The position numbers and the translations under genes are program-made. Source: Guillardia theta CCMP2712 (Eukaryota; Protista; Cryptophyta). Taken from it: 64,000 bases of DNA. The notes under the pieces were generated by a model. The model searched no databases, had not been told where the DNA came from, and saw only the letters and a program-made list of their open reading frames with translations. Shown piece after piece: positions 1-64,000 of this stretch (position 1 is its first letter; each line of letters begins with the position of its first letter). The stretch covers positions 449,113 through 513,112 of the forward strand of contig NW_005434641.1 in the NCBI RefSeq assembly GCF_000315625.1, given 5' to 3'.

Positions 1-1404
1 TCCCACCTCTACCAATCTCCCCTTCCTTACCTTGACATGGCTCCAATCGGGCTCTCGTGGCTGTAGAAGTTGGTTGTGCTGGGAGAAGGACGTGAGTCTA
101 CTGCGGGGGGAAGGGGCAGAGCTCGCCCTCACCTTGTTGAGTTCATCGGAGGATGCAGGTCCTCCGGAGCTGAAAACGGGGGGTTCTGGTGATGGGCAAA
201 GTTGGACTGATTGGCACGCAGCCCGTTGGCCAGGCTGACGAGGTGAGCGAAGCGGCTGTCAATGATGGAAGCGAGTTTGTCGAGCTTCTTCTTGCCGTTG
301 GGGGTCCTGCATCGACGTCAGTCAGGAGGAGGGAGAAGGAGGAGGAAATAGCATCTCCTACCTGCACAGCGTGTGGATGCTCTCCTTCTGAGCGAGGGTG
401 CCGTCCTCGATCAGTTGGATCCCGCTCTTGGGCTCATCGTCCAGCGCCTTCATCATGGGCTCGCACAAGTCGGGGGCCTGGAGGAGAGCGCGGTCGTACT
501 CCTCCGCGCTGATGGGGGCGAAGGACATGGCGACTTTGCAGACTCTGCCAGCTGAGTCGTAGAGCTTCTTCGTCGTCGAGCGCACCAGAACGCCCTCCTT
601 GTGGCCCTGCTTGAACAGGTTCTTGGAGAACCGCAGGTAGTGGACTACTGTCGGGTTGCTCATGCACAGCAGGTCTTCCAGGATCATGCACAGGTATCGC
701 AAGTCTGTTGTTGGAATCCTCCCGTCATTCCCCGCCATCTTCGCGAGCCATTCCTCCCGGCTCAACCCAAAGAAATCGGCCATGACCGCGTTGCAGTTTA
801 CGCTAGTCCGCTTTTGCAGGATGGGGTCCCAGGTGAAGCACTGATAGCCCAGGTTCGTCGAGTCCCACCCGCTCGTGTCAGTCGAGAACATGGCGTTTGC
901 ACAAGTGTCGTTCATTAGCTGGTGACCTGAAGGGACGTCCATCACGTGGTTCATCGATGCCATGGTCTCCACGGCAGACACAGCGTTTGCGATGGAGGTC
1001 TGGAGGGAGCTCGGCATGGCATTGAAGATAGCTTCAAGGTCGTTGGCAACGAAGCTCCACTCCCACACGAGCCGCAGGATCCTCTGAGGTAGCTTGCCGA
1101 CGTCGGTATCCCTGAACGCAACGTCATTGTAGATGAGCATCACCCCATCCTTCATTGCGATCTGAGAGCTCTCGACCTGCTCTTCCGGCTCAATGGCCGT
1201 ATCCTGCCCAGAGCAGAAGATTCCTTTCGCAATGCACCTCTTACACGGCCGCGAGTCCTGGCACTTGGCCTTAGCGCTCCTACAAGCATCACACGCCTTC
1301 TTGGTAGGATGACGGCTCGACGAGAGCCATCTCCTCATCTTGTAGAGGTTGCCGGGCTTGTTCCAGTACTCTGGATCGAAGGGTTCATCGCTCCTTCTCT
1401 TCAT
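1..1404 (-). CDS. Zn2Cys6 zinc-cluster transcription factor with a PAS-like region; multi-exon, 3' end runs off the window
   Basis: ORF 358-1404 contains CDACRSAKAKCQDSRPCKRCIAKGIFC (Cx2Cx6Cx5Cx2Cx6C). The reading frame continues through GT-AG introns into exons at about 133-306 and 32-100. Confidence 0.85.
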
Positions 1405-2587
1405 GCTGCTTCTGCCCTGTTCGAGTTTTGCTGATTTTCTATATATATGAATGGCACCAACCCGCTCAGGTTCCGCTGTGAGCGAAGAGGGAGTGATGGA
1501 GGAATGGAAGGAGAACTGGCAAGGAACGGAGAGAGCGAAGCAGGGAACGGGGAGTGAGAGGAGGGGAGAGTGCGAGGGGAGGGAGAGGGGGGAGGCGACG
1601 GGGGAAGGGGGGGAGGGGGGTGGGGGAGGGGGAGGGGGAGGGGGAGGAGATGGGATAGGAACGAGTGAAGGGTGGAGGACGGAGGGAGACGGGAGTCAAT
1701 TTATTCCAGGCAGGGATTTAACTACCCCCGCATCACCCTACCCACCCTCTCTTCCACCCTCCGGACTCAGCACCCTTCCCATGGGGCCAGTACCTCGAAA
1801 TTGAGGGATGAGAGCAGGTGGGGTCCATTTTTGGCTGGTATGTTCCTTCATGGTGGGGTAGTCAGTCTCAGGGGTCCTAAATACCCGTCCATTCTCATTG
1901 CTCCTCTAAATCGGAGGGGTAAAACAGACCAACTTCATTATTGGGACTTCATGTGGTGGGTACTGACATATGAATGTAAGGGGTATACAAATGAAAGTAC
2001 CGGTGTATTGATAGAGGTAGGTAGGGGTGGACTACCACCCTACCTTTTATACCTTGATTGTTTCTTTGCTCTCAAAAGTACCGGTCATCCAGAACTCTCC
2101 ATACTTTTCAGAGGGTGACTTGGGGTACATTCCTCCTATTCTCCCAACGTGATCCTTTACAGGTGGTAGGGGTACCGAGTTGACCGGTGGTGAGGGAATT
2201 GAGGACCGGCTGACTCAAGGGAACGGAGGGTGATACATTACTTCCTTTGATAAGTAACTTTTATGTTACAAACTTGGTACCATGAAATATGATATTTGTA
2301 CTAATATTTTTACTCAACTAAATTATGGTAATATTCGCTAGGTAGTTTTTTTGAGGTGTGTGGGGAAGCCATACTCATATCCCACAGGAATGTTTCGACT
2401 CTCATTTGTCTAATGGCGTATAAAATTTGAGGCAAATAATTCAATATGTGAAAATTCAGAGGAATTGCCTTTCAGATTACCAAATTACACCTTGAAAATT
2501 AATATTTTTCCGACACTCGTTCGCCATTTAAGAATGGGTCTGTACTCGTTCGGAGTAAACAATCTTGGTCAGCATCGTCATCTTATC

Positions 2588-3320
2588 ATGTTTGAATCTC
2601 GAGATTGCAATGCTGGGAACGTGGTAAACTTGGTACTCTGCGGCTGTACAGCAGCACCTGCGACTAACTGATGACATCGCTTGACCTTTTCAGGCTGCAA
2701 CCCTCTGTTAGAAACAACGAAATAGAGTCTCTTCGTGATTTTGTTCATGAAAATCTCGGTCATCCAGGTGACCCACCGTGGATTCCAGGCGTTTCGCGCT
2801 CGTTCCGACCTTCTAAACAGCTCAAGGTGCTAAATACCAGTACCCCTAGTTATTCCCAGGAATAATGGTGGGTACTACCACGGTCAATCTGAAGGAGCCA
2901 GCGCCGACTCTTTACCATGTTACGTGATATGATCTCAGAAGTCAACGGTTCAGAACCGGCAAAAACTACTTTAGGCCGCGTGTTGTGAAGAGTTGCTATT
3001 TCTTTCGTCAGCACCCCTTCTATCCCTAGTTGCTGTTGAGGGGTTGCGCATCGACGTGCACAAGTAGTAAAGATCTCTTACTATAGAACATCGACTCACT
3101 TCTGGAAGGAAATCAAAAACCTCTTCCTCTTTTTACTACATGTCATCGGACTGAGTAACCTTGCGGTATCTGGATGTTCGCTGTCAGCTCCGCAGCGATC
3201 CGTTGTGATTTTCAATATTCTCGTGCGTTGTAGATGATGCAGGGATATGGAAGCGACTCTTCTGAGGTCTGGGAAATGTCAGCACTGACCCTACAATGGA
3301 GGGTATGGAGTTATGAGTAA
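2588..3320 (+). other. Possible short spliced transcript, hypothetical gene or long 5' leader
   Basis: Splice-like signals are present (GTAAAC donor at 2624, GACTAAC branch site, CAG acceptor at 2693, further acceptors), but I could not assemble a continuous ORF. Confidence 0.25.
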
Positions 3321-3508
3321 CGTGATTATAAGCATGACATTTTCCCATTCTGATCGATGGGTAGAGGGTTAGAAAATGGTTTAGATTGGTTTAGACTTGT
3401 CTGATCTAAACTAACGGACTTGAGTCTTCGCCGAGTCGTTGAAGGTTGGAATTTGATGCCGAGCAATGGGGAGCAGCAGCAAGGAGAAGGGGGGGAGCGC
3501 GGTAGAAA

Positions 3509-4978
3509 ATGCTGGAAATGATGATGTCTAATCATGTCATGGGCGATAGTGGTCATCCTTTCATCTTGTCAACTTGTTTTTGCTCATCTGGTTATGTTCT
3601 GATCATGTCCTCTTGTTCCTTGCCCCTGCTGATTTCGTTTGACAGATTCTCTGCTGGCATGTGCTTCAATGCCATTGAAAAGACCCGCATAGACTGATAG
3701 TCCAACACTCCACCCTCAAGCCCGTCCTTTCAATGCCCACAGCATGCGAGTGGATGCAGGGCCAGCGTGCGCATCGCAAGGGGAAGAACCGCTTTTGGAA
3801 GCAGCAAAAAGTTTGGGGAGGAGGGACGTGGAAGACTAAGGTTGGTTACCAGCCTCCTTCCCAAGGCTGCCCTGGCTCATTTCTCACCCGGGACGGTAGA
3901 GCATGGACACCGGGCCCAGGACGATATTCGGAAGGGAACCCGATGGAGAGCAGCGTGCGGTACGATCGTCTCAAGTTCTCTAAGACCCACTCGCTGCTTG
4001 ACGAACAGAAGAGGAGGTGGCCGGGCGACAGCTGCCCGATGGCTTGGCAGCCTGCGGGAGTGATCGTGAACCCCGCTCGAGGGTTCAGCATGGGCAGTGG
4101 GTGCGGGCCAGGAGAGTGCTGGATGAGAGAGGTGGAGAGGAGGAGCAGGATAACCAGCTTCGGCTTCAACTACCGGGACATCGCTCCTGATCTTGTCATC
4201 GGCGAGCACGCAAAGACGTCTCGAGCTGGCCCGCAGGGCTCTGTCTTCCATGCTGCTGGTGGGAATGAGAGCTGCGAGGGAGGAAGGGAGGGGGATGGGG
4301 GTGGGGAGCGTAAGGGGAAGGAAGCGTGTGGGCTGGGGGTGATCGTGCATGGCAGGGGGAGGGCTCGCTGGAGTTGTTATGCAGCCCGACTGGTATGAGG
4401 TGCAGGTGAAAGAGACGCCTGGGCCGGGGCACTACGGCTCGGACTACACGTATAGGTCAGGCAGAAGTGTGAGAGAGAGGGAGATGGGGGCGAAGGGTGA
4501 GGGTGAAGGATTGAGAGAAGGGGAAGGGGGCAGGAGGGCGATAAGGGGGAAGGGAGAAGATCGTTGAGCCGTGCATGGCAGCAACATAGGGACGCGAGAC
4601 AATGCTCTCGCGCGTCTCTCCTCCAAGGAGACTCCGCCCGCCTTTGGTTTCGGTGAGGGAGGCCGTCCGCAAAGAGGAGCGGACGGTGATGTTGCGGCAG
4701 GATCGTCAGAAAGGGGAGAGGACTACTCGAAGAGGAGTCATGAGGTCCCGGGCCCGGCCTCCTACCGTCCACAAGCTCTCACGGTGCTGCTGATGGCTCC
4801 AGCTTCGAGACCTTCCTTTGTGACTTGTGAGCAGTGGATCGGCGGGCATGGGCAGAACAAGAGCCTTCGGGTCAGAGGTGAGAGGATGTGACGATGCCCT
4901 TCCTGCCCCTTATGTCCGGCCACAGGTGGAGCCTTCGGGAAGGAGAACCGCTGGCCCATGCGGAACCAAAGCAGATGA
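3509..4978 (+). CDS. PGPG-repeat (SHIPPO-1/ODF3/STPG-like) flagellar protein; multi-exon, start uncertain
   Basis: Repeated TPGPGRY, TPGPGHY and VPGPASY motifs with FG motifs (TAFGSSKKF, PAFGFG, GAFGKENR). Intron 3841-3899 restores the frame. Stop TGA at 4976-4978. Confidence 0.75.
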
Positions 4979-5099
4979 GCAGCGATAGGCCCTGAGGATA
5001 GGATCAGGGTCACAGGTTCCGGGTTCAAGTAGGACTTGACTCCGTGGCAGCGAACTAGCCGAACATTGAACCCTGCCATCGCCGGGACGTGAAAGTTGA

Positions 5100-5950
5100 T
5101 CCGATCCTGAGATCGGACAGGCCCTGATGGAGCCTGCCCGGCCGCTTTGACTCGCCGACGCAGTCATCCTTATCATGTACTACTGGCTAACGGTTATCAC
5201 ACGAGTGGCATCGTCGCCAGTGAAGCGGGAGGCTTCGCCGCCGGAAGCCTCTGCACTGCCACCGGCCGGGCCGAACCCGTTGGTACGGTCGGCCCGGGTT
5301 GCCGCGTACGGTACTAGGCGGTATAAAGTACTACTGTCACCCGTCAGGGCGACGGCCGCCGACTCGGCGCAGTGACCGCAGCCTGTGCCGCGGCCACTGC
5401 AAGGCTGCCATGCCACAATCAACTTGGCAATCATCGGTTGCTGACTGAGTTGGCCGCGTGGCAGTGGCTCTCGGAGGGCCCCGGGCCTCAGCGGCACAGG
5501 CCTGGCACGGTACCGGGGCGGCCGGTACGGTCCCAGGCCCACCGTCACGGGCGTGACAAACTTGAAAGTTGCCGCCGGGGTACTACCGTATGGTCCGAAG
5601 TAGATTAGAGACTCCGACATCTGAAATTATCTGGTACTGATTTTCAAACAAAGCTACCACCCCATATTTCATATCGACTACCCTGTCACTCACACAAAAC
5701 TTAACCGGTTGCCGTATCCGAAGTTGGCAAACTTGAAACCGGAGCCTCCCGGTGGTCACCGGGTAGGCACCCGGCGGCGGCCCGGGCCACTGGCTTCAAC
5801 ACGGCGGTGACGGTTGAACCGGGGCCCGCCACCCCTTCAGGGGCCACTGGGCCAGCACTGAACCGTCGGCCCGGACGGTCGCTGGGGCCCGGGCCGTGCG
5901 GCCGACCGTAACCGGCCCCCCCGGGCCGATTTTTGCTTCGATCTCATACA
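5100..5950. promoter_or_regulatory. GC-rich palindromic intergenic block (CCGG/ACGGT/ACTGAGT/AACTT vocabulary)
   Basis: No credible ORF. Many short perfect hairpins (5101-5116, 5229-5251, 5544-5557). The same motif vocabulary recurs at 21560, 52600 and 60780. Confidence 0.5.
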
Positions 5951-5975
5951 GCCCGCATCAGTCCCGCACGCGGAG

Positions 5976-6908
5976 ATGGCGGACGTGGCGGCATGCATGA
6001 AGAAGGCGGAGGAGGCGGAGGAGAAGATCGCGAGGTGAGGAGGAGGAGGAGGAGGAGGAAACGAAGACGAAGAAGAAGAAGGAGAGAAATACTATGCAAA
6101 TAAGTTCAGAGGCGATCGGCAGATGTGATTTACTGGAGGATAAGTGGCGGAGAAATGAGGGTGGTGGAGATAATGATGATGATGGTTGTAAAAGTTGCGA
6201 GCTATGCACTTAACAGCAGAGATTGAATTGAACATCCCTGCTTTCAACAGAGAAGATGGGTGTTGAAAGAGAGAGGAAGGGAGAGGTTCCAGACAGAATT
6301 TCATCGATGGCCTTCATACTATGAAATGTGTGTTGCTCCAAGTGACTCTGGTTACTTGACTTGCAGGCTGAAGGAGACGGTGAAGGAGATCAGTGCGCTG
6401 CTAGCAGAAACCAGCTCCAGCGCTCCTTCCCAGGATGAGGGCCCAGCCTTGCAGAAGGTTCAGAAGGAGATGCTGGACAAACTCCGCGTCCTTCGTGCGA
6501 CGCTGGAAGAAGAAAGGGCGCCCCTGAAGAGGCTGAAGGAGGAGCGGGACCAGGCAAGGCCTCCCTCATGATGACTCATGCTCCCTCTTGCGTGCTGTTG
6601 AACCTTTCCGCCTCCCAACGCCTTCTTGCCCTGCGCTAGATCGCCTCATCCCTCCCTCCCCTGACCTTGTGGTTCCTGCTGTGTTGTCCTCGGAGGGGTT
6701 TTCACTTCCTCCCCTGACTCTTCTTCTTCCTCAGGCGGTCGAGGGCCACAAGCTGCTGGAGGAGCAGAACGCCAAGATGGCGTACCGCATCAAGCACCTC
6801 CTTCGTGCCATCGACCCCTCCTTCGCTGCTTCGGTAGAGGCCTCAAGCGCTCCTGTGGACCTGTCGGTGAGGAAGGGAAGCTGCTTAGCTGGAACGGTGT
6901 GGAAGTAG
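5976..6908 (+). CDS. Small coiled-coil protein (139 aa) resembling the ArgRS/AIMP1 N-terminal leucine zippers
   Basis: Exons 5976-6034, 6367-6553 and 6735-6908 join in frame; the second intron is GC-AG. Motifs MKKAEEAEEKIARLKETV and LLEEQNAKMAYRIKHLLRAI. Confidence 0.75.
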
Positions 6909-7600
6909 AGGAAGGGTGAGAGAAGGATGGCAAGGAGGAGGATGGTGAACATGCGGCGAACGTTTAATGCACGACAACTTAAGCAGATGATGTTGAAAAG
7001 ACGAGAGGAGCAGAGCACGCGCTTGTCTCCAGCTCGATCGGAAGAGAAAGAGAGCTATCAGTCTCTTGCCCCTGCGGTCAGTTGCACAGGCGGAGCAGCC
7101 ACAGCTGCCGGGATGGGAGGGCAGGAGGAGCATAGCTCAAAGAAAAATGAGCAGACGAGATCGGACGAGAAGACACCTCGTCGTTGTCCTCGTCCGCCTT
7201 GTGATTGTCTTCATCGTTCATATCCTTGCAAGAAGCTGGCTATCTTGCATGCCTTCATGTCCTCTCGATCTGAAACGGATCGCTGAGTCTGCTGCTTCAT
7301 GTCATATTGTCTCTGCTGGCTGATTGCTGAGACTCGCTGCTACCCACAGCAGTCGACTTGAGGAAGAACAAAGTCGCGAGGGAGTCTCTGTTTGGCTTCC
7401 TGGCAGTCTCGCCCGTTCAATCTCATCCTCCTCCATTCATGCGCGAGGAATTCACTGGTTCCCATCTCTGAGGACCTGCTCCTCTTTCCCGCATCGCCAT
7501 CACAAACAGGACGAGGCCGTCGGCTCTTCATGTGAGATCGTCTCTTCCAAACCCTCCCGGGTTCTGAGCTGCTTTGAGATTCTTCTCTTCCTTGTCACCT

Positions 7601-10600
7601 TCAGTAGTAGCGTCCCTGCGACGACTGCGACTGCGACTGCGACTGCGACCCTCGCATGTTCTGTGTCGCCATGTTCTGCGATCGCATGTCGAACCCGTCC
7701 TGACTCATGCCCAGGCTCAGCTTGTCTCCGAACTGCTGGCTGAACTGACTCATCCCAGCCTGCGAGTTGTACATCGAGCTGCCCTGCGAAAGAGCCTCCT
7801 GCGTCTGCATGTTTCCTCCCCCGTAGAAGTCCATCCTATTGTTGGGGGGGCCTGAGCCTCCGGCGAAGTTCAAGCCAGGAGGAGGGCCATCGAAGGAGTA
7901 CGGGACAGCTCTCCGGTCATACTCCGGGTCTCTTCCTCCTTCTCGCCTGCCCTCAGCGTTGGGTCCGCCAGCCTCACGTCGATCGTTGTAGAACTTGTGA
8001 GGCTTCTGGAACTGCATCATGCTCTGCTTGAGGTTGTTGAGAGGGCCCTCGACCAGGCACTCGTGCTGCTTGAAGTGGCACAGCAGGTTGTTCCACAGGG
8101 GCTGCTTGGCAAGGACCTTGGGGTTCCCTAGGATGACAACTCCGTACCTCGCTCGGGTCAGGGCAACGTTGAGGCGCCGGGGGTTGTTGACAAATCCGAT
8201 GCTCTTGCCCTCGTTGGAGCGAACGCAGGAGAGGATGATGAAATCCTTCTCTCTGCCCTGGAACGCGTCCACACTCGCCACCTCGAGCTCGTTGTAGAGC
8301 TGCTTCCTCAAGGATCCGTTCCTCGACATGTACTGCACGATGTAAGCTCTCTGACCCTCGTACGGGGTGATGATGCCGATCTGTTCCGGGACCACTCCTC
8401 CTTTCAGGAACCGCGTGACGATCTTCTCAACATTGGAGGCTTCAGTTCGGTTCAGGTAGGAAGTACCCGAGGCTGAGAGCTCCTCGGCGCCGGTCGAGAT
8501 GTAGAACATCATCGGCTTGGACGCGACAGGCCATGGGAAGTCGATGGCATGCGCGTGTCGCTCGGCGTGAGTGACCCCGTTCTGCAGTGTGCCCTCGTAG
8601 AAGGTGTTAGAGGGGAACTCACTCAGAATCGGGTGCATCCTGTACTGAACTTGCAGACGCACTGGCTTCACCCCGAGGTTGACCATCCTCTCGAAGAGCG
8701 ACTGCTGCAGCCCAGCCTTGGCAGCCTTCTTGCACATCACGACAGGCCCCAGCTGGCAGTGGTCTCCCACGAGCACGAGCTGCTTCGCTCCCATGGCGAT
8801 GGGGATGAGGCACTCCGGCTCCGTCGCCTGCGTGCACTCGTCGACCAGCACCTTGGTGAAGCGGAACCCGTTGAGCCTCGCGTCTCCTGCTCCGACGCAA
8901 GTGGTGCAGATGACGTCAGCAGCCATCAAAAGCTCTCTCTCAGTCGCGCGCTTGAGCTGCTCAGGCTGTCAGCACCTCGACAACCTCACTCAGTGGTCAG
9001 GACCTGCTTGTACTTCTTCTCGTCCTGGGTGGACAACTCGCCAAGCTCTTTCTTGAGCTGCTGTAGCTTTCGGAATTCCGCTTTGTCAGACGTGTCCAAG
9101 TGTTGCACCTGGTCAAACAATGAGCAACAAAGTAACTGCAGTCCTTCATCTCTAACTTGGTAGTGCAAGGTGAGTTGCTCAACGCTGGAGCCGATTGCTT
9201 CCCTGCTCTTCGCACACATGCGGACGACTTTCAGCCCCTGGCACCAGAACTCAGTCCAAGTTCCTATCGTATGACACCTGGCGCCTCACCGTCTTGTGGA
9301 TCTTCTCAGTCAGGTGATCCACAGCGACGTTACTGGGGGCAGTAACAAGCACCTGCCCATGGCCCATCCGAGAGAGATGGTAGACGATGCAGGCACTGGT
9401 GACGGTCTTGCCGGTTCCTGGGGGTCCCTGGATGACAGAGAGAGGTTGCTGCAGAACGCTTTTCACCGCAAACACTTGAGAATGGTTGAGCTCAGGAAGG
9501 CCAGGAGCGGAGAATCGATTGGGGAGAGAGCAACGAATTGGTTGCGGCTCCACGTCATGCCCAAGAAGGCGGTGATAGAGATAGCCGGACACTGAAGTCT
9601 CGTCCACAGCAAAGGTTCGCATCGCACTCTGCATGCGGTCATAAGTGGTGGACTTCCAGACAAACTCAACGCTGAAGCCATGGGTGGCCTCGATGGGCGC
9701 GTTGTTGCCATTCCTGATCTCCAGCGCGACCTCCTCGCTGCTGGGCTTCTCGATGACGTGACCAATGCTGCTCCACTGCTTGAGCCCGTCGTTGAACTTG
9801 AGCTTGAGCTCGTCTCCGGGCATCAACCGGATCTCTCCCTCGTCCTTGGCGAACATGAAGTAAGCAATGCGCTTGTTGTTCAGCCCAATGTCCCAATGCA
9901 CCACCAGGTCCTCCTTGGTCTGCTGCTCCTTCATCTGCTTGTCCGTGTCAGCTTCGTACTTGACCAGTGGGCCGAAGATGTTTTGGTACTGATAGGCGTC
10001 CTCAAACTGCATCGGAACTGGTGTCGGCTCATCGTCGATCCCAGGTTCGTCGAGGTCTTCCAGGTTTGCATCTGGCTTGTTCTTCCAGACTTCTTCCAAC
10101 TTAGAGAGCTGCGTGGCTGTGAGGAGACGAGCTCGCGATTGCTCGAACTGAGAAGGTGGCTTCACCAGCCATGGCAGGAACGACTTGTTGCTATCGATGA
10201 GCGGCAGCCACAGCGATAGGTCCCAGTTGCTGTCCTTCATCCCCCCCGCCTGCACGCACTGGCGACAGAGCAGCACAACAACCTGCTCTTGCTTTGCGGG
10301 GATGAATCCGAGCATGAAGACGTTTCTTTCTCCACAGTTGTAGCACTCGAGTACGGTCTCGCCAAGAGGGGAATCACGGTGCAAGGAGACCTCCTTCTGC
10401 TTTGATCTCACCAGATGGTTGACGATGCAGGAGCCGCTGAACTTGTTCCCTGAGCTGTTACAGAACCACTTCCCTGTCTTGATACATCGAACTACACACG
10501 AGGGATTGTGAATCCCACAGTAGGCGCAGGCATGCGCCGGGAGTTCCCTGCTCCCATCCTCGTCATGCAGCGCGTCGTCGTCAAAGGTCTCCTTGAAGTC

Positions 10601-10939
10601 CAGCTCGACCGTCCCCACATTCCCGTCCTGGTAGTTGCGATTATCCGCGTACGGCTGCTCTGAGTCTCCATCCACTGAGGGTTTGCTTCCGTCGGCTGCC
10701 CAGTCCGAGAAAGCGGGCTGCGAACTATCTTGCGACATGCCAGCGAACTCGTTGAAGTTGAACTCCACATCCGCCTCCGTGCCCTGGGTGTGTGAGAACT
10801 CGAAGAATTTGAAGTCCTGGCTTGCGTCCTCCTCCTCGTCGAAGAAGGACGCATCGAACTCTTGCGCTTGCGACGTGCTCAGCCCTGTCGTGTCTTGGCT
10901 GATCTCCTGCGAAAATGGCAGGCTAGCAGGGTTCGCCAT
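7601..10939 (-). CDS. UPF1: Regulator of nonsense transcripts 1 (UPF1) SF1 RNA helicase
   Basis: CH domain ([17 protein letters not shown]...KWFCN...LECYNCG), Walker [37 protein letters not shown] and [11 protein letters not shown] motifs, and SQ-rich termini. Three coding introns (about 9238-9289, 9109-9156, about 8957-9003) plus a 5' UTR intron. Confidence 0.98.
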
Positions 10940-11439
10940 TGTGTCCCTGCAAAACAAGACAGGTTAGCGTGGGCTACCTACAACGCTTGCACGAGGTGTG
11001 AGTGTTGATGATAGGGACCAGGAAGCAAGGAGGCACTAGCTGAGAAATTTTGCAGGAAGTTTGATCGACCGCAGGAAATGTGACTTTGGCATCAACTTAT
11101 CCTAACATGCTGCGCCTTCCTCGTCTATCCTCGACAGCCATAGCTCTGAAAAACTAGCCTCACACGACATATGCTGCCTCGTCGCCTCCCACCTCCTGGA
11201 TCGTGCTTCCGCTCCCTACCAATCTTTTTGCCCCCCATCATTCTGTTCCCTCCTCCCCTCCCCTCCCTTCCCCATCCCTGGCCCTGCTCTCTTCGCGTCC
11301 TCTTCCCCTTCCCCTCTCTCCACCTCGCCTCCTCCTCCTCCTCCTCTCTGCCGCCCCGCCCCCCCTCAAATCGTCCCTGCCATTCCCTCCCGCCATTTCA
11401 CGAGAGCGGCGGCAGACGCCTGCATCACTTAAAACCCTA

Positions 11440-11905
11440 AAACTTTAAATTGGTTTTACTTCATCAAAATCTACTTTTATATTTTCATTGTACGATTTTT
11501 TTCTCAAATCTTTTCATTGGTACTGTATTACAAAATATTATAGAAAATGATTTTTAATATAAGGAGATAAATTGTATAATGCCAAAAACAAATTTTTAGT
11601 CCCCGATTTTGGAAAACGTGTAAAACTGCAATTTGTATACTTAAAATAGTTTTAGAAACATTGAATTGATTTGATGGAATGCATACAACCCTGTTGCATT
11701 GGTAGATGAATATTATAGTAATCTGTATGAGATAAATAACTTTATATCGAAATATGATACCATTGCTATCCAGAATAATAGAGAAATAACAATGATAAAA
11801 ATATTCAATACAAATTAATTGTTTTAATTTGTACCATAGCTACTTGGTATAAAGCTTTATAAAACCGCCACGCACGTCAGGCTTTTCCCCCATGGCGCCA
11901 AAAGA
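11440..11905. promoter_or_regulatory. AT-rich bidirectional promoter region between UPF1 and GlnRS
   Basis: Sharp AT-rich island between head-to-head genes. CACGTCA near 11873 and an E2F-like TTTGGCGC on the minus strand at 11895-11902. Confidence 0.55.
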
Positions 11906-12444
11906 CCGGAAGGATCGTAGCGGAGGAGCGGGAGCATGGCGGACGGAGAGGGATGGGGAGAAGGATGTGTCTTGTCATATCTAACTGCGATGCTTCGACC
12001 ACACTGCTCTTGTTGCTTGTACTCGCTGACCCTCCTGTGCTGCCTCCTCTCTTTGATTATCCAGTTTTGATGGGGGTTTACGGGATCGCCTTACTAACGC
12101 CCCCCTTTGACCTCATTGCCTTCAGTGTAGCGTGCGATCTCATCCTGAAAGAACACATGCTGCGATCCTCGCAATGTTCTCAACCATGCATCTCTAACTT
12201 GCGCGCTTTCATCTTGCTTTTGTTCTGATCTTGTCGCATGCAATGTCACCCACGAGCAACCCTTTCTGCCTGTGCAGCGAGTTTGTTCACCAACACGTTC
12301 ATACCGACGATGATTCCGACGACGATGATGTCGTTCATGTGAATATTGATGATGCTGAGGGGAGGGAGGGGCGAAGGAAGGAAGCATTGCAGCTATCCCC
12401 GCGCATGCTTGCGCCCTATCAAGACTTGCGACGCAGAGACGAAC

Positions 12445-13733
12445 ATGGCCACCGAGAGCGATGCACCAGGAGCAGTGACGAAGAGTGGAGCAAAGGTAGG
12501 GATGGAACAGCTCTCGTGCTCTTATAACGTCCGCACGCCCTTGCAGAATGCCAAGAGTGACGCGCAGAAGTTCTACAAGAAGCGACCAGACCCTGAGGGG
12601 TTGAAGGTGCGGCGTGCGGTGACGTCTGGTGCCAGCTGAGGTCTCCGCTGCCGCAGCTCATTGAAGAGGGCGATGCCGCCATGAAGGAGAATGACTTCGC
12701 TAAGGCCAAGGCTCTCTACGACAAGGCAAGGAGCTGAGTGGGGTAAGAGGGGACGGCTCTCAACGGTTATGGCAGGCCACAGAGATCTGCAAGGCTTCTT
12801 CGGTGCAGGCAAGCAGCTGGACAGGACACACCTATACAGAGCTAAGAGAGTGTCGTGTCGCTAGGCCGAGAAGCCCAAGAAGGAGCCGAAGCCCGCGGCC
12901 GCGGAGAAGACAGAGGAGCCCGAGAAAGTTGTAACAGCCGACTGATGGACTCGAACCCTGACCGCTGCTGTGATGAGCAGACGGGAGCCAACGCCTCTCG
13001 CACGCTCCTCTTGTCAGATCCCAAGACGAACTTGCAGGTTCTTTCTTCTCGCTCCTTCGCACCTCCTGCTCATTTCGCTCGTCTTGATGAGCTCCCACAT
13101 CGCCCTACCCTTTGCTATCTCTTCAGCACCTGTGTCTCACTATTTGCGTGCCCTCCACATGCCTTCCTCTGTCTTGTTCTCTCCTCTTCTTTCATATTCC
13201 TCCCTCGATCCGTTCTGTACGCAGCACTTTGTTGGTTTTCATTTTTCCTACAGGCAAAGCCGATGAGGGATGGAGTACCCGAGGAGAAGAACTACGCTCG
13301 CAACTCACAGCAAGTTCTTGATGAGCACCTCAAGGTTGCCTCTTCTCCTCTCCTCTCCTGCTTGTGTTCTCTTCTTTTTCAAGCTTTTCTTTTCCTTTTC
13401 TCCTTTCCTGCTGCCTCGCCTTTCACCTCTTTTGCTTCTTCTTGTCCCTTATCTCGCTCCCTACATCTTCTCTTTCTCCTTTTCTCATCCATTTCCTCAC
13501 ACTTGGGCTCCTTCTGCAGACCACAGGAGGGAAGTACCTCACCCGCTTTCCCCCTGAGCCCAACGGATACCTTCACATCGGTCACGCCAAGGTGATGAGA
13601 GAGTCTTGTTCTCTTTACGTGCGAGGCTGGTGCAAGATGTTGATATGCTCCTCAGGCGATGAACTTTAACTTTGGGCAAGCCAAGATCGCCAAGGGCATG
13701 GTTGCTCCTACTCCCACTCCTGCTCCCGCTCCC

Positions 13734-13768
<35 letters not shown>

Positions 13769-16700
13769 CGCTCCTGCTCCTGCTCCTGCTCCTGCTTCCG
13801 CTGTTCGACCTGCTCTTTGTCCTCCTCCTGATATTTCTATCTGCGTCTTCTTTTTGCTCTCATCACAAAGTTGTTCTCATGGTTGTTTGCCAATTGACTC
13901 ATCGTTGAAGGGGATCGGAGGCGAGACGATCATGCGGTTCGACGACACGAATCCGGAGGCGGAGAAGCAGGTGAAGGGATGAGAGGAGAGAGGAGGAAGA
14001 GAAGGGAGAGAAGGGAGGGAGGTGGAGAATAGTAACAGAGATAGAAGTAGAATAACAGGGGGAAAAGATGGTAGCAATAGGGGAATTCTAGACAAGCAAG
14101 AAGTCAACACGGAAGGAGGAGGAAGTATGCGCATTTTGTGCTGACGAAAAGGATGCCTTGGTCTAGGAATACATTGACTCCATTCTTGCCAACGTCAAAT
14201 GGCTCGGAAATAATCCAATCAAAGTTACTTATTCCTCTGGTAGGTTGTCGGCTTTAGAGCACTCGACCCTCCCTCCTACTCTTCCTGTGTCTTTCCTCCT
14301 GCCCCTTCCCCCTATCCCGTCCCATCCTTCGCAGTTCCTTGGCCCTCAGCCGCGATCTGTGCTGACTGTTGTCTCAGATTATTTCGACGAGCTCTACCAG
14401 TTCGCTCTCCAGCTGATCCGTCAAGGTGATACAGGATGTCTTAGATGTCGCCGACCGTCCTCGTCCTCGTCCTCTGCAACCTCTATCTCCATCTTCTCCT
14501 CATCCTTCCTCTCCTTCCCCTTGATGTCTGTTGTCGCTGTAGGGGATGCATATGTCTGCCATCAGACCAAGGATGAGATCAAGGCGAGCAGAGACATCAT
14601 CCGACAGGTAGTACCCCCTCCTCTCCATTCACTTGCTCGCTCCTTCGAATCCTCTCACTCCTCTCTGCCCCGTTCCATCCTCCCTGTCCTCCTGCTCCTC
14701 TCCTCCCCATCCTCCTGCTTCCTCCTCCCCGTTCTCTCTGGGCTGCCATCCTCGTCTCATCTCTCCTTCCTGCAGGCGCACATCGATCACCTCAAAGAGA
14801 TGCCGGCTGGCGCCTACAGGTGAGCAGGCCCGGCGTTGCCTCCCATGAGAACTTTCATTGCCCCTGCTGCGAGAGGACCCTGAGGTCATCGCAGTCCCTG
14901 GCGAGAGACGGGAATGGAGGAGAACCTTGCCAAGTTTGAAAAGATGCGGACCGGACAATACGAGGAGGGCAAAGTATATCTACTCCGTCCTCCCTCCTCC
15001 TTCCTTGTCCTCGTCCTTTCATTCTTCCCTTCCTTCCCCGTGGAAACCTTCGCCTGACCCTAGTGTTTCTCCCTTGTTACCTTATCTGCTTCTTGCTTGC
15101 ACCAATCTCCTCAACGGGTTATGATTTCTAGGCGATGCTTCGTATGAAAGGAGACCTCTGGAGCGACAACCCAGCCATGTGGGATACTGTCTTCTATCGG
15201 TGAGAATGGAGGAGAAGATGAAAGAAGTGGAGGAGAAGTGAAGCATGAAAAGCAGAGGAGGCGAGTAGTCGCCGTGCAAGAGCAGATGGAATGAAGGAGG
15301 AGTGAGGAGGGATTCATTGGCCGGGGGGGAGAGGGAGAGAATAAAAGGGAGCAATTAACTTGGGACGAGGAACTGACTTTGGAAGACAGCATCAAGTTTT
15401 CTCCTCATCCCAAGGCTGGTGATCGAGTAATACAGGAGGAGGAGGAGGAGGAGGAGGAGTGACTTTGAGGAAGTGGTGTATCTACCCGACGTACGATTAC
15501 ACTCACTGCATCGTCGACTCGCTGGAGAACATTTCTCACTCTCTTTGCACACTCGAGTTTGAGACCAGACAGGTACCTATCTCCTCCTGTTCCTCTCCCT
15601 CCTCCTCCTCAACTCCATCCCTTGTCCTCCTAATTCACGAATTCCCTTCCCTTTTCATTGTTCGTTCACCTCGTTCTGCATCTTATCCTCGTCATCTTCG
15701 TTTCATGTTGTGACGGCCCGATAGGCTGCCGACGGCCCGTACTACTGGCTGCTGCACAAGCTTGGAATCTACAAGGTGAAGGAGGAAGAATGGGAGAAAG
15801 AGAGGGAGAGACGGGCAGGAAACAAGCAGAGGAGGAGGATTCGAGCAGTTGTCAACTTTGACATGTCTTTGTTTATCAGCCCGTCACCTGGGAGTACTCT
15901 CGCTGCAACATCACTCACAATGTTCTCTCAAAGAGAAAGCTCAATGCTCTGGTTGCCCTATCTCCTTCCCCCTCCCCCCTTGTTCTTCATCCCTGCTTGC
16001 TTCTTCTCCTTATCCTGCCCCGCTGACTGTTCTCGCATCTTTATTCGCATCCTTCCTTTTCATCTCATCTTTCCTTCATCTTTCTCGCTTCACTTGTCCT
16101 TATTCCTTCACAGGTCACCAAGAAGATCGTCAGCGGCTGGGATGATCCTCGTTTGCTGACCCTAGATGGGTTGAGGAGGAGGTCGTAGCCCCTCCCTCTT
16201 CTCCGTCCCTCTTCTCCGTCCCTCTTCTCCCTCCCTCCCTCCCTCCCTCCCTCCCTCTCTCCCTCCCTCCCTCATGCACTCCTTCGTTTCGCATCTTCTT
16301 CGCCCGTACCGATTCTCTCCTCACGCTCTTCTCCATCAGAGGATACAGCCCAAGCTCCATCAATGCCTTCTGCGAGCAGATCGGAGTCACGAGATCAGGA
16401 ACCATCACCACTCAGGTCCTGCTCATCATCATGGATGTCTTCATTCTTCTCTGCATCATCCTCCTCTGCTACACCCTGTTCCCTCAACTCTCTACCTCCT
16501 CGTTGTTATCCTGCTCTTCTTTTTCTTCTCCTGCGTTCTCGTTCACACTGGCCTGTTGATAGATGCATGTGCTGGAGAATTGCATCCGAACAGAGTTGGA
16601 CCTCTCGGCAAGGAGAGTGTTTGCCGTCGTGCGCCCTCTGAAGGTTATCATCATCATCATCACCACCACCACCACCATCTCCACGATATTCATCATCATC

Positions 16701-16769
16701 ATCACCACCAACACCACCACCATCTCCACGATATTCGTCGTCGTCATGTCGTCGTCGTCGTCGTCGTCG

Positions 16770-16822
<53 letters not shown>

Positions 16823-18688
16823 GTGGTGGTCATCCGTCTTTTCTCAAATGTTAACGATTTCCTTTTTCAGGTTGAGATCACCAACATGACACAGGAGGAG
16901 AAGCTGAAAGTACCAAATCATCCCAAGGTGCCACTCGCTCCCATCTCCCCTCTCCTCCATCCTCCCTCCCCGCTCCTCACTCCTCACTCTTCCATCAGCA
17001 TCTTCCTCGTATCGTGCTGTCGCTTTTCGTCGCCTCCCTGCCTTCACCTTGTGCATCAGGATCCGTCAATGGGGGAACGCGAGATTCTCTTCTCACGCAC
17101 CATCTTCATCGAGCGCGATGACTTCCGCCTGCAAGACGATCCCCAGTACTTCGGTCTCGCTCCTAACAAGGATGTTGGTCTGTTGGGAACAGGTGCGGAG
17201 GAGGGAAAAGGAGGAGGAGGTAGAGGGGTGAAGGGGAGGAGGGAAGGAGGGAGAAAGAAGATAAGGGAGGGTGAGAAGAAAGGAGGGAGGAGGGTGTAGG
17301 AGCAGGGGACGAGATGGAGCATACAAGATGGCGATCTCACTAGGGGGGGCAGGAGTTGTGCTCACGTGCACGGAAGTGGTCAAGGACAGCAAGGTAAGAG
17401 GAGCTGTGCAAGGGAAGGAGAGGAAGCGGTGGGGGATGGGAGGGAGAAACAGAGAGGAAGGAGGAACGATTAGGAGAAGAGGTTTGGAAGAAAGAGAGGG
17501 AGGACAAGGACGAGGACGAGGAGGACGAGGGAGCGGTGGTGGTGGCGGTGGACGGAAGTGGGAGGGATGGCTGAGGGTTTCCGCTAGGGGAACGTCGAGA
17601 AGCTGAAGGCAACTGTACGCCCTCGTGGAGACGCCAAGCCAAAGGGAAACATCCATTGGGTGTCGGAAGGTCAGGAGGAGATGCAGGAGGACTGAGATGA
17701 GGGGATAGGATGACGAGGAGGTTTGTGGAGAGGTTGACTTGATCTGCTACAGGAGCTGCAGTCAAGGCTGAGCTTCGCTTGTACAGCAACTTGTTCACCG
17801 TCGAGAATCCAAACGTCACTCCTGCAAAATGTTGATCTCCTTTCCCCCCTCCCCCTCTCCCTTCTCTTCACCTCCCTTTGCTCTTCCGTTTCCTTCCCTT
17901 ATCACTATGTCTCGCCTCCTGCCTTGCGGCGTCGTGGTCCTCCTACTCCTTCCTGTCCTTGTTGTCATCTGCTTCTTCCCTCGTTGCCCCCCCATCATCT
18001 TTTCGCCTCCTTCCTCCTCGTACGCTCTCTTGCTTCCTCTTTAACTTTATCGTGCAGCTGCTGCAGCGGCTGAGGAGCCCGTCAAGGTTTTGACCCCCAC
18101 TGCGCTTCCCTCTCTCCCTCCCTCACCATCGCTGCAGGGAGACGAAGATGTGGAGGACGACGAGGAGGTAGCGGGAGGAGCTGGCTCCTGGCTGGACTAC
18201 ATCAACCAGGGTGAGAGGAGAAGTCACTTCGCTGCTGCTGCTCCCTCACCATGCCTGTCAGACTCTCTCAAGGTGGAGAAAGATGCTCTGGTGGAGCCGT
18301 CGCTCCTTGCCTTCGCCTCTCAGCCAGGTGAGAAGAAGGAACAGAGGACAGGGGAGAGCGGGACAGGGGAGGAAAGGAGGGAGATGAATGGAAAGATTAG
18401 CAGGAACAGGAGAGCAGAGCAGAAGAGCAGAGCAGAGCAGAGCAGAGCAGAGCAGATGAAAGAGCGTTGAGAAGGGAGTACGACGTCGAGCAGAGAAGGA
18501 ACGAGCGGGAGGAGGTTGACGCATGTGCAGGCACCTCCTTCCAGTTCCAGCGCGTCGGTTTCTTCGCTGTCGACCTGGACAGCAGCTCGAGCAAGGTTCT
18601 GACCTCCCCATTATCCAGCCCAGCTGACTTGTCACAGCTCGTGTTCAACCGTGTGGTTCCTTTGACTGGCCCAAGAGCTATCGTGTAA
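12445..18688 (+). CDS. QARS1: Glutaminyl-tRNA synthetase, about 30 short exons
   Basis: Spliced exons give [106 protein letters not shown] and FQFQRVGFF. Upstream exons (11892-12435) are unresolved. Confidence 0.96.
13705..13800 (+). repeat. (CTCCTG)n intronic hexanucleotide repeat
   Basis: Seen directly inside a GlnRS intron; a similar tract lies at about 34465-34500. Confidence 0.9.
16645..16830 (+). repeat. Compound (CAT/CAC/CGT)n intronic microsatellite
   Basis: Seen directly; it lies between the AVVRPLK and VEITNM exons of GlnRS. Confidence 0.9.
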
Positions 18689-18910
18689 GGCGGAGGGAAC
18701 CGCTACCATAGGGGAACAAGTGGAGGAAAGGGAAAGGCAGGAGCGGGAGCAGGAGCGAGAGCGGGAGGGTTGAAAGACTTGCTGTTAATACTCTCGAACT
18801 TTATCTCCACTTGCGCGTTACACAAGGGGCTGCAGATTAAGGAAAATGACTAGTTTGACAAGACAGCTGGCCGGCTGGTGGAGAGGGAGGGGTGGGAGGA
18901 GGGGGACGTT

Positions 18911-20790
18911 CTCAGCTCTTCATGATGGTAGAGAAGATGATGTCGTGCATGAACTTGGCCCTCTCGCGCTACATGGCATGACGTTAGAGACCGACTGACA
19001 GGGCAGGTAGTAGGAAGACAGAAGAGCAGGCAGCGGCAGAGGCAGCGGCGGCAGAGGCAGCGCGGAGATGAGGAAGTAGTGGACAGGAAGCATATTGGGG
19101 GGAGGCGTTTGAGCACCTTTCTCCTTGTCGCCTCAGTGTCTGCTGGTTTTTCTCCCTGAGCACGGCTGTGGAGGGGTGAGGAGGAGCAGGGGACAGCATA
19201 AGGCACTAGTTACCTCTTCTTCTCCTCCTCCTTCCCCTCCCTCGCACGTAAGATGATCTCCTTCAGCGCAGAAGCCTAAAAGGTATCATCACAAACCGTT
19301 TCGTCCTCCTCCCTCTCCCTCGACCTCTCCGTCTCTCTCTCTCTCTTATCCTCTTCCTCCCTCTCCCCCTGCTTGTCCTTTCATTTGCTTCTCCCTCCTC
19401 TCCCTCAAAAGCGCCTCGCTTTCTTCTGAGTTACATCCTCTCCCACCTGGTAAGAGCCTCCATACTTGTCCTTGGAAAACATCTTCGACCCTACGTTTTC
19501 ATCAGGGTGAGGGAAGCAGGAGGGGGAAGGAGAGGGAGAGCGGGGTAAGGAAGGAAGGACGAAAAAAGCATGGGCGGGAAGGAGGGAACGGGAAAGAGTA
19601 TGGAGGAGGAGGAGAAGGGAGACCACTGGAGGAGGCGAGGGGCTCAATAGTCAACGAGGTGTTGCTCCTGTACTCGTTGACGAGGCTGGACAGAGAGTCG
19701 GACATGGAGCTTCTCGTACTTGTCTGCTGCCTCCGATCAGCACAGTAGCGGCCACGGGAGAGGGAGAGAGAGGGAGGGAGAGGGAGAGCGAGCGAGCGAG
19801 CGAGCGAGCGAGAGACAGAGACAGAGAGACAGAGACGGAAACAGAGACAGAGAGCACGAGGGAGGGGGAGGGGGGGGGTTATGCACACATGGGGAGGAGC
19901 GCGAGGGGGAGTACGACAGAGAGCATGAGGTTTGCGGGGAGGGGAGGAGCTGTAAACGGAGAGGAGCAGGAACATGGACGCACCGACACTGAATTCCTCT
20001 TTCCGGTCCTGAAGATCAGCAGGGGACGATCCATTTGACCGTCGGGAGATCCGTAGGAGTTGTTCGAGTAGCGACCTGAGGTGGCGAACGGTCAGGACAA
20101 GGACGATGAGGGAGGAGAACGAGGAGGTGGTGTTGGTGGATAAGGAGGTGGTGGCGGTGGCGGTAGAGAAAGAAGAGGACGAGGACGAGGACGAGGACGA
20201 TGCGGAGGAGGACAAGGACGAGGACAAGAACAAGGACAAGGACGAGGAAGGAGCAGCAGCAACGGCAACAGCAGCAGAACATCACTCGAGCACTCACCAG
20301 GAGAATTATCTTCACAGCGATTATTTCTGTGAGACCTGGATGGAGGCGATTCACAAACAGAGGAACAGAGTCTAACAAGACCTGGATGTGTCCGAGCTCA
20401 GAGCTTGAAGTTGTGAATATGCTGGAAAACGCTCGTGAGTGAAACCAAAGGCTGCGGATGAGAACAATGAGGGAGGAGGGGATGAGGGAAAAGGCACTCT
20501 TCTTCATGGCTGGTCAAGGAAGTGAATGTCTGGGGCATATGGCCGACGTTTACCATCACATGATTCTTCATTCGATCGCTCCATGCCTGGGCAAAGCGAT
20601 TGGATCAGGGAATGCTCTTGGATAGAAACCGTTCTCAGAAAGAAATCCACACAGACTCTAACCCATGGACAAATTTGCGATAACAGGTATTTGAACGTCT
20701 GGAATGAAACACTAGCAAGGAATACAGAACTCTTGCGTGCGAGCGAAGGTGAGTAAAGGACATGAACAAAACTTCGACCAGTGCAAGGAA
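18911..20790 (-). CDS. Hypothetical Ser-rich multi-exon protein; start uncertain
   Basis: About eight exons splice in phase: ...YSQLQALSSDTSR|SHRNNRCEDNSPG|RYSNNSYGSP...|TSTRSSMSDSL...|GSKMFSKDKYGGSYQ|ASALKEIILRAREG...|RERAKFMHDIIFSTIMKS*. Confidence 0.6.
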
Positions 20791-21079
20791 ATAAGATCCC
20801 ATGAGGATGCAGATACGTGTCGGATGAGGAACAACAGATAGAACTAAAGAAGAGACAAGGAGATGTGAAGGGATGAAATCTGAGGCGCTAGGAACAAATA
20901 GAGTTGAGAGAAACAAGAGAAACTGGAAAGGTGTTAGTTCCATGAGAAGGAAAGTGAGTTGGAGGATGGAGAGCAGCAGCATCAGCAGGGACGAGAAGAA
21001 CATGAAGATCAAAAGTGACATGGCAAGCATGATCTCATTGCACGCGGCTCCATGCAACAGGTATGGTGGTCGCCCGGTC

Positions 21080-22030
21080 CTTAGAGAGGAGGGGGGTTTT
21101 GGGGGGTGGGGGTGTTGAGGTGTACCGGTAGTTTACAATGATTTAGATATGGAATTATAGGGTGGGGTGCACCGATTGAGACCAAAGGGTAAGTACCGGT
21201 GGTCTGATATTCCCAGCAGGGGGTAGTAGAAATTGGGGTAAGTGTATGGGGGTCATGGGGTACTCAAAAGGCCTCAGAGGGGTGGGTTGGAAGTTGCAGG
21301 TGGGGGGTACTGCTAAGCGACAGGTTCTTTGGGGTCCCGTCTTGAGTTGATCGAGGGAATAGGAGGGGTTAAGAGTGGGGAAATGGGGGGTGAGGGTCCA
21401 GGGCGGAGAATATGGGAACCTATCAGGTAGGGTAGGGTCATGGTGTTAGGTGAAGTTTAAGCTGGGGTGGGTATATCCATGTACCCACAACATTCTCTGA
21501 ATTGTTCCCTTGAAGTAGGAGGTAGGGTCATGTACCCTACCCGTTTTCTGGTTCAGGGCCGGCACAGGACGCGGGGGGCTAGTAGCAGGCTCCGGCGACC
21601 GCACGGCCCGGTAACCGTTGAACTGCCCGGCGGCCCCCCGCCGGTACGAGTCCCGGCGACTCAGTCGCGGCGGCCGGGCGGCGGCGCCTTGCCCTCGTCG
21701 TCGGACTCCTCCACGCCGCCAGCGGGTCACCGGCCCCCCTTGCCGCGGGGCGTCCTATCCTAGTACCAGAGAATAGTAGTTTGAACCGTTCGGAAGGCCG
21801 GGCGCGGCTGGCACGGTACTGATCACAGTCATGGCCGTGACTTAAGTTTTAGTTTCAAGAGGATTAGTAAGCCTGGTTGGTTCTCAGGCTGGCATTTCTC
21901 TCAGAGTCTCGCCGTGCAGCCTTGTATCAGAGTCAGCCTGCCGGGGTGCCGCCCCGGCTGCCGGGCCGACTGAGTTCTCCCGACGGTCGGACGGTCCACC
22001 GTTACTGATTTTTGACTTTTAAAAACGGCC
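21080..22030. promoter_or_regulatory. Divergent intergenic region: GGGTA/GTAC block followed by a CCGG palindrome block
   Basis: G-run/GTAC-rich segment at 21080-21560, then a GC-rich palindromic segment at 21560-22020, between head-to-head genes. Confidence 0.5.
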
Positions 22031-22133
22031 TTTGAGTCAACTTTTAGATTTCAAGGTTGACATTTTTTTTCCTGGTGAAGTTTCGTTGACCACTGCTGTC
22101 ACTGCGATCCGACATGGTGGTGTGAGGTCCGGG

Positions 22134-23448
22134 ATGGGCTGGACGGAGCTGCACGGGGCTGCCGGCGATGGCGACGCGGAAGAGGTGAAGAGGCTGCTCA
22201 CTAGTGGGCTGGACGTGCACGAGGTGGACAATGGAGGGCTGACAGCGCTACACGTCGCTGCTGAAGAAGGATATGTGGAGGCAGCAAGGCTGTTGTGCTC
22301 GCACGGTGCAGACCCCTGCGCAGCGTCAAAGATAGGGCAAGAGACGTGTCTTCACTTTGCGGCTAGCGAAGGGCATCTTCAGTGCGTTGAAGTGCTTGCA
22401 AGTCATATGGACAATGTGAATCAGGAATCATGTGAAGGGCTGACTGCGCTGCATGAAGCTGCAAGGCATGATTTCTCCTCTTCGCCGGTTTGCTCCAGCA
22501 ACAGGCGTCTGAGAGCCATCGCAGGAACGGGTACAAGGACGTCGTCTTGCTCCTCATCGAGAAGAGTGCGAAGGTGAACAAGCAGAGCCACACCGGAAGC
22601 ACCCCTCTACATCTTGGTGCGATCCCACGGGAGGTGCGTGTGTTCCGCTGACTCCAAGCTCTGTAGCCGTCGAGAATGCTCAGCTGGAAGTAGTATCGAT
22701 CCTCGTTGCTGCGGGGGCAGACATGAATATACGGGACAGGTATGGCAGAACGAAGGAGGAGACGTATGGTGAGTTAGCGAGTTATCGTCCTGCAGGGACC
22801 TCAACACGGCGGCGGATCTGGCGAATACGGAGGAAGTGATGAGAGCCCTGGGAAGCTGGAAGCCAAAGCTGATCATGGCATCGATTCCTTTCCTCTCGAT
22901 TGTACTCATGACGTTTTACTCTCCTCAGAAACTCCTGGTGGACTTCGTCTCGAGGCTGAAAAACAGAATAGCGAAAGAGACTGGGATGCCTTTGAACGGA
23001 GCCACGAAGATCGTGGGTAACTCTCGCTTCAAGAAGCTCTTCTGCCTTGAAGAATTCATGTCCGTGATGGGGCTCACTTCCTAGAGCACTAATCATTGCG
23101 CAGAACCTTCCTTGACATCTCCAAATTCAGAGATAAGTCATTGACGGACATCAGCAAGGCTGACGTTGAAGATCGCAGCTGGAGGATCAGGCTCTACGAG
23201 GAAGAATGGAACTGGTCCTTGCTCTATGCTCGTCCTCGCCTGATCCTTCCTGACTTTTTTCTCAGTGCCCAAATCCTGACAGACGATCTCGGAGATTCTA
23301 CCTCCGGTCAGCTTGGAGGCCTTCGCGGGTCCATGGGGAGGAGGTAAGAGATCTCTTCAACTTTCAACATCAGACCTCATGACAGTGGAGCAGGTTTGTG
23401 ATGCGAGTCGCCAGCGAGCTGGAGGGAGACGGAGAGAACCCAACTTAG
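22134..23448 (+). CDS. Ankyrin-repeat protein (about 5 repeats plus a C-terminal extension)
   Basis: GWTELHGAA, GLTALHVAA, ETCLHFAA, GLTALHEAA and GSTPLHLAV repeats across spliced exons; intron 22466-22524 is GC-AG. Confidence 0.9.
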
Positions 23449-23459
23449 CTTGAATACAC

Positions 23460-26400
23460 TGTTAACGGTTCTGCTGTCACTGACCAATTTACCTTCACCC
23501 GTTCTTGAACAAGCTGAACAAATTGCGATCCATTTATTCAATACAACAACCCCTGGTACAATCTCAGGGAACTCCCAGAGCCTGGGTTCCTCGATTTTTC
23601 ACGATATCCGCAACGAAAGGTTCGAAATATCCTCAGCGCCATGTTTCCAACAACAATGGTTCTCCAAAGGAAAGCGAATTCCTGCATTTCATCGTGAGCC
23701 ACATTATCATAAGCGGTATCATATACCTCTCATTCTGTCAAACCGAAATTCAGCAGAGGTTGGCACTTGAACCTTGTTTGCTAAAAATTCGGCAAACAAT
23801 TGTTTCCAGTCATTCGGAATAGACATCTCAATGACATTATATCCTCTGCCCACAAGGCAAGTTTGACTTGCAAAAGTTTTGAATGTCTCCATAACTTTGT
23901 ATTTGAGCATCGGGTGATGAAGAGTGAAAACGTTCTGCAATGTACTTACATTGTGCAACCAGGGATGTCACAGAGATTACCTGCCAGATTTTCGAAGTGA
24001 CGTTGCAAATCCTCTCCTTGGACCTGTGGTTGTGAACAATCAAGAATGTTGTTGACCAATTGCATATTTACCTGTCATCGAACGACATTCTACCTAAGCT
24101 TCCAAGAAGTCGCAACAAAGAAGGGATCATTCGCTTGAAACAATATATCCTGTCCACTATGTGATCCAGCAATATATCGACTCTGTTTGTTTCCCGATCC
24201 TGATAATAGGTCAAGATACGTTATTGGTAACAGAACTTCACTACCATGGAAAGTGCCGCGATGTCAGTGATGAGACCCAGAATTGTCGGATCCTTGCAAA
24301 GATCATCCACAGCAAGAAACCGTAGGACAAAGCTGAAGGCTTCATCCTGCAGCAGCTCACTTATGAAACATGCTCTTCAAACAAACAAATGTCACCTTTT
24401 CTTCAACCAAACTGACACCTGGACTTCCTGCTGTAGATTGAATTCGGAGGATCTCCACAACAAGCGTGCAATGTGCGATCAAGCTACTTCGACAACAGAT
24501 TGAATTGTTTGATCCAGCTGAATCAGATTGAGTATAAATCATGTTTCGAATTCTGGTCAAAGTAGCGATTATCAATCCGGCAGTAGCCTTTGTGATGCTC
24601 TCCTTAATTGTTGGCCAAGTGGAGATGCACTCTCTCGTTGTTTCCATCTGTTCAATGAATAGGAAGATAGCTTTCAATATGAGTAATGCAATCGTGAGGT
24701 CCTTCAGTGATCTACATAAGAATGTATGAGTGAATTGCTTGTCAACATACAGCAGAGATCAAACTACCTGAAGACAATTCTCCTGTGAAACATGGACAAG
24801 AACCCTTCGTTGCATATTGCAGGAGATTTGAACAACGCTACTGCAAAGAGGTAAGACAGATTCATGGCACTTGTGCCGTAAGATATGTTTTTCTCCGGAA
24901 GAGTTTCTTCAAGAAGGAAAAGAATGAGCTTAGCTGAGTTTTGGGCACTTCTTTCATCACCAGAACGGATCAAGAATGCCCATATGTCTCGAGCCATCAT
25001 CGAAGACATGCTCCCCTTCGACCAAACGATCTGTTGTATGATAGTTAGTTCAGTGACACGTTCCAAATGAGAATGTTTTTGATATACCTCAGAAATCAAA
25101 CCTTTTTCTGCAGTATGTCTGATATCAGAAGGAGAACCTTTCAGCATTGCAACCATAGAAACAAAGCAGCGAAAGTAAAACCCAACATTCTCTGGATTTT
25201 GAGATTCGGTATCCTCATCGCCACAGCTATAAGCCATGCAAGCTTCCATTAGTTGAAAGATATTGCCGGAATTCTTTGCAAGCGTATCTTGAACTGTAGA
25301 AGAAAACTTTCCAAAATGAAGCAAAGTTTGCATCAAGAGGTTGCATTGACCAACGATAATACTAGCTTTTTCTTCTGCATTATCTCCAGTAGACGACTCA
25401 TTCAAATGCAACAATGCCTGCAGCACGGAGGACTGACAAGAAACATTCGACTGTGTGCTAGCAAACAGATTTTCGAGCGCCGCTTCCAGGATGGGTGAGA
25501 GTGAATCAGCTATCTCCTTCTTGATATCCTGCGGAATACAGCAATTCACTGCCGGGCTTCCAGCAGATCTCAATTTCGACGCAAGAGTAACAAACTTTGT
25601 ACTGCATGAGGCAACGCATTGTGGCAAAAAAATGCAGAACTTTGCCAAATGAATCAATATAAAGCGCATCAGCTTCAAAACCTTTCCTGATCGATCTGAC
25701 TTCAATTCGTCCACCCCTAGTTCATGGAAAGAATTTTCAAGTGCATCTAACATCAGATCTATCAGAGTTGAGCCCCGGAAGTTAGCAGAATATATCACTT
25801 TTTCAGTCTGTGATTGTGAGAGAACTTCACTGGATGTTTCAAGAATCCTATCCAAACCTTTGTACGCAGCATTCATCAGCCCCAGTTTCCTTTGCTGCGT
25901 GCTGACAAGGCACACATTTACAATGCTGTTGCAAATGGACACAAAAATTTCGGCTTCAGTGCCATCAAATCCGTTGTGCAAGAAAAAACCATTTCTTAGG
26001 CATGTCTGTTCAAGGAACGCACATGCTTCTTTCAATATGGCGGTTGCAGTGTTTTGCATCTCCATGACATACGACAATATGTTCTTCCCTTCACTCAACG
26101 CCTGTTGAGTCAAAGTCATCATTCGCTATCGTCAATTTACAAGATGAAAAACAATGTAGTACCTCTATGCCCTTGCACAGCCTTCCAAGCAGCGAGATCT
26201 CTTCGACACATTTCAGAACCTCATCGGTGAAAGAAGTCCATTGAAATGATGTATTGAGGTCGCTCTCGGCAAATAGACAACGAGAAACCTCATCGAGAAA
26301 ACCTGTGCTCGCAGCGAATGCCTGTACATGCATAAAACTATTCTCTGCATCCTGCACTTGAACATATTTCTTCAGCTTTTCAGCAAGTCTTTCAAGCATA

Positions 26401-26873
26401 TGGCGATTGATTTGAAAGGTACCTAGGAGAAACGTACTGAAATTCTCAACGAAATTAGGCAGAGAAATGCTGACTAGTTTGAAGATCAAGGTGCAACTAA
26501 CCATCGCTCTCGCCTGGATTAACAGATCTGAGCCATCCAAGATAGCTTTGAACTGAGACAGCACTTCGTTCCAACTGTCAATCATGTTCTTTGCATTGGC
26601 ATTTTGGTGTGAGAAATTTCTTGCAGCTATTTGTTCATACATACTTGCTATTGTCTCATCCACATCTGAAAACAGCTCTTCAATCCTTTGTTCGTGGCCT
26701 TTCTGAATACTGATGTACAGGTCAACCAGTTTGCTTTTGAGGTTACCAAGGAAATGAGCCATCATGATTGGTTTCTCTGGTAGAGGCAGATCCGAACCTT
26801 GGTTCTTCCACTGCACAGAGTTTTCGCTCAAAGTCTCTTCATCTCTGGCCCTCTTCGCCGGAAGGCTCGCCAT
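23460..26873 (-). CDS. Large alpha-helical protein, FIRRM/C1orf112/FLIP (DUF4487)-like; 3' end approximate
   Basis: Long exons at about 26160-26873 and 24766-26120, plus further exons. LMNAAYKGLDRIL, KVLKLMRFILIHLAKF and DIWAFLIRSG recall motifs I remember from this family (LNxSWK, LKLxRFF, WCFLARYG). Not searched. Confidence 0.6.
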
Positions 26874-27087
26874 GTGAGTATCACACTCCATCTCCTCCAG
26901 GTTGAACAAAGCGATTCAAACTTCTGAGATCCTCAACATGTCAACACTCACAAGTTGCCGCCAGGTCTCACAGGAGTTCAGCACATGCACATGTTCTGGC
27001 ATGAGACAATCGCGTTCACCCATACCCCGTCACCCCATCAAGCAACGACGGCGCGAGGCTCGCCATGGACGGCGGAGCAGCTTTTGC

Positions 27088-27095
27088 GCGGGAAA
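27088..27095 (-). promoter_or_regulatory. Canonical E2F site TTTCCCGC upstream of the FIRRM-like gene
   Basis: GCGGGAAA on the plus strand, about 215 bp upstream of the ATG at 26873. Confidence 0.4.
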
Positions 27096-27847
27096 CGTGA
27101 CCCCCACAAACCATTAGGTTTTACTCAACTCCGACACGCCTTTTTGAAAAACTCCGAAGCTGGCGTGTAGAATTCTCTTCTGCCTTACAGGCGACGATTG
27201 TCAGCAACGGAAATAGTTGAAGCGCCTTTTATGCGAAAAGATGTAGTTTCAAGGCGTCAAGAAGACTTTCAAAAAGTGGTCCATATCTTGAAAATTTACC
27301 CTGAAATAATGGAGTTCTAGGGTAATTTTCCACCTAGTCTGAAACTTCAGTACCGGTCCATTTGTATGATAGTTGATGGGGTGGAAACTTGAGATCTGAA
27401 AAGGAACGTCGTTTCGAAATGCTGACACGCGAAATGGTCTGTTTTGGAACACAAAGGAGTCCTTAGATGCAGCTACCCTACCCCCCCTGACTATTGAGGA
27501 GATATGATACCTGATTACCCCTTTATTTTCTCTTCCAAGAACCCCTTCAAAGTACCCCACCGTCAGGTCGCCGGCACTGTTCCTGTAAGGGTCCGCCTCC
27601 GTTCTCCCCCCCCCCGTCCTCCTCCCTTCCACAGCCTTTTCTTCCTCCCCTCTGCACCTGCCTGCACTGAATTCGCCTCCTCTCCCCCTCCCACCAACGC
27701 TAGCTTCTCTTACGCCATCCTCATACTCCCTACCTGACAAGTCTCTGTTCCTCCCCTGTGCTCTGCTTGAACCTTTGCATTCGTTTCGCTTACCTGCTCC
27801 CGCTGTTTCCACTGATATCGTTTGTGCACATAAACTCCTTCAAAAGC

Positions 27848-28411
27848 ATGCAGTCCGGTCACTTCTCTAAGACTATGCCGAACCTTCGATCAAATCCCGA
27901 GCCCTTTGCTGGTGATGACCACTATCGGCCGAGCAACGACATATTCGAGGAATGCTGTTGTGGAAACAGTATCTCGCCGTCGTCCACCAGCTCGAAACAA
28001 TCGACTCTGTCCCTATCGCCAACAGCTCACTTCGCACCCTCTGGGATATTTCTGATTGACGAGAAATCAAGGATGAAGGACGCGATGAACGGCGACGTCA
28101 TCATGACCGAGCTGCCTACCTTGATTGAGGAGGAATCCCCGTTGTCAAGCACTCAGAATCAGACTAGTCCGAGGAATTTCTTGTCCACTGCATCGTTCCA
28201 ACGAAGCATGAAGGTGACCGCCAAGGAGTTCAGCAAGATATCAACATGCGCCCCGCCACCAACTAAGTACAGAAGAAGCGCAAAGGACAAGCGGAACAGG
28301 AGCTGCTCTACTTCGAGGAGAGTCTTCAATGCGATGCAAGGTTTCAACATCTCGATGACTCTGTCGAAGCAGAGGAAAGATATGTTCAAGCGAACCACAT
28401 CCATGCCTTAG
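27848..28411 (+). CDS. Hypothetical Ser/basic-rich protein, probably single exon
   Basis: Uninterrupted ORF of about 187 codons downstream of a TACCC block and pyrimidine-rich leader; no recognisable domain. Confidence 0.6.
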   Translation: MQSGHFSKTMPNLRSNPEPFAGDDHYRPSNDIFEECCCGNSISPSSTSSKQSTLSLSPTAHFAPSGIFLIDEKSRMKDAMNGDVIMTELPTLIEEESPLSSTQNQTSPRNFLSTASFQRSMKVTAKEFSKISTCAPPPTKYRRSAKDKRNRSCSTSRRVFNAMQGFNISMTLSKQRKDMFKRTTSMP

Positions 28412-28507
28412 ACGTTTCTGAGCACATTGTTATTATTGCATCTTCATTTTCTCTGCGAGCTTATTTCTATTGTCGTCTGTATGTGAGTCTGTACTTTCAG
28501 TAAATTC

Positions 28508-31500
28508 TCAATGAAGCTCAGAAGGCTCCGCCGCCTCATCTCCTTCCACATAATCCGAAACCTCCGATGAGCTTGCGTCCTCACTCGAGCTGCCATCATA
28601 ACGAGTCATCTTTGATTGCACAAGAGCACAGGACACGCTTGCCTTAGCAACGGCGCTCCTCTCGTCGTTTTCCTGTAAAGACATCGTCATGGTTGGGTTT
28701 GGACAAGGGCTAGGAGCTCTCACCTGTTTATCATAGAGATCTCATCTTCGCTCGCGTCACCTGACTCTTCATCCGCAGAGAATTCCTGGAGGAGGGAAGC
28801 ATCAGTGCTGTGCCGAGCCAGGAGGGTAGTCGAACCATATCTTCAACCGCCTTCATCGTCTCCTTGAGCTCCTCTTGTAACCTGCCGCACAGCATTCACA
28901 TGAATCATACAAGGGCCCAAGCGCTCACCGCTCCTCCACAGCAAATTTGGTGCTTTCTGTGATCCTCGTGTTGCCCGTGTAGAGCCTCATGCGTGGAAAG
29001 CGGAGCAGGAGTCTAAGGAGGAAATATCAGGACACATGACAGCCCTGGCAAACGGCCTGACTTATAAATGTTTTCTTCGCTGGCGTCAGTGATGTCATTT
29101 CTGCTCAGGTACAGCTCTATCATATTGCAGGAGCGGGACATCAAAGTCGTTGTCAAGACTTCCAATCCTGCATCGCTGACCGAGCAGCCTTGCAAGTCCA
29201 GCTTACTGTCACAGGGAGATCAGAAGCAACAGGCTTCAGTGCATCACCAACCTTATTCTGTCGTTGGTTCTCAGCATCTCGCAAAGGACTAGAATTCCTT
29301 CATCTCCAATCTGGCAGCCGTCCAGATCTATCTTAGTGAAGACATTGTTCGTTGCCAGCACTTCGCAGAGGACTTTCACCCCCTCCACTGTGATCATCCC
29401 TAGCTGCCCCGAAATCTTGGCTGACCTGCATGTGAAAACGATCAACATCGCGCCACGAGCTGACTATTCAGCTGACCCGTAGTGGTTGGGGTCCAGATTA
29501 TCCAGGGCTGCCAACTTCTTCTTGAACTTTGCGCCGTTGAGTTTTGCTGGGAAGTTCAATTGTACCATCCCCTTCCCTTGAATGCCCTCACGATCGGATC
29601 CTTTGTAACCTGTGAACCAGGTCCCGTTTGACCCGCAGCTCTTTCGCTTGCTCAGCTTCTCTTCCTCTTTGCTGGCAGAGTCATGTTTCCGGCCTTGTTT
29701 TCCTCTCTTGGTTGATGAGTTATGATTTCCTTTCTTCGACCGGCGGATGAATGCTGCATCGACGTTTTCTTCGCAGTCTCCATCGTTGTAAAGTACACAG
29801 TATTTCCCATTAGCTTGCACACTCTGTATCCTACCTTTGTACCACCGCTTCTGACCTTCATTTGCATGCCATAGAGCCTTGATTTTCTGCCCTACTTTGA
29901 ATGAATTCGGATATATTTCACAGTTTGACTTGGCCAGCATTTTCTGTCGGCGCTGCTCTAGAGTCAGGTCCTCGTCTGAGTCCTGGGGATCTTCAACAAC
30001 TTGCCGTGACTTCACATTTCCTTCAAAATCATCAGACTCGTCATCCTCTGAAAAAACGTTCTTCGATAATCGTTTCCCCTCCCCATGGCCAGAGTTTGCC
30101 ATCTCCTTGTTTGCAGCTGGTGTGAAATGCGACAGGAAGATCACAGGGCAATCATCGCTGCTTTCAGCTGTATCATGTCCTTTCAAATGCTGTCCAGGAG
30201 TAGCATCCTTTGCTTCATCGTCATCGCATGATTGTATTTCCTGAGATTCAAGCCTCGACACTGACCAATCTCTGTTTGACAAGAAAAAGTTATGAGAGGG
30301 TTTGCCGCTCGAATGGCAAAGGTTGACCTGATACATTGTTGCAGCACAGTCTCATCAATCACTTCATTGGAACATTTCCAAGTCTCGCCATCTGACCAAG
30401 TAATCTCTCTACAAGAACCTCCTTTCTTGACAAGTTTCCTGAGCAAATTCGAGCCAATCAGGATATGCGTACATTCCGGAGCAGCCGAGGCATGCACGTT
30501 CGCCCCGCACAGCAGAGTCTGTTTCATGCATCAGCAACTTTATCCCATGTATCTCCCAATCAAACTCTCACAGTCGCTAGAATCAGTTGTAGATCGAACG
30601 AGTCTGTGAATGATTCCTCGGTATGTACACATATGTGGACCTGGGGCAACTTGATCAAAGACATAGCAAGACCTATGAAGCATACTCGCTCCATGCCAGG
30701 CACTCCACTAGCGGCCTTGAGAGGCTTGAAGGAAGCAAAAGACTCGAGGGAATGCGCAAACCGGTCGACAACACAGGTGTGCAGCCATATCCGGGTAGCG
30801 AATTGCTTGCCTTGTTCCCTTGCCTGACAAGAGCGTCACAAGCAGCTCAACTAGAGCTGGGAGATGAGAGATGCGAATGAACCATAGGTAAAGACATACC
30901 CATGATGAGAATATCCCTATCTCCTGGTCCACCTCCTCCTTCCCCGTCTCCCAGTAATCGAAGATCTGCCGAGGTAGGTATCAGCGCGACAGGTCAAAAC
31001 GGTTCATGTCATCACCACGTGAGTGCATTCTTGCACTTCCTTGGCGATCTTGCCACCGCAAGAAAGGTACTCCTGAGTGAAGCAAGCAACTCAAACCTCG
31101 TCGCACTGACCCTCCCCTACCTCAATGTCCCTCTGCGACCCCATGAGCCCGTTGCACTCGGATTCCAGCGGGAGGAGGTACAGGCATGTGCCCCGAGCCC
31201 ATGAAGGGCTCTCCCAACTTTCTTCATCGCTGTTCACGCTCTCCCACCCGCTGCTGCACGACTCTCCTTCCGTGTCGCTCTGACCTTCTCTCACGGCTTG
31301 CAGCTTGTTCCAAGTCTCCCCCTGATCTGAAGGCTCCTCCCTGTTCCGCTTCCTCTTCATCAAGGGTGACTTTCCTCCCCTTCTCCTGTCCGCCGAGGGT
31401 GAACCTAGCTCTATCACCCTCTCCCTGTTGTTGCCACAGAGCGGATGCCGAGACAGAAAATCTTTGATCAGTTTGCTCCCTTCTCCACCAAAATCGTTCT

Positions 31501-31840
31501 CTCTCAGATCCACGTACTCCAAGTCTGGTGAAAGTTCAATCCCCTTCAGGAGCATGGATAGGCTCTTGCTGGTTATCCCGTTCTGACCAAGGTCCAGCCA
31601 TGTCAGACTGTTCTCGCGCATCAGGAGCGTCCGGCACAGATCCTGGCACCCGTCGTCGCCGATACAGCAGCAGCGGAGGTCAAGGGCCTTGTGCCCGCCA
31701 ACCTCTGCCATGGAGAGGTAGACAGCCTGGAGCTGTTCCCTGCTGAAGAAGGATCCTCTCAGATCCATCTTCCTCTCCCCCTTCCCCTTCATCAACTTCT
31801 CCATCGTCTTCCTCCATTCCGCTCCCTCCACCCCCGCCAT
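28508..31840 (-). CDS. Multidomain protein: RNI-type LRR - tandem BRCT - Tudor - RNI-type LRR - acidic tail
   Basis: N-terminal LRRs (LDLRCCCIGDDGC, LTWLDLGQNGI). BRCT1: GGKIAKEVQECTHVI...AREQGKQFATRIWLHTC. BRCT2: GANVHASAAPECTHILI...VIDETVLQQCI. Tudor: FKVGQKIKALW...WYKGRIQSV...YCVLYNDGDCEENV. C-terminal LRRs (IDLDGCQIGDEG, LDLQGCSVSDAG). The junctions I checked splice in frame. Confidence 0.75.
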
Positions 31841-31985
31841 GTGGCGCAAGCGCGGGACGGGATGGGAACCGGGGTAGTGGACGAATTCCAAACGGGGTGG
31901 GTCCTGAGGCTGTTTGAGAAGGGGTACTCAAGATGAAGGATTGTTCAAAAGGGTGGGTAATAACAGATCAAACAAGGGGTACAAG

Positions 31986-32114
31986 AGAGGAAACGGGTGG
32001 GTAATTGTTTCAAAAATCAGGGTAGGGGGTGTTTTGTTTTTTCTTTTACAGAGGAAACGGGTGGGTAATTGTTTCAAAAATCAGGGTAGGGGGTGTTTTG
32101 TTTTTTCTTTTACA
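31986..32114 (+). repeat. Tandem duplication, 64-bp unit x2
   Basis: AGAGGAAACGGGTGGGTAATTGTTTCAAAAATCAGGGTAGGGGGTGTTTTG...TTAC starts at 31986 and again at 32050. Confidence 0.9.
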
Positions 32115-32155
32115 CAGGTTTACTGTTAGAAAAGGGAGTAGCAGGAGCGGCAGGA

Positions 32156-32275
32156 TGAGCAGGAGCAGAAAGAGGGTAAGCAGAATCAGGAGAGGGTGCA
32201 CAGAGTCGACACCTGAGCAGGAGCAGAAAGAGGGTAAGCAGAATCAGGAGAGGGTGCACAGAGTCGACACCTGAG
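32156..32275 (+). repeat. Tandem duplication, 58-bp unit x2
   Basis: TGAGCAGGAGCAGAAAGAGGGTAAGCAGAATCAGGAGAGGGTGCACAGAGTCGACACC starts at 32156 and again at 32214. Confidence 0.9.
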
Positions 32276-32412
32276 ATGTTGCCATGTTGGCCAGACGAAC
32301 AAACGAGAAGGAAAAACGGAAAATGAACATGATTACACAACTTCTATCAGATCAAACTTATCAAACATAGAGGGCTCCGAAAACGATACTGATCACCATT
32401 TTGGAGTGTAGG

Positions 32413-34463
32413 ATGACGGGATCATCGCTGATCAAGTTCACACTCAACTACGAGGTCGTTACCTGCTCTAACTTGGAGCGGGGGCTTCTGATCGAAATGC
32501 TCAGGTGCTCGACGAGTTTGTGAACTCGACGAAAGCGCTTTTCCAGGAGCATGACAAGAGGTAGGAGCGAGTTGCTTCATGCTCGAGCTCTGACGACTTC
32601 GTCTCGTTCAGGATCGCTGTCCTTGAGAAGCAGCAGGTGGGCTCATGGCCTCCCGTACTCGGGCACAGTTTTCATTGATGGCCCGCTGCTTCTAGGTAGC
32701 GCTGACAAGTCAGAACCAAGCTCTGCAGAAGCAGCTCAAGGTGATTCGGCAGCGAGGGGTGCCTACTGCATTGACGGGCGATTATGTAGAACAGGGAGGA
32801 TGAGATAAGAGTTTTGAGAGGGGAATGCAAATCGCTGGCCCAGCAGGTGTACATGAAGCGATCCCTTGCGGTGCCTGTACTGATGGGCATTACTGCCGAG
32901 CAGGTCATCGATATGGAGGTGCAGAATCAAGGACTGAGGGAAGAGAACGCGTTGTCCTTCACCAAGATGTATCAGAAGCTGGAGAGCACATGTAAGACAA
33001 TCATGATGAGAATGATGGAGATGATGATGATGATGATGATGACGATGGAGATGGCGGTGATGGTGGTAGTAGTAGTGTTGGTGGTGATGATGATAGCTAC
33101 TGTGATGCTTTTGTTGCGATTATGACATGACGTTTCTTGCAGCCACATCTGATGGTTTACAGAAAGAGTTTATGATGTTGAAAGAAGAGTCCGACAATCG
33201 TATGCTCATCCTTGAGAACCTTGTAAGGGATTTATTCCTTTGTTCCATTAACACCACCACCAACAACAACACCATCATATCATTCTCCTCCTCCTCCTGC
33301 TCCTTCTCATCATCATCATCATCACCACTTCCACCACCACCACCACCACTACCACCATGCTCCTCCTCCTCCTCCACCACCACCTCATCATCATACTCTC
33401 TTTTCTTCTTCTTCTTCTTCTTCTTCTTCGTCTTGCTCTCCTCCTCCTCCTCCTCCTCCTCCTCCTCCTCCTCCTCCTCCTCCTCCTCTGCCACCATCAT
33501 CTTCATTATACTCTCTTCTTCTTCTTCTTCGTCTTCGTCTTGCTCTCCTCCTCCTCCTCCTCATCATCATCATCATCATCACCATCATCATCATCCTTCA
33601 CTATTCTCTTTCGATGACTCTTGAGCAAGATGCGTGAAATCGGAGGAGACAAGGTGAAGGGCATGATCAACGATATCTCATCTCTCCAGCACGGTGACGT
33701 CAGCACATGCTGCCTGCTGCGATGACGCGACACGGCAGACACTGTCGCGCTGTGGAAGGAGAATGCTCGGATGGTGCTGGAGATGGAACACAGGGCCCAC
33801 CACGATGAGGTAGGAAGGAGAGGAGAGAAAGAGACGGGACGGGACGGGACGGGACGGGAGGAGGGGAGGGGAGAGGAGAAGAAGGGTAAAGGAGAAGAGG
33901 AGAGGAGAGGAGAGAACGTGACGTGACGGGAGGGGAGGGGAGGGGAGGGGAGGGGAGAGGAGAAGAAGGGAGAAGAAGGGTGAAGGAGAAGGGGAGGGGA
34001 AAGATGAGGGGAAAGGAAATGAGATTGAGTGAAGAAAAGGAGCAGGGTAGAAAGAGATGTGGAAGGGAGGGGAGTGAAGGATTGGAGGGGAGAGAAGAGT
34101 CAGGGGAAAAATGTTCTTAAACCTCCCCAGGTGCAAGAAATCCGCAAACAGCTGCGAGAGGTCAAGGTCAGAAGCAATCTTCTTCTCCTCCTCCTCTTCC
34201 TCCTCCTCCTAGCTGTCCTTGGTTCGCTCCAACCTTCCTCCTCGTCCTTCTCTACCTGCCCAGGGGCTTCAACTGACGAGGACGACGACAGAGGGAGGTT
34301 GAGGTCGTGAGGATCAACAGCGGGGAGGAGGCAGAGCAGGAGAGAAGGAAGGAAATATCGGACCTCAAGGTAAGGGAGCAGGCGTCATGGCCCCAACTTG
34401 CTGATCCTCGCTACAGGACTCGTTGTGTAACCTGCTGTCAGAGGCTGAGCTGAGGTCAGGAAG

Positions 34464-34503
<40 letters not shown>

Positions 34504-34975
34504 TTCTTGCTCCTCCTCTTCTTCGTCCTGTTGCTTCTCCTCCGACTCCTCCTCTCATCCCTCCTTACTTCCTCTTCCTGTTCGCTTGACTGGCCTCCCG
34601 GCAGCTCCCGGCTGGTCAAGTCTTCGCTTGAGCGAGCAGACGAGGTGAGGGAGAGTGAAGGAGAAGAAGAAGAATGACTTGCTTGCAGCTGAAGATGAAA
34701 TCAGCAGACACCGACAGAGTGAGTGTCCCATTCTCCTCTCCCCTCCCCTCTCTCCTCCATCATCTTTTGTCTTCCTCTCAACTTTCGTGCGACATTGCAG
34801 GTGATTGACAATCTCAAACTTGACATCGGCGAGGTGAGAAGAGAAAACATCATCTCACAAGATCATCTTCATGGCATGTCGTACAAGCATCTTACTCACT
34901 TGATCTCCTGCAGCAAGCGAAGAATCTTGTTGAGGCACAGAACCTTGTGCGAGCTCTGCTAGGGGCACAGAAGGT

Positions 34976-35048
<73 letters not shown>

Positions 35049-36095
35049 AAAATAAATGATTTTCTTCGCAGCGCTTTGCTGTGGAGCTCGATGACCTCGG
35101 GACGAGTGTACGACAGAAACCAGACGAAACCAGTAACGCCCCACCCCCTCCTCCCTACCCTTCCTCCCCCCCCCCCCCCCTCCCCTCCTCCTTCCTCCTC
35201 CTCCTTCTCCTCCTCCCTCCTTTTTTCTTCCTGCTGTGCTGACTGCTCTGATTCAGTGGACCTCGCAATGACTGGGTCCGGCAAGAATATTATGAGGCCT
35301 CACTCAGCACAGGTCAGAAATTCTTTCAGATCTCCTCCTCCTCTCCTCTCCTCTCTCCTCCCCCTTCCACTCCTTCCCCAATCTCCCCCGTGTTCCACCC
35401 TCATTGTCCCTTCATCACTCGCTTCTATCTTCCCTCCCTCCCTCCCTCCCTCCCTCCCTCCTCCCCTTCAGCTCAGTCCCCCAGCAGGCAGTCACCTTCA
35501 ACCTCCCTCGCTCGTCCTCCCCGGAGGAGGTAAGAAGTTTGCGGGGCCTTCCTGCTGGGATTGAGCTGGGGATACAGGAGGATAGGCCGAGGACGAGTCT
35601 TGGCTTCAGCAACGGCCCGTCGAATCTCATCAGCCATTTTCCCCCCGGTAAGGTCAGGAGACCCAACTCGGCGATGCTGAACCGGCCGACGTCAGGTAGG
35701 AGGAGGAGAAGGAAATCGAAGAGGAGGGGGAAGAAGAGGAGGGTGGGTTCAGAGGCGACGAGAAGGGAGGGAGGAGCAGGGAGGAGGGATGGAGGGATGC
35801 TGCTGTTTGTATGGTTCTGCCCTGTTGTTTTCTTGGTTTTCCCTCCTCTTTCGTCCCTCCCTCCCCTCTATCCGTCTCCTTGTAATCTCACACTCCTACC
35901 AGCTCGATCTACGATGCACATCAGCGAGTTGACGTCAGACGAGAATAAGAACAGGCAAGAATGTCAACAATTTCTCGTCCTCCTCTTTCACCTCCTCTTC
36001 CTCCACTACTGCTTCCTGTCTTCCTCCATCGCTTCCTCCTGCTCTATCCCCTAATTCTCTTCTCAACCAGGAGATCTTCACACTCGAATAGATAG
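32413..36095 (+). CDS. Hypothetical coiled-coil protein with many micro-exons; ends approximate
   Basis: Short heptad-rich exons (VLDEFVNSTKALFQEHDK, VIDMEVQNQGLREENA, VQEIRKQLREVK, VIDNLKLDIGE) with an RPxSA-type tail, separated by microsatellite introns. Confidence 0.65.
33270..33600 (+). repeat. Compound (CCT/CTT/CAT/CAC)n intronic microsatellite
   Basis: Seen directly. Confidence 0.9.
34978..35047 (+). repeat. (CAG)n microsatellite, intronic
   Basis: Follows the donor AAG|GTAAAG and precedes the acceptor TTCGCAG. Confidence 0.85.
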
Positions 36096-36239
36096 TAGGA
36101 CAGACAACTTAACGCTTCTATCAAGCCGCAACTTGTACAGTAAATTCATAATATTCCTGCACTCCGAAGCAACACAAATGCCCTCTTCCTCCTCCACCCT
36201 CGCCTCCCTCCTCTTCCTCTTCCTCCTCCTGCACCTCCT

Positions 36240-37027
36240 CCTTGCTCGCGACGATGATCTATTTGTTTCATTTCCTTGTCTTCTCTGTGATCCCGCGTCA
36301 GGATGCTCTCACCAACAGTTTGGACATCTACTTTCAAGTTTTCAGTTCAAGTTGCACAACAAACATCAACAGACAACAATCTTTACGTATAAATCCTTAA
36401 ACTACAAGTCGTCTCCCCCTTTCCATCAACAGCTCAACAAAAACCCCTTCCCTCCACTCCTCAAATGCCCCCTCCCCCTTCACCTCTCCCCCCCCTTCTA
36501 CCCATTCTTCTTCGTCTCCTCCCCCCTCGTCGTCCTCCTCTCTCCCTCCCTCCTTCAAGCAATGTCCACATGACTCTCCCCCGACTCTCCCGCATCAATC
36601 GCTCGGCTCCCTGCGCCACCATCGTCACCATCTCCTCCTCTACCCGCGTCATCTCACTTGGAGCGAATGCTACGACGTTGTGGTCGATCGCCCGCCCGCA
36701 CTGGCGGCAAAACTTCGTCCCGTCCTAACAGACGTCAGCACATGACGTCACCGTCCCCGCCATCTGTACCATCTGGTTGAAGGCAGAGCCGCAGAAGACG
36801 CAGTACCTACAGCAGGGTGAGGAGAGGAGAGGAGAGGGGAGGGGAGGGGAGGGGAGGGGAGGGGAGGGGAGGGGAGGGGAGGGAAGAAGAGAGGGGAGGG
36901 GAGGGGGCGGGAGGGGGAGGAGGATGGGGACGCACTGGGGGATCAGAGTGTGAAATTCCCTCTCCTTCGAAGAGCTGTCGCTGTGATATGAAAGAATCAT
37001 CGTCAAGGAAAACGTCTCCTCCTCTCC

Positions 37028-37084
<57 letters not shown>

Positions 37085-38869
37085 TTTATCATCATCATCA
37101 CCATCACCATCACCATCACCATCATCATCATCCTCATCATCATCCTCATCCTCATCCTCATCCTCATCATCATCATCATCATCATCGTCGTCGTCTCCAT
37201 CTCCGTCTCCATCTTTTTCTCCTTCTCCATCATCATCATCACCACCACCACCACCATCACCATCACCACCACCACCACCACAGTTCAACATCAACAACCT
37301 GCATGTCACTGCATCGCTTCCATTCCTAGACGAGATAATCTGTTGCACCCTTGTTTTCTCGCGGTCTCTTTCAGCCAGGAACTGATAGGCCTGCGGAAAT
37401 CTCACATTTCTCCGTTGACAGCGCGACACCCTTTCCCACCTTCCGCTGTTGGTCTGTGAGGTTGTTCCAATCTCGTTTGCACATCTTCACAATCTCTGCA
37501 TGACTTGCTCTGCACGCAAAGAATCATCTCCACCGCAACTCCCTCCTCCATCATAGAAGAGCAGCAGGCGGAGGGTAAGCAAGAGGAAGGGCAGGTGGAA
37601 GGAGAGGAAAAGCAAGCATCCCATCCCATGCCCCTGCCTCTCTCACGTTGCGTTCTGCAGCTTCAGCTTCGGCGTACTGTTTCGCTCGTAGATGTTGTAG
37701 GCTAGATGAGCTAACTTGGACTTGTTCCACTCCTGCTGCTCCCCATCCGCCGACCTGCTCCCGGACAAGCATCAGCGGACAGCACGGCTCGTCAGCAAGA
37801 CCTCGGCTGGATGGCTGCCCTCACAGCAGCAAGCTCCTCCTTGTATCTCTCCATATCCTTCTTCGCCGCCACTACATAAACCTGCTCTTCGTCTCAGGGG
37901 GCAATGGTGGAGATCGTTTCCCCCAGCTCACCTTCTGCTGACTGGCAGGGAGGCTCTCGAACAGGTGCATGACGCCCTGGGCGAGCTGCTTCGACGTCCA
38001 GGATTGGTTAGGAGGGTGTCGTATCCTGTCCTGCAACGTCGCAGACGTCAGGGCGGACGAGCAAGGGAGGGAGATGGTCGAGAATTACCTTGACCTCCTT
38101 GAGAAACTTCACAGCTGCAGCCTCTGGACGGAGGGGAGCCTTGAGCCCTGTGGGAGTTTTCAGCTTCCCGAGACTCCCCGACAGGTCCGCAATACCTTGA
38201 GGCAGATTCATGTACGACAGCGAAGACAGCTCCCGCTTATCCGCTTCTGCCTCCAACCACTCCAGCACTCCGATCTCCGGCGTCGACACCTGCCAGGCCC
38301 AGTCAGAATGCTGTCAACGTCTGCAGCTCGCTGCACCGTCTTCTTGCGCTTTGGAGGAGCAGGCACTTCCTCCTTTCCTCCTGGGGCTGCTCCAGCCACT
38401 TGTTGCCTCCTCTTGGCTGTCTGGGCCTCAGCTGAAGGAGGAGGGAGGAGAGTCACATCAACGGCAAGAGCAGGAAGCACTGCAGACCAGCAGGGACCGG
38501 GGAGTGACCTGCAGCAGGCGGGGGGGCAGGAGAAGCAGCAGCATTCGGCGATGCACTATCTTTGAGCTTGAAGGCTGACTTCATCGTCTCCCGCTGTCTC
38601 TTGGCAGACTGTCTCTCTTGCCTCGCCTGCTCATGCACGTCGTGTTAGCTCGCACGCGCATCGGCTGTTAGTAGTGGTAATGGAAGATGAGGAGATGGAG
38701 GAGGAGGAGATGGAGATGGAGATAGAGGAGTGCGATTGCCAACTGCAAAGCAAACAGGTGGAGCAAAAACAGAGAGAGACACGTTGACGCTACAAGACAA
38801 GCTCGCCTGGGGTTGAGTTGGAGTTGATGGCGCATCTGCTGGCAGAGAGTTGGTACCAGTCTCGCTCAT
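36240..38869 (-). CDS. HMG-box protein with a C-terminal zinc ribbon; 3' end uncertain
   Basis: Spliced HMG box APLRPEAAAVKFLKEVK|DRIRHPPNQSWTSKQLAQGVMHLFESLPASQQK|VYVVAAKKDMERYKEELAA. Later YCVFCGSAFNQM|DGTKFCRQCG. NLS-like PPKRKK. Confidence 0.75.
37030..37285 (+). repeat. Long (CAT/CAC/CATCCT)n intronic microsatellite
   Basis: Seen directly; it is the source of spurious poly-His, poly-Asp and poly-Met ORFs. Confidence 0.9.
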
Positions 38870-40312
38870 CCTCGGACTCTGGTTGGTCCAAGATCAGGAA
38901 CGAAAAGAAAGCTTGTTTCGCTCATGGTAAAAAAATTCCCTCCTCTCGATGAAGAGGGAAAGGTGGACAAGCACAACCATGTCCGTCCCATGCAAACTTT
39001 GAGATGCCATGATCGTCTCTGGAGCTTGTGCTATCTAGCTCGGAGCATTTAATAGAGTGTGGCTCTCCCCCGATCCGAAACCGTTTCATCCACGTCGTAC
39101 TTGTCCTCTTCCTCCATCACCCTTTTCCAAAGTCTATCGTGGTTTCCAACGTTCGTCCCTCTCTTCTACGTTACCCCCCAACCTTTCTCTCTTCCGCCCT
39201 TACCCCTCCACATCTCCATCCTGTCGTTGCCAGTGGCTTGTATGACTGGTCCCTGCCAGATCGGCAAACCTGTCCATTCCCATACTGCCCCTGTCTCTCC
39301 TGCTCCTGCCCCTACACATACTTTCATTCGTGTCCATGTCTCTTAGACATCTCACTGATCTCCCTGGCTCCTTATCCTCTCCCTCCTCCTCCATGCTCCT
39401 CCCATCTCTCCCCTCCTGCTTCATAGCAGCAGCGCTCAGCAAGGGTGGATGAGGGTATTGCTGAAATCAAGGGGTAGGGTACTCGTGGTTGTAGGGTAGT
39501 GGCCTGCAGGGTAGGTAACTCTGCCGAACAAGTACCCATACTATTGTGGTCAAAAGTTGGGTAGTCTGTGAAGTGCAGCTGAATGAGGTGGTGGGGGTGG
39601 TTCACAAACACTCCACAATGGGTTCAGAGGAATGGTTCACCATCTTCTGTGGTACACATTCGTCTATCTGAAGGGCCTGACCTTGCCCGGGATGTCTTTT
39701 CGTGAAACTTTGAAACTTTGAAAGTCCTGGAGTCTAAACTTTGAAAAAGTTTTTGAGTTGGAAGTTCGAACTTGTGAAGTTTGCGCGCAAGGATTTCCAT
39801 GGGAGGTCGATCCAGTGCGAAATCAGCGCGATGGGATGGGGAGGAGGAGAAGGAAGAAGGAAGAAGGCGAGGAGAGGGCTGGAATCATGTCCAGAAGAGA
39901 GGAGGTTGCAGGAGAGGAGGAGAGGAAGGGAACCGGTGCGACGTTGTAGATGAACATCAACACGAGGGCAACATAGATTCTCGGATTCAGATAACCGCAA
40001 GATCGTCAGCTGCAGGGCAAGAGGATTTCCTTCGAGAATGGTGGTGCCTAAAATAGGGAGGATTCTGACAACACGCGCGTGAGCTGGACATTCTGCTGGT
40101 AAGGAGAGAGTGGAGCAATGACTGTCGAGCGCTGACTTGGAGAGCTAGTGAGCAGTCGTAACCTTCTGTCATTGCTGAATAGGAGGAATGTTCTGCTCGC
40201 CTCATCGACTGTGAGCAACGATACAATCGTGTTCGTAAGTTCCTTCGCTGCACTTGCCAGAAAGCTCGGCGAGTTGATGCTTTGAGAGCGGATCAAAGCA
40301 AGAAGTAGCATC

Positions 40313-43300
40313 ATGAGCTACCGGATAGCTTCTCCTTCGCGCTTGCTAGTCTCATGGGTCCTTCTCAACCTCCTCGCATCATCAGTAGCCCGCAAGCCCC
40401 AGGTGAAACTCATCTCCATCCCCTATCGTATTCCTTTCTCCTTCATCTCGTCCTCGTCCTCGTCGTCGCCCTCGTCCTCGTCCTCCTCAACCCATCAATC
40501 CATCCTTGTCTTCGTCACCTAGATGTATTTACACGCTTGTGTCTCAGACTCAATTTCCTCCCTCGCTCATGGGTGCGTACTTGCCCATGGACGTGGTTCG
40601 CAACGGGACCAACGAGGAAGGAGATGAGAACATCTGCATCGATCACTTCTGCTGGGTCAACACCGTCCCTCATGCCCTCTCCAACATCGTGAAAGCCTTC
40701 GTCGATCCCCGGTTGGGCATGGGCTCGGCGAATGAGAGGCACTTCCTGGGCAAGGCCTTCTCCTCCTTCCTCTCTACTGCAGCTGGCAGGATGAAGGGCG
40801 AGAGGGGGAGGCAGGGAGGAGGGGACGAGGCTGCTGGGAGGAAGGATTACTTTGCTGTCTTCTCGCTGATGCTCTCCGGGATCTTCAAACCCAAGTTTCC
40901 TTTCTCACATGCGATGCTGACGAGAGCAGTTCAGCTGTCTGAGTATTGGATCTACGAGCCGTATCCCAGCTGCCTGCATGTGAGCTTCATTGTGGAGGAG
41001 TAGGAGCTGGAGCTGGAGCAGGGCGAGAGCGAGGAGGAGGAGGAGGGGGAAGAGGGGAGGGGGAGCGGGGGGGGCGGAAGGAGGGAGGAGGAGGAGGAGG
41101 AGGAAATTGTGATGACGCGCTCCAGGTGAAAGGCCCATGGCATGAGGAGTGGGCGGGGAACTACTCTCTTACATCGGAGACAGATCCCAATGGGAGGGTG
41201 GTAAGGGTTGGCGTCTGATGCGAACATGCTGCTGACTTGTCTGGAAGATGTACGAGCAGCGGGGGGACTTTGCAGGTGTGATGTGGAGGAGAGGTGTTAT
41301 CGAGTCATGTGCGCGCAGAGCATCAGATTTCGTGGTCGGACGGCTGCTGGTTCATGGATGAGCTGAAGGAGCTGGATGAAAACAGGTGGCGGGGAGGGCG
41401 AGGGGAGAGAGGAGAAGGGAGGGGAGGAGGGGGGGAGAGAAGAGAGGAGGAATCGAAGGGGAGAAGAATGGAAGAAGAGAGCAAGGGGGAGGAAGGGGAG
41501 GGGGAGGGGAGGGGACAGGAGGGGAGATGTCAAGAAAGGGCGGGTAGGCAGAGCAGGAGACCAGAGGAGCAGAAAGGAGGTCAGGTGATCGATTGTTTGC
41601 AGCAAACCAGAGGTAGATTCGTCACTTTCTCTCTATGAAGAAACAGAATCCTTCATGGACGGGACCAACATCTCCAGCCTCGAGGACGAGGAGCAGACAG
41701 CGCGGGGGGCAGCAGGGTCAAGGGGGGGGCCATCTGCAGGGAGGAAGAAGAAGAACCGAAGACCCAAGGCATTCCAGCGCAAGAGGCTGTACCAGAGCTG
41801 CGTCGATACCGACATGGTGCCTTCAAGGTCCGTGTTTCTGACGTTGTGTTGGAGGGAAACCATGTTGTCGACGAGGAGGAACTTCGTATACTGCTGTATC
41901 AGACGCTCTTGTTGACCCAGTCTCCGTCCTACGATCTTGTCCAGTCTCTCCCCGTCCTCGTCCTCCACCGTCCCTTGTAGTCCCCGTGCTCGCCTGCTCT
42001 GATGCCGCTCCTACTTGTGTCCTTCTTGACTTGAGATGCAGCGGGTGGGTATCGGTGCGAGGGAGGGGCCCCTCCCCCTCTATCTCACAGTGTGACACTT
42101 CCAAGACAAGGGCAAAGAAGAAACGTGACTCGCTCGATGCTGCCGGTGATTCTTCTGACCGCGTGCTTGCAGACTTACACAAGTCGGCTGATCCGCACGT
42201 GCGGGAGAACTCTCTGCACATTGAAAGCTTTAGAAGGAGGACGGAAGACGACTTGCAATGGGCGCTGCTGACTGAAGACCTTTCAGGTGGAGAGAAGAGG
42301 GAGGGGAGGAGAAGGGGGGGAGGTGGGGGAGTGGAAGGGAGGGGAGAGGCGAGGCAAGCAGAGCAGAGCAGAGAAGTGCAGAGCAGAGCAGAGCAGAGCA
42401 GAGCAGAGCAGAGCAGAGCAGAAAGTAGCTCACACAAGAAATGGGGGTCGTGTGGAGGATGAGACGGGGGGTTGGGGGGAGAGAGAAGTTAGAGGAGAGA
42501 GGGGGGAGTGGAGGACGATGAACTGAGTTTAGCAGATTCAACCAAACATGCAGCGAGGGACTCACGGAGGCGGGAGGAGGCTCTAGACTCCGAGCACGAG
42601 TACTCTCAGCTTCAGAACTCCTTGAAACCAGCAGCTTCCTCCCTCATGGACAGGTACCGGCGCATCCTTACATCCAACAAGCTCGTCAAGACGCTGCGGA
42701 AAGTTTCAAGGCTCCTGCTCAAGATCGGTTCGCTCCCATTCCGCTTCTTCAAACTTCACCTGCCCTGGCCCTTTGGTCATGATAAAGTTGGTTACCTCGT
42801 CTTCCGAGGAACGGCAGACGTCCACGACATCCTCACCGACATTGGGCACTCGCAGGTATCTCCTCCTCCTCAACCCCTTCCTCCCTTTATCATCATCAAG
42901 CACCACCACCACCATCACCATCATCATCTCCATCTCCATCTCCATCTCCATCATCGTCCACCACCACCACCACCACGTCCTGCTCCTCCACCTCATCTCC
43001 TCTTCTCATCCTCCTCCACTACAACGTTGTCCTAGTCCTCCTCCTCTGTACCACCATTTCTTCCTCGCATGCGAGCTTGCAGCAGGTGTTCTGGTTGAAC
43101 GAGGAAGGGCCCTCGTGGGGCATCTGGTCGTCAGTGCACACGGAGGTGAGGAGGAGCATCTCGTCCATCCGCGCAGCAGTGAGGAAGGCGAAGATCAAGA
43201 AGCTTGTGATTGCCGGTCACAGTCTGGGTGAGGAGGAGGAGGAGGAGGAGGAGGAGGAGCGAGCAAGCGAGCGAAGGAAGGAGAGGGAGGAGGGAGAGTG

Positions 43301-45574
43301 AAACAGAGGAGGGAGAGAGAGGCGGAGGAACAAGCGAAGGAGTGAGGGGAGCGAGTGGAGGCGAAGGGACTTGGGAGAGAGAGAGAGGAGAGAGAGAGAG
43401 GGAGCGCCAGGAGGACGGAGGAGATGACGTTGATCGCAGGAGGGAGCTATGCGCTTGAGGTGGCTCGGCAGCTGCTGTCAGGCGTCGGGCTCAACGTCGA
43501 CATCTCTGTCATCACCTTCGGCTCTCCCGCAGTGTTTGCTAGGAGGACGGGGGCGAAGCACTGCGGAAAGGATGTATGGCGGAAACCCCCGACCCTTCTT
43601 GAGAGCGCTGCTGACTTTGGATGGAAGGTCGATCCTGTTCGCTCCCCCCCTCGCTTCCACTCCTTCCTTTCTACCCTTCCCCAGTCAGGGCAAGAAACCT
43701 GCTCACATTCCTGTCCTGTTTCTTCCTCCTTCACCTGCATCGTCTTCCACTCTCAAACACGTCTTTCATGGACCATTCTCCCTCCTCCTCTCCTCATATA
43801 GTCACTCGCCTCTCCTCTTTTCCTGCAACCTCCTCCCAACCACACACTCCCCTTCCTCATCCTCCTCCTCCTCCTCCTCCTCCTCCTCCTCCTCCTCCTC
43901 CTCCTCCCTCCTTTCTCCCTCCTCCCTCTTCCCTCTTCCTCCTTGCTCCTCCTTCCTTTCCCTCACCGGCATGCAGCTTCTCACAGGCAGGGAGGCCTGC
44001 AGACTCAAGGAGGACTCGAGCATGCGGAAGCTTGACGCAAGTGTGGTCAACATCGTCAACCGCTGGGACCTCGTTCCTAGAGCACACCTCCTCCCTCGAC
44101 TCATGCGACAGGTCAGGGTCCTACACTCTTCCTCTCCCTTGATCTTGCTGCCTCCTCCTCCAATGATCAGAGTCCTCTCTCCTCCCCTCTCCTCCCCTCT
44201 CCTCCCCCTCCCCTTCCATCTATCAATCTGTTCCTTCCTCTTCTCCTGCTCAGCTCTTCTCTGTCGCTCTCCATCGCATCCATCCTCCTACCGCCCATCG
44301 ACTCGCCCTTGCTCCCTCGCTCCCCCATGCTTTCCCTTCCCCTCCATGCACTCCGTCCCTCATGCCCTTCGGCTCGTGCAGAGCAACTCAAAGGAGATCC
44401 TGCAAGCTTTCACCAAGCACGTCGCCTCTCGGCTGGGAGGAGGGTACGCGGTGAGCGGAGGGTCTGGCAGCTGCGGTGGAGAGTGACGAGGATGAAGGCG
44501 AGGCTGGGGGGATACATCTCAGACGCCCTCGCCCTCCCTCATAGCTTCAATCGCACCATCCAGTCCCGAAGAGAAGCCTTCGAAAGGTTCTTCCCTCCCT
44601 CCCCTACAGCCCTCCTCCCTCCCCTACAGCCCTGCTCTCTCCTCTTCCTACCTCTTGCTCAATATTTCCTCCTTGCTCTTCCTCTTTTCTCTTTCCCTCC
44701 TCTCTCGAGATTCCTCGCAAGGGTTGTAGCTCATTCTCCTCCTCAGGTACCGCGGGATCGGCATGTTCCTCATCATCCCTCCTGCTCTTCTCTGCGGCTC
44801 AGAGCAGGCAGGGCTTGTAACAGCTCCGCCCTCCTCCTCCTCCCTCCTCCCTCCTCCCTCCTCCCTCCTCCCTCATCCTTGTTCTCCCCTGTTTCTTCCT
44901 CCCTTCTCTCTCTTCCTCTCTCCTTCTTCTCCACCACTCTTCTCGTTCCTACTCTTCCACTCCTCTCTTCATCCTCCTTTTCCGCGCTCCTCGCTCTCCC
45001 CTTCTCCTCACACCTCTCCCTCCTCCTGATCCATCCTTACAGGTGATGGCGACTGTTGAGAGCAACCAGTCCCTGCCTCGACCTCGCCAGGCCCCCCAAG
45101 ACGCTCAGTGGAACTTCTTCTTCGACGACGACGTCCCAGGATTCGCCGCCTCCACCACGCAGGCTGACTTTCCGTACGAGTTTATGCTCACCGACCACAG
45201 CAGATACTCCAGGTAAGGAGGAGGGAGTGGGCAACATGGGACCTCCCTGCGCTCCTCTCCTCCCACCCTCGTATCTTTCTATCCCTCTCCCTTGCTAGCC
45301 TTTCCTCCGTCCTCTTCCCCCGTTCTCACTCGCTTCTCCTGCTCTCCGTGGAGCTCCTCCTTTCCTCCTCTCTCTCTGATCCTGTTTTCCCCCACCCTGT
45401 TTTCTTCGGCTTCCTCAATTTTCTGTTTGCAGCTCAATCCGAGCGTACGGGGTGATCTGGCACATCCTCAACGAGCTGTGTTGGAAGACCGGAAGGGTGA
45501 AGATGAAATGATCTTGTCTTGCTGCTCAAAAATGATGATGACGATGACGATGATGATGATGATGATGATGATGA

Positions 45575-45608
<34 letters not shown>

Positions 45609-46845
45609 GAGGAGGAGGAGGAGGAGGAGGAGGAGGAGGAGGAGGAGGAGGAGGAGGAGGAGAAGAGATATGGATGTGGATGAGGATAATGAGCAGGAGG
45701 AGGAGGAGGAGGACGACGACGACGATGGTTACGATGATGCTGACCGTGCCATCTAGACTTCCTGTGCGTCCATGGTAGAGAGGCTGGGGGAGATCAGAAA
45801 AGACGCGGCCATGACGAGCGCACAGGTTCAGGGCAAGAAGCAGGAAGAGGGGGGGGGGGCTGACGAGGGTCAACAGCAGCAGGCATGGGAGTCGTTCTAC
45901 AGCGATCAGAGCAAGATGGACATGGTGAGGGCCCGAGCTCGCGACCTCCAACGAACTTCCAGGTGGGTGCAGGAGAGACGCTAAGGCCACTCGTCCTCAT
46001 CCTGAGAGCCATGAGACTTTCTCGAAGCTGCTGTTCATCGGCTGCCTTCCTCCCCCTCCACCTCAGTTTCCTTCCCTCGCTTCCAGCTCTGCTCCCCATG
46101 CCTTGTTGCTCCATCTCACCTCTCCTCCTCCTTTCTACTCTCCTCTGCCTCCCCCTCTCAGCTCTCCTCACTGCCGCCCTTCCTCACTTTCCTCGCAGCA
46201 CTGATCAGGAGAGCGAATATCATGAAGGAAGTCACGCATGGGTCAGCCTCATGTCTGATGTTGCGGTACGCAGACCTTTCCTCCTCCTCCTCCCTCCCCC
46301 CTCCCCTCCTCTCCCCCCTTCCCTTCGCTCCTTCGCTCCCGTTCCCTTCCCCCTCCACTCCGTCCGCTCCATTCGTTTCCCCGTCCCCTTCCTGGTCCCT
46401 CCTCCCTTCATAGCCTCCTCGCCTCCACTTCCCTTCCCCACTCCCTCCCTCCCTCCCTCTCTCCCGCCTTAACTTAGTCACAGGCTTTCGACTACATGAC
46501 GCCAGTCTACGAGGAGGAGGAGGACGAGGAGGAGGAGGACAAGCAAACCCTCGACGTACATCCTTGCAGCACTGGGGGGAGGGAGCATGACTGAACCTGC
46601 TGCAGGACGAGCTTCCGAGGGACGGAGAGCAGTTTCAGAGTAAGACAGCCAGGGAGTACCGCAGCTCCTCTGAGTTCCGTTTCCTCAGGTGTCAGAAATA
46701 TACACCAAGGGATCGAGTACTTGCGGAAGGAGCACCGGACAGGTCCTCCTCCTCCTCCTCCTCCTCCTCCTCCTCCTCCTCCTCCATCCTACACCGAAGA
46801 CGTCGCTCGACCATGACACATAGTTGGAATGAAACGGCATGATAT
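40313..46845 (+). CDS. Class-3 (fungal-type) lipase with N-terminal signal peptide; many exons, end approximate
   Basis: GYLVFRGTADVHDILTD, LVIAGHSLG|GSYA (catalytic Ser), VITFGSPAVF, NIVNRWDLVPR (Asp) and MLTDHSRY (His). Hydrophobic N-terminus LLVSWVLLNLLASSVA. Confidence 0.85.
42355..42422 (+). repeat. (AGAGC)n pentanucleotide repeat, intronic
   Basis: Seen directly; the same repeat occurs at about 18410-18455. Confidence 0.85.
45533..45730 (+). repeat. Compound (GAT)n(GTT)n(GAG)n intronic microsatellite
   Basis: Seen directly. Confidence 0.9.
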
Positions 46846-46849
46846 GAAT

Positions 46850-47700
46850 GACATGTCTTCCGACCCGCTGCAAGCTCATCGTGTCGTGAAACTTTTTCTG
46901 ATGGTGCCTTCATTGCAAGCTTGTCAACTATAGACGTAGTCCTGTCAAGAGCCTGTCAGAAGGTCCTCTTGCCTTGAATGAGCTTATTCTTACCTTGATC
47001 ATGAAGACATGCTGATTTCTGAGGCAAGGAAAGAAGGTCAGGACCTTCACAATCATTCTACGACATTGTATTACATTCTCTCTTCTTGTGCATGGCGGAA
47101 TCGCTCAACAATGCTGTTTGCTGCAGCGAGGTGTTTCGATGAAGCTGTTCGGCGACTCGCTCCTGACACGTTCAATCTCGATCTCATCTCTTGCGCATTC
47201 CTCCTGTTCTCTTGTCTTGCCTACATAAGATGGCGCATCATTTCCACTCCTCCTCCTCCGTCTCCTCCTCCTCCGTCTCCTCCTCCTCCGTCTCCTCCTC
47301 CTGATTTACCTGGCGATACTGCGAAAGCTTCGCTACATCCTCCTGGCTGACAGCAGCTTGGGAGGGCGGCCGCATGCCTCCGACAGGGACTCTGGTGACA
47401 TCAGTGTTGTGCCGGTTGTGATCGATCCTCCTCTCGCTCGAAACCTCCTCGACCCTCTTCCCCAGCTTGTTTGTCTCTGTCCGGTATCCCTCTCGGGGTA
47501 TGATGCATACATGCTGCCGTGTCCTCGCACCCACGATCCTCTCCTTGGTGAACTTGTGGAACGCAAAAGGCGTCAGGTCAGCCGGCGGGGTGCTGGGCAG
47601 GTAAACTTCATCCTCTCTCAGACTCATCTTGGACATCTGACAACACACGTCACATTTGCAGTCTCAAAAGACGTGATTGAGGAACAAGGAGACAAGTTCC
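46850..47700 (-). CDS. Hypothetical basic protein, multi-exon; ends approximate
   Basis: ORF 47238-47648 splices (RQ|GTAAAT...ATGTAG|ARQENRRNAQEMR) into further in-frame exons. Confidence 0.5.
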
Positions 47701-47910
47701 CTTGTCATAGGTGGTATTCCCACGGCATCTTTCTCGTCGCCTTCAGATCACTATGTGCAGTTCTCCCACTGGCTTGCCGCTTCACTTTCAGATCGTCTAC
47801 TATTGCTCTTCCTGCTCCTCCTTCTCCTTCTCCTGCAGTTCCTGCTCCCCATGTGGCTCCTCCTCCTCCTCCTCCTCCTCCTCCTCCTCCTCCTCCTCCT
47901 CCTCCTCCTC

Positions 47911-48010
47911 NNNNNNNNNNNNNNNNNNNNNNNNNNNNNNNNNNNNNNNNNNNNNNNNNNNNNNNNNNNNNNNNNNNNNNNNNNNNNNNNNNNNNNNNNN
48001 NNNNNNNNNN
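47911..48010. other. Assembly gap (100 N) next to a (CCT)n tract
   Basis: Run of n characters. Confidence 1.
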
Positions 48011-48175
48011 GCAACACTCCCGCCATGGTGCCATTCGCATCTAATCCAAAGTGGTGGTAGGGTCCACCAAAGGGAGGGTACTTCAATATGAATTAGGGGG
48101 GTGATACTGGGAAGGGTGAGAGTAACAGGGGGTAGGGGTCATCATTGACAGAAATCGGAAGATCGGACATCGAAA

Positions 48176-49199
48176 ATGAAGTCGAGGGGGGCTGGGGGTG
48201 CGACAATGGCGGTGGCGATGTTGTTGTTGTTGATGATGATGATGATAGTGCTAGTAGAAGGGATTCCAAGGATTGAAACCATGATGATTGAGGATCCTGT
48301 TAGCCACGGACATGGTCTGGCGACTCACAGGCGCCCTAATTTGAAAATGAATGTCCCTTCCAAGGATCGGCCGCCATCCATGGGCTTGCAGCCATGTAAG
48401 CACGCTGCGACAGGGTTTGCAAGTACCGAGTTCATCCCACTTGCTGCATGTCGGGGAGGAGACGGAGGGGCAGAACATGTCCATCTGAAATCTCACATTC
48501 ATCTGGACGACAAGTCTGGAAGGAAGGGTACAAACCCACTTGTTGTCCTACAGCGGACGTTCTCCATGAGGCCTGAGTATGAGTTCACGCAGAAGGATGA
48601 GGACACGTTCATGAACACCACGAGGCTGATGCGACATGTCGTGCACGGGCTGCTCGTCCACAGCTTCGTGCAGTCGCTGGTGGTTGTCAACAACGTGTGG
48701 GAGCAAGGGATCGTGGCTATCCCGCAATTTGGAGACTGCATCGACGAGTTGTGGTATGCTTACTTCATCAACGCTGCTTCTGCCTCGTATGAGGCGATCG
48801 TACATACACAAGGAGCTGACATCCACAACCTGATGCAAGCCGTGCAACAGGAGTGTCAGCTGTGGAAGAAGTACAGGGTGAGTGGGTGGGTGGTTGGGTG
48901 AGGACGAGGACGTGGAGAAGGAGAAGGAGAAGGAGAAGGAGAAGGAGAAGGAGAAGGAGGGGAGGAGAAGGAGAAGGAGAAGGAGGGAGGAGAAGGAGAA
49001 TCAGTTTTGGGGAGGGTGGGGGGAAGCGGGGGAGGGGAGGAGATGGACGCTCTTGTGACGTCGTGTGAACGATCAGGTCCCGCTAATCATCAAGACTGTG
49101 CTGATGTTCATCATGCTGACGTGGAAACTTGTGAAGATGTTGAAGGGTGATCGCTTCCTCCTGTCACAGTACCACAAGATAATGGGAAAGCAGTCATAA
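48176..49199 (+). CDS. Signal-peptide-bearing membrane protein of an uncharacterised YEF...IVxTxGxDI family
   Basis: Two exons (intron about 48878-49076). Hydrophobic signal sequence, then EYEFTQKDEDTF...MR and AASASYEAIVHTQGADIHNLMQA motifs, and a C-terminal TM helix. Confidence 0.75.
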
Positions 49200-49417
49200 C
49201 TCAGTAAGATTTAAAGTTAAAGATTGAATGAATTGAATGACTTGTTGCTGATGCCTACTTTCCGGATAGTAGACTGCTTTCATCGTTAACGTTCTTCTGT
49301 GACCACCAAAAATCGGAAAGGGGGGAAAACTGCATGGGAAATCCCTTTCATGTAGAAAGTGGCTGAGCCAACTCCAAAAATGCGCTTCTGCTCCTCAGAA
49401 GCCTGATATCTTGTACA

Positions 49418-50790
49418 TCACTGTATCACACAACAACTGCTGGTTGTCGTCTTCGTTTGTGCCTCTTCGATGTGAGTATACCTTTACATCTCCTCAGCCT
49501 GACAAACATGAGACTCATCGATCGCCCTTACCACAACGCTATGGCTCCCATCAGCTCCGTCTTGTTGATGCCTCCAGTCTTCTGGACACCTGGCGTATAT
49601 GGAGTCAGAACGCCAAAGAAAGGAGAGCTGAAGGACATTGACCTTTCAACGATCCGTCTGCGTTCGATTCGATCCACCTAACCTGTACCTCTCATCACAG
49701 CACGGAGCCATCGCAAGGTCGAGAGCCCGACCTCGTCGTCAGGAGGTGGAATTCCGTCATTGAGTTCCGTCAGGAGATTCTTCAGCTGCAAGAGAATGGC
49801 TCAGGAGCACAAGGACACAACTTGACGACTGTCTGCCTGGTCGAATTCTAACATCCCTGAATTGTTGGTATCATACTTCCTGCCATGAACTGGTCAAGAA
49901 CAACATTATTGACGGTCAGTTCCCCACTTGAAGTACGTCTCTATCTCCGGTTTGGTCTTCTCGTAATGCCTCCATACATCCAGTGCGATCATGATCTGCG
50001 GCAGATGCTGCAGTTAGCTGACAAGTCCGTGCCAGCAAGCATGTCCTGGAGGTACCTGAGATTTGGTTATGGCATCTCCGACTCCTCCGTCCTTAGATTG
50101 CGTGCTCCTCATCACAAAGTTTATCTCCTATGAGAGCAAAAAGAAAAAGACATCAGCAGCATGGGACTGTCTTCATCGCCATCGTTCTCTCACCTCGTCT
50201 GACGGCCTAACTCCTTTTGCAGCATCTTGCAAGAAGTCGCCTAATTCCTGCATATTCAGATTGCCTGTTTTGCTCTTATCGTATTTTGCCATGAGCTGTT
50301 TCAACGTGAAAGCGTCAGACAAACTGCGGTAGCAGTGAAGCCCGTACCGTCTCCATTTTCTTTTCACGCTGAACCTCGCGCCAGAATCTTGAACGTGCGA
50401 GCAATGCTTCATGGCGCTTTGCGGACAATGTCCTGCTCCTCTTCGGATGTGCTACCAGTCCAGCATGGAGCTGTCCAGGAAGATTGCAAGCCAGCATCGT
50501 AGACATCTTCAGAATTTGTGCCGCAACCCTGCCAAGAAGGAGTGTTACTGGAAGGAAATAACCCCATACAAGCATGTCACTCCACTCTTTCTTTACTTGT
50601 CTTACAGGCGTTTGACTATACCTCGCTGAACATGAACGTCCCTGTCTTTGATTTTAAACTTGTTTGACGCATCTATGTGTTCCCATATCTCTTTCTCTCT
50701 GTCTGAGTTCCGAAATGTCCCGAACCGCATCTGTCCACCTGACCATGCAATCTCCCTGCATTTCTTGGAAGCGCTCTGCCCTCGCAACAT
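49418..50790 (-). CDS. EF-hand calcium-binding protein with a C-terminal CaaX box; start uncertain
   Basis: EF loops KYDKSKTGNLNMQEL, KYDTNNSGMLEFDQ and KTGGINKTEL. The last exon ends TTTSSCCVIQ*. Confidence 0.8.
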
Positions 50791-51312
50791 TCTTCCATCT
50801 AATTCTCCTTCACCTTCATTGTCACCTTTCCTTCCCCTCCTCATCCTTCATCCTCCTCCCTCCCCTCCTATCTGCCATTCGGCATCGTCAACGGCTTCGC
50901 TTTGGGGCCATCCCCTCCTATTCCCCCTGTCAATACACCCTACCCCCTACTTCGCTTCAAATAGACTATAAAAGAGGGGTACTCTTGGGTTTCAGGTTTA
51001 CTTTACACTCGGTGGGGGGGTAGAATTTCCCCACCCGTAGTCGAAGAGTAGAATTGGTGGTGGGGTACCCCTTCGTATATTGTTCCACTACCCCTACTTT
51101 CCTCTGCAGTTTTTCACCGAAGTAGGGGTCATCGAATTGGAGGACGTCTCCTGATTGTCCTCGTACTTATCTTTAACTTAACTTTGAGTAAATAATGAAG
51201 CTGGGCCGTTATAAGTGAACAGCGTCTCAGTGAAATGTGTCCCCTCCCCCACCACCCCGGTACCGGCCCGAATGATGATAACCCCATAGGCGACCCTTGG
51301 GATTTGGGTTTC

Positions 51313-52512
51313 ATGCTTGGGGTGCGGCGAGAGGGAGGCGGGAGGGGACGAGGGATTTTGCTTGCTGGGATTGCTTTCCTTGCCGCTGTTGGTGCTGTCC
51401 TCCTGATTGCCAAGGGAGCCAAACAGACTGCTCTATATGGAACCTACTGGGGAGGATACTATGATGATTACTATGGCAACTACTGGGATCCCTATGGCTA
51501 CGAGCAGGGCAGGAGCGATTATTGGAACAACGTTGCGGACTGGGATGCGCAAGGTTTGATTTTCTTGCCTCTCTACATGCTCCCTGTGTTGTGCCTCTCC
51601 CCAAGTTCTTGATCCGTGTTCTACAGCTCCTGTTTGATTTGACTCCGTGTACAGATCCATGGAGTTACAACGACTGGGCTGCTAGAGACGCGGCATGGAG
51701 ACGAGCAGCGTATGGATACGGTCCGTTCGATACACAGGAGCATGCTGACTACTACTATAACCCCGATCAAGATGAATTCGACGAGCAAGCAGCTTACCAA
51801 GACTACCTGAACCGATATTATGCTTCTCACACAGGTACATTCGGCATCCCCTACTCCCCTGCGGCCGAGGACAGCTACGAGCGTAGAGGAGGGCTGTACA
51901 GAGCAGCTGCAAGTCTTGAAGCTGCGGATGCCAAGTCAAAGCGCATCGGGCTGTCACAAAAAGCTGGGTTGTCATCGTCGCCGACCTTCACGCAGTTAGC
52001 AGACAACTTCAAGCTCGCAAGGCTGGGTGTAAATGTTGGAGGTGATCCCTTCGATCCATCTGAGGCAGTCCGCCTGCAAAAGATGAAAGAGTCTCTCCGC
52101 AACCGTCAGTTTGGTTTGCAGAAGCTGGGTGCATCTGCAGAGGGCTCGAACAACGTTCCTGGGACTTATACCGAGGTCAGTGAGTACATGCGGGCTTGAA
52201 CTTTCCTGATGTTTCCCTTGTTAGAACTGCGTTGAGGGGAGTCCGTCTGCTCTATGTGATAGAGGAGTGAAGGTTAACGAGGCCACCAACTCAAAGTCTG
52301 GTGACTGGAAGGTCGATGAGAAGAGAGCGCGATCGGCGGCGAGAAGCTGACCCTGCTGTGTCGTTCAGGTCGAAGCCGGCAAGATCGAGCCTTCATATCG
52401 TGTAGGAATTTCTCCAGAGCGAGAGCTCTCGCCCAACACTCTTGGGGGAGACTGGCTAGGACATATGGGATCTGCTCCGGTTACGAAGGAAGAGATTCAG
52501 GCCCAGAGATGA
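51313..52512 (+). CDS. Tyr/Asp/Trp-rich protein with an N-terminal membrane anchor (lineage-specific secretory type)
   Basis: Four exons in phase. TM segment GILLAGIAFLAAVGAVLLI followed by YWGGYYDDYYGNYWDPYGY. Stop at 52510-52512. Confidence 0.75.
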
Positions 52513-52599
52513 AGGTTTGAGGGTAAGCGAAATGAATCATGTGACTGCTTTAAACTTTATGAAATGCGCGCGGCAAGTGCTAAATTATGGGTCCCTTCC

Positions 52600-54380
52600 G
52601 AGCCAAATTATGGGTCCCCTCCCCCAGTCCGTCACCGACGATCAGTGTGGGCCGCGTGCTGCCACACTGCGCCTGGGGCCGGGTGCCGGGCACTCCGAGA
52701 CCGTCTTTGGAAGTTCCCACCGTGCCACCGGCCGGGCCGGGGCCACACTCTGGCAGCCAGTGACTAAACTTGACTTCACGGTAACGGTTCAACGCCGTGA
52801 CGGTTCCCTGGCATCCGATGATCGACCGTCACTGAGTCAGGCAACCGGGCCGGTTTTCCGAGCGGCTCACTCAGTCACGGTTGGCACACCGTGGCTGAGT
52901 AGCCTAGGTGACCGCCCGGCTGCCGCACGGCCCGGCCTAGCCTGGTACGAGTCGGACTCGACCGCGCCGAGCCTCCCGAGTCCCGGAGTCCGAGTCAGGG
53001 TATGTACCCGCGCCCCCGGCCCACCGCGGTGACTCTCCATTTCTTCGGGCGCTAAACCGTTAGCCTACCGTACGGTCTCCGGCGGGCCGGCGGGCCGGGC
53101 GCGCCGCCGCGGGGGCCACCTTGCCACGATGACGAGGCTCCGACGAGGCTCCGGCGGCCTCAGCAACTTGCCCGCCGCGGCGCCGAACGCCGCCGGCTGA
53201 GCCGGGCGGCCGGGGACTCGGAAGTTGCCGCCGGGGCCGCCGCCGCACTGCCGCACTGCGGCAGGCCGCGGGCCCCCCAGCGTCACTCGCCGGGAGTCCG
53301 ACTTGGTGACGGTGCACCGTCTGACAGTGACGGACTGGCGGGTCGCCGTCCGACGGTCTCGGACTCCGGGAGTGAACCCCGGTCAAGTTCAACTTGGCAA
53401 CGCGGCCGGGTTCAGTACCGTGTACCGTACTACGGTACGGTCGGGCCGAGTCAGCCTGATCCGACCGTTCACTTTCGTCAAGTTTTGTCATCGCCGGGAA
53501 GTTCCCTACTTGCCAAGTTGATAGGTTACTCACGTCACTGGCGTACTCTTTATTATTCGGACTGAAAAAGAAGGACAAAACGTTGAACCCGGCCGCCGGC
53601 GGAGCAAACAAAGGAGGGGGAGGATAGAGCCAACAAACCCGCCTCAATAAAATACTAGGAAACGAAGGAGGCAGCGAAAACCGGCACTCCAACCACGCAA
53701 GCGACGGCCGCGTACTAGACGGTGATGATCGGATCCGAGTAGGTATCACGGCCTCCACTTGAAAGTTCGACCGTGAAGTTGAGACTAAAATCTCAGAATT
53801 AAAACTTGAACTCGATTTGGAATGCTGAAAATTCAAATTATGGAACTAATATTTCCCAAGAAACACGAAATGTGAAAATATATATCTATATATATAAGTC
53901 ATCTAGTGGACGGGTGAGGAAATCAGCTCTGGGAGGGTGGGGGTTGTCAAAGAGGGGTTCGAAAGGAATCATCTTGGGGGGGCAATATAGCGGGTAAGGG
54001 TAGGGTAGTATGTGAAGGGGTGGGAGGATGGGTTAACCTCGCTGAGGGGGTGGGGTAGACAGTACACAAAAGAAGGTTCTGACTGGTTGAGGTACCGTTT
54101 GTCTGTCAAAGGGTAGGGGTAGGGTCGGGAAGCACAATTGAGGGGTAGGGTAATGTAGTGCAATGGAAAATGATGGGTACTCAATATGATATAAATCTGT
54201 ATATTAGAGGGTAGGGTGATAAATTTCCTAGTCTATGAAGGTGGGTTATTTTCCTGAAGGGGGTTATTGGATTCTATTAGGGTGGGGTAGGTCGCCCATG
54301 GTACTATTTGCACAAGGAGTCAATCAAATTTGTAAAAATTTCAAAATACCCACCCATTCCCTACTTGACTGAAATTTAGT
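52600..54380. promoter_or_regulatory. Composite intergenic region: CCGG palindrome block, AT-rich stretch, GGGTA/GTAC block
   Basis: Three compositionally distinct modules at 52600-53790, 53790-53900 and 53900-54380; no credible ORF. Confidence 0.5.
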
Positions 54381-54852
54381 ATGAGAAATGACTAAACTCT
54401 GCTGGAATTGATTGATTCTTTCAGTATGGTTCAATGGCGATAGGGGCTGCGAGTAGTTATGGCTGGGTCAGCTGGAGGGAGGGAGAGGATGCAACGAAGA
54501 AGTAGGACATGCGATGAGAGGGAACAAGCTGTGTTGCCTTCCTGCTGCATGCTCATTGCCTGACTCGATTTCAATGTCTCCGAGCAGCGCCTGTGCTTGT
54601 GTGGGGTGGTCGGGAAGGGAGATGGAAGATGGATAGCAGAGAGAGAAAATGCTGTGCATCGATACGAAAGCGACGGATATGATCGGATATGTACAAGTGC
54701 ATGGTCGAAAAGAGAGAAGGACGAGGACGAGGGGCAGGGCAAGGGCGAAGACGAGAAATGCAAGACGTTGAATTGATCTGAACAAAGTTTAAATGTCAAG
54801 AAGTTTCTAGGGAAGCATTTTCTCGAACCTTCTCATGGTACTATCCCGATGA

Positions 54853-54898
54853 CCACTAGATAGACTCGGCCTTAGCCACTAGATAGACTCGGCCTTAG
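54853..54898 (+). repeat. Tandem duplication, 23-bp unit x2
   Basis: CCACTAGATAGACTCGGCCTTAG occurs twice. Confidence 0.9.
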
Positions 54899-55197
54899 GA
54901 TCGTTCTCTCACAGAAACGAGTTGTGGGAATGAAAGCATCTTTCTCATTGCGTTGTCCCAATCACACATGTCCTGGGGAGTGTACAGGGAATGGAGAGTT
55001 TTGGAGGAGCCTCTTGGCTGCTCAAGGAGCATGGAGGGGTTGCATTGTGAAGTTTGACCTTGTTTACTCTGCAGATTTTACCATTGCCGTAGCATGCCCC
55101 TCTCATCTTTCGCTTGGCTTGGAAGTTCAGGCAGGAACGCCAAGTACGTTAATTGTGTGCTCGCCTTGAAAGGATTCGCTGACATTCCACAAGCAGG

Positions 55198-56452
55198 ATG
55201 GCGCTAACAAGCAACTCATCTCCTGTGAACAACAAGAAGGACCCGGACTTCGATGAAGAAGCTCAGAAGATCTTCGCTTCTTTGGGTCTGGGGAAGGTGG
55301 GAATGGAGGAAGTGGAACAAGTAGAGTCGTACACCCTAACCGGCACTGTGGCACAGGAGGGAAGCTCTAGTAGATACAATTCTTGCGATCCGATCTGGTG
55401 ATGTTCCTGTATGGCGTGTTGTAGGTGAACTGATTCGCTTTCCTACAGGAAGCATCCAAGGACTGGTGGAACAATTTATGTTGGAAACGTTGAAGCAGCT
55501 AGCAACATGGGTGAGATGTTTTTGTGAAGTATGGGAGGATGATGGGGTTTGATCGATTGAATGCAACAGACATTTTGAAGAACAAGAACATATCGCACGT
55601 TGTCAACTGTACAGACAATGTAATTGCTTTCTCTGATCTTGAAATTGTGGGTGTTAACTGGGATTTCATGCAGATGCCACTTTATCATCAAAAATCTTGT
55701 AAGAGCAGCAGATGAAATTGTCATCCTCTGACTGTTGATTGCGCATGCAGCTAGCATATCGTATTATCGCTTCGACATTGCCAGCTGGTCGTTCGTTTCT
55801 GAGAAGTCTTACTTGATATTTCCTTGTAACGCTGATGTTTAGGTGGAGGCATGTCAAGGATGATACAGATTCTGTCATAGAATTCACACAGAGCGTTTTT
55901 GCGTTTGTTGGCGAAGCTCTTGCTGCGGGGAAGAATGTGAGAAAAGTCACTGCTGTCCGCGACTGTTCCTTGTGCTCATGTGTCCTCGCAAGTGGGTGTT
56001 GTAGCTCATCTCATGACATGTTTGTTCCTCAGGTTTTGATTCACTGCTTAGCCGGCGCGCACAGAGCCGGGACAACAGGTGAGGAGGGAGATCGGGAATG
56101 ATATCATTCAACCCTTGGTTTACTCTGAACACCATTTCTTGCGGAGATGGTTTTGTTTTGTTTACCATCTTCTATCGCCGTTGATCTCTTCATCTGAATT
56201 TTCTTGTCGTGGCAGGGTGTGCATTGTTAATGCACTTTGGGGGTCTTGATACCAAAGCTGCCATAGCTGTCGCTAAGCGACTCCGGCCGGTGAGGGTCTG
56301 AGGGAGAGAATGAAATGATCTTGACACCCCACCTCTCCCCCCCCCAGGTGATTGACCCCATCGGAACTCTGCCAGAATTACTAAAGAAGATAGAAAAAGC
56401 AAACAAACTCAAATCTCCGAAGGAACGCTTTCCTATAGCTCACTTCGAATAG
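55198..56452 (+). CDS. Atypical dual-specificity protein phosphatase
   Basis: IYVGNVEAA, ISHVVNCT, catalytic VLIHCLAGAHRAGT (HCx5R) and AKRLRP|VIDP; about 10 exons. Confidence 0.92.
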
Positions 56453-56655
56453 AATCGGAAGAATCTGTTGTGCCGACAATTTCTGGGGAAATATATCGAC
56501 TTTTGCGATGGTGCGCAAACATGCAAAAAATCTCTTTTGGGTGAGAAAGAATAACTCTTTAGTCGCAAACCATTCGATTTTTTTTTGGTTCTAGAATGAA
56601 ATCAAAGCAAAAAAAGAATGAATTCTTCCTTTCTACGAGGGTCGTCATTGATTCG

Positions 56656-57511
56656 TCAAGCACGGATTTGTTGCATCTTGGTGGTGATGATGTGAACAAG
56701 CTTCTGTTTTTCGGCTAGAGTTTTCTCTAGGTCTGCCTCCAGCTTCTTATGATCTTCTTCCATTTGCTGCCATCGCTGCCTGTAAATCTACTCGCAAGGC
56801 TCATGTTGGCAATTCAGGTTTTCGAAGTAACATACCACGATTTGATCTTGGATTTCTTTTTTGATGTTTTCGATCTCCGATTTCGATTTGCGAATCAGCT
56901 TTTCTTCTTCCTCTTTCAACATCGTTAGTTGACGTTTGATCTCTGACTTCTTCTTATTGAAACTCTTGAAAGATTTGTCGCACTCTTGTTGAGATACAGT
57001 CTGCCTTTCCTTCATCTGCGCAACTTCTTCAACGCAATTCTTTTTCAGGATTCCCAGATTGTGTTGAAACGAAGTCAACTCCTGGCTTATAAGCTCTTCA
57101 ATTTTTGCTTGTTGGCTGTCAAATCGTTTCTTGAATGCTCTCTTCTTTCTAGCAGCTTCACGCGCCAAGTCTGCGTGTTCACATAACAAAGTGAGAAAGA
57201 AAGGCAATCAGCACATCCGCACATCAAAAATAATGATCATGAATACCTTCTTTCAGCAAGCTGGCAAATCCACTTGCATCATCCGGCCAATCACATCGGA
57301 TATTGTCTGATTCAACCATCTCGAGTGGACTGCTGCACAAGCTATCGGACTTGCGCTTCCTCCCTTTTGTCGGCGCCTGCCAAATAGATTGTCCTTCCAT
57401 AGAAGAAGCTTTCTTCTTCGGCTTTTCGTCCTTGCCTCCCATGATTGCCATGATGCTGTTCATGAGCTCCCGCTCATCTCCAGCGCTCCACCCGCTCGCT
57501 ACTGCCGCCAT
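56656..57511 (-). CDS. Coiled-coil protein, three exons, weakly SYCP3/Cor1-like in layout
   Basis: Exons at about 57247-57511, 56836-57170 and 56656-56787 join in frame. Disordered N-terminus with KGRKRK, then a long helix. Confidence 0.7.
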
Positions 57512-57559
57512 CAAAACTTTTCTTGGCGCCTTTTCTCGGGCCACAAACTTTTTTATAAC

Positions 57560-58130
57560 AATAGAATAGCAATAATAGTTTTAATTTCTTTTGTCTGCTA
57601 GGGGAAGGCGATACAAGTGTACCAAGGAAATGGCGATTTAAAATAATTTAAAATGTCTTTTTAAAATGCAGGATATTCTGACGATATTATTAAATGACTC
57701 GATAATACGACAGTCACCAATAAAGGTATTATTCAAAGTGCTTCTGGCACCTGCACGTACCATTTAATATAAAATTTTCGTACCCCATATGTGCACTTGG
57801 TACAATCGTCTTGGTCAAAGTGGGAGCTTTTAAAAGGGTACTGAGTTTTTGTTTCCAGGGCCGCATTCCGTGGTGCCGTCAAAGTGCGGCGAGGGGTCTA
57901 AAACACTTTTATATTGAAAGGTACATCAATATAAAATTGGTACTTTTGTACCGGGCCTTCTTCTAAAATTATATATAGACCGGGTTCGCCGAAGGAGCAA
58001 AGGAGGCCAGCATTTCCCAATCCGTTTACTACACGTCAAAAGGCAAATTTGAGCATTAAACTATATATTATAATAATATATTCCGAATATCAATTGCTAT
58101 CAAGTTAAAAGTGACAATTAAATATGGGAG
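57560..58130. promoter_or_regulatory. AT-rich, GTAC-dense bidirectional promoter region
   Basis: Lies between head-to-head genes. I count 8 GTAC sites in 57619-57951; CACGTCA near 58032. Confidence 0.55.
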
Positions 58131-58400
58131 CCCGTATCGTGCTCACCTATTGACCTCCCATCTGAACCCTACCCTTCCCTCTTCCGCCCCTGTATCCCGC
58201 ACCAGCCATCCCTCTCCCTCCCCCTCCTCCTTCCCCTCCTACAGTCCTCCCGCCCCCCCCCGACTCTCTTGCCCTACTCTCTGTTCTCTCTCGTCCCTCA
58301 CTCACTCACCCGCCCGAGCATCTGGTCTCCCCCTTTCCTGTCCTACAACCATTTCCCTTCCTATACAGGTTACCCTCTTTCCCATATCCACTGATTCAAG

Positions 58401-59571
58401 ATGGGTTGTGGAGCAAGTCAAGGTAGTTGATCTGCATGCCTGAAGCCATGTTGCTGACTCGAGCTTCGCAGTTGAGGAATCTTTCAATGGTGATGTAGAC
58501 CTCTCTGCCCAAGACCAGAAGAACCTCGGAGCCGAGATCTCCAGCCTGGCTTCTCGTTCTGTGAAGAGCCTGAACGTAGGAAAGAACAAACTCTCGGACC
58601 TGCCCGTAGCTGTTTTCAGCCTCAAGAACCTTGAAGTCCTCAACTGCAGCGAGAACTTCCTTTCCGAACTCCCCTCCAACGTCGCTTGCTTCGCTGCTCT
58701 CACCGAGCTCGACCTCAACGACAACAAGATCAAGACGCTGCCCGAGGACATTGGGCGGTTCTTCCCGAGGCTGAGGAAGCTGCTCATGTACCAGAACGAG
58801 ATCACTTCGCTGCCGGCGTCTCTTGGGGACCTGCAGGAGCTAGAGGAGCTCAACGTCTTCAACAACAAGTTGATCAAGATCCCGGGTTGTGTCGGCACTT
58901 TGTCGAGCCTGATAGAGCTCAACGTGGCTTCCAACAAGCTCAAGACGCTCCCGAGCCTGGACGGGCTGACAAACCTGCAGAGGCTGGCGGCTTTCGACAA
59001 CAACATCGTCCTCCTGCCGACGCTGGAGAAGCTCAGCAAGATCAAGAAGCTCGAGCTCTACAGGAACCAACTCGACAGCCTCCCTCAGCTCGCAGACTAC
59101 GAGGACTTGGAGGAGATCAATGTGTCGAGGAACCGGCTGACGAGCTTCCCTGAGAACCTTGAGAAGTGGGGCAACCTACAGATCTTCGAAGCCTCCAACA
59201 ACCGGCTGGAAGCGCTGCCTCCCAGGCTGGGGGGCCTGACCCAACTCTGGAAGGTGATGCTCGGTCAGAACTCTCTCTGCAATCTGCCGGGGGAGCTGTT
59301 CGACGTGAGCATCAAGACCCTGGACATCTCGAAGAACAATTTCACCCAAGTCCCTGATGAAATGAGCAAGCTAACCTCACTGACGATCCTCACCCTGTCT
59401 GACAATCAGATCAAGTCCATCCCCAGCTTCCTTGTGGACCAGCTCACGAGCATCCGAAGGCTGGCGATCGAGGGGAACCCCATCGACCTGAGCGAGGAGG
59501 AGAACAAAGAGCGCAAGGATCAGCTGGTGAAGAGGTTCTCGACGAGCAAGGACATGAAGCTGATCGCATGA
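58401..59571 (+). CDS. Leucine-rich repeat protein with an N-terminal MGCGAS dual-acylation motif
   Basis: Micro-exon 58401-58422 (MGCGASQ), a 49-nt intron, then about 13 LxxLxLxxNxLxxLP repeats. Confidence 0.92.
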
Positions 59572-59699
59572 GGAGCTTGTGCAAGGGCTGAGGGGGGAAT
59601 CGTCGACAAGGGGGTGATTGTTCTGTTTGATTCACGCAGACATGTAGGTTATTCTTGTTCTATAATATATAAACGTGATCTCGTCAATATCCGCTCTTG

Positions 59700-60621
59700 G
59701 TAAGATCAGCACAGAATCCTCCAAGTCAGCCGAGTAGCAAAGAGCTGTCACAAGGCGCTGTCAGCTCCCGATATGTGTTGAAGAGTATAGGAGGTAGAAG
59801 ATCCTGAGGGCGAATATCACTTAGGACGACAAGAACGCTGAGGAGAAGGACGAGGATGAGGATGAGGATGAGGATGAGGATGAGGATGAGGATGAGGATG
59901 AGGTTGAGGAGGAAGTGACAACGGTTGATGTTGCAGAAGTTCAAGGCAGCACTGATCTCTGATAACTGAGTCCTCACCACAAAAGTTTCTATCTGAGACT
60001 GTCAAATGGTTCATCAGTGGAAGTGTATATCAGATCAGAGCAGCATTGATTTTGTTGCAGTAGACTCGAAGTAGAGAGTGCGTGAGGTTTTTCTTGTGTA
60101 AATTATCTTTTGTCTATTATGTACATTTTCCACTGCTCCTGCTGGCGCTGCTGCCACTTCTCCTCCTCCTCCTCCTCCTCCCCGCCTACAAATGCTTGCT
60201 CCTCGCGACAAAGCCTTGAACACTCGCTTAGTCGTTTAATGATTTATCCAACCCGGCCAGGCGTTCTCGACCAACATTCAAGACTAGAAAGATAAGCTGA
60301 CCTTCCCACATCCTCCCGGAGTCCTGACTCGTCAGCTGCAGCGCTTGACTCGCCTCACCTCGTCTAAGATGAAGCACATGGCCTCTCCATCTTGCTCTTT
60401 GCCGCGGTTGTCATAATCAGAAACTCACGACTCAAACCTTCACCAAGCTTGTCAGACAAACAACAAGTCACAGAAGACAAGAACTGAAGATACCTGCCAC
60501 GCAGCATCAAACGGTCCAAGCCTCCCCTTGGAATTCTACTCAGCTCCTCTCTTTCGAGTATCTGAGACCAGTCGTATGGGAGAGTACACTGAGCCAAACT
60601 GGAGTTGAGGCCATGAAGCAT
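59700..60621 (-). CDS. Possible hypothetical multi-exon gene
   Basis: ORF 60364-60621 with donor and acceptor signals and microsatellite introns; frame not fully resolved. Confidence 0.35.
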
Positions 60622-60779
60622 CTGGACGATGCCATGATGTGCAGAGGGTGAGGGTGTGCGGAGAGAGGATCATCGGAGACGAGAGGACAGCAGAGCCTCG
60701 GAGGGTGACGGAGGCTAGGAGCCTGCTAGCACTGCAGGGAGCCTCCGATCCTCGAGAGCATGACGGCAGTCACTGAGTG

Positions 60780-61560
60780 CAAACCGCCCAAGCTAGTCAT
60801 GATGGTCAGCCTGTGTGCGCCCGGGCAGGTTTTCGGAACAAGTTCCGAAGTTCCTGGCAGCAATCGTTGTCGCTGAGCAAGTTGTGACAAGTTAAACTCC
60901 GAGGCTCACCGGTAGGCTAGCTGCTGGAGTCACTGAGTTGACCTCGGGCCTGCCCGGCGCAGGCTTTCAGTCTGGCGAGTCAGTAGAGCCTGAGAGCTCA
61001 CTCAGTTGGTTTGAAAGTTCCGCTGAGTTCACCGTGACGGAGGCTGAGAGTCCGGTCCGACACCGAGTCGTTATCCGATCAGTGACAATGCGGCGGGCCG
61101 CCGGGCCGGCCGGCCCGGCCGGCCGCCGGTCCCACTGACACTGAGTAGGGCACCTGGATTCACTGATGAGTGATTATTATCTTCCCTGTAAAGGGTGAGT
61201 ACCCCCCTTACGACTTTCAGAGAAGGGGGTCCTCAAGTTCGCTTCCCTTGGGATCCCAGTGCGGAACCCCTTCTGATCACACTTATGAGTAGGAAATATG
61301 TGGGGTGGGTGGTAATTATAGTGGGGTCAGGGGTGATTGAGAATAATAGGGTGCAAGGTTGTGGACCTCAACGGGGTCCCTCACGATGAGAAATGGGGGT
61401 AGGTACTCTAATTCATTTTCACTCTAAATTATTTGTACTGAAAACTACGAAAAGTATTATATGAGAAAATATTGAGCGATAATTATATCCAGCAATTGCG
61501 GTATCTGCGATAACTACTACAAATAAACATTTTGAAAAGTACCCACCACCGAAAAAGATT
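60780..61560. promoter_or_regulatory. Divergent intergenic region: CCGG/AAGTT block, GGGTA block, AT-rich block
   Basis: Same three modules as at 52600-54380. Confidence 0.5.
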
Positions 61561-61617
61561 ATTATTCATGAAGATACTTTCATGCAAGTGAGGCTGCGGC
61601 AAGGATAGGCGACTGCG

Positions 61618-63848
61618 ATGCCAAGGGAGGAGGAGAAGGGTGCTATGGTAGTTGCAAACGATGAAGATGAAGATGTAGCGTCTGCAGACATGGTGTGAGT
61701 CTCGCAGTTGACACCATCGTTTTAGTTCAAATGTTCGACCCCGGTACCATGATGCTTTCGCGGGCCAACAAAGGGGAAACGAGGTAGATAGTTCTTGAGA
61801 ATCGCAGAATGAGCGCGTAAGTTGACTGGGAATCAAATTGGGTTTCGTGTAGGAAAACATATGTACACCAGAAAAGAGAACCAAGTAACATGAAGTAACA
61901 GTTCAAGGCACTTGCCGAGCAAACTTTTCCTTGGTACTGATGCTGGCGTGTGAAGGGACGAAGCATTCGCTGCCGCTCAATATGTATTGATGATCAAAGA
62001 TATGGAAGGAATCTTTGCAGACCTCATATGCAGGCCTCCACGGTATCTGATTTACCCAACCATCGGTCCATTCATTTAACGTTTCGCCACAACAGGAAGC
62101 GCTACTCCATTGAGGAGTTGGGGCCAGAAACATTTTGGCTCAATGGAGACCTGTACATCAGGAAGGACTTCCAGGCAGCGCGTCTTTTGTCCTTATTCGC
62201 ACTGTATCTGACGAGCCAGAGCAGCTTAAGAACAGAAGCCAGATGAGTATTGCCTGCAGCCATTACTTTCCGGTTTGCAAGAAATCTGGTATCCCTTGCT
62301 TGCATGATTTCGAATGCGATTTTGTAGTCAACAGATAGCAGGTCAAGCCAAGAAGAGCATCCCTTGTGTCGTGTACCTGCACGGCAACAGCGGCTGCCGT
62401 CTGGAAGCAGATGAGCTAGCAGACGAGTAATTGCAGTGGAGGGATGGACTCGGAACTGAGTATTGTAACCCTTCCAGCTTTCTGAGCACAGGGATATCCT
62501 TCTTCAGGTGAGGTGTAAGAACGATCGAGGAGGGGCTGCTCACCGTCTCTGCAGCGTCGACTTTGCAGGATGCGGTGTATCCGACGGAAACATCGTGACG
62601 CTCGGGTATCGGGAGGTGCACGTCCATAACCTGAGGGGCCGAGGCAGCTGACCTCAAGTTGCAACAGAGAGAAGACTTGGAGGCGATCTTGGACTATCTC
62701 AAGGTTGATGTGGATGCAAGTCTCTCCCTTCCTCCTCTCCCCCTTCCCCCTCTTCCCCTCTCTCGTTCTCTCGTCACTCATGCGCTGATAGGATGATTCG
62801 TGCGTGTCCAATGTCGCACTGTACGGAAGGCAAGAGCAGCGATCGTCTGTGTTGCTGTTTTGACGTTGGGTGTAGGAGCATGGGAGCAGCCACTGCCCTG
62901 CTGGTGGCTTCGGACGATAGATACTATGCTTTCATCTCTTGCATGGTCTTGGACAGCTGCTACTGCTCCCTCAGACAGGTTCGATTGTGACCAGTCAGTT
63001 TCAAGGGCACCGATGGCTTCGACAGGTGCTTTTGGATCATGCATGCAAGTTCACAGGGCACATTCCGCTTCTCCCATACGAGGTCAACTCTTAACTCAGC
63101 GGTAACTCATTGATCGAAAGTCATCAGACTGTGGCGGACAGCGCTGTGGAAGTAGTTCGTTCGGCAGTTGAGGCCCGGGTAACTTCTCGATGCTTCATCT
63201 CCTTGCTCAGTCATGCTGATCCTTGTTCGACGCAGGCCGGATTTGACCTCGACACTCTCGACCTTCTCAAGGTGTAGCGTTGCAGCTTTAATGTCTTCCT
63301 GGACTCACACCTGATAGGTGGCCTCCCTCTGCCAAGCTCCAGTCCTGTTCGGGCATGCGAGCGAAGATCATCTAGTCAACGCAGCTCATTCCTACAGGTG
63401 GCTTGCTGTCCTGCTGGTTCCAACCTCCCTCCTGCTCTGACTGCCAGGGCCTTGGCCTCTCGACAGATTATATCGCGAGTACGGTGGCGAGAAGGACATC
63501 ACCATCTTCAAGGGAGATCACAACAGCCCGCGGCCCCAAGACTTCACGAACAGGCTCGAGCCCTTTTTGGTTGATTTGGTTCGGCTTACCTCCCGCCTTT
63601 GCAGAGCTCGTGATTTTCTTGTCAAGAAGTTGAAGTCTGCAGAGACCGATTTCAATCAGATTCGAAAGGTGCACAAAATGCTCTGGTTCCATGTCATCCC
63701 TGTGACAATGAAGCAGAGGAAGAGGATCTTTCATCGCATGAAGTTCCATCTCTTCAAGAATTCTGCGTTAAAGGCCAAGAAGGAGCCTGTCTACAAACTT
63801 GGCGCGGTTGCGGTGATTGAGCTGCGTGGGAACCAGGACACGATCTGA
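61618..63848 (+). CDS. Alpha/beta-hydrolase of the YqkD-like eukaryotic family; start uncertain
   Basis: LICRPPR, RKDFQLKN...CSHY, PCVVYLHGNSGCR, DFAGCGVSDG..VTLG, YGR|SMGA nucleophile elbow, HASEDHLV and FKGDHNSPRP. Confidence 0.9.
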
Positions 63849-64000
63849 ACGCTTGTTGGCAGGCAAGAAGTGAATGTAACGGATCGACCACGAGCAAAGA
63901 GCAAAGTCAGGAGGTCCGAGAAATTAAGTTAGATGATCACACGAATTTCTTTCTGGTGTTGGTTGGCAGTATTGTCGCGGTCGTCGTCCTGTACGTGTTG

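Follow-up and report, generated by a model that had tools for sequence, protein, structure and literature searches.

A spliced gene of Guillardia theta encodes a candidate chromatin adaptor with LRR blocks at both ends, a probable tandem BRCT and an RDM15-type Tudor domain

The minus strand of the window, i.e. of the whole stretch of 64,000 nucleotides of Guillardia theta DNA that was analysed, carries at positions 28508..31840 a coding region of 14 exons, and RNA contigs from two studies show that its 13 introns are spliced out to leave a single frame of 885 codons running from 31840 to 28508 (all features described below lie on this strand). Read from high to low coordinates, the exons are E1 (31840-31121), E2 (31072-31016), E3 (30965-30900), E4 (30823-30686), E5 (30640-30572), E6 (30518-30328), E7 (30271-29477), E8 (29425-29252), E9 (29205-29062), E10 (29012-28929), E11 (28881-28836), E12 (28785-28724), E13 (28672-28643) and E14 (28589-28508). 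The introns measure 45-76 nt (n=13), and 12 of the 13 have GT..AG borders on the minus strand and the remaining one GC..AG, the joints seen in RNA having been shifted to these dinucleotides and checked for phase. The exon phases are compatible, with no in-frame stop between the ATG at 31840 and the stop codon at 28508-28510 (~885 codons). One contig of 2613 nt (X1, 31780 to 28643) skips 11 introns and holds exons 1-13 with precise GT-AG splicing; the introns that are left, near the 3' end, are spliced out of a contig from the second study (X2). These spliced contigs, together with a frame that stays open across all phases, bear out the claim of the first-pass annotation that the exons belong to a single transcript and form one protein, and the locus is confirmed as one real, single gene. 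The span assigned to it earlier coincides exactly with the spliced open frame, the junction then quoted (QCIR|DWSVSR) is correct, its Arg being a split codon (AG|A), and the strings FKPLKAASGVPGM and W..WY..Y..Y.DG, as well as the basic patches, can all be found in the sequence. The 5' end of the gene is not fixed because the RNA contig stops at 31780; an alternative start is Met13 (MEKLMK, 31787..31804), the same Met at which the Hanusia protein begins. X1 keeps the intron at 28882-28928, a retention that removes the C-terminal tail, and X2 runs on into the convergent neighbouring gene, the Logan contigs being assemblies in which overlapping transcripts can be joined. Expression of the gene is very low in a single raw-read RNA run. 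A scan for bacterial promoters and terminators upstream of the gene came back empty, which is irrelevant here.

Both ends of the protein are built of RNI-type LRRs, as the first-pass annotation had proposed. The N-terminal block (31391..31768) comprises ~4-5 repeats, with cores at residues 25, 53, 82 and 110, i.e. with a 28-29-residue period, and the C-terminal block (28929..29571), which occupies the end of E7 and E8-E10, comprises ~5. The Pfam family LRR_6 passes its cut-off of 23.4 bits in E1 (38 bits, E 1.1e-9), E8 (24 bits, E 3e-5) and E9 (25.9 bits, E 8e-6). Among proteins of solved structure, the N-terminal block matches NLRP2 (E 3.5e-10) and ribonuclease inhibitor (E 8e-5), and the C-terminal block matches ribonuclease inhibitor (E 4.8e-15) and NLRP3 (E 1e-13). 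Two NLS-like basic patches, likewise noted before, are indeed present: DRRRGGKSPLMKRKRNRE at 31337..31390, whose RRR and KRKR cores are kept in Hanusia, and RRSKKGNHNSSTKRGKQGRK...KLSKRKS at 29638..29745. From their composition we infer that the patches act as NLS, and the 885-residue product is probably nuclear. Directly ahead of the first BRCT-like unit lies an acidic Ser/Trp motif, EGESCSSGWESVNSDEESWESPSWA (31196..31270), which holds an S-P-S-W site and is nearly invariant between Guillardia theta and Hanusia phi, whereas the linker flanking it is not. A second acidic stretch, of low complexity, fills residues 1-120 of E7 (29911..30270); outside the Tudor domain, E7 gave no family or database match in a Pfam scan or an exhaustive search. 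In E11-E14 (28511..28881), finally, a short helix-like segment leads into the tail of the protein, which is acidic and rich in Ser.

Between the first LRR block and the Tudor domain lies a region, spread over six exons, that is probably a tandem BRCT. Unit 1 (30737..31192) is made up of the tail of E1 and of E2, E3 and E4, reading GTCLYLLP... / YLSCGGKIAKEVQECTHV / IFDYWETGK... / AREQGKQFATRIWLHTCVVDRFAHSLESF exon by exon; it is followed by the linker ASFKPLKAASGVPGMER (30686..30736) and by unit 2 (30328..30640), formed by E5 and E6 (VHICVHTEESF...LILAT / TLLCGANVHASAAPECTHILIG...). When each exon was scored against a profile built from the BRCTs of the same genome and set against 2000 shuffles, a GG...TH core emerged in E2 (6.4 bits at profile positions 27-42) and in E6, either score being matched by only 2 of the 2000 shuffles (P ~0.001 each), and the two cores are spaced as in a tandem pair. 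In E6, Pfam BRCT aligns over profile positions 31-52 (E 0.024, 15.3 bits against a cut-off of 21.3), hhalign against BRCT gives P 0.0036, and the ESM-Atlas neighbours are BRCT families (top match 0.89, 175 shared features); a PDB sequence search with this exon found no match, and an AlphaFold model of the exon by itself was unusable (pLDDT 52) and was discarded. E4 is aligned by hhalign with the C-terminal W..C helix of the fold (profile columns 59-73, in the correct order; P 0.007); the same exon had no usable match in the ESM Atlas. Taken singly, four of the six exons (the E1 tail, E3, E4 and E5) are not distinguishable from shuffles and yield nothing in Pfam at E<=10, and the E1 tail has no hhalign match to BRCT. 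Exon by exon, the earlier proposal of a BRCT pair is supported by the cores in E2 and E6, and no single exon passes the Pfam family cut-off. A BRCT family scan of the organism's own genome does not pick up the locus, because introns split the domain.

Tandem BRCTs of the BRCA1/MDC1/53BP1 type consist of two folds ~100-130 residues apart; in BRCT1, a Ser/Thr-Gly that follows strand 1 and a Thr-x-Lys within helix 2 form their phosphoserine pocket. Placed by eye in register with the consensus of the genome's own BRCTs, THVIFDYWETGK fits TH.I.......K with T-G-K in place, so that the T-x-K has canonical spacing relative to the TH motif. Also present by eye, and conserved in Hanusia, is the Gly that follows strand 1 (C-N-G), with Asn occupying the expected Ser/Thr position. 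The pocket is in this sense partly visible, and the same comparison places an insertion of ~10 residues before helix 2 of BRCT1.

The Tudor domain (29716..29910) is the best-defined module of the protein, and the earlier description of it as an aromatic-cage Tudor is well founded. An exhaustive search with E7 returned 867 proteins at E<=1e-3, all matching through E7 residues ~121-205, and ten scanned relatives pass the Pfam cut-offs for Tudor_5, PTM_DIR17, Agenet and the 53-BP1 and Crb2 Tudors; the Guillardia theta exon itself scores 17-18 bits, below the cut-offs of 27-31, the relatives that pass being 30-46% identical to it. Its AF2 model is a five-stranded barrel (strands E30-37, 41-52, 58-62, 67-71 and 76-78) with pLDDT 89-96, and the best 50 Foldseek matches are Tudor domains except for one flagellar-doublet chain, the best TM being 0.88 (PHF20, rmsd 1.6). 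E7 contains only one Tudor-sized match. RDM15 (7de9) has the highest identity among the structural matches (39%) and is also the best PDB sequence match. It contacts H3K4me1 and H3R2 through W616, Y623, Y641, D643, D645 and E647, its Trp, two Tyr and two Asp holding the monomethyl-lysine and its Glu holding H3R2 (PMC8184781). In a phmmer alignment to 7de9 all six contacts are conserved, as the W, Y, Y, D, D and E of ALW...RWYKG...VLYNDGDCE. They correspond to W134, Y144, Y161, D163, D165 and E167 in E7 numbering and, by arithmetic, to about W548, Y558, Y575, D577, D579 and E581 of the protein. By these criteria of sequence and modelled fold the Tudor is of the RDM15/PDS5C type, and its predicted H3K4me1 pocket is complete.

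Where else does this combination of domains occur? Similarity that goes beyond the Tudor was found in one relative, a fragment of 275 residues from Hanusia phi that is 74% identical. Next to no differences occur there in the LRR block, in the KRKR patch, in the acidic W motif or where BRCT1 begins; E2 is identical at 15 of 19 positions, and BRCT1 is conserved from strand 1 to strand 3. In the exhaustive search with E7, similarity is limited to the Tudor in every hit, and the hits include no full-length Guillardia model and no close orthologue of this exon; a word search with the same exon retrieved nothing at 145-462 residues. The BRCT exons have no paralogues in their own genome, where E4 and E6 find only the locus itself; a metagenome scan with the alignment of E1 and Hanusia found no relative, a degenerate pattern search for CLYLLPLESECNG had no match, and the literature contains no paper joining BRCT, Tudor and LRR in cryptophytes. 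The Tudor, on the other hand, has paralogues in multi-Tudor ORFs of the Guillardia theta genome. As read from the sequence, the order RNI-LRR, two BRCT-like units, one Tudor, RNI-LRR holds, the BRCTs being probable, and this combination was found in no other protein except the Hanusia fragment, in keeping with the first-pass view of a lineage-specific and otherwise unfamiliar architecture.

What might a protein assembled in this way do? The account that we favour, and hold to be rather probable, is that one expressed nuclear cryptophyte gene specifies a modular chromatin adaptor of 885 residues. The basic patches would carry the protein to the nucleus, where the Tudor would dock it on nucleosomes with a lysine methylated to a low degree, H3K4me1 or something similar being the likeliest mark; the BRCT pair might then bind a partner, possibly a phosphorylated one, and the two LRR arcs could recruit further proteins. 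In this way a protein complex would be anchored on marked chromatin, e.g. during replication or DNA repair, a role in DNA damage being conjectural, and the gene itself may have arisen by domain shuffling in the Guillardia/Hanusia lineage. Since Tudor fusions abound in the Guillardia genome, where Tudor and LRR modules are shuffled unusually freely, one such fusion reveals little about the pathway in which it acts.

The alternative that survives best, unlikely in our estimation and yet to be taken seriously, is that phosphopeptides are not bound by the middle region, which would be a BRCT-like module that has degenerated or a different alpha/beta module. The protein would then serve transcription or chromatin regulation as an LRR adaptor guided by its Tudor, and would have no connection with DNA damage. 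This alternative draws strength from the fact that the BRCT assignment leans on two short core motifs, from the apparent replacement of the pocket Ser/Thr by Asn and the insertion before helix 2, both judged by eye, and from the nearest Tudor, RDM15, which acts in RNA-directed DNA methylation and not in repair (PMC8184781). Against it speak the two cores at tandem spacing, each improbable by chance, the BRCT families that surround E6 in the ESM Atlas, the placement of T-x-K relative to the TH motif and the preservation in Hanusia of BRCT1 between strands 1 and 3.

The adaptor that we favour can also be given a more specific, and decidedly doubtful, form, in which it is a cryptophyte-specific mediator that acts like 53BP1 or MDC1 while being built differently, from a Tudor on H3K4me1 gene bodies, a phospho-binding BRCT pair and LRRs for delivery. 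The RDM15-type Tudor would park such a protein on gene bodies marked with H3K4me1, where its BRCT pair could capture a damage-induced phospho-epitope, e.g. a phosphorylated H2A tail or, alternatively, the protein's own conserved S-P-S-W and acidic-tail sites; repair or ubiquitylation factors would then be delivered by the LRR arcs, which might together form a single horseshoe. That the two LRR blocks do make up a single RNI-type horseshoe, an ancestral LRR protein having received a BRCT-BRCT-Tudor cassette in a loop, is also conceivable as an explanation in its own right, given that both blocks belong to the same LRR class, have the same PDB neighbours and are short alone (4-5 repeats each); we consider it very unlikely, since ~400 residues, long disordered linkers among them, make a large insert for a loop. 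As for an artefact, in which adjacent genes, at least two of them, or motifs that follow one another by chance were read as one protein, the capacity of Logan assemblies to join overlapping transcripts and the continuity of X2 with its convergent neighbour could be cited in its favour, but with exons 1-13 precisely spliced on the one X1 contig in a single open frame, all exons on the same strand, introns that leave no space for a second promoter and domain matches far beyond chance, it is scarcely credible.

DNA-damage signalling in animals and fungi is organised by proteins that recognise a histone methyl mark jointly with a phospho-mark, and in plants it is through RDM15-type Tudors that cohesin and mismatch-repair factors reach genes marked with H3K4me1; for cryptophytes, to our knowledge, almost nothing is known about such readers. 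The gene described here offers a concrete candidate, in which a conserved pocket of the H3K4me1 type is combined with two LRR arcs for docking and a probable BRCT pair. Should the Tudor bind H3K4me1, this mode of reading would reach beyond the plant lineage, and if the BRCT pair is functional, the protein may be an independently assembled damage mediator. Were the mediator form of the adaptor true, epigenome-targeted DNA repair would have been invented independently outside plants and animals.

How does this protein compare with known systems? Its Tudor belongs to the same subfamily, at 30-46% identity, as those of protist multi-Tudor arrays (Phaeothamnion, Aphanomyces), with the consensus F.VG..VEA.Y.G...WY.G.I..V..DGTYDI.YDDGD.E; Guillardia itself has an 800-residue open frame with at least three copies of this subfamily (contig C72). 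The array proteins contain 2-35 Tudor copies and have no similarity to the LRR or BRCT exons of our gene. With ribonuclease inhibitor and the NLRs the LRR blocks share the 28-29-residue period and strong matches (to RI, NLRP2 and NLRP3), but they are short, are split by reader domains and come without NACHT, TPR, ankyrin or UBL. TONSL/TONSOKU, to which the first-pass annotation had drawn a parallel, has TPR in front of its LRR, accompanied in animals by ankyrin and UBL; RNI-LRRs are common to both, whereas a Pfam scan matched neither TPR nor ankyrin in any exon at E<=1, and a TONSL-like architecture was rejected.

The likeness to 53BP1/Crb2/Rad9 lies in having a methyl-lysine-reading Tudor, here a predicted reader, and a BRCT pair, here a probable one, in one nuclear protein. 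In those proteins, however, a tandem Tudor precedes the BRCTs, whereas the Guillardia protein has a single Tudor C-terminal to its BRCT-like units, adds LRR blocks and displays no UDR. Sequence similarity to the first 53BP1 Tudor is weak (PDB E 0.4-0.8); what we take to be the equivalents of 53BP1 W1495, Y1502, F1519 (Tyr here) and D1521 are present, with Asp at the position of Y1523. On the grounds of the single Tudor, its place after the BRCTs, this Asp and the weak E-values, membership in the 53BP1 family was rejected, and the earlier comparison of the Tudor to 53BP1/Crb2 gives way to one with its nearest solved relative, RDM15/PDS5C (PDB 7DE9). Guillardia and RDM15 Tudors have the YxDGDxE motif in common, the former differing by a 3-residue insertion after the cage Trp. 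The PDS5/HEAT part of RDM15/PDS5C and the MutS part of plant MSH6 are absent from the Guillardia protein, whose remainder is unrelated; as in these two, nonetheless, a single Tudor is carried on a larger chromatin or repair protein, and in plants Tudor readers of the RDM15 type do occur fused to repair proteins (bioRxiv 10.1101/2024.10.15.618488).

The 14 exons on the minus strand between 31840 and 28508 are joined in one spliced transcript, as the first-pass annotation had supposed. Among the public runs aligned to 27600-32500, an RNA contig of 2613 nt (X1) spans 31780 to 28643 with 11 introns spliced out, and an RNA contig from another study (X2) has the four 3'-most introns spliced out, two of which are kept in X1; contigs of a DNA run (X10) are collinear with the genome (assembled as 87.1 Mb in 669 contigs) over the gene region, and the window DNA is eukaryotic. 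All 13 introns measure 45-76 nt and, after their edges are moved by no more than 6 nt (inside the leeway of the alignment), carry GT..AG ends on the minus strand, save for one with GC..AG. With exon phases tracked, the frame stays open in the inherited phase of each exon from the ATG at 31840 through a stop whose last base is 28508 (a calculated 885 codons), in exact agreement with the limits first proposed for the gene; the junction QCIR|DWSVSR, read as linking the second BRCT to the Tudor exon, is likewise correct, its Arg codon being divided between the two exons (AG|A). Translation may start at Met1 (31840) or at Met13 (31804): X1 stops at 31780, and the Hanusia phi protein begins at the equivalent of Met13.

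The sole non-GT donor among the 13 introns belongs to the GC..AG intron at 28590-28642, seen spliced in X2. Two introns, 28786-28835 and 28882-28928, are retained in X1 and spliced out in X2; retention of 28882-28928 places a stop directly after exon 10 (...AVEER-stop), yielding an isoform that lacks the acidic Ser-rich tail. The convergent plus-strand neighbour, a 217-codon Ser-rich ORF at 27758-28411, has much higher RNA depth, and the X2 contig covers both this ORF and the gene's last exons without a break (27758-28589); the 3' ends of the two genes therefore overlap or abut. The upstream intergenic DNA, rich in GGGTA and G-run blocks, holds tandem duplications at 31986-32118 (64 bp in 2.1 copies, 98%) and 32156-32275 (58 bp in 2.1 copies, 100%). 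In an X10 contig each is single-copy (joints at 32028>32102 and 32155>32214), reflecting either copy-number polymorphism or collapse in that assembly. A simple-sequence tract at 33120-33624 holds long homopolymer-like ORFs, poly-Glu/Lys/Gly on one strand and poly-Ser/Leu/Pro/His on the other.

Which of the proposed domains does this frame encode? RNI-type LRRs are indeed present at both ends, with Pfam LRR_6 above its cut-off in exons 1 (1.1e-9), 8 (3.3e-5) and 9 (8.4e-6) and PDB matches of exon 1 to NLRP2 (3.5e-10) as well as ribonuclease inhibitor, and of exon 8 to ribonuclease inhibitor (4.8e-15) and NLRP3 (1e-13). Repeat cores at residues 25, 53, 82 and 110 follow the 28-29-residue RNI period, and the N-terminal block has about 4-5 repeats, the C-terminal one about 5.

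The aromatic-cage Tudor of exon 7 is likewise confirmed. Exon-wise Pfam matches to Tudor_5, Agenet and PTM_DIR17 are sub-threshold (17-18 bits); an exhaustive HMMER search returned 867 proteins at E<=1e-3, all aligned via exon residues ~121-205, the top ones being arrays in which the domain is repeated up to 35 times, and each of the ten relatives scanned scores above Pfam cut-offs of Tudor families. Among the named source organisms are the stramenopiles Phaeothamnion and Aphanomyces. AlphaFold, given a 42-sequence alignment, predicts a five-stranded barrel (pLDDT 89-96), and of the best 50 PDB structures matched by Foldseek all but one flagellar-doublet chain are Tudors; PHF20 Tudor 2 superposes with TM 0.88 and rmsd 1.6, and RDM15 has the highest identity (39%). 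RDM15 (7de9) is also the best PDB sequence match of the exon. It holds monomethyl-lysine by W616, Y623, Y641, D643 and D645, and H3R2 by E647 (PMC8184781). All six contacts are conserved in the 7de9 alignment, where their counterparts are W, Y, Y, D, D and E of ALW...RWYKG...VLYNDGDCE; judged by this alignment, the methyl-lysine pocket is conserved in Guillardia. 53BP1 matches less closely (E 0.4-0.8 in the PDB sequence search), and Asp stands at the position of its fifth cage residue, Tyr1523. Tudor paralogues occur in the genome as multi-Tudor ORFs on contigs C72, C366 and C87, including an 800-residue open frame on C72 (181773-183854) with at least three copies, and tandem arrays of this Tudor type (<=35 copies, <=7637 residues) make up a large, mostly unnamed protist family.

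Between the first LRR block and the Tudor a tandem BRCT, the least secure of the domains, is probable on sequence grounds, its two BRCT-like units being spread over six exons of 19-63 codons each. Exon 6 stays under the Pfam BRCT cut-off (E 0.024, 15.3 bits against 21.3, profile positions 31-52), and the exon 1 tail and exons 3, 4 and 5, scored singly, do no better than shuffles. What stood was the GG...TH core: against a profile made from 16 BRCT domains of the same genome, exons 2 and 6 each fit it (positions 27-47), with scores each equalled or exceeded by only 2 of 2000 shuffles. With a 15-sequence version of that alignment, hhalign places exon 6 on columns 28-47 (P 0.0036) and exon 4 on the closing G..V...W..C helix (columns 59-73, P 0.007), in the correct order after exon 2. 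In the ESM Atlas, a protein-language-model search, the nearest neighbours of exon 6 are BRCT families (first match 0.89, 175 shared features; nine of the top ten belong to the BRCT clan), and exon 4 has no match; exon 6 folded alone gave an unusable model. Aligned by eye with the own-genome consensus, THVIFDYWETGK matches TH.I.......K and AREQGKQFATRIW matches A...G...V...W, with a 10-residue insertion in between; in that register T-G-K occupies the site of the phosphate-binding T-x-K of BRCA1-type BRCTs, and Asn-Gly replaces Ser/Thr-Gly after strand 1.

A word search with exon 1 gave a single match, a 275-residue EukProt entry (P0151) of the sister cryptophyte Hanusia phi at 74% identity. Its sequence appears to include two unspliced introns, one seen as 16 extra in-frame residues following the exon-1 equivalent, the other as a tail beyond ...ECTHV; the entry is probably truncated as well as unspliced and therefore supplies no spliced BRCT. 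Near-invariant between the two are the LRR block, the RRR and KRKR patch, the start of BRCT1, most of exon 2 and, within a variable linker, an acidic Ser/Trp motif, EGESCSSGWESVNSD(E/D)(E/D)SWE(S/N)PSWA, present here as EGESCSSGWESVNSDEESWESPSWA (31196-31270, minus strand). Some BRCT pairs favour a pS-x-x-aromatic pattern, with which the S-P-S-W site of this motif might, speculatively, be compatible. Further searches gave no spliced orthologue, the exon 7 word search no match among proteins of 145-462 residues, and a paralogue search of the own genome none for exons 4 and 6. No annotated Guillardia protein with exon 1 or exon 7 turned up in the two protein databases searched; the gene may be unannotated, or the databases may lack that proteome.

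How might such a protein work? We infer a chromatin-tethering scaffold that would be imported into the nucleus via its two basic patches and dock to a low-methylation lysine mark, e.g. H3K4me1, its BRCT pair capturing a partner and its LRR arcs recruiting further proteins. Just two points hint at a role in DNA repair: tandem BRCTs typify damage mediators, and in plants Tudors of RDM15 type direct repair proteins to H3K4me1 (10.1101/2024.10.15.618488). Since RDM15 itself acts in RNA-directed DNA methylation (PMC8184781), a transcriptional or silencing role would be equally open. The first-pass annotation, which had proposed a DNA-damage scaffold, was largely right in observation and is partly supported in interpretation.

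The domain combination had been thought to lack a described precedent. We found no paper combining LRR, BRCT and Tudor in cryptophytes, and the LRR and BRCT exons have no counterpart in the best 150 of the 867 Tudor relatives, the Tudor alone being shared. We read the gene as a lineage-specific shuffle of promiscuous modules. The parallel drawn with TONSL holds for the LRR class and ends there, and with PDS5C/RDM15 the Tudor is the sole shared part. With 53BP1/Crb2/Rad9 the likeness is that of a Tudor-plus-BRCT reader, but the Guillardia protein, its Tudor closest to RDM15, differs in its single Tudor, reversed domain order and other cage type, which rule out membership of that family.
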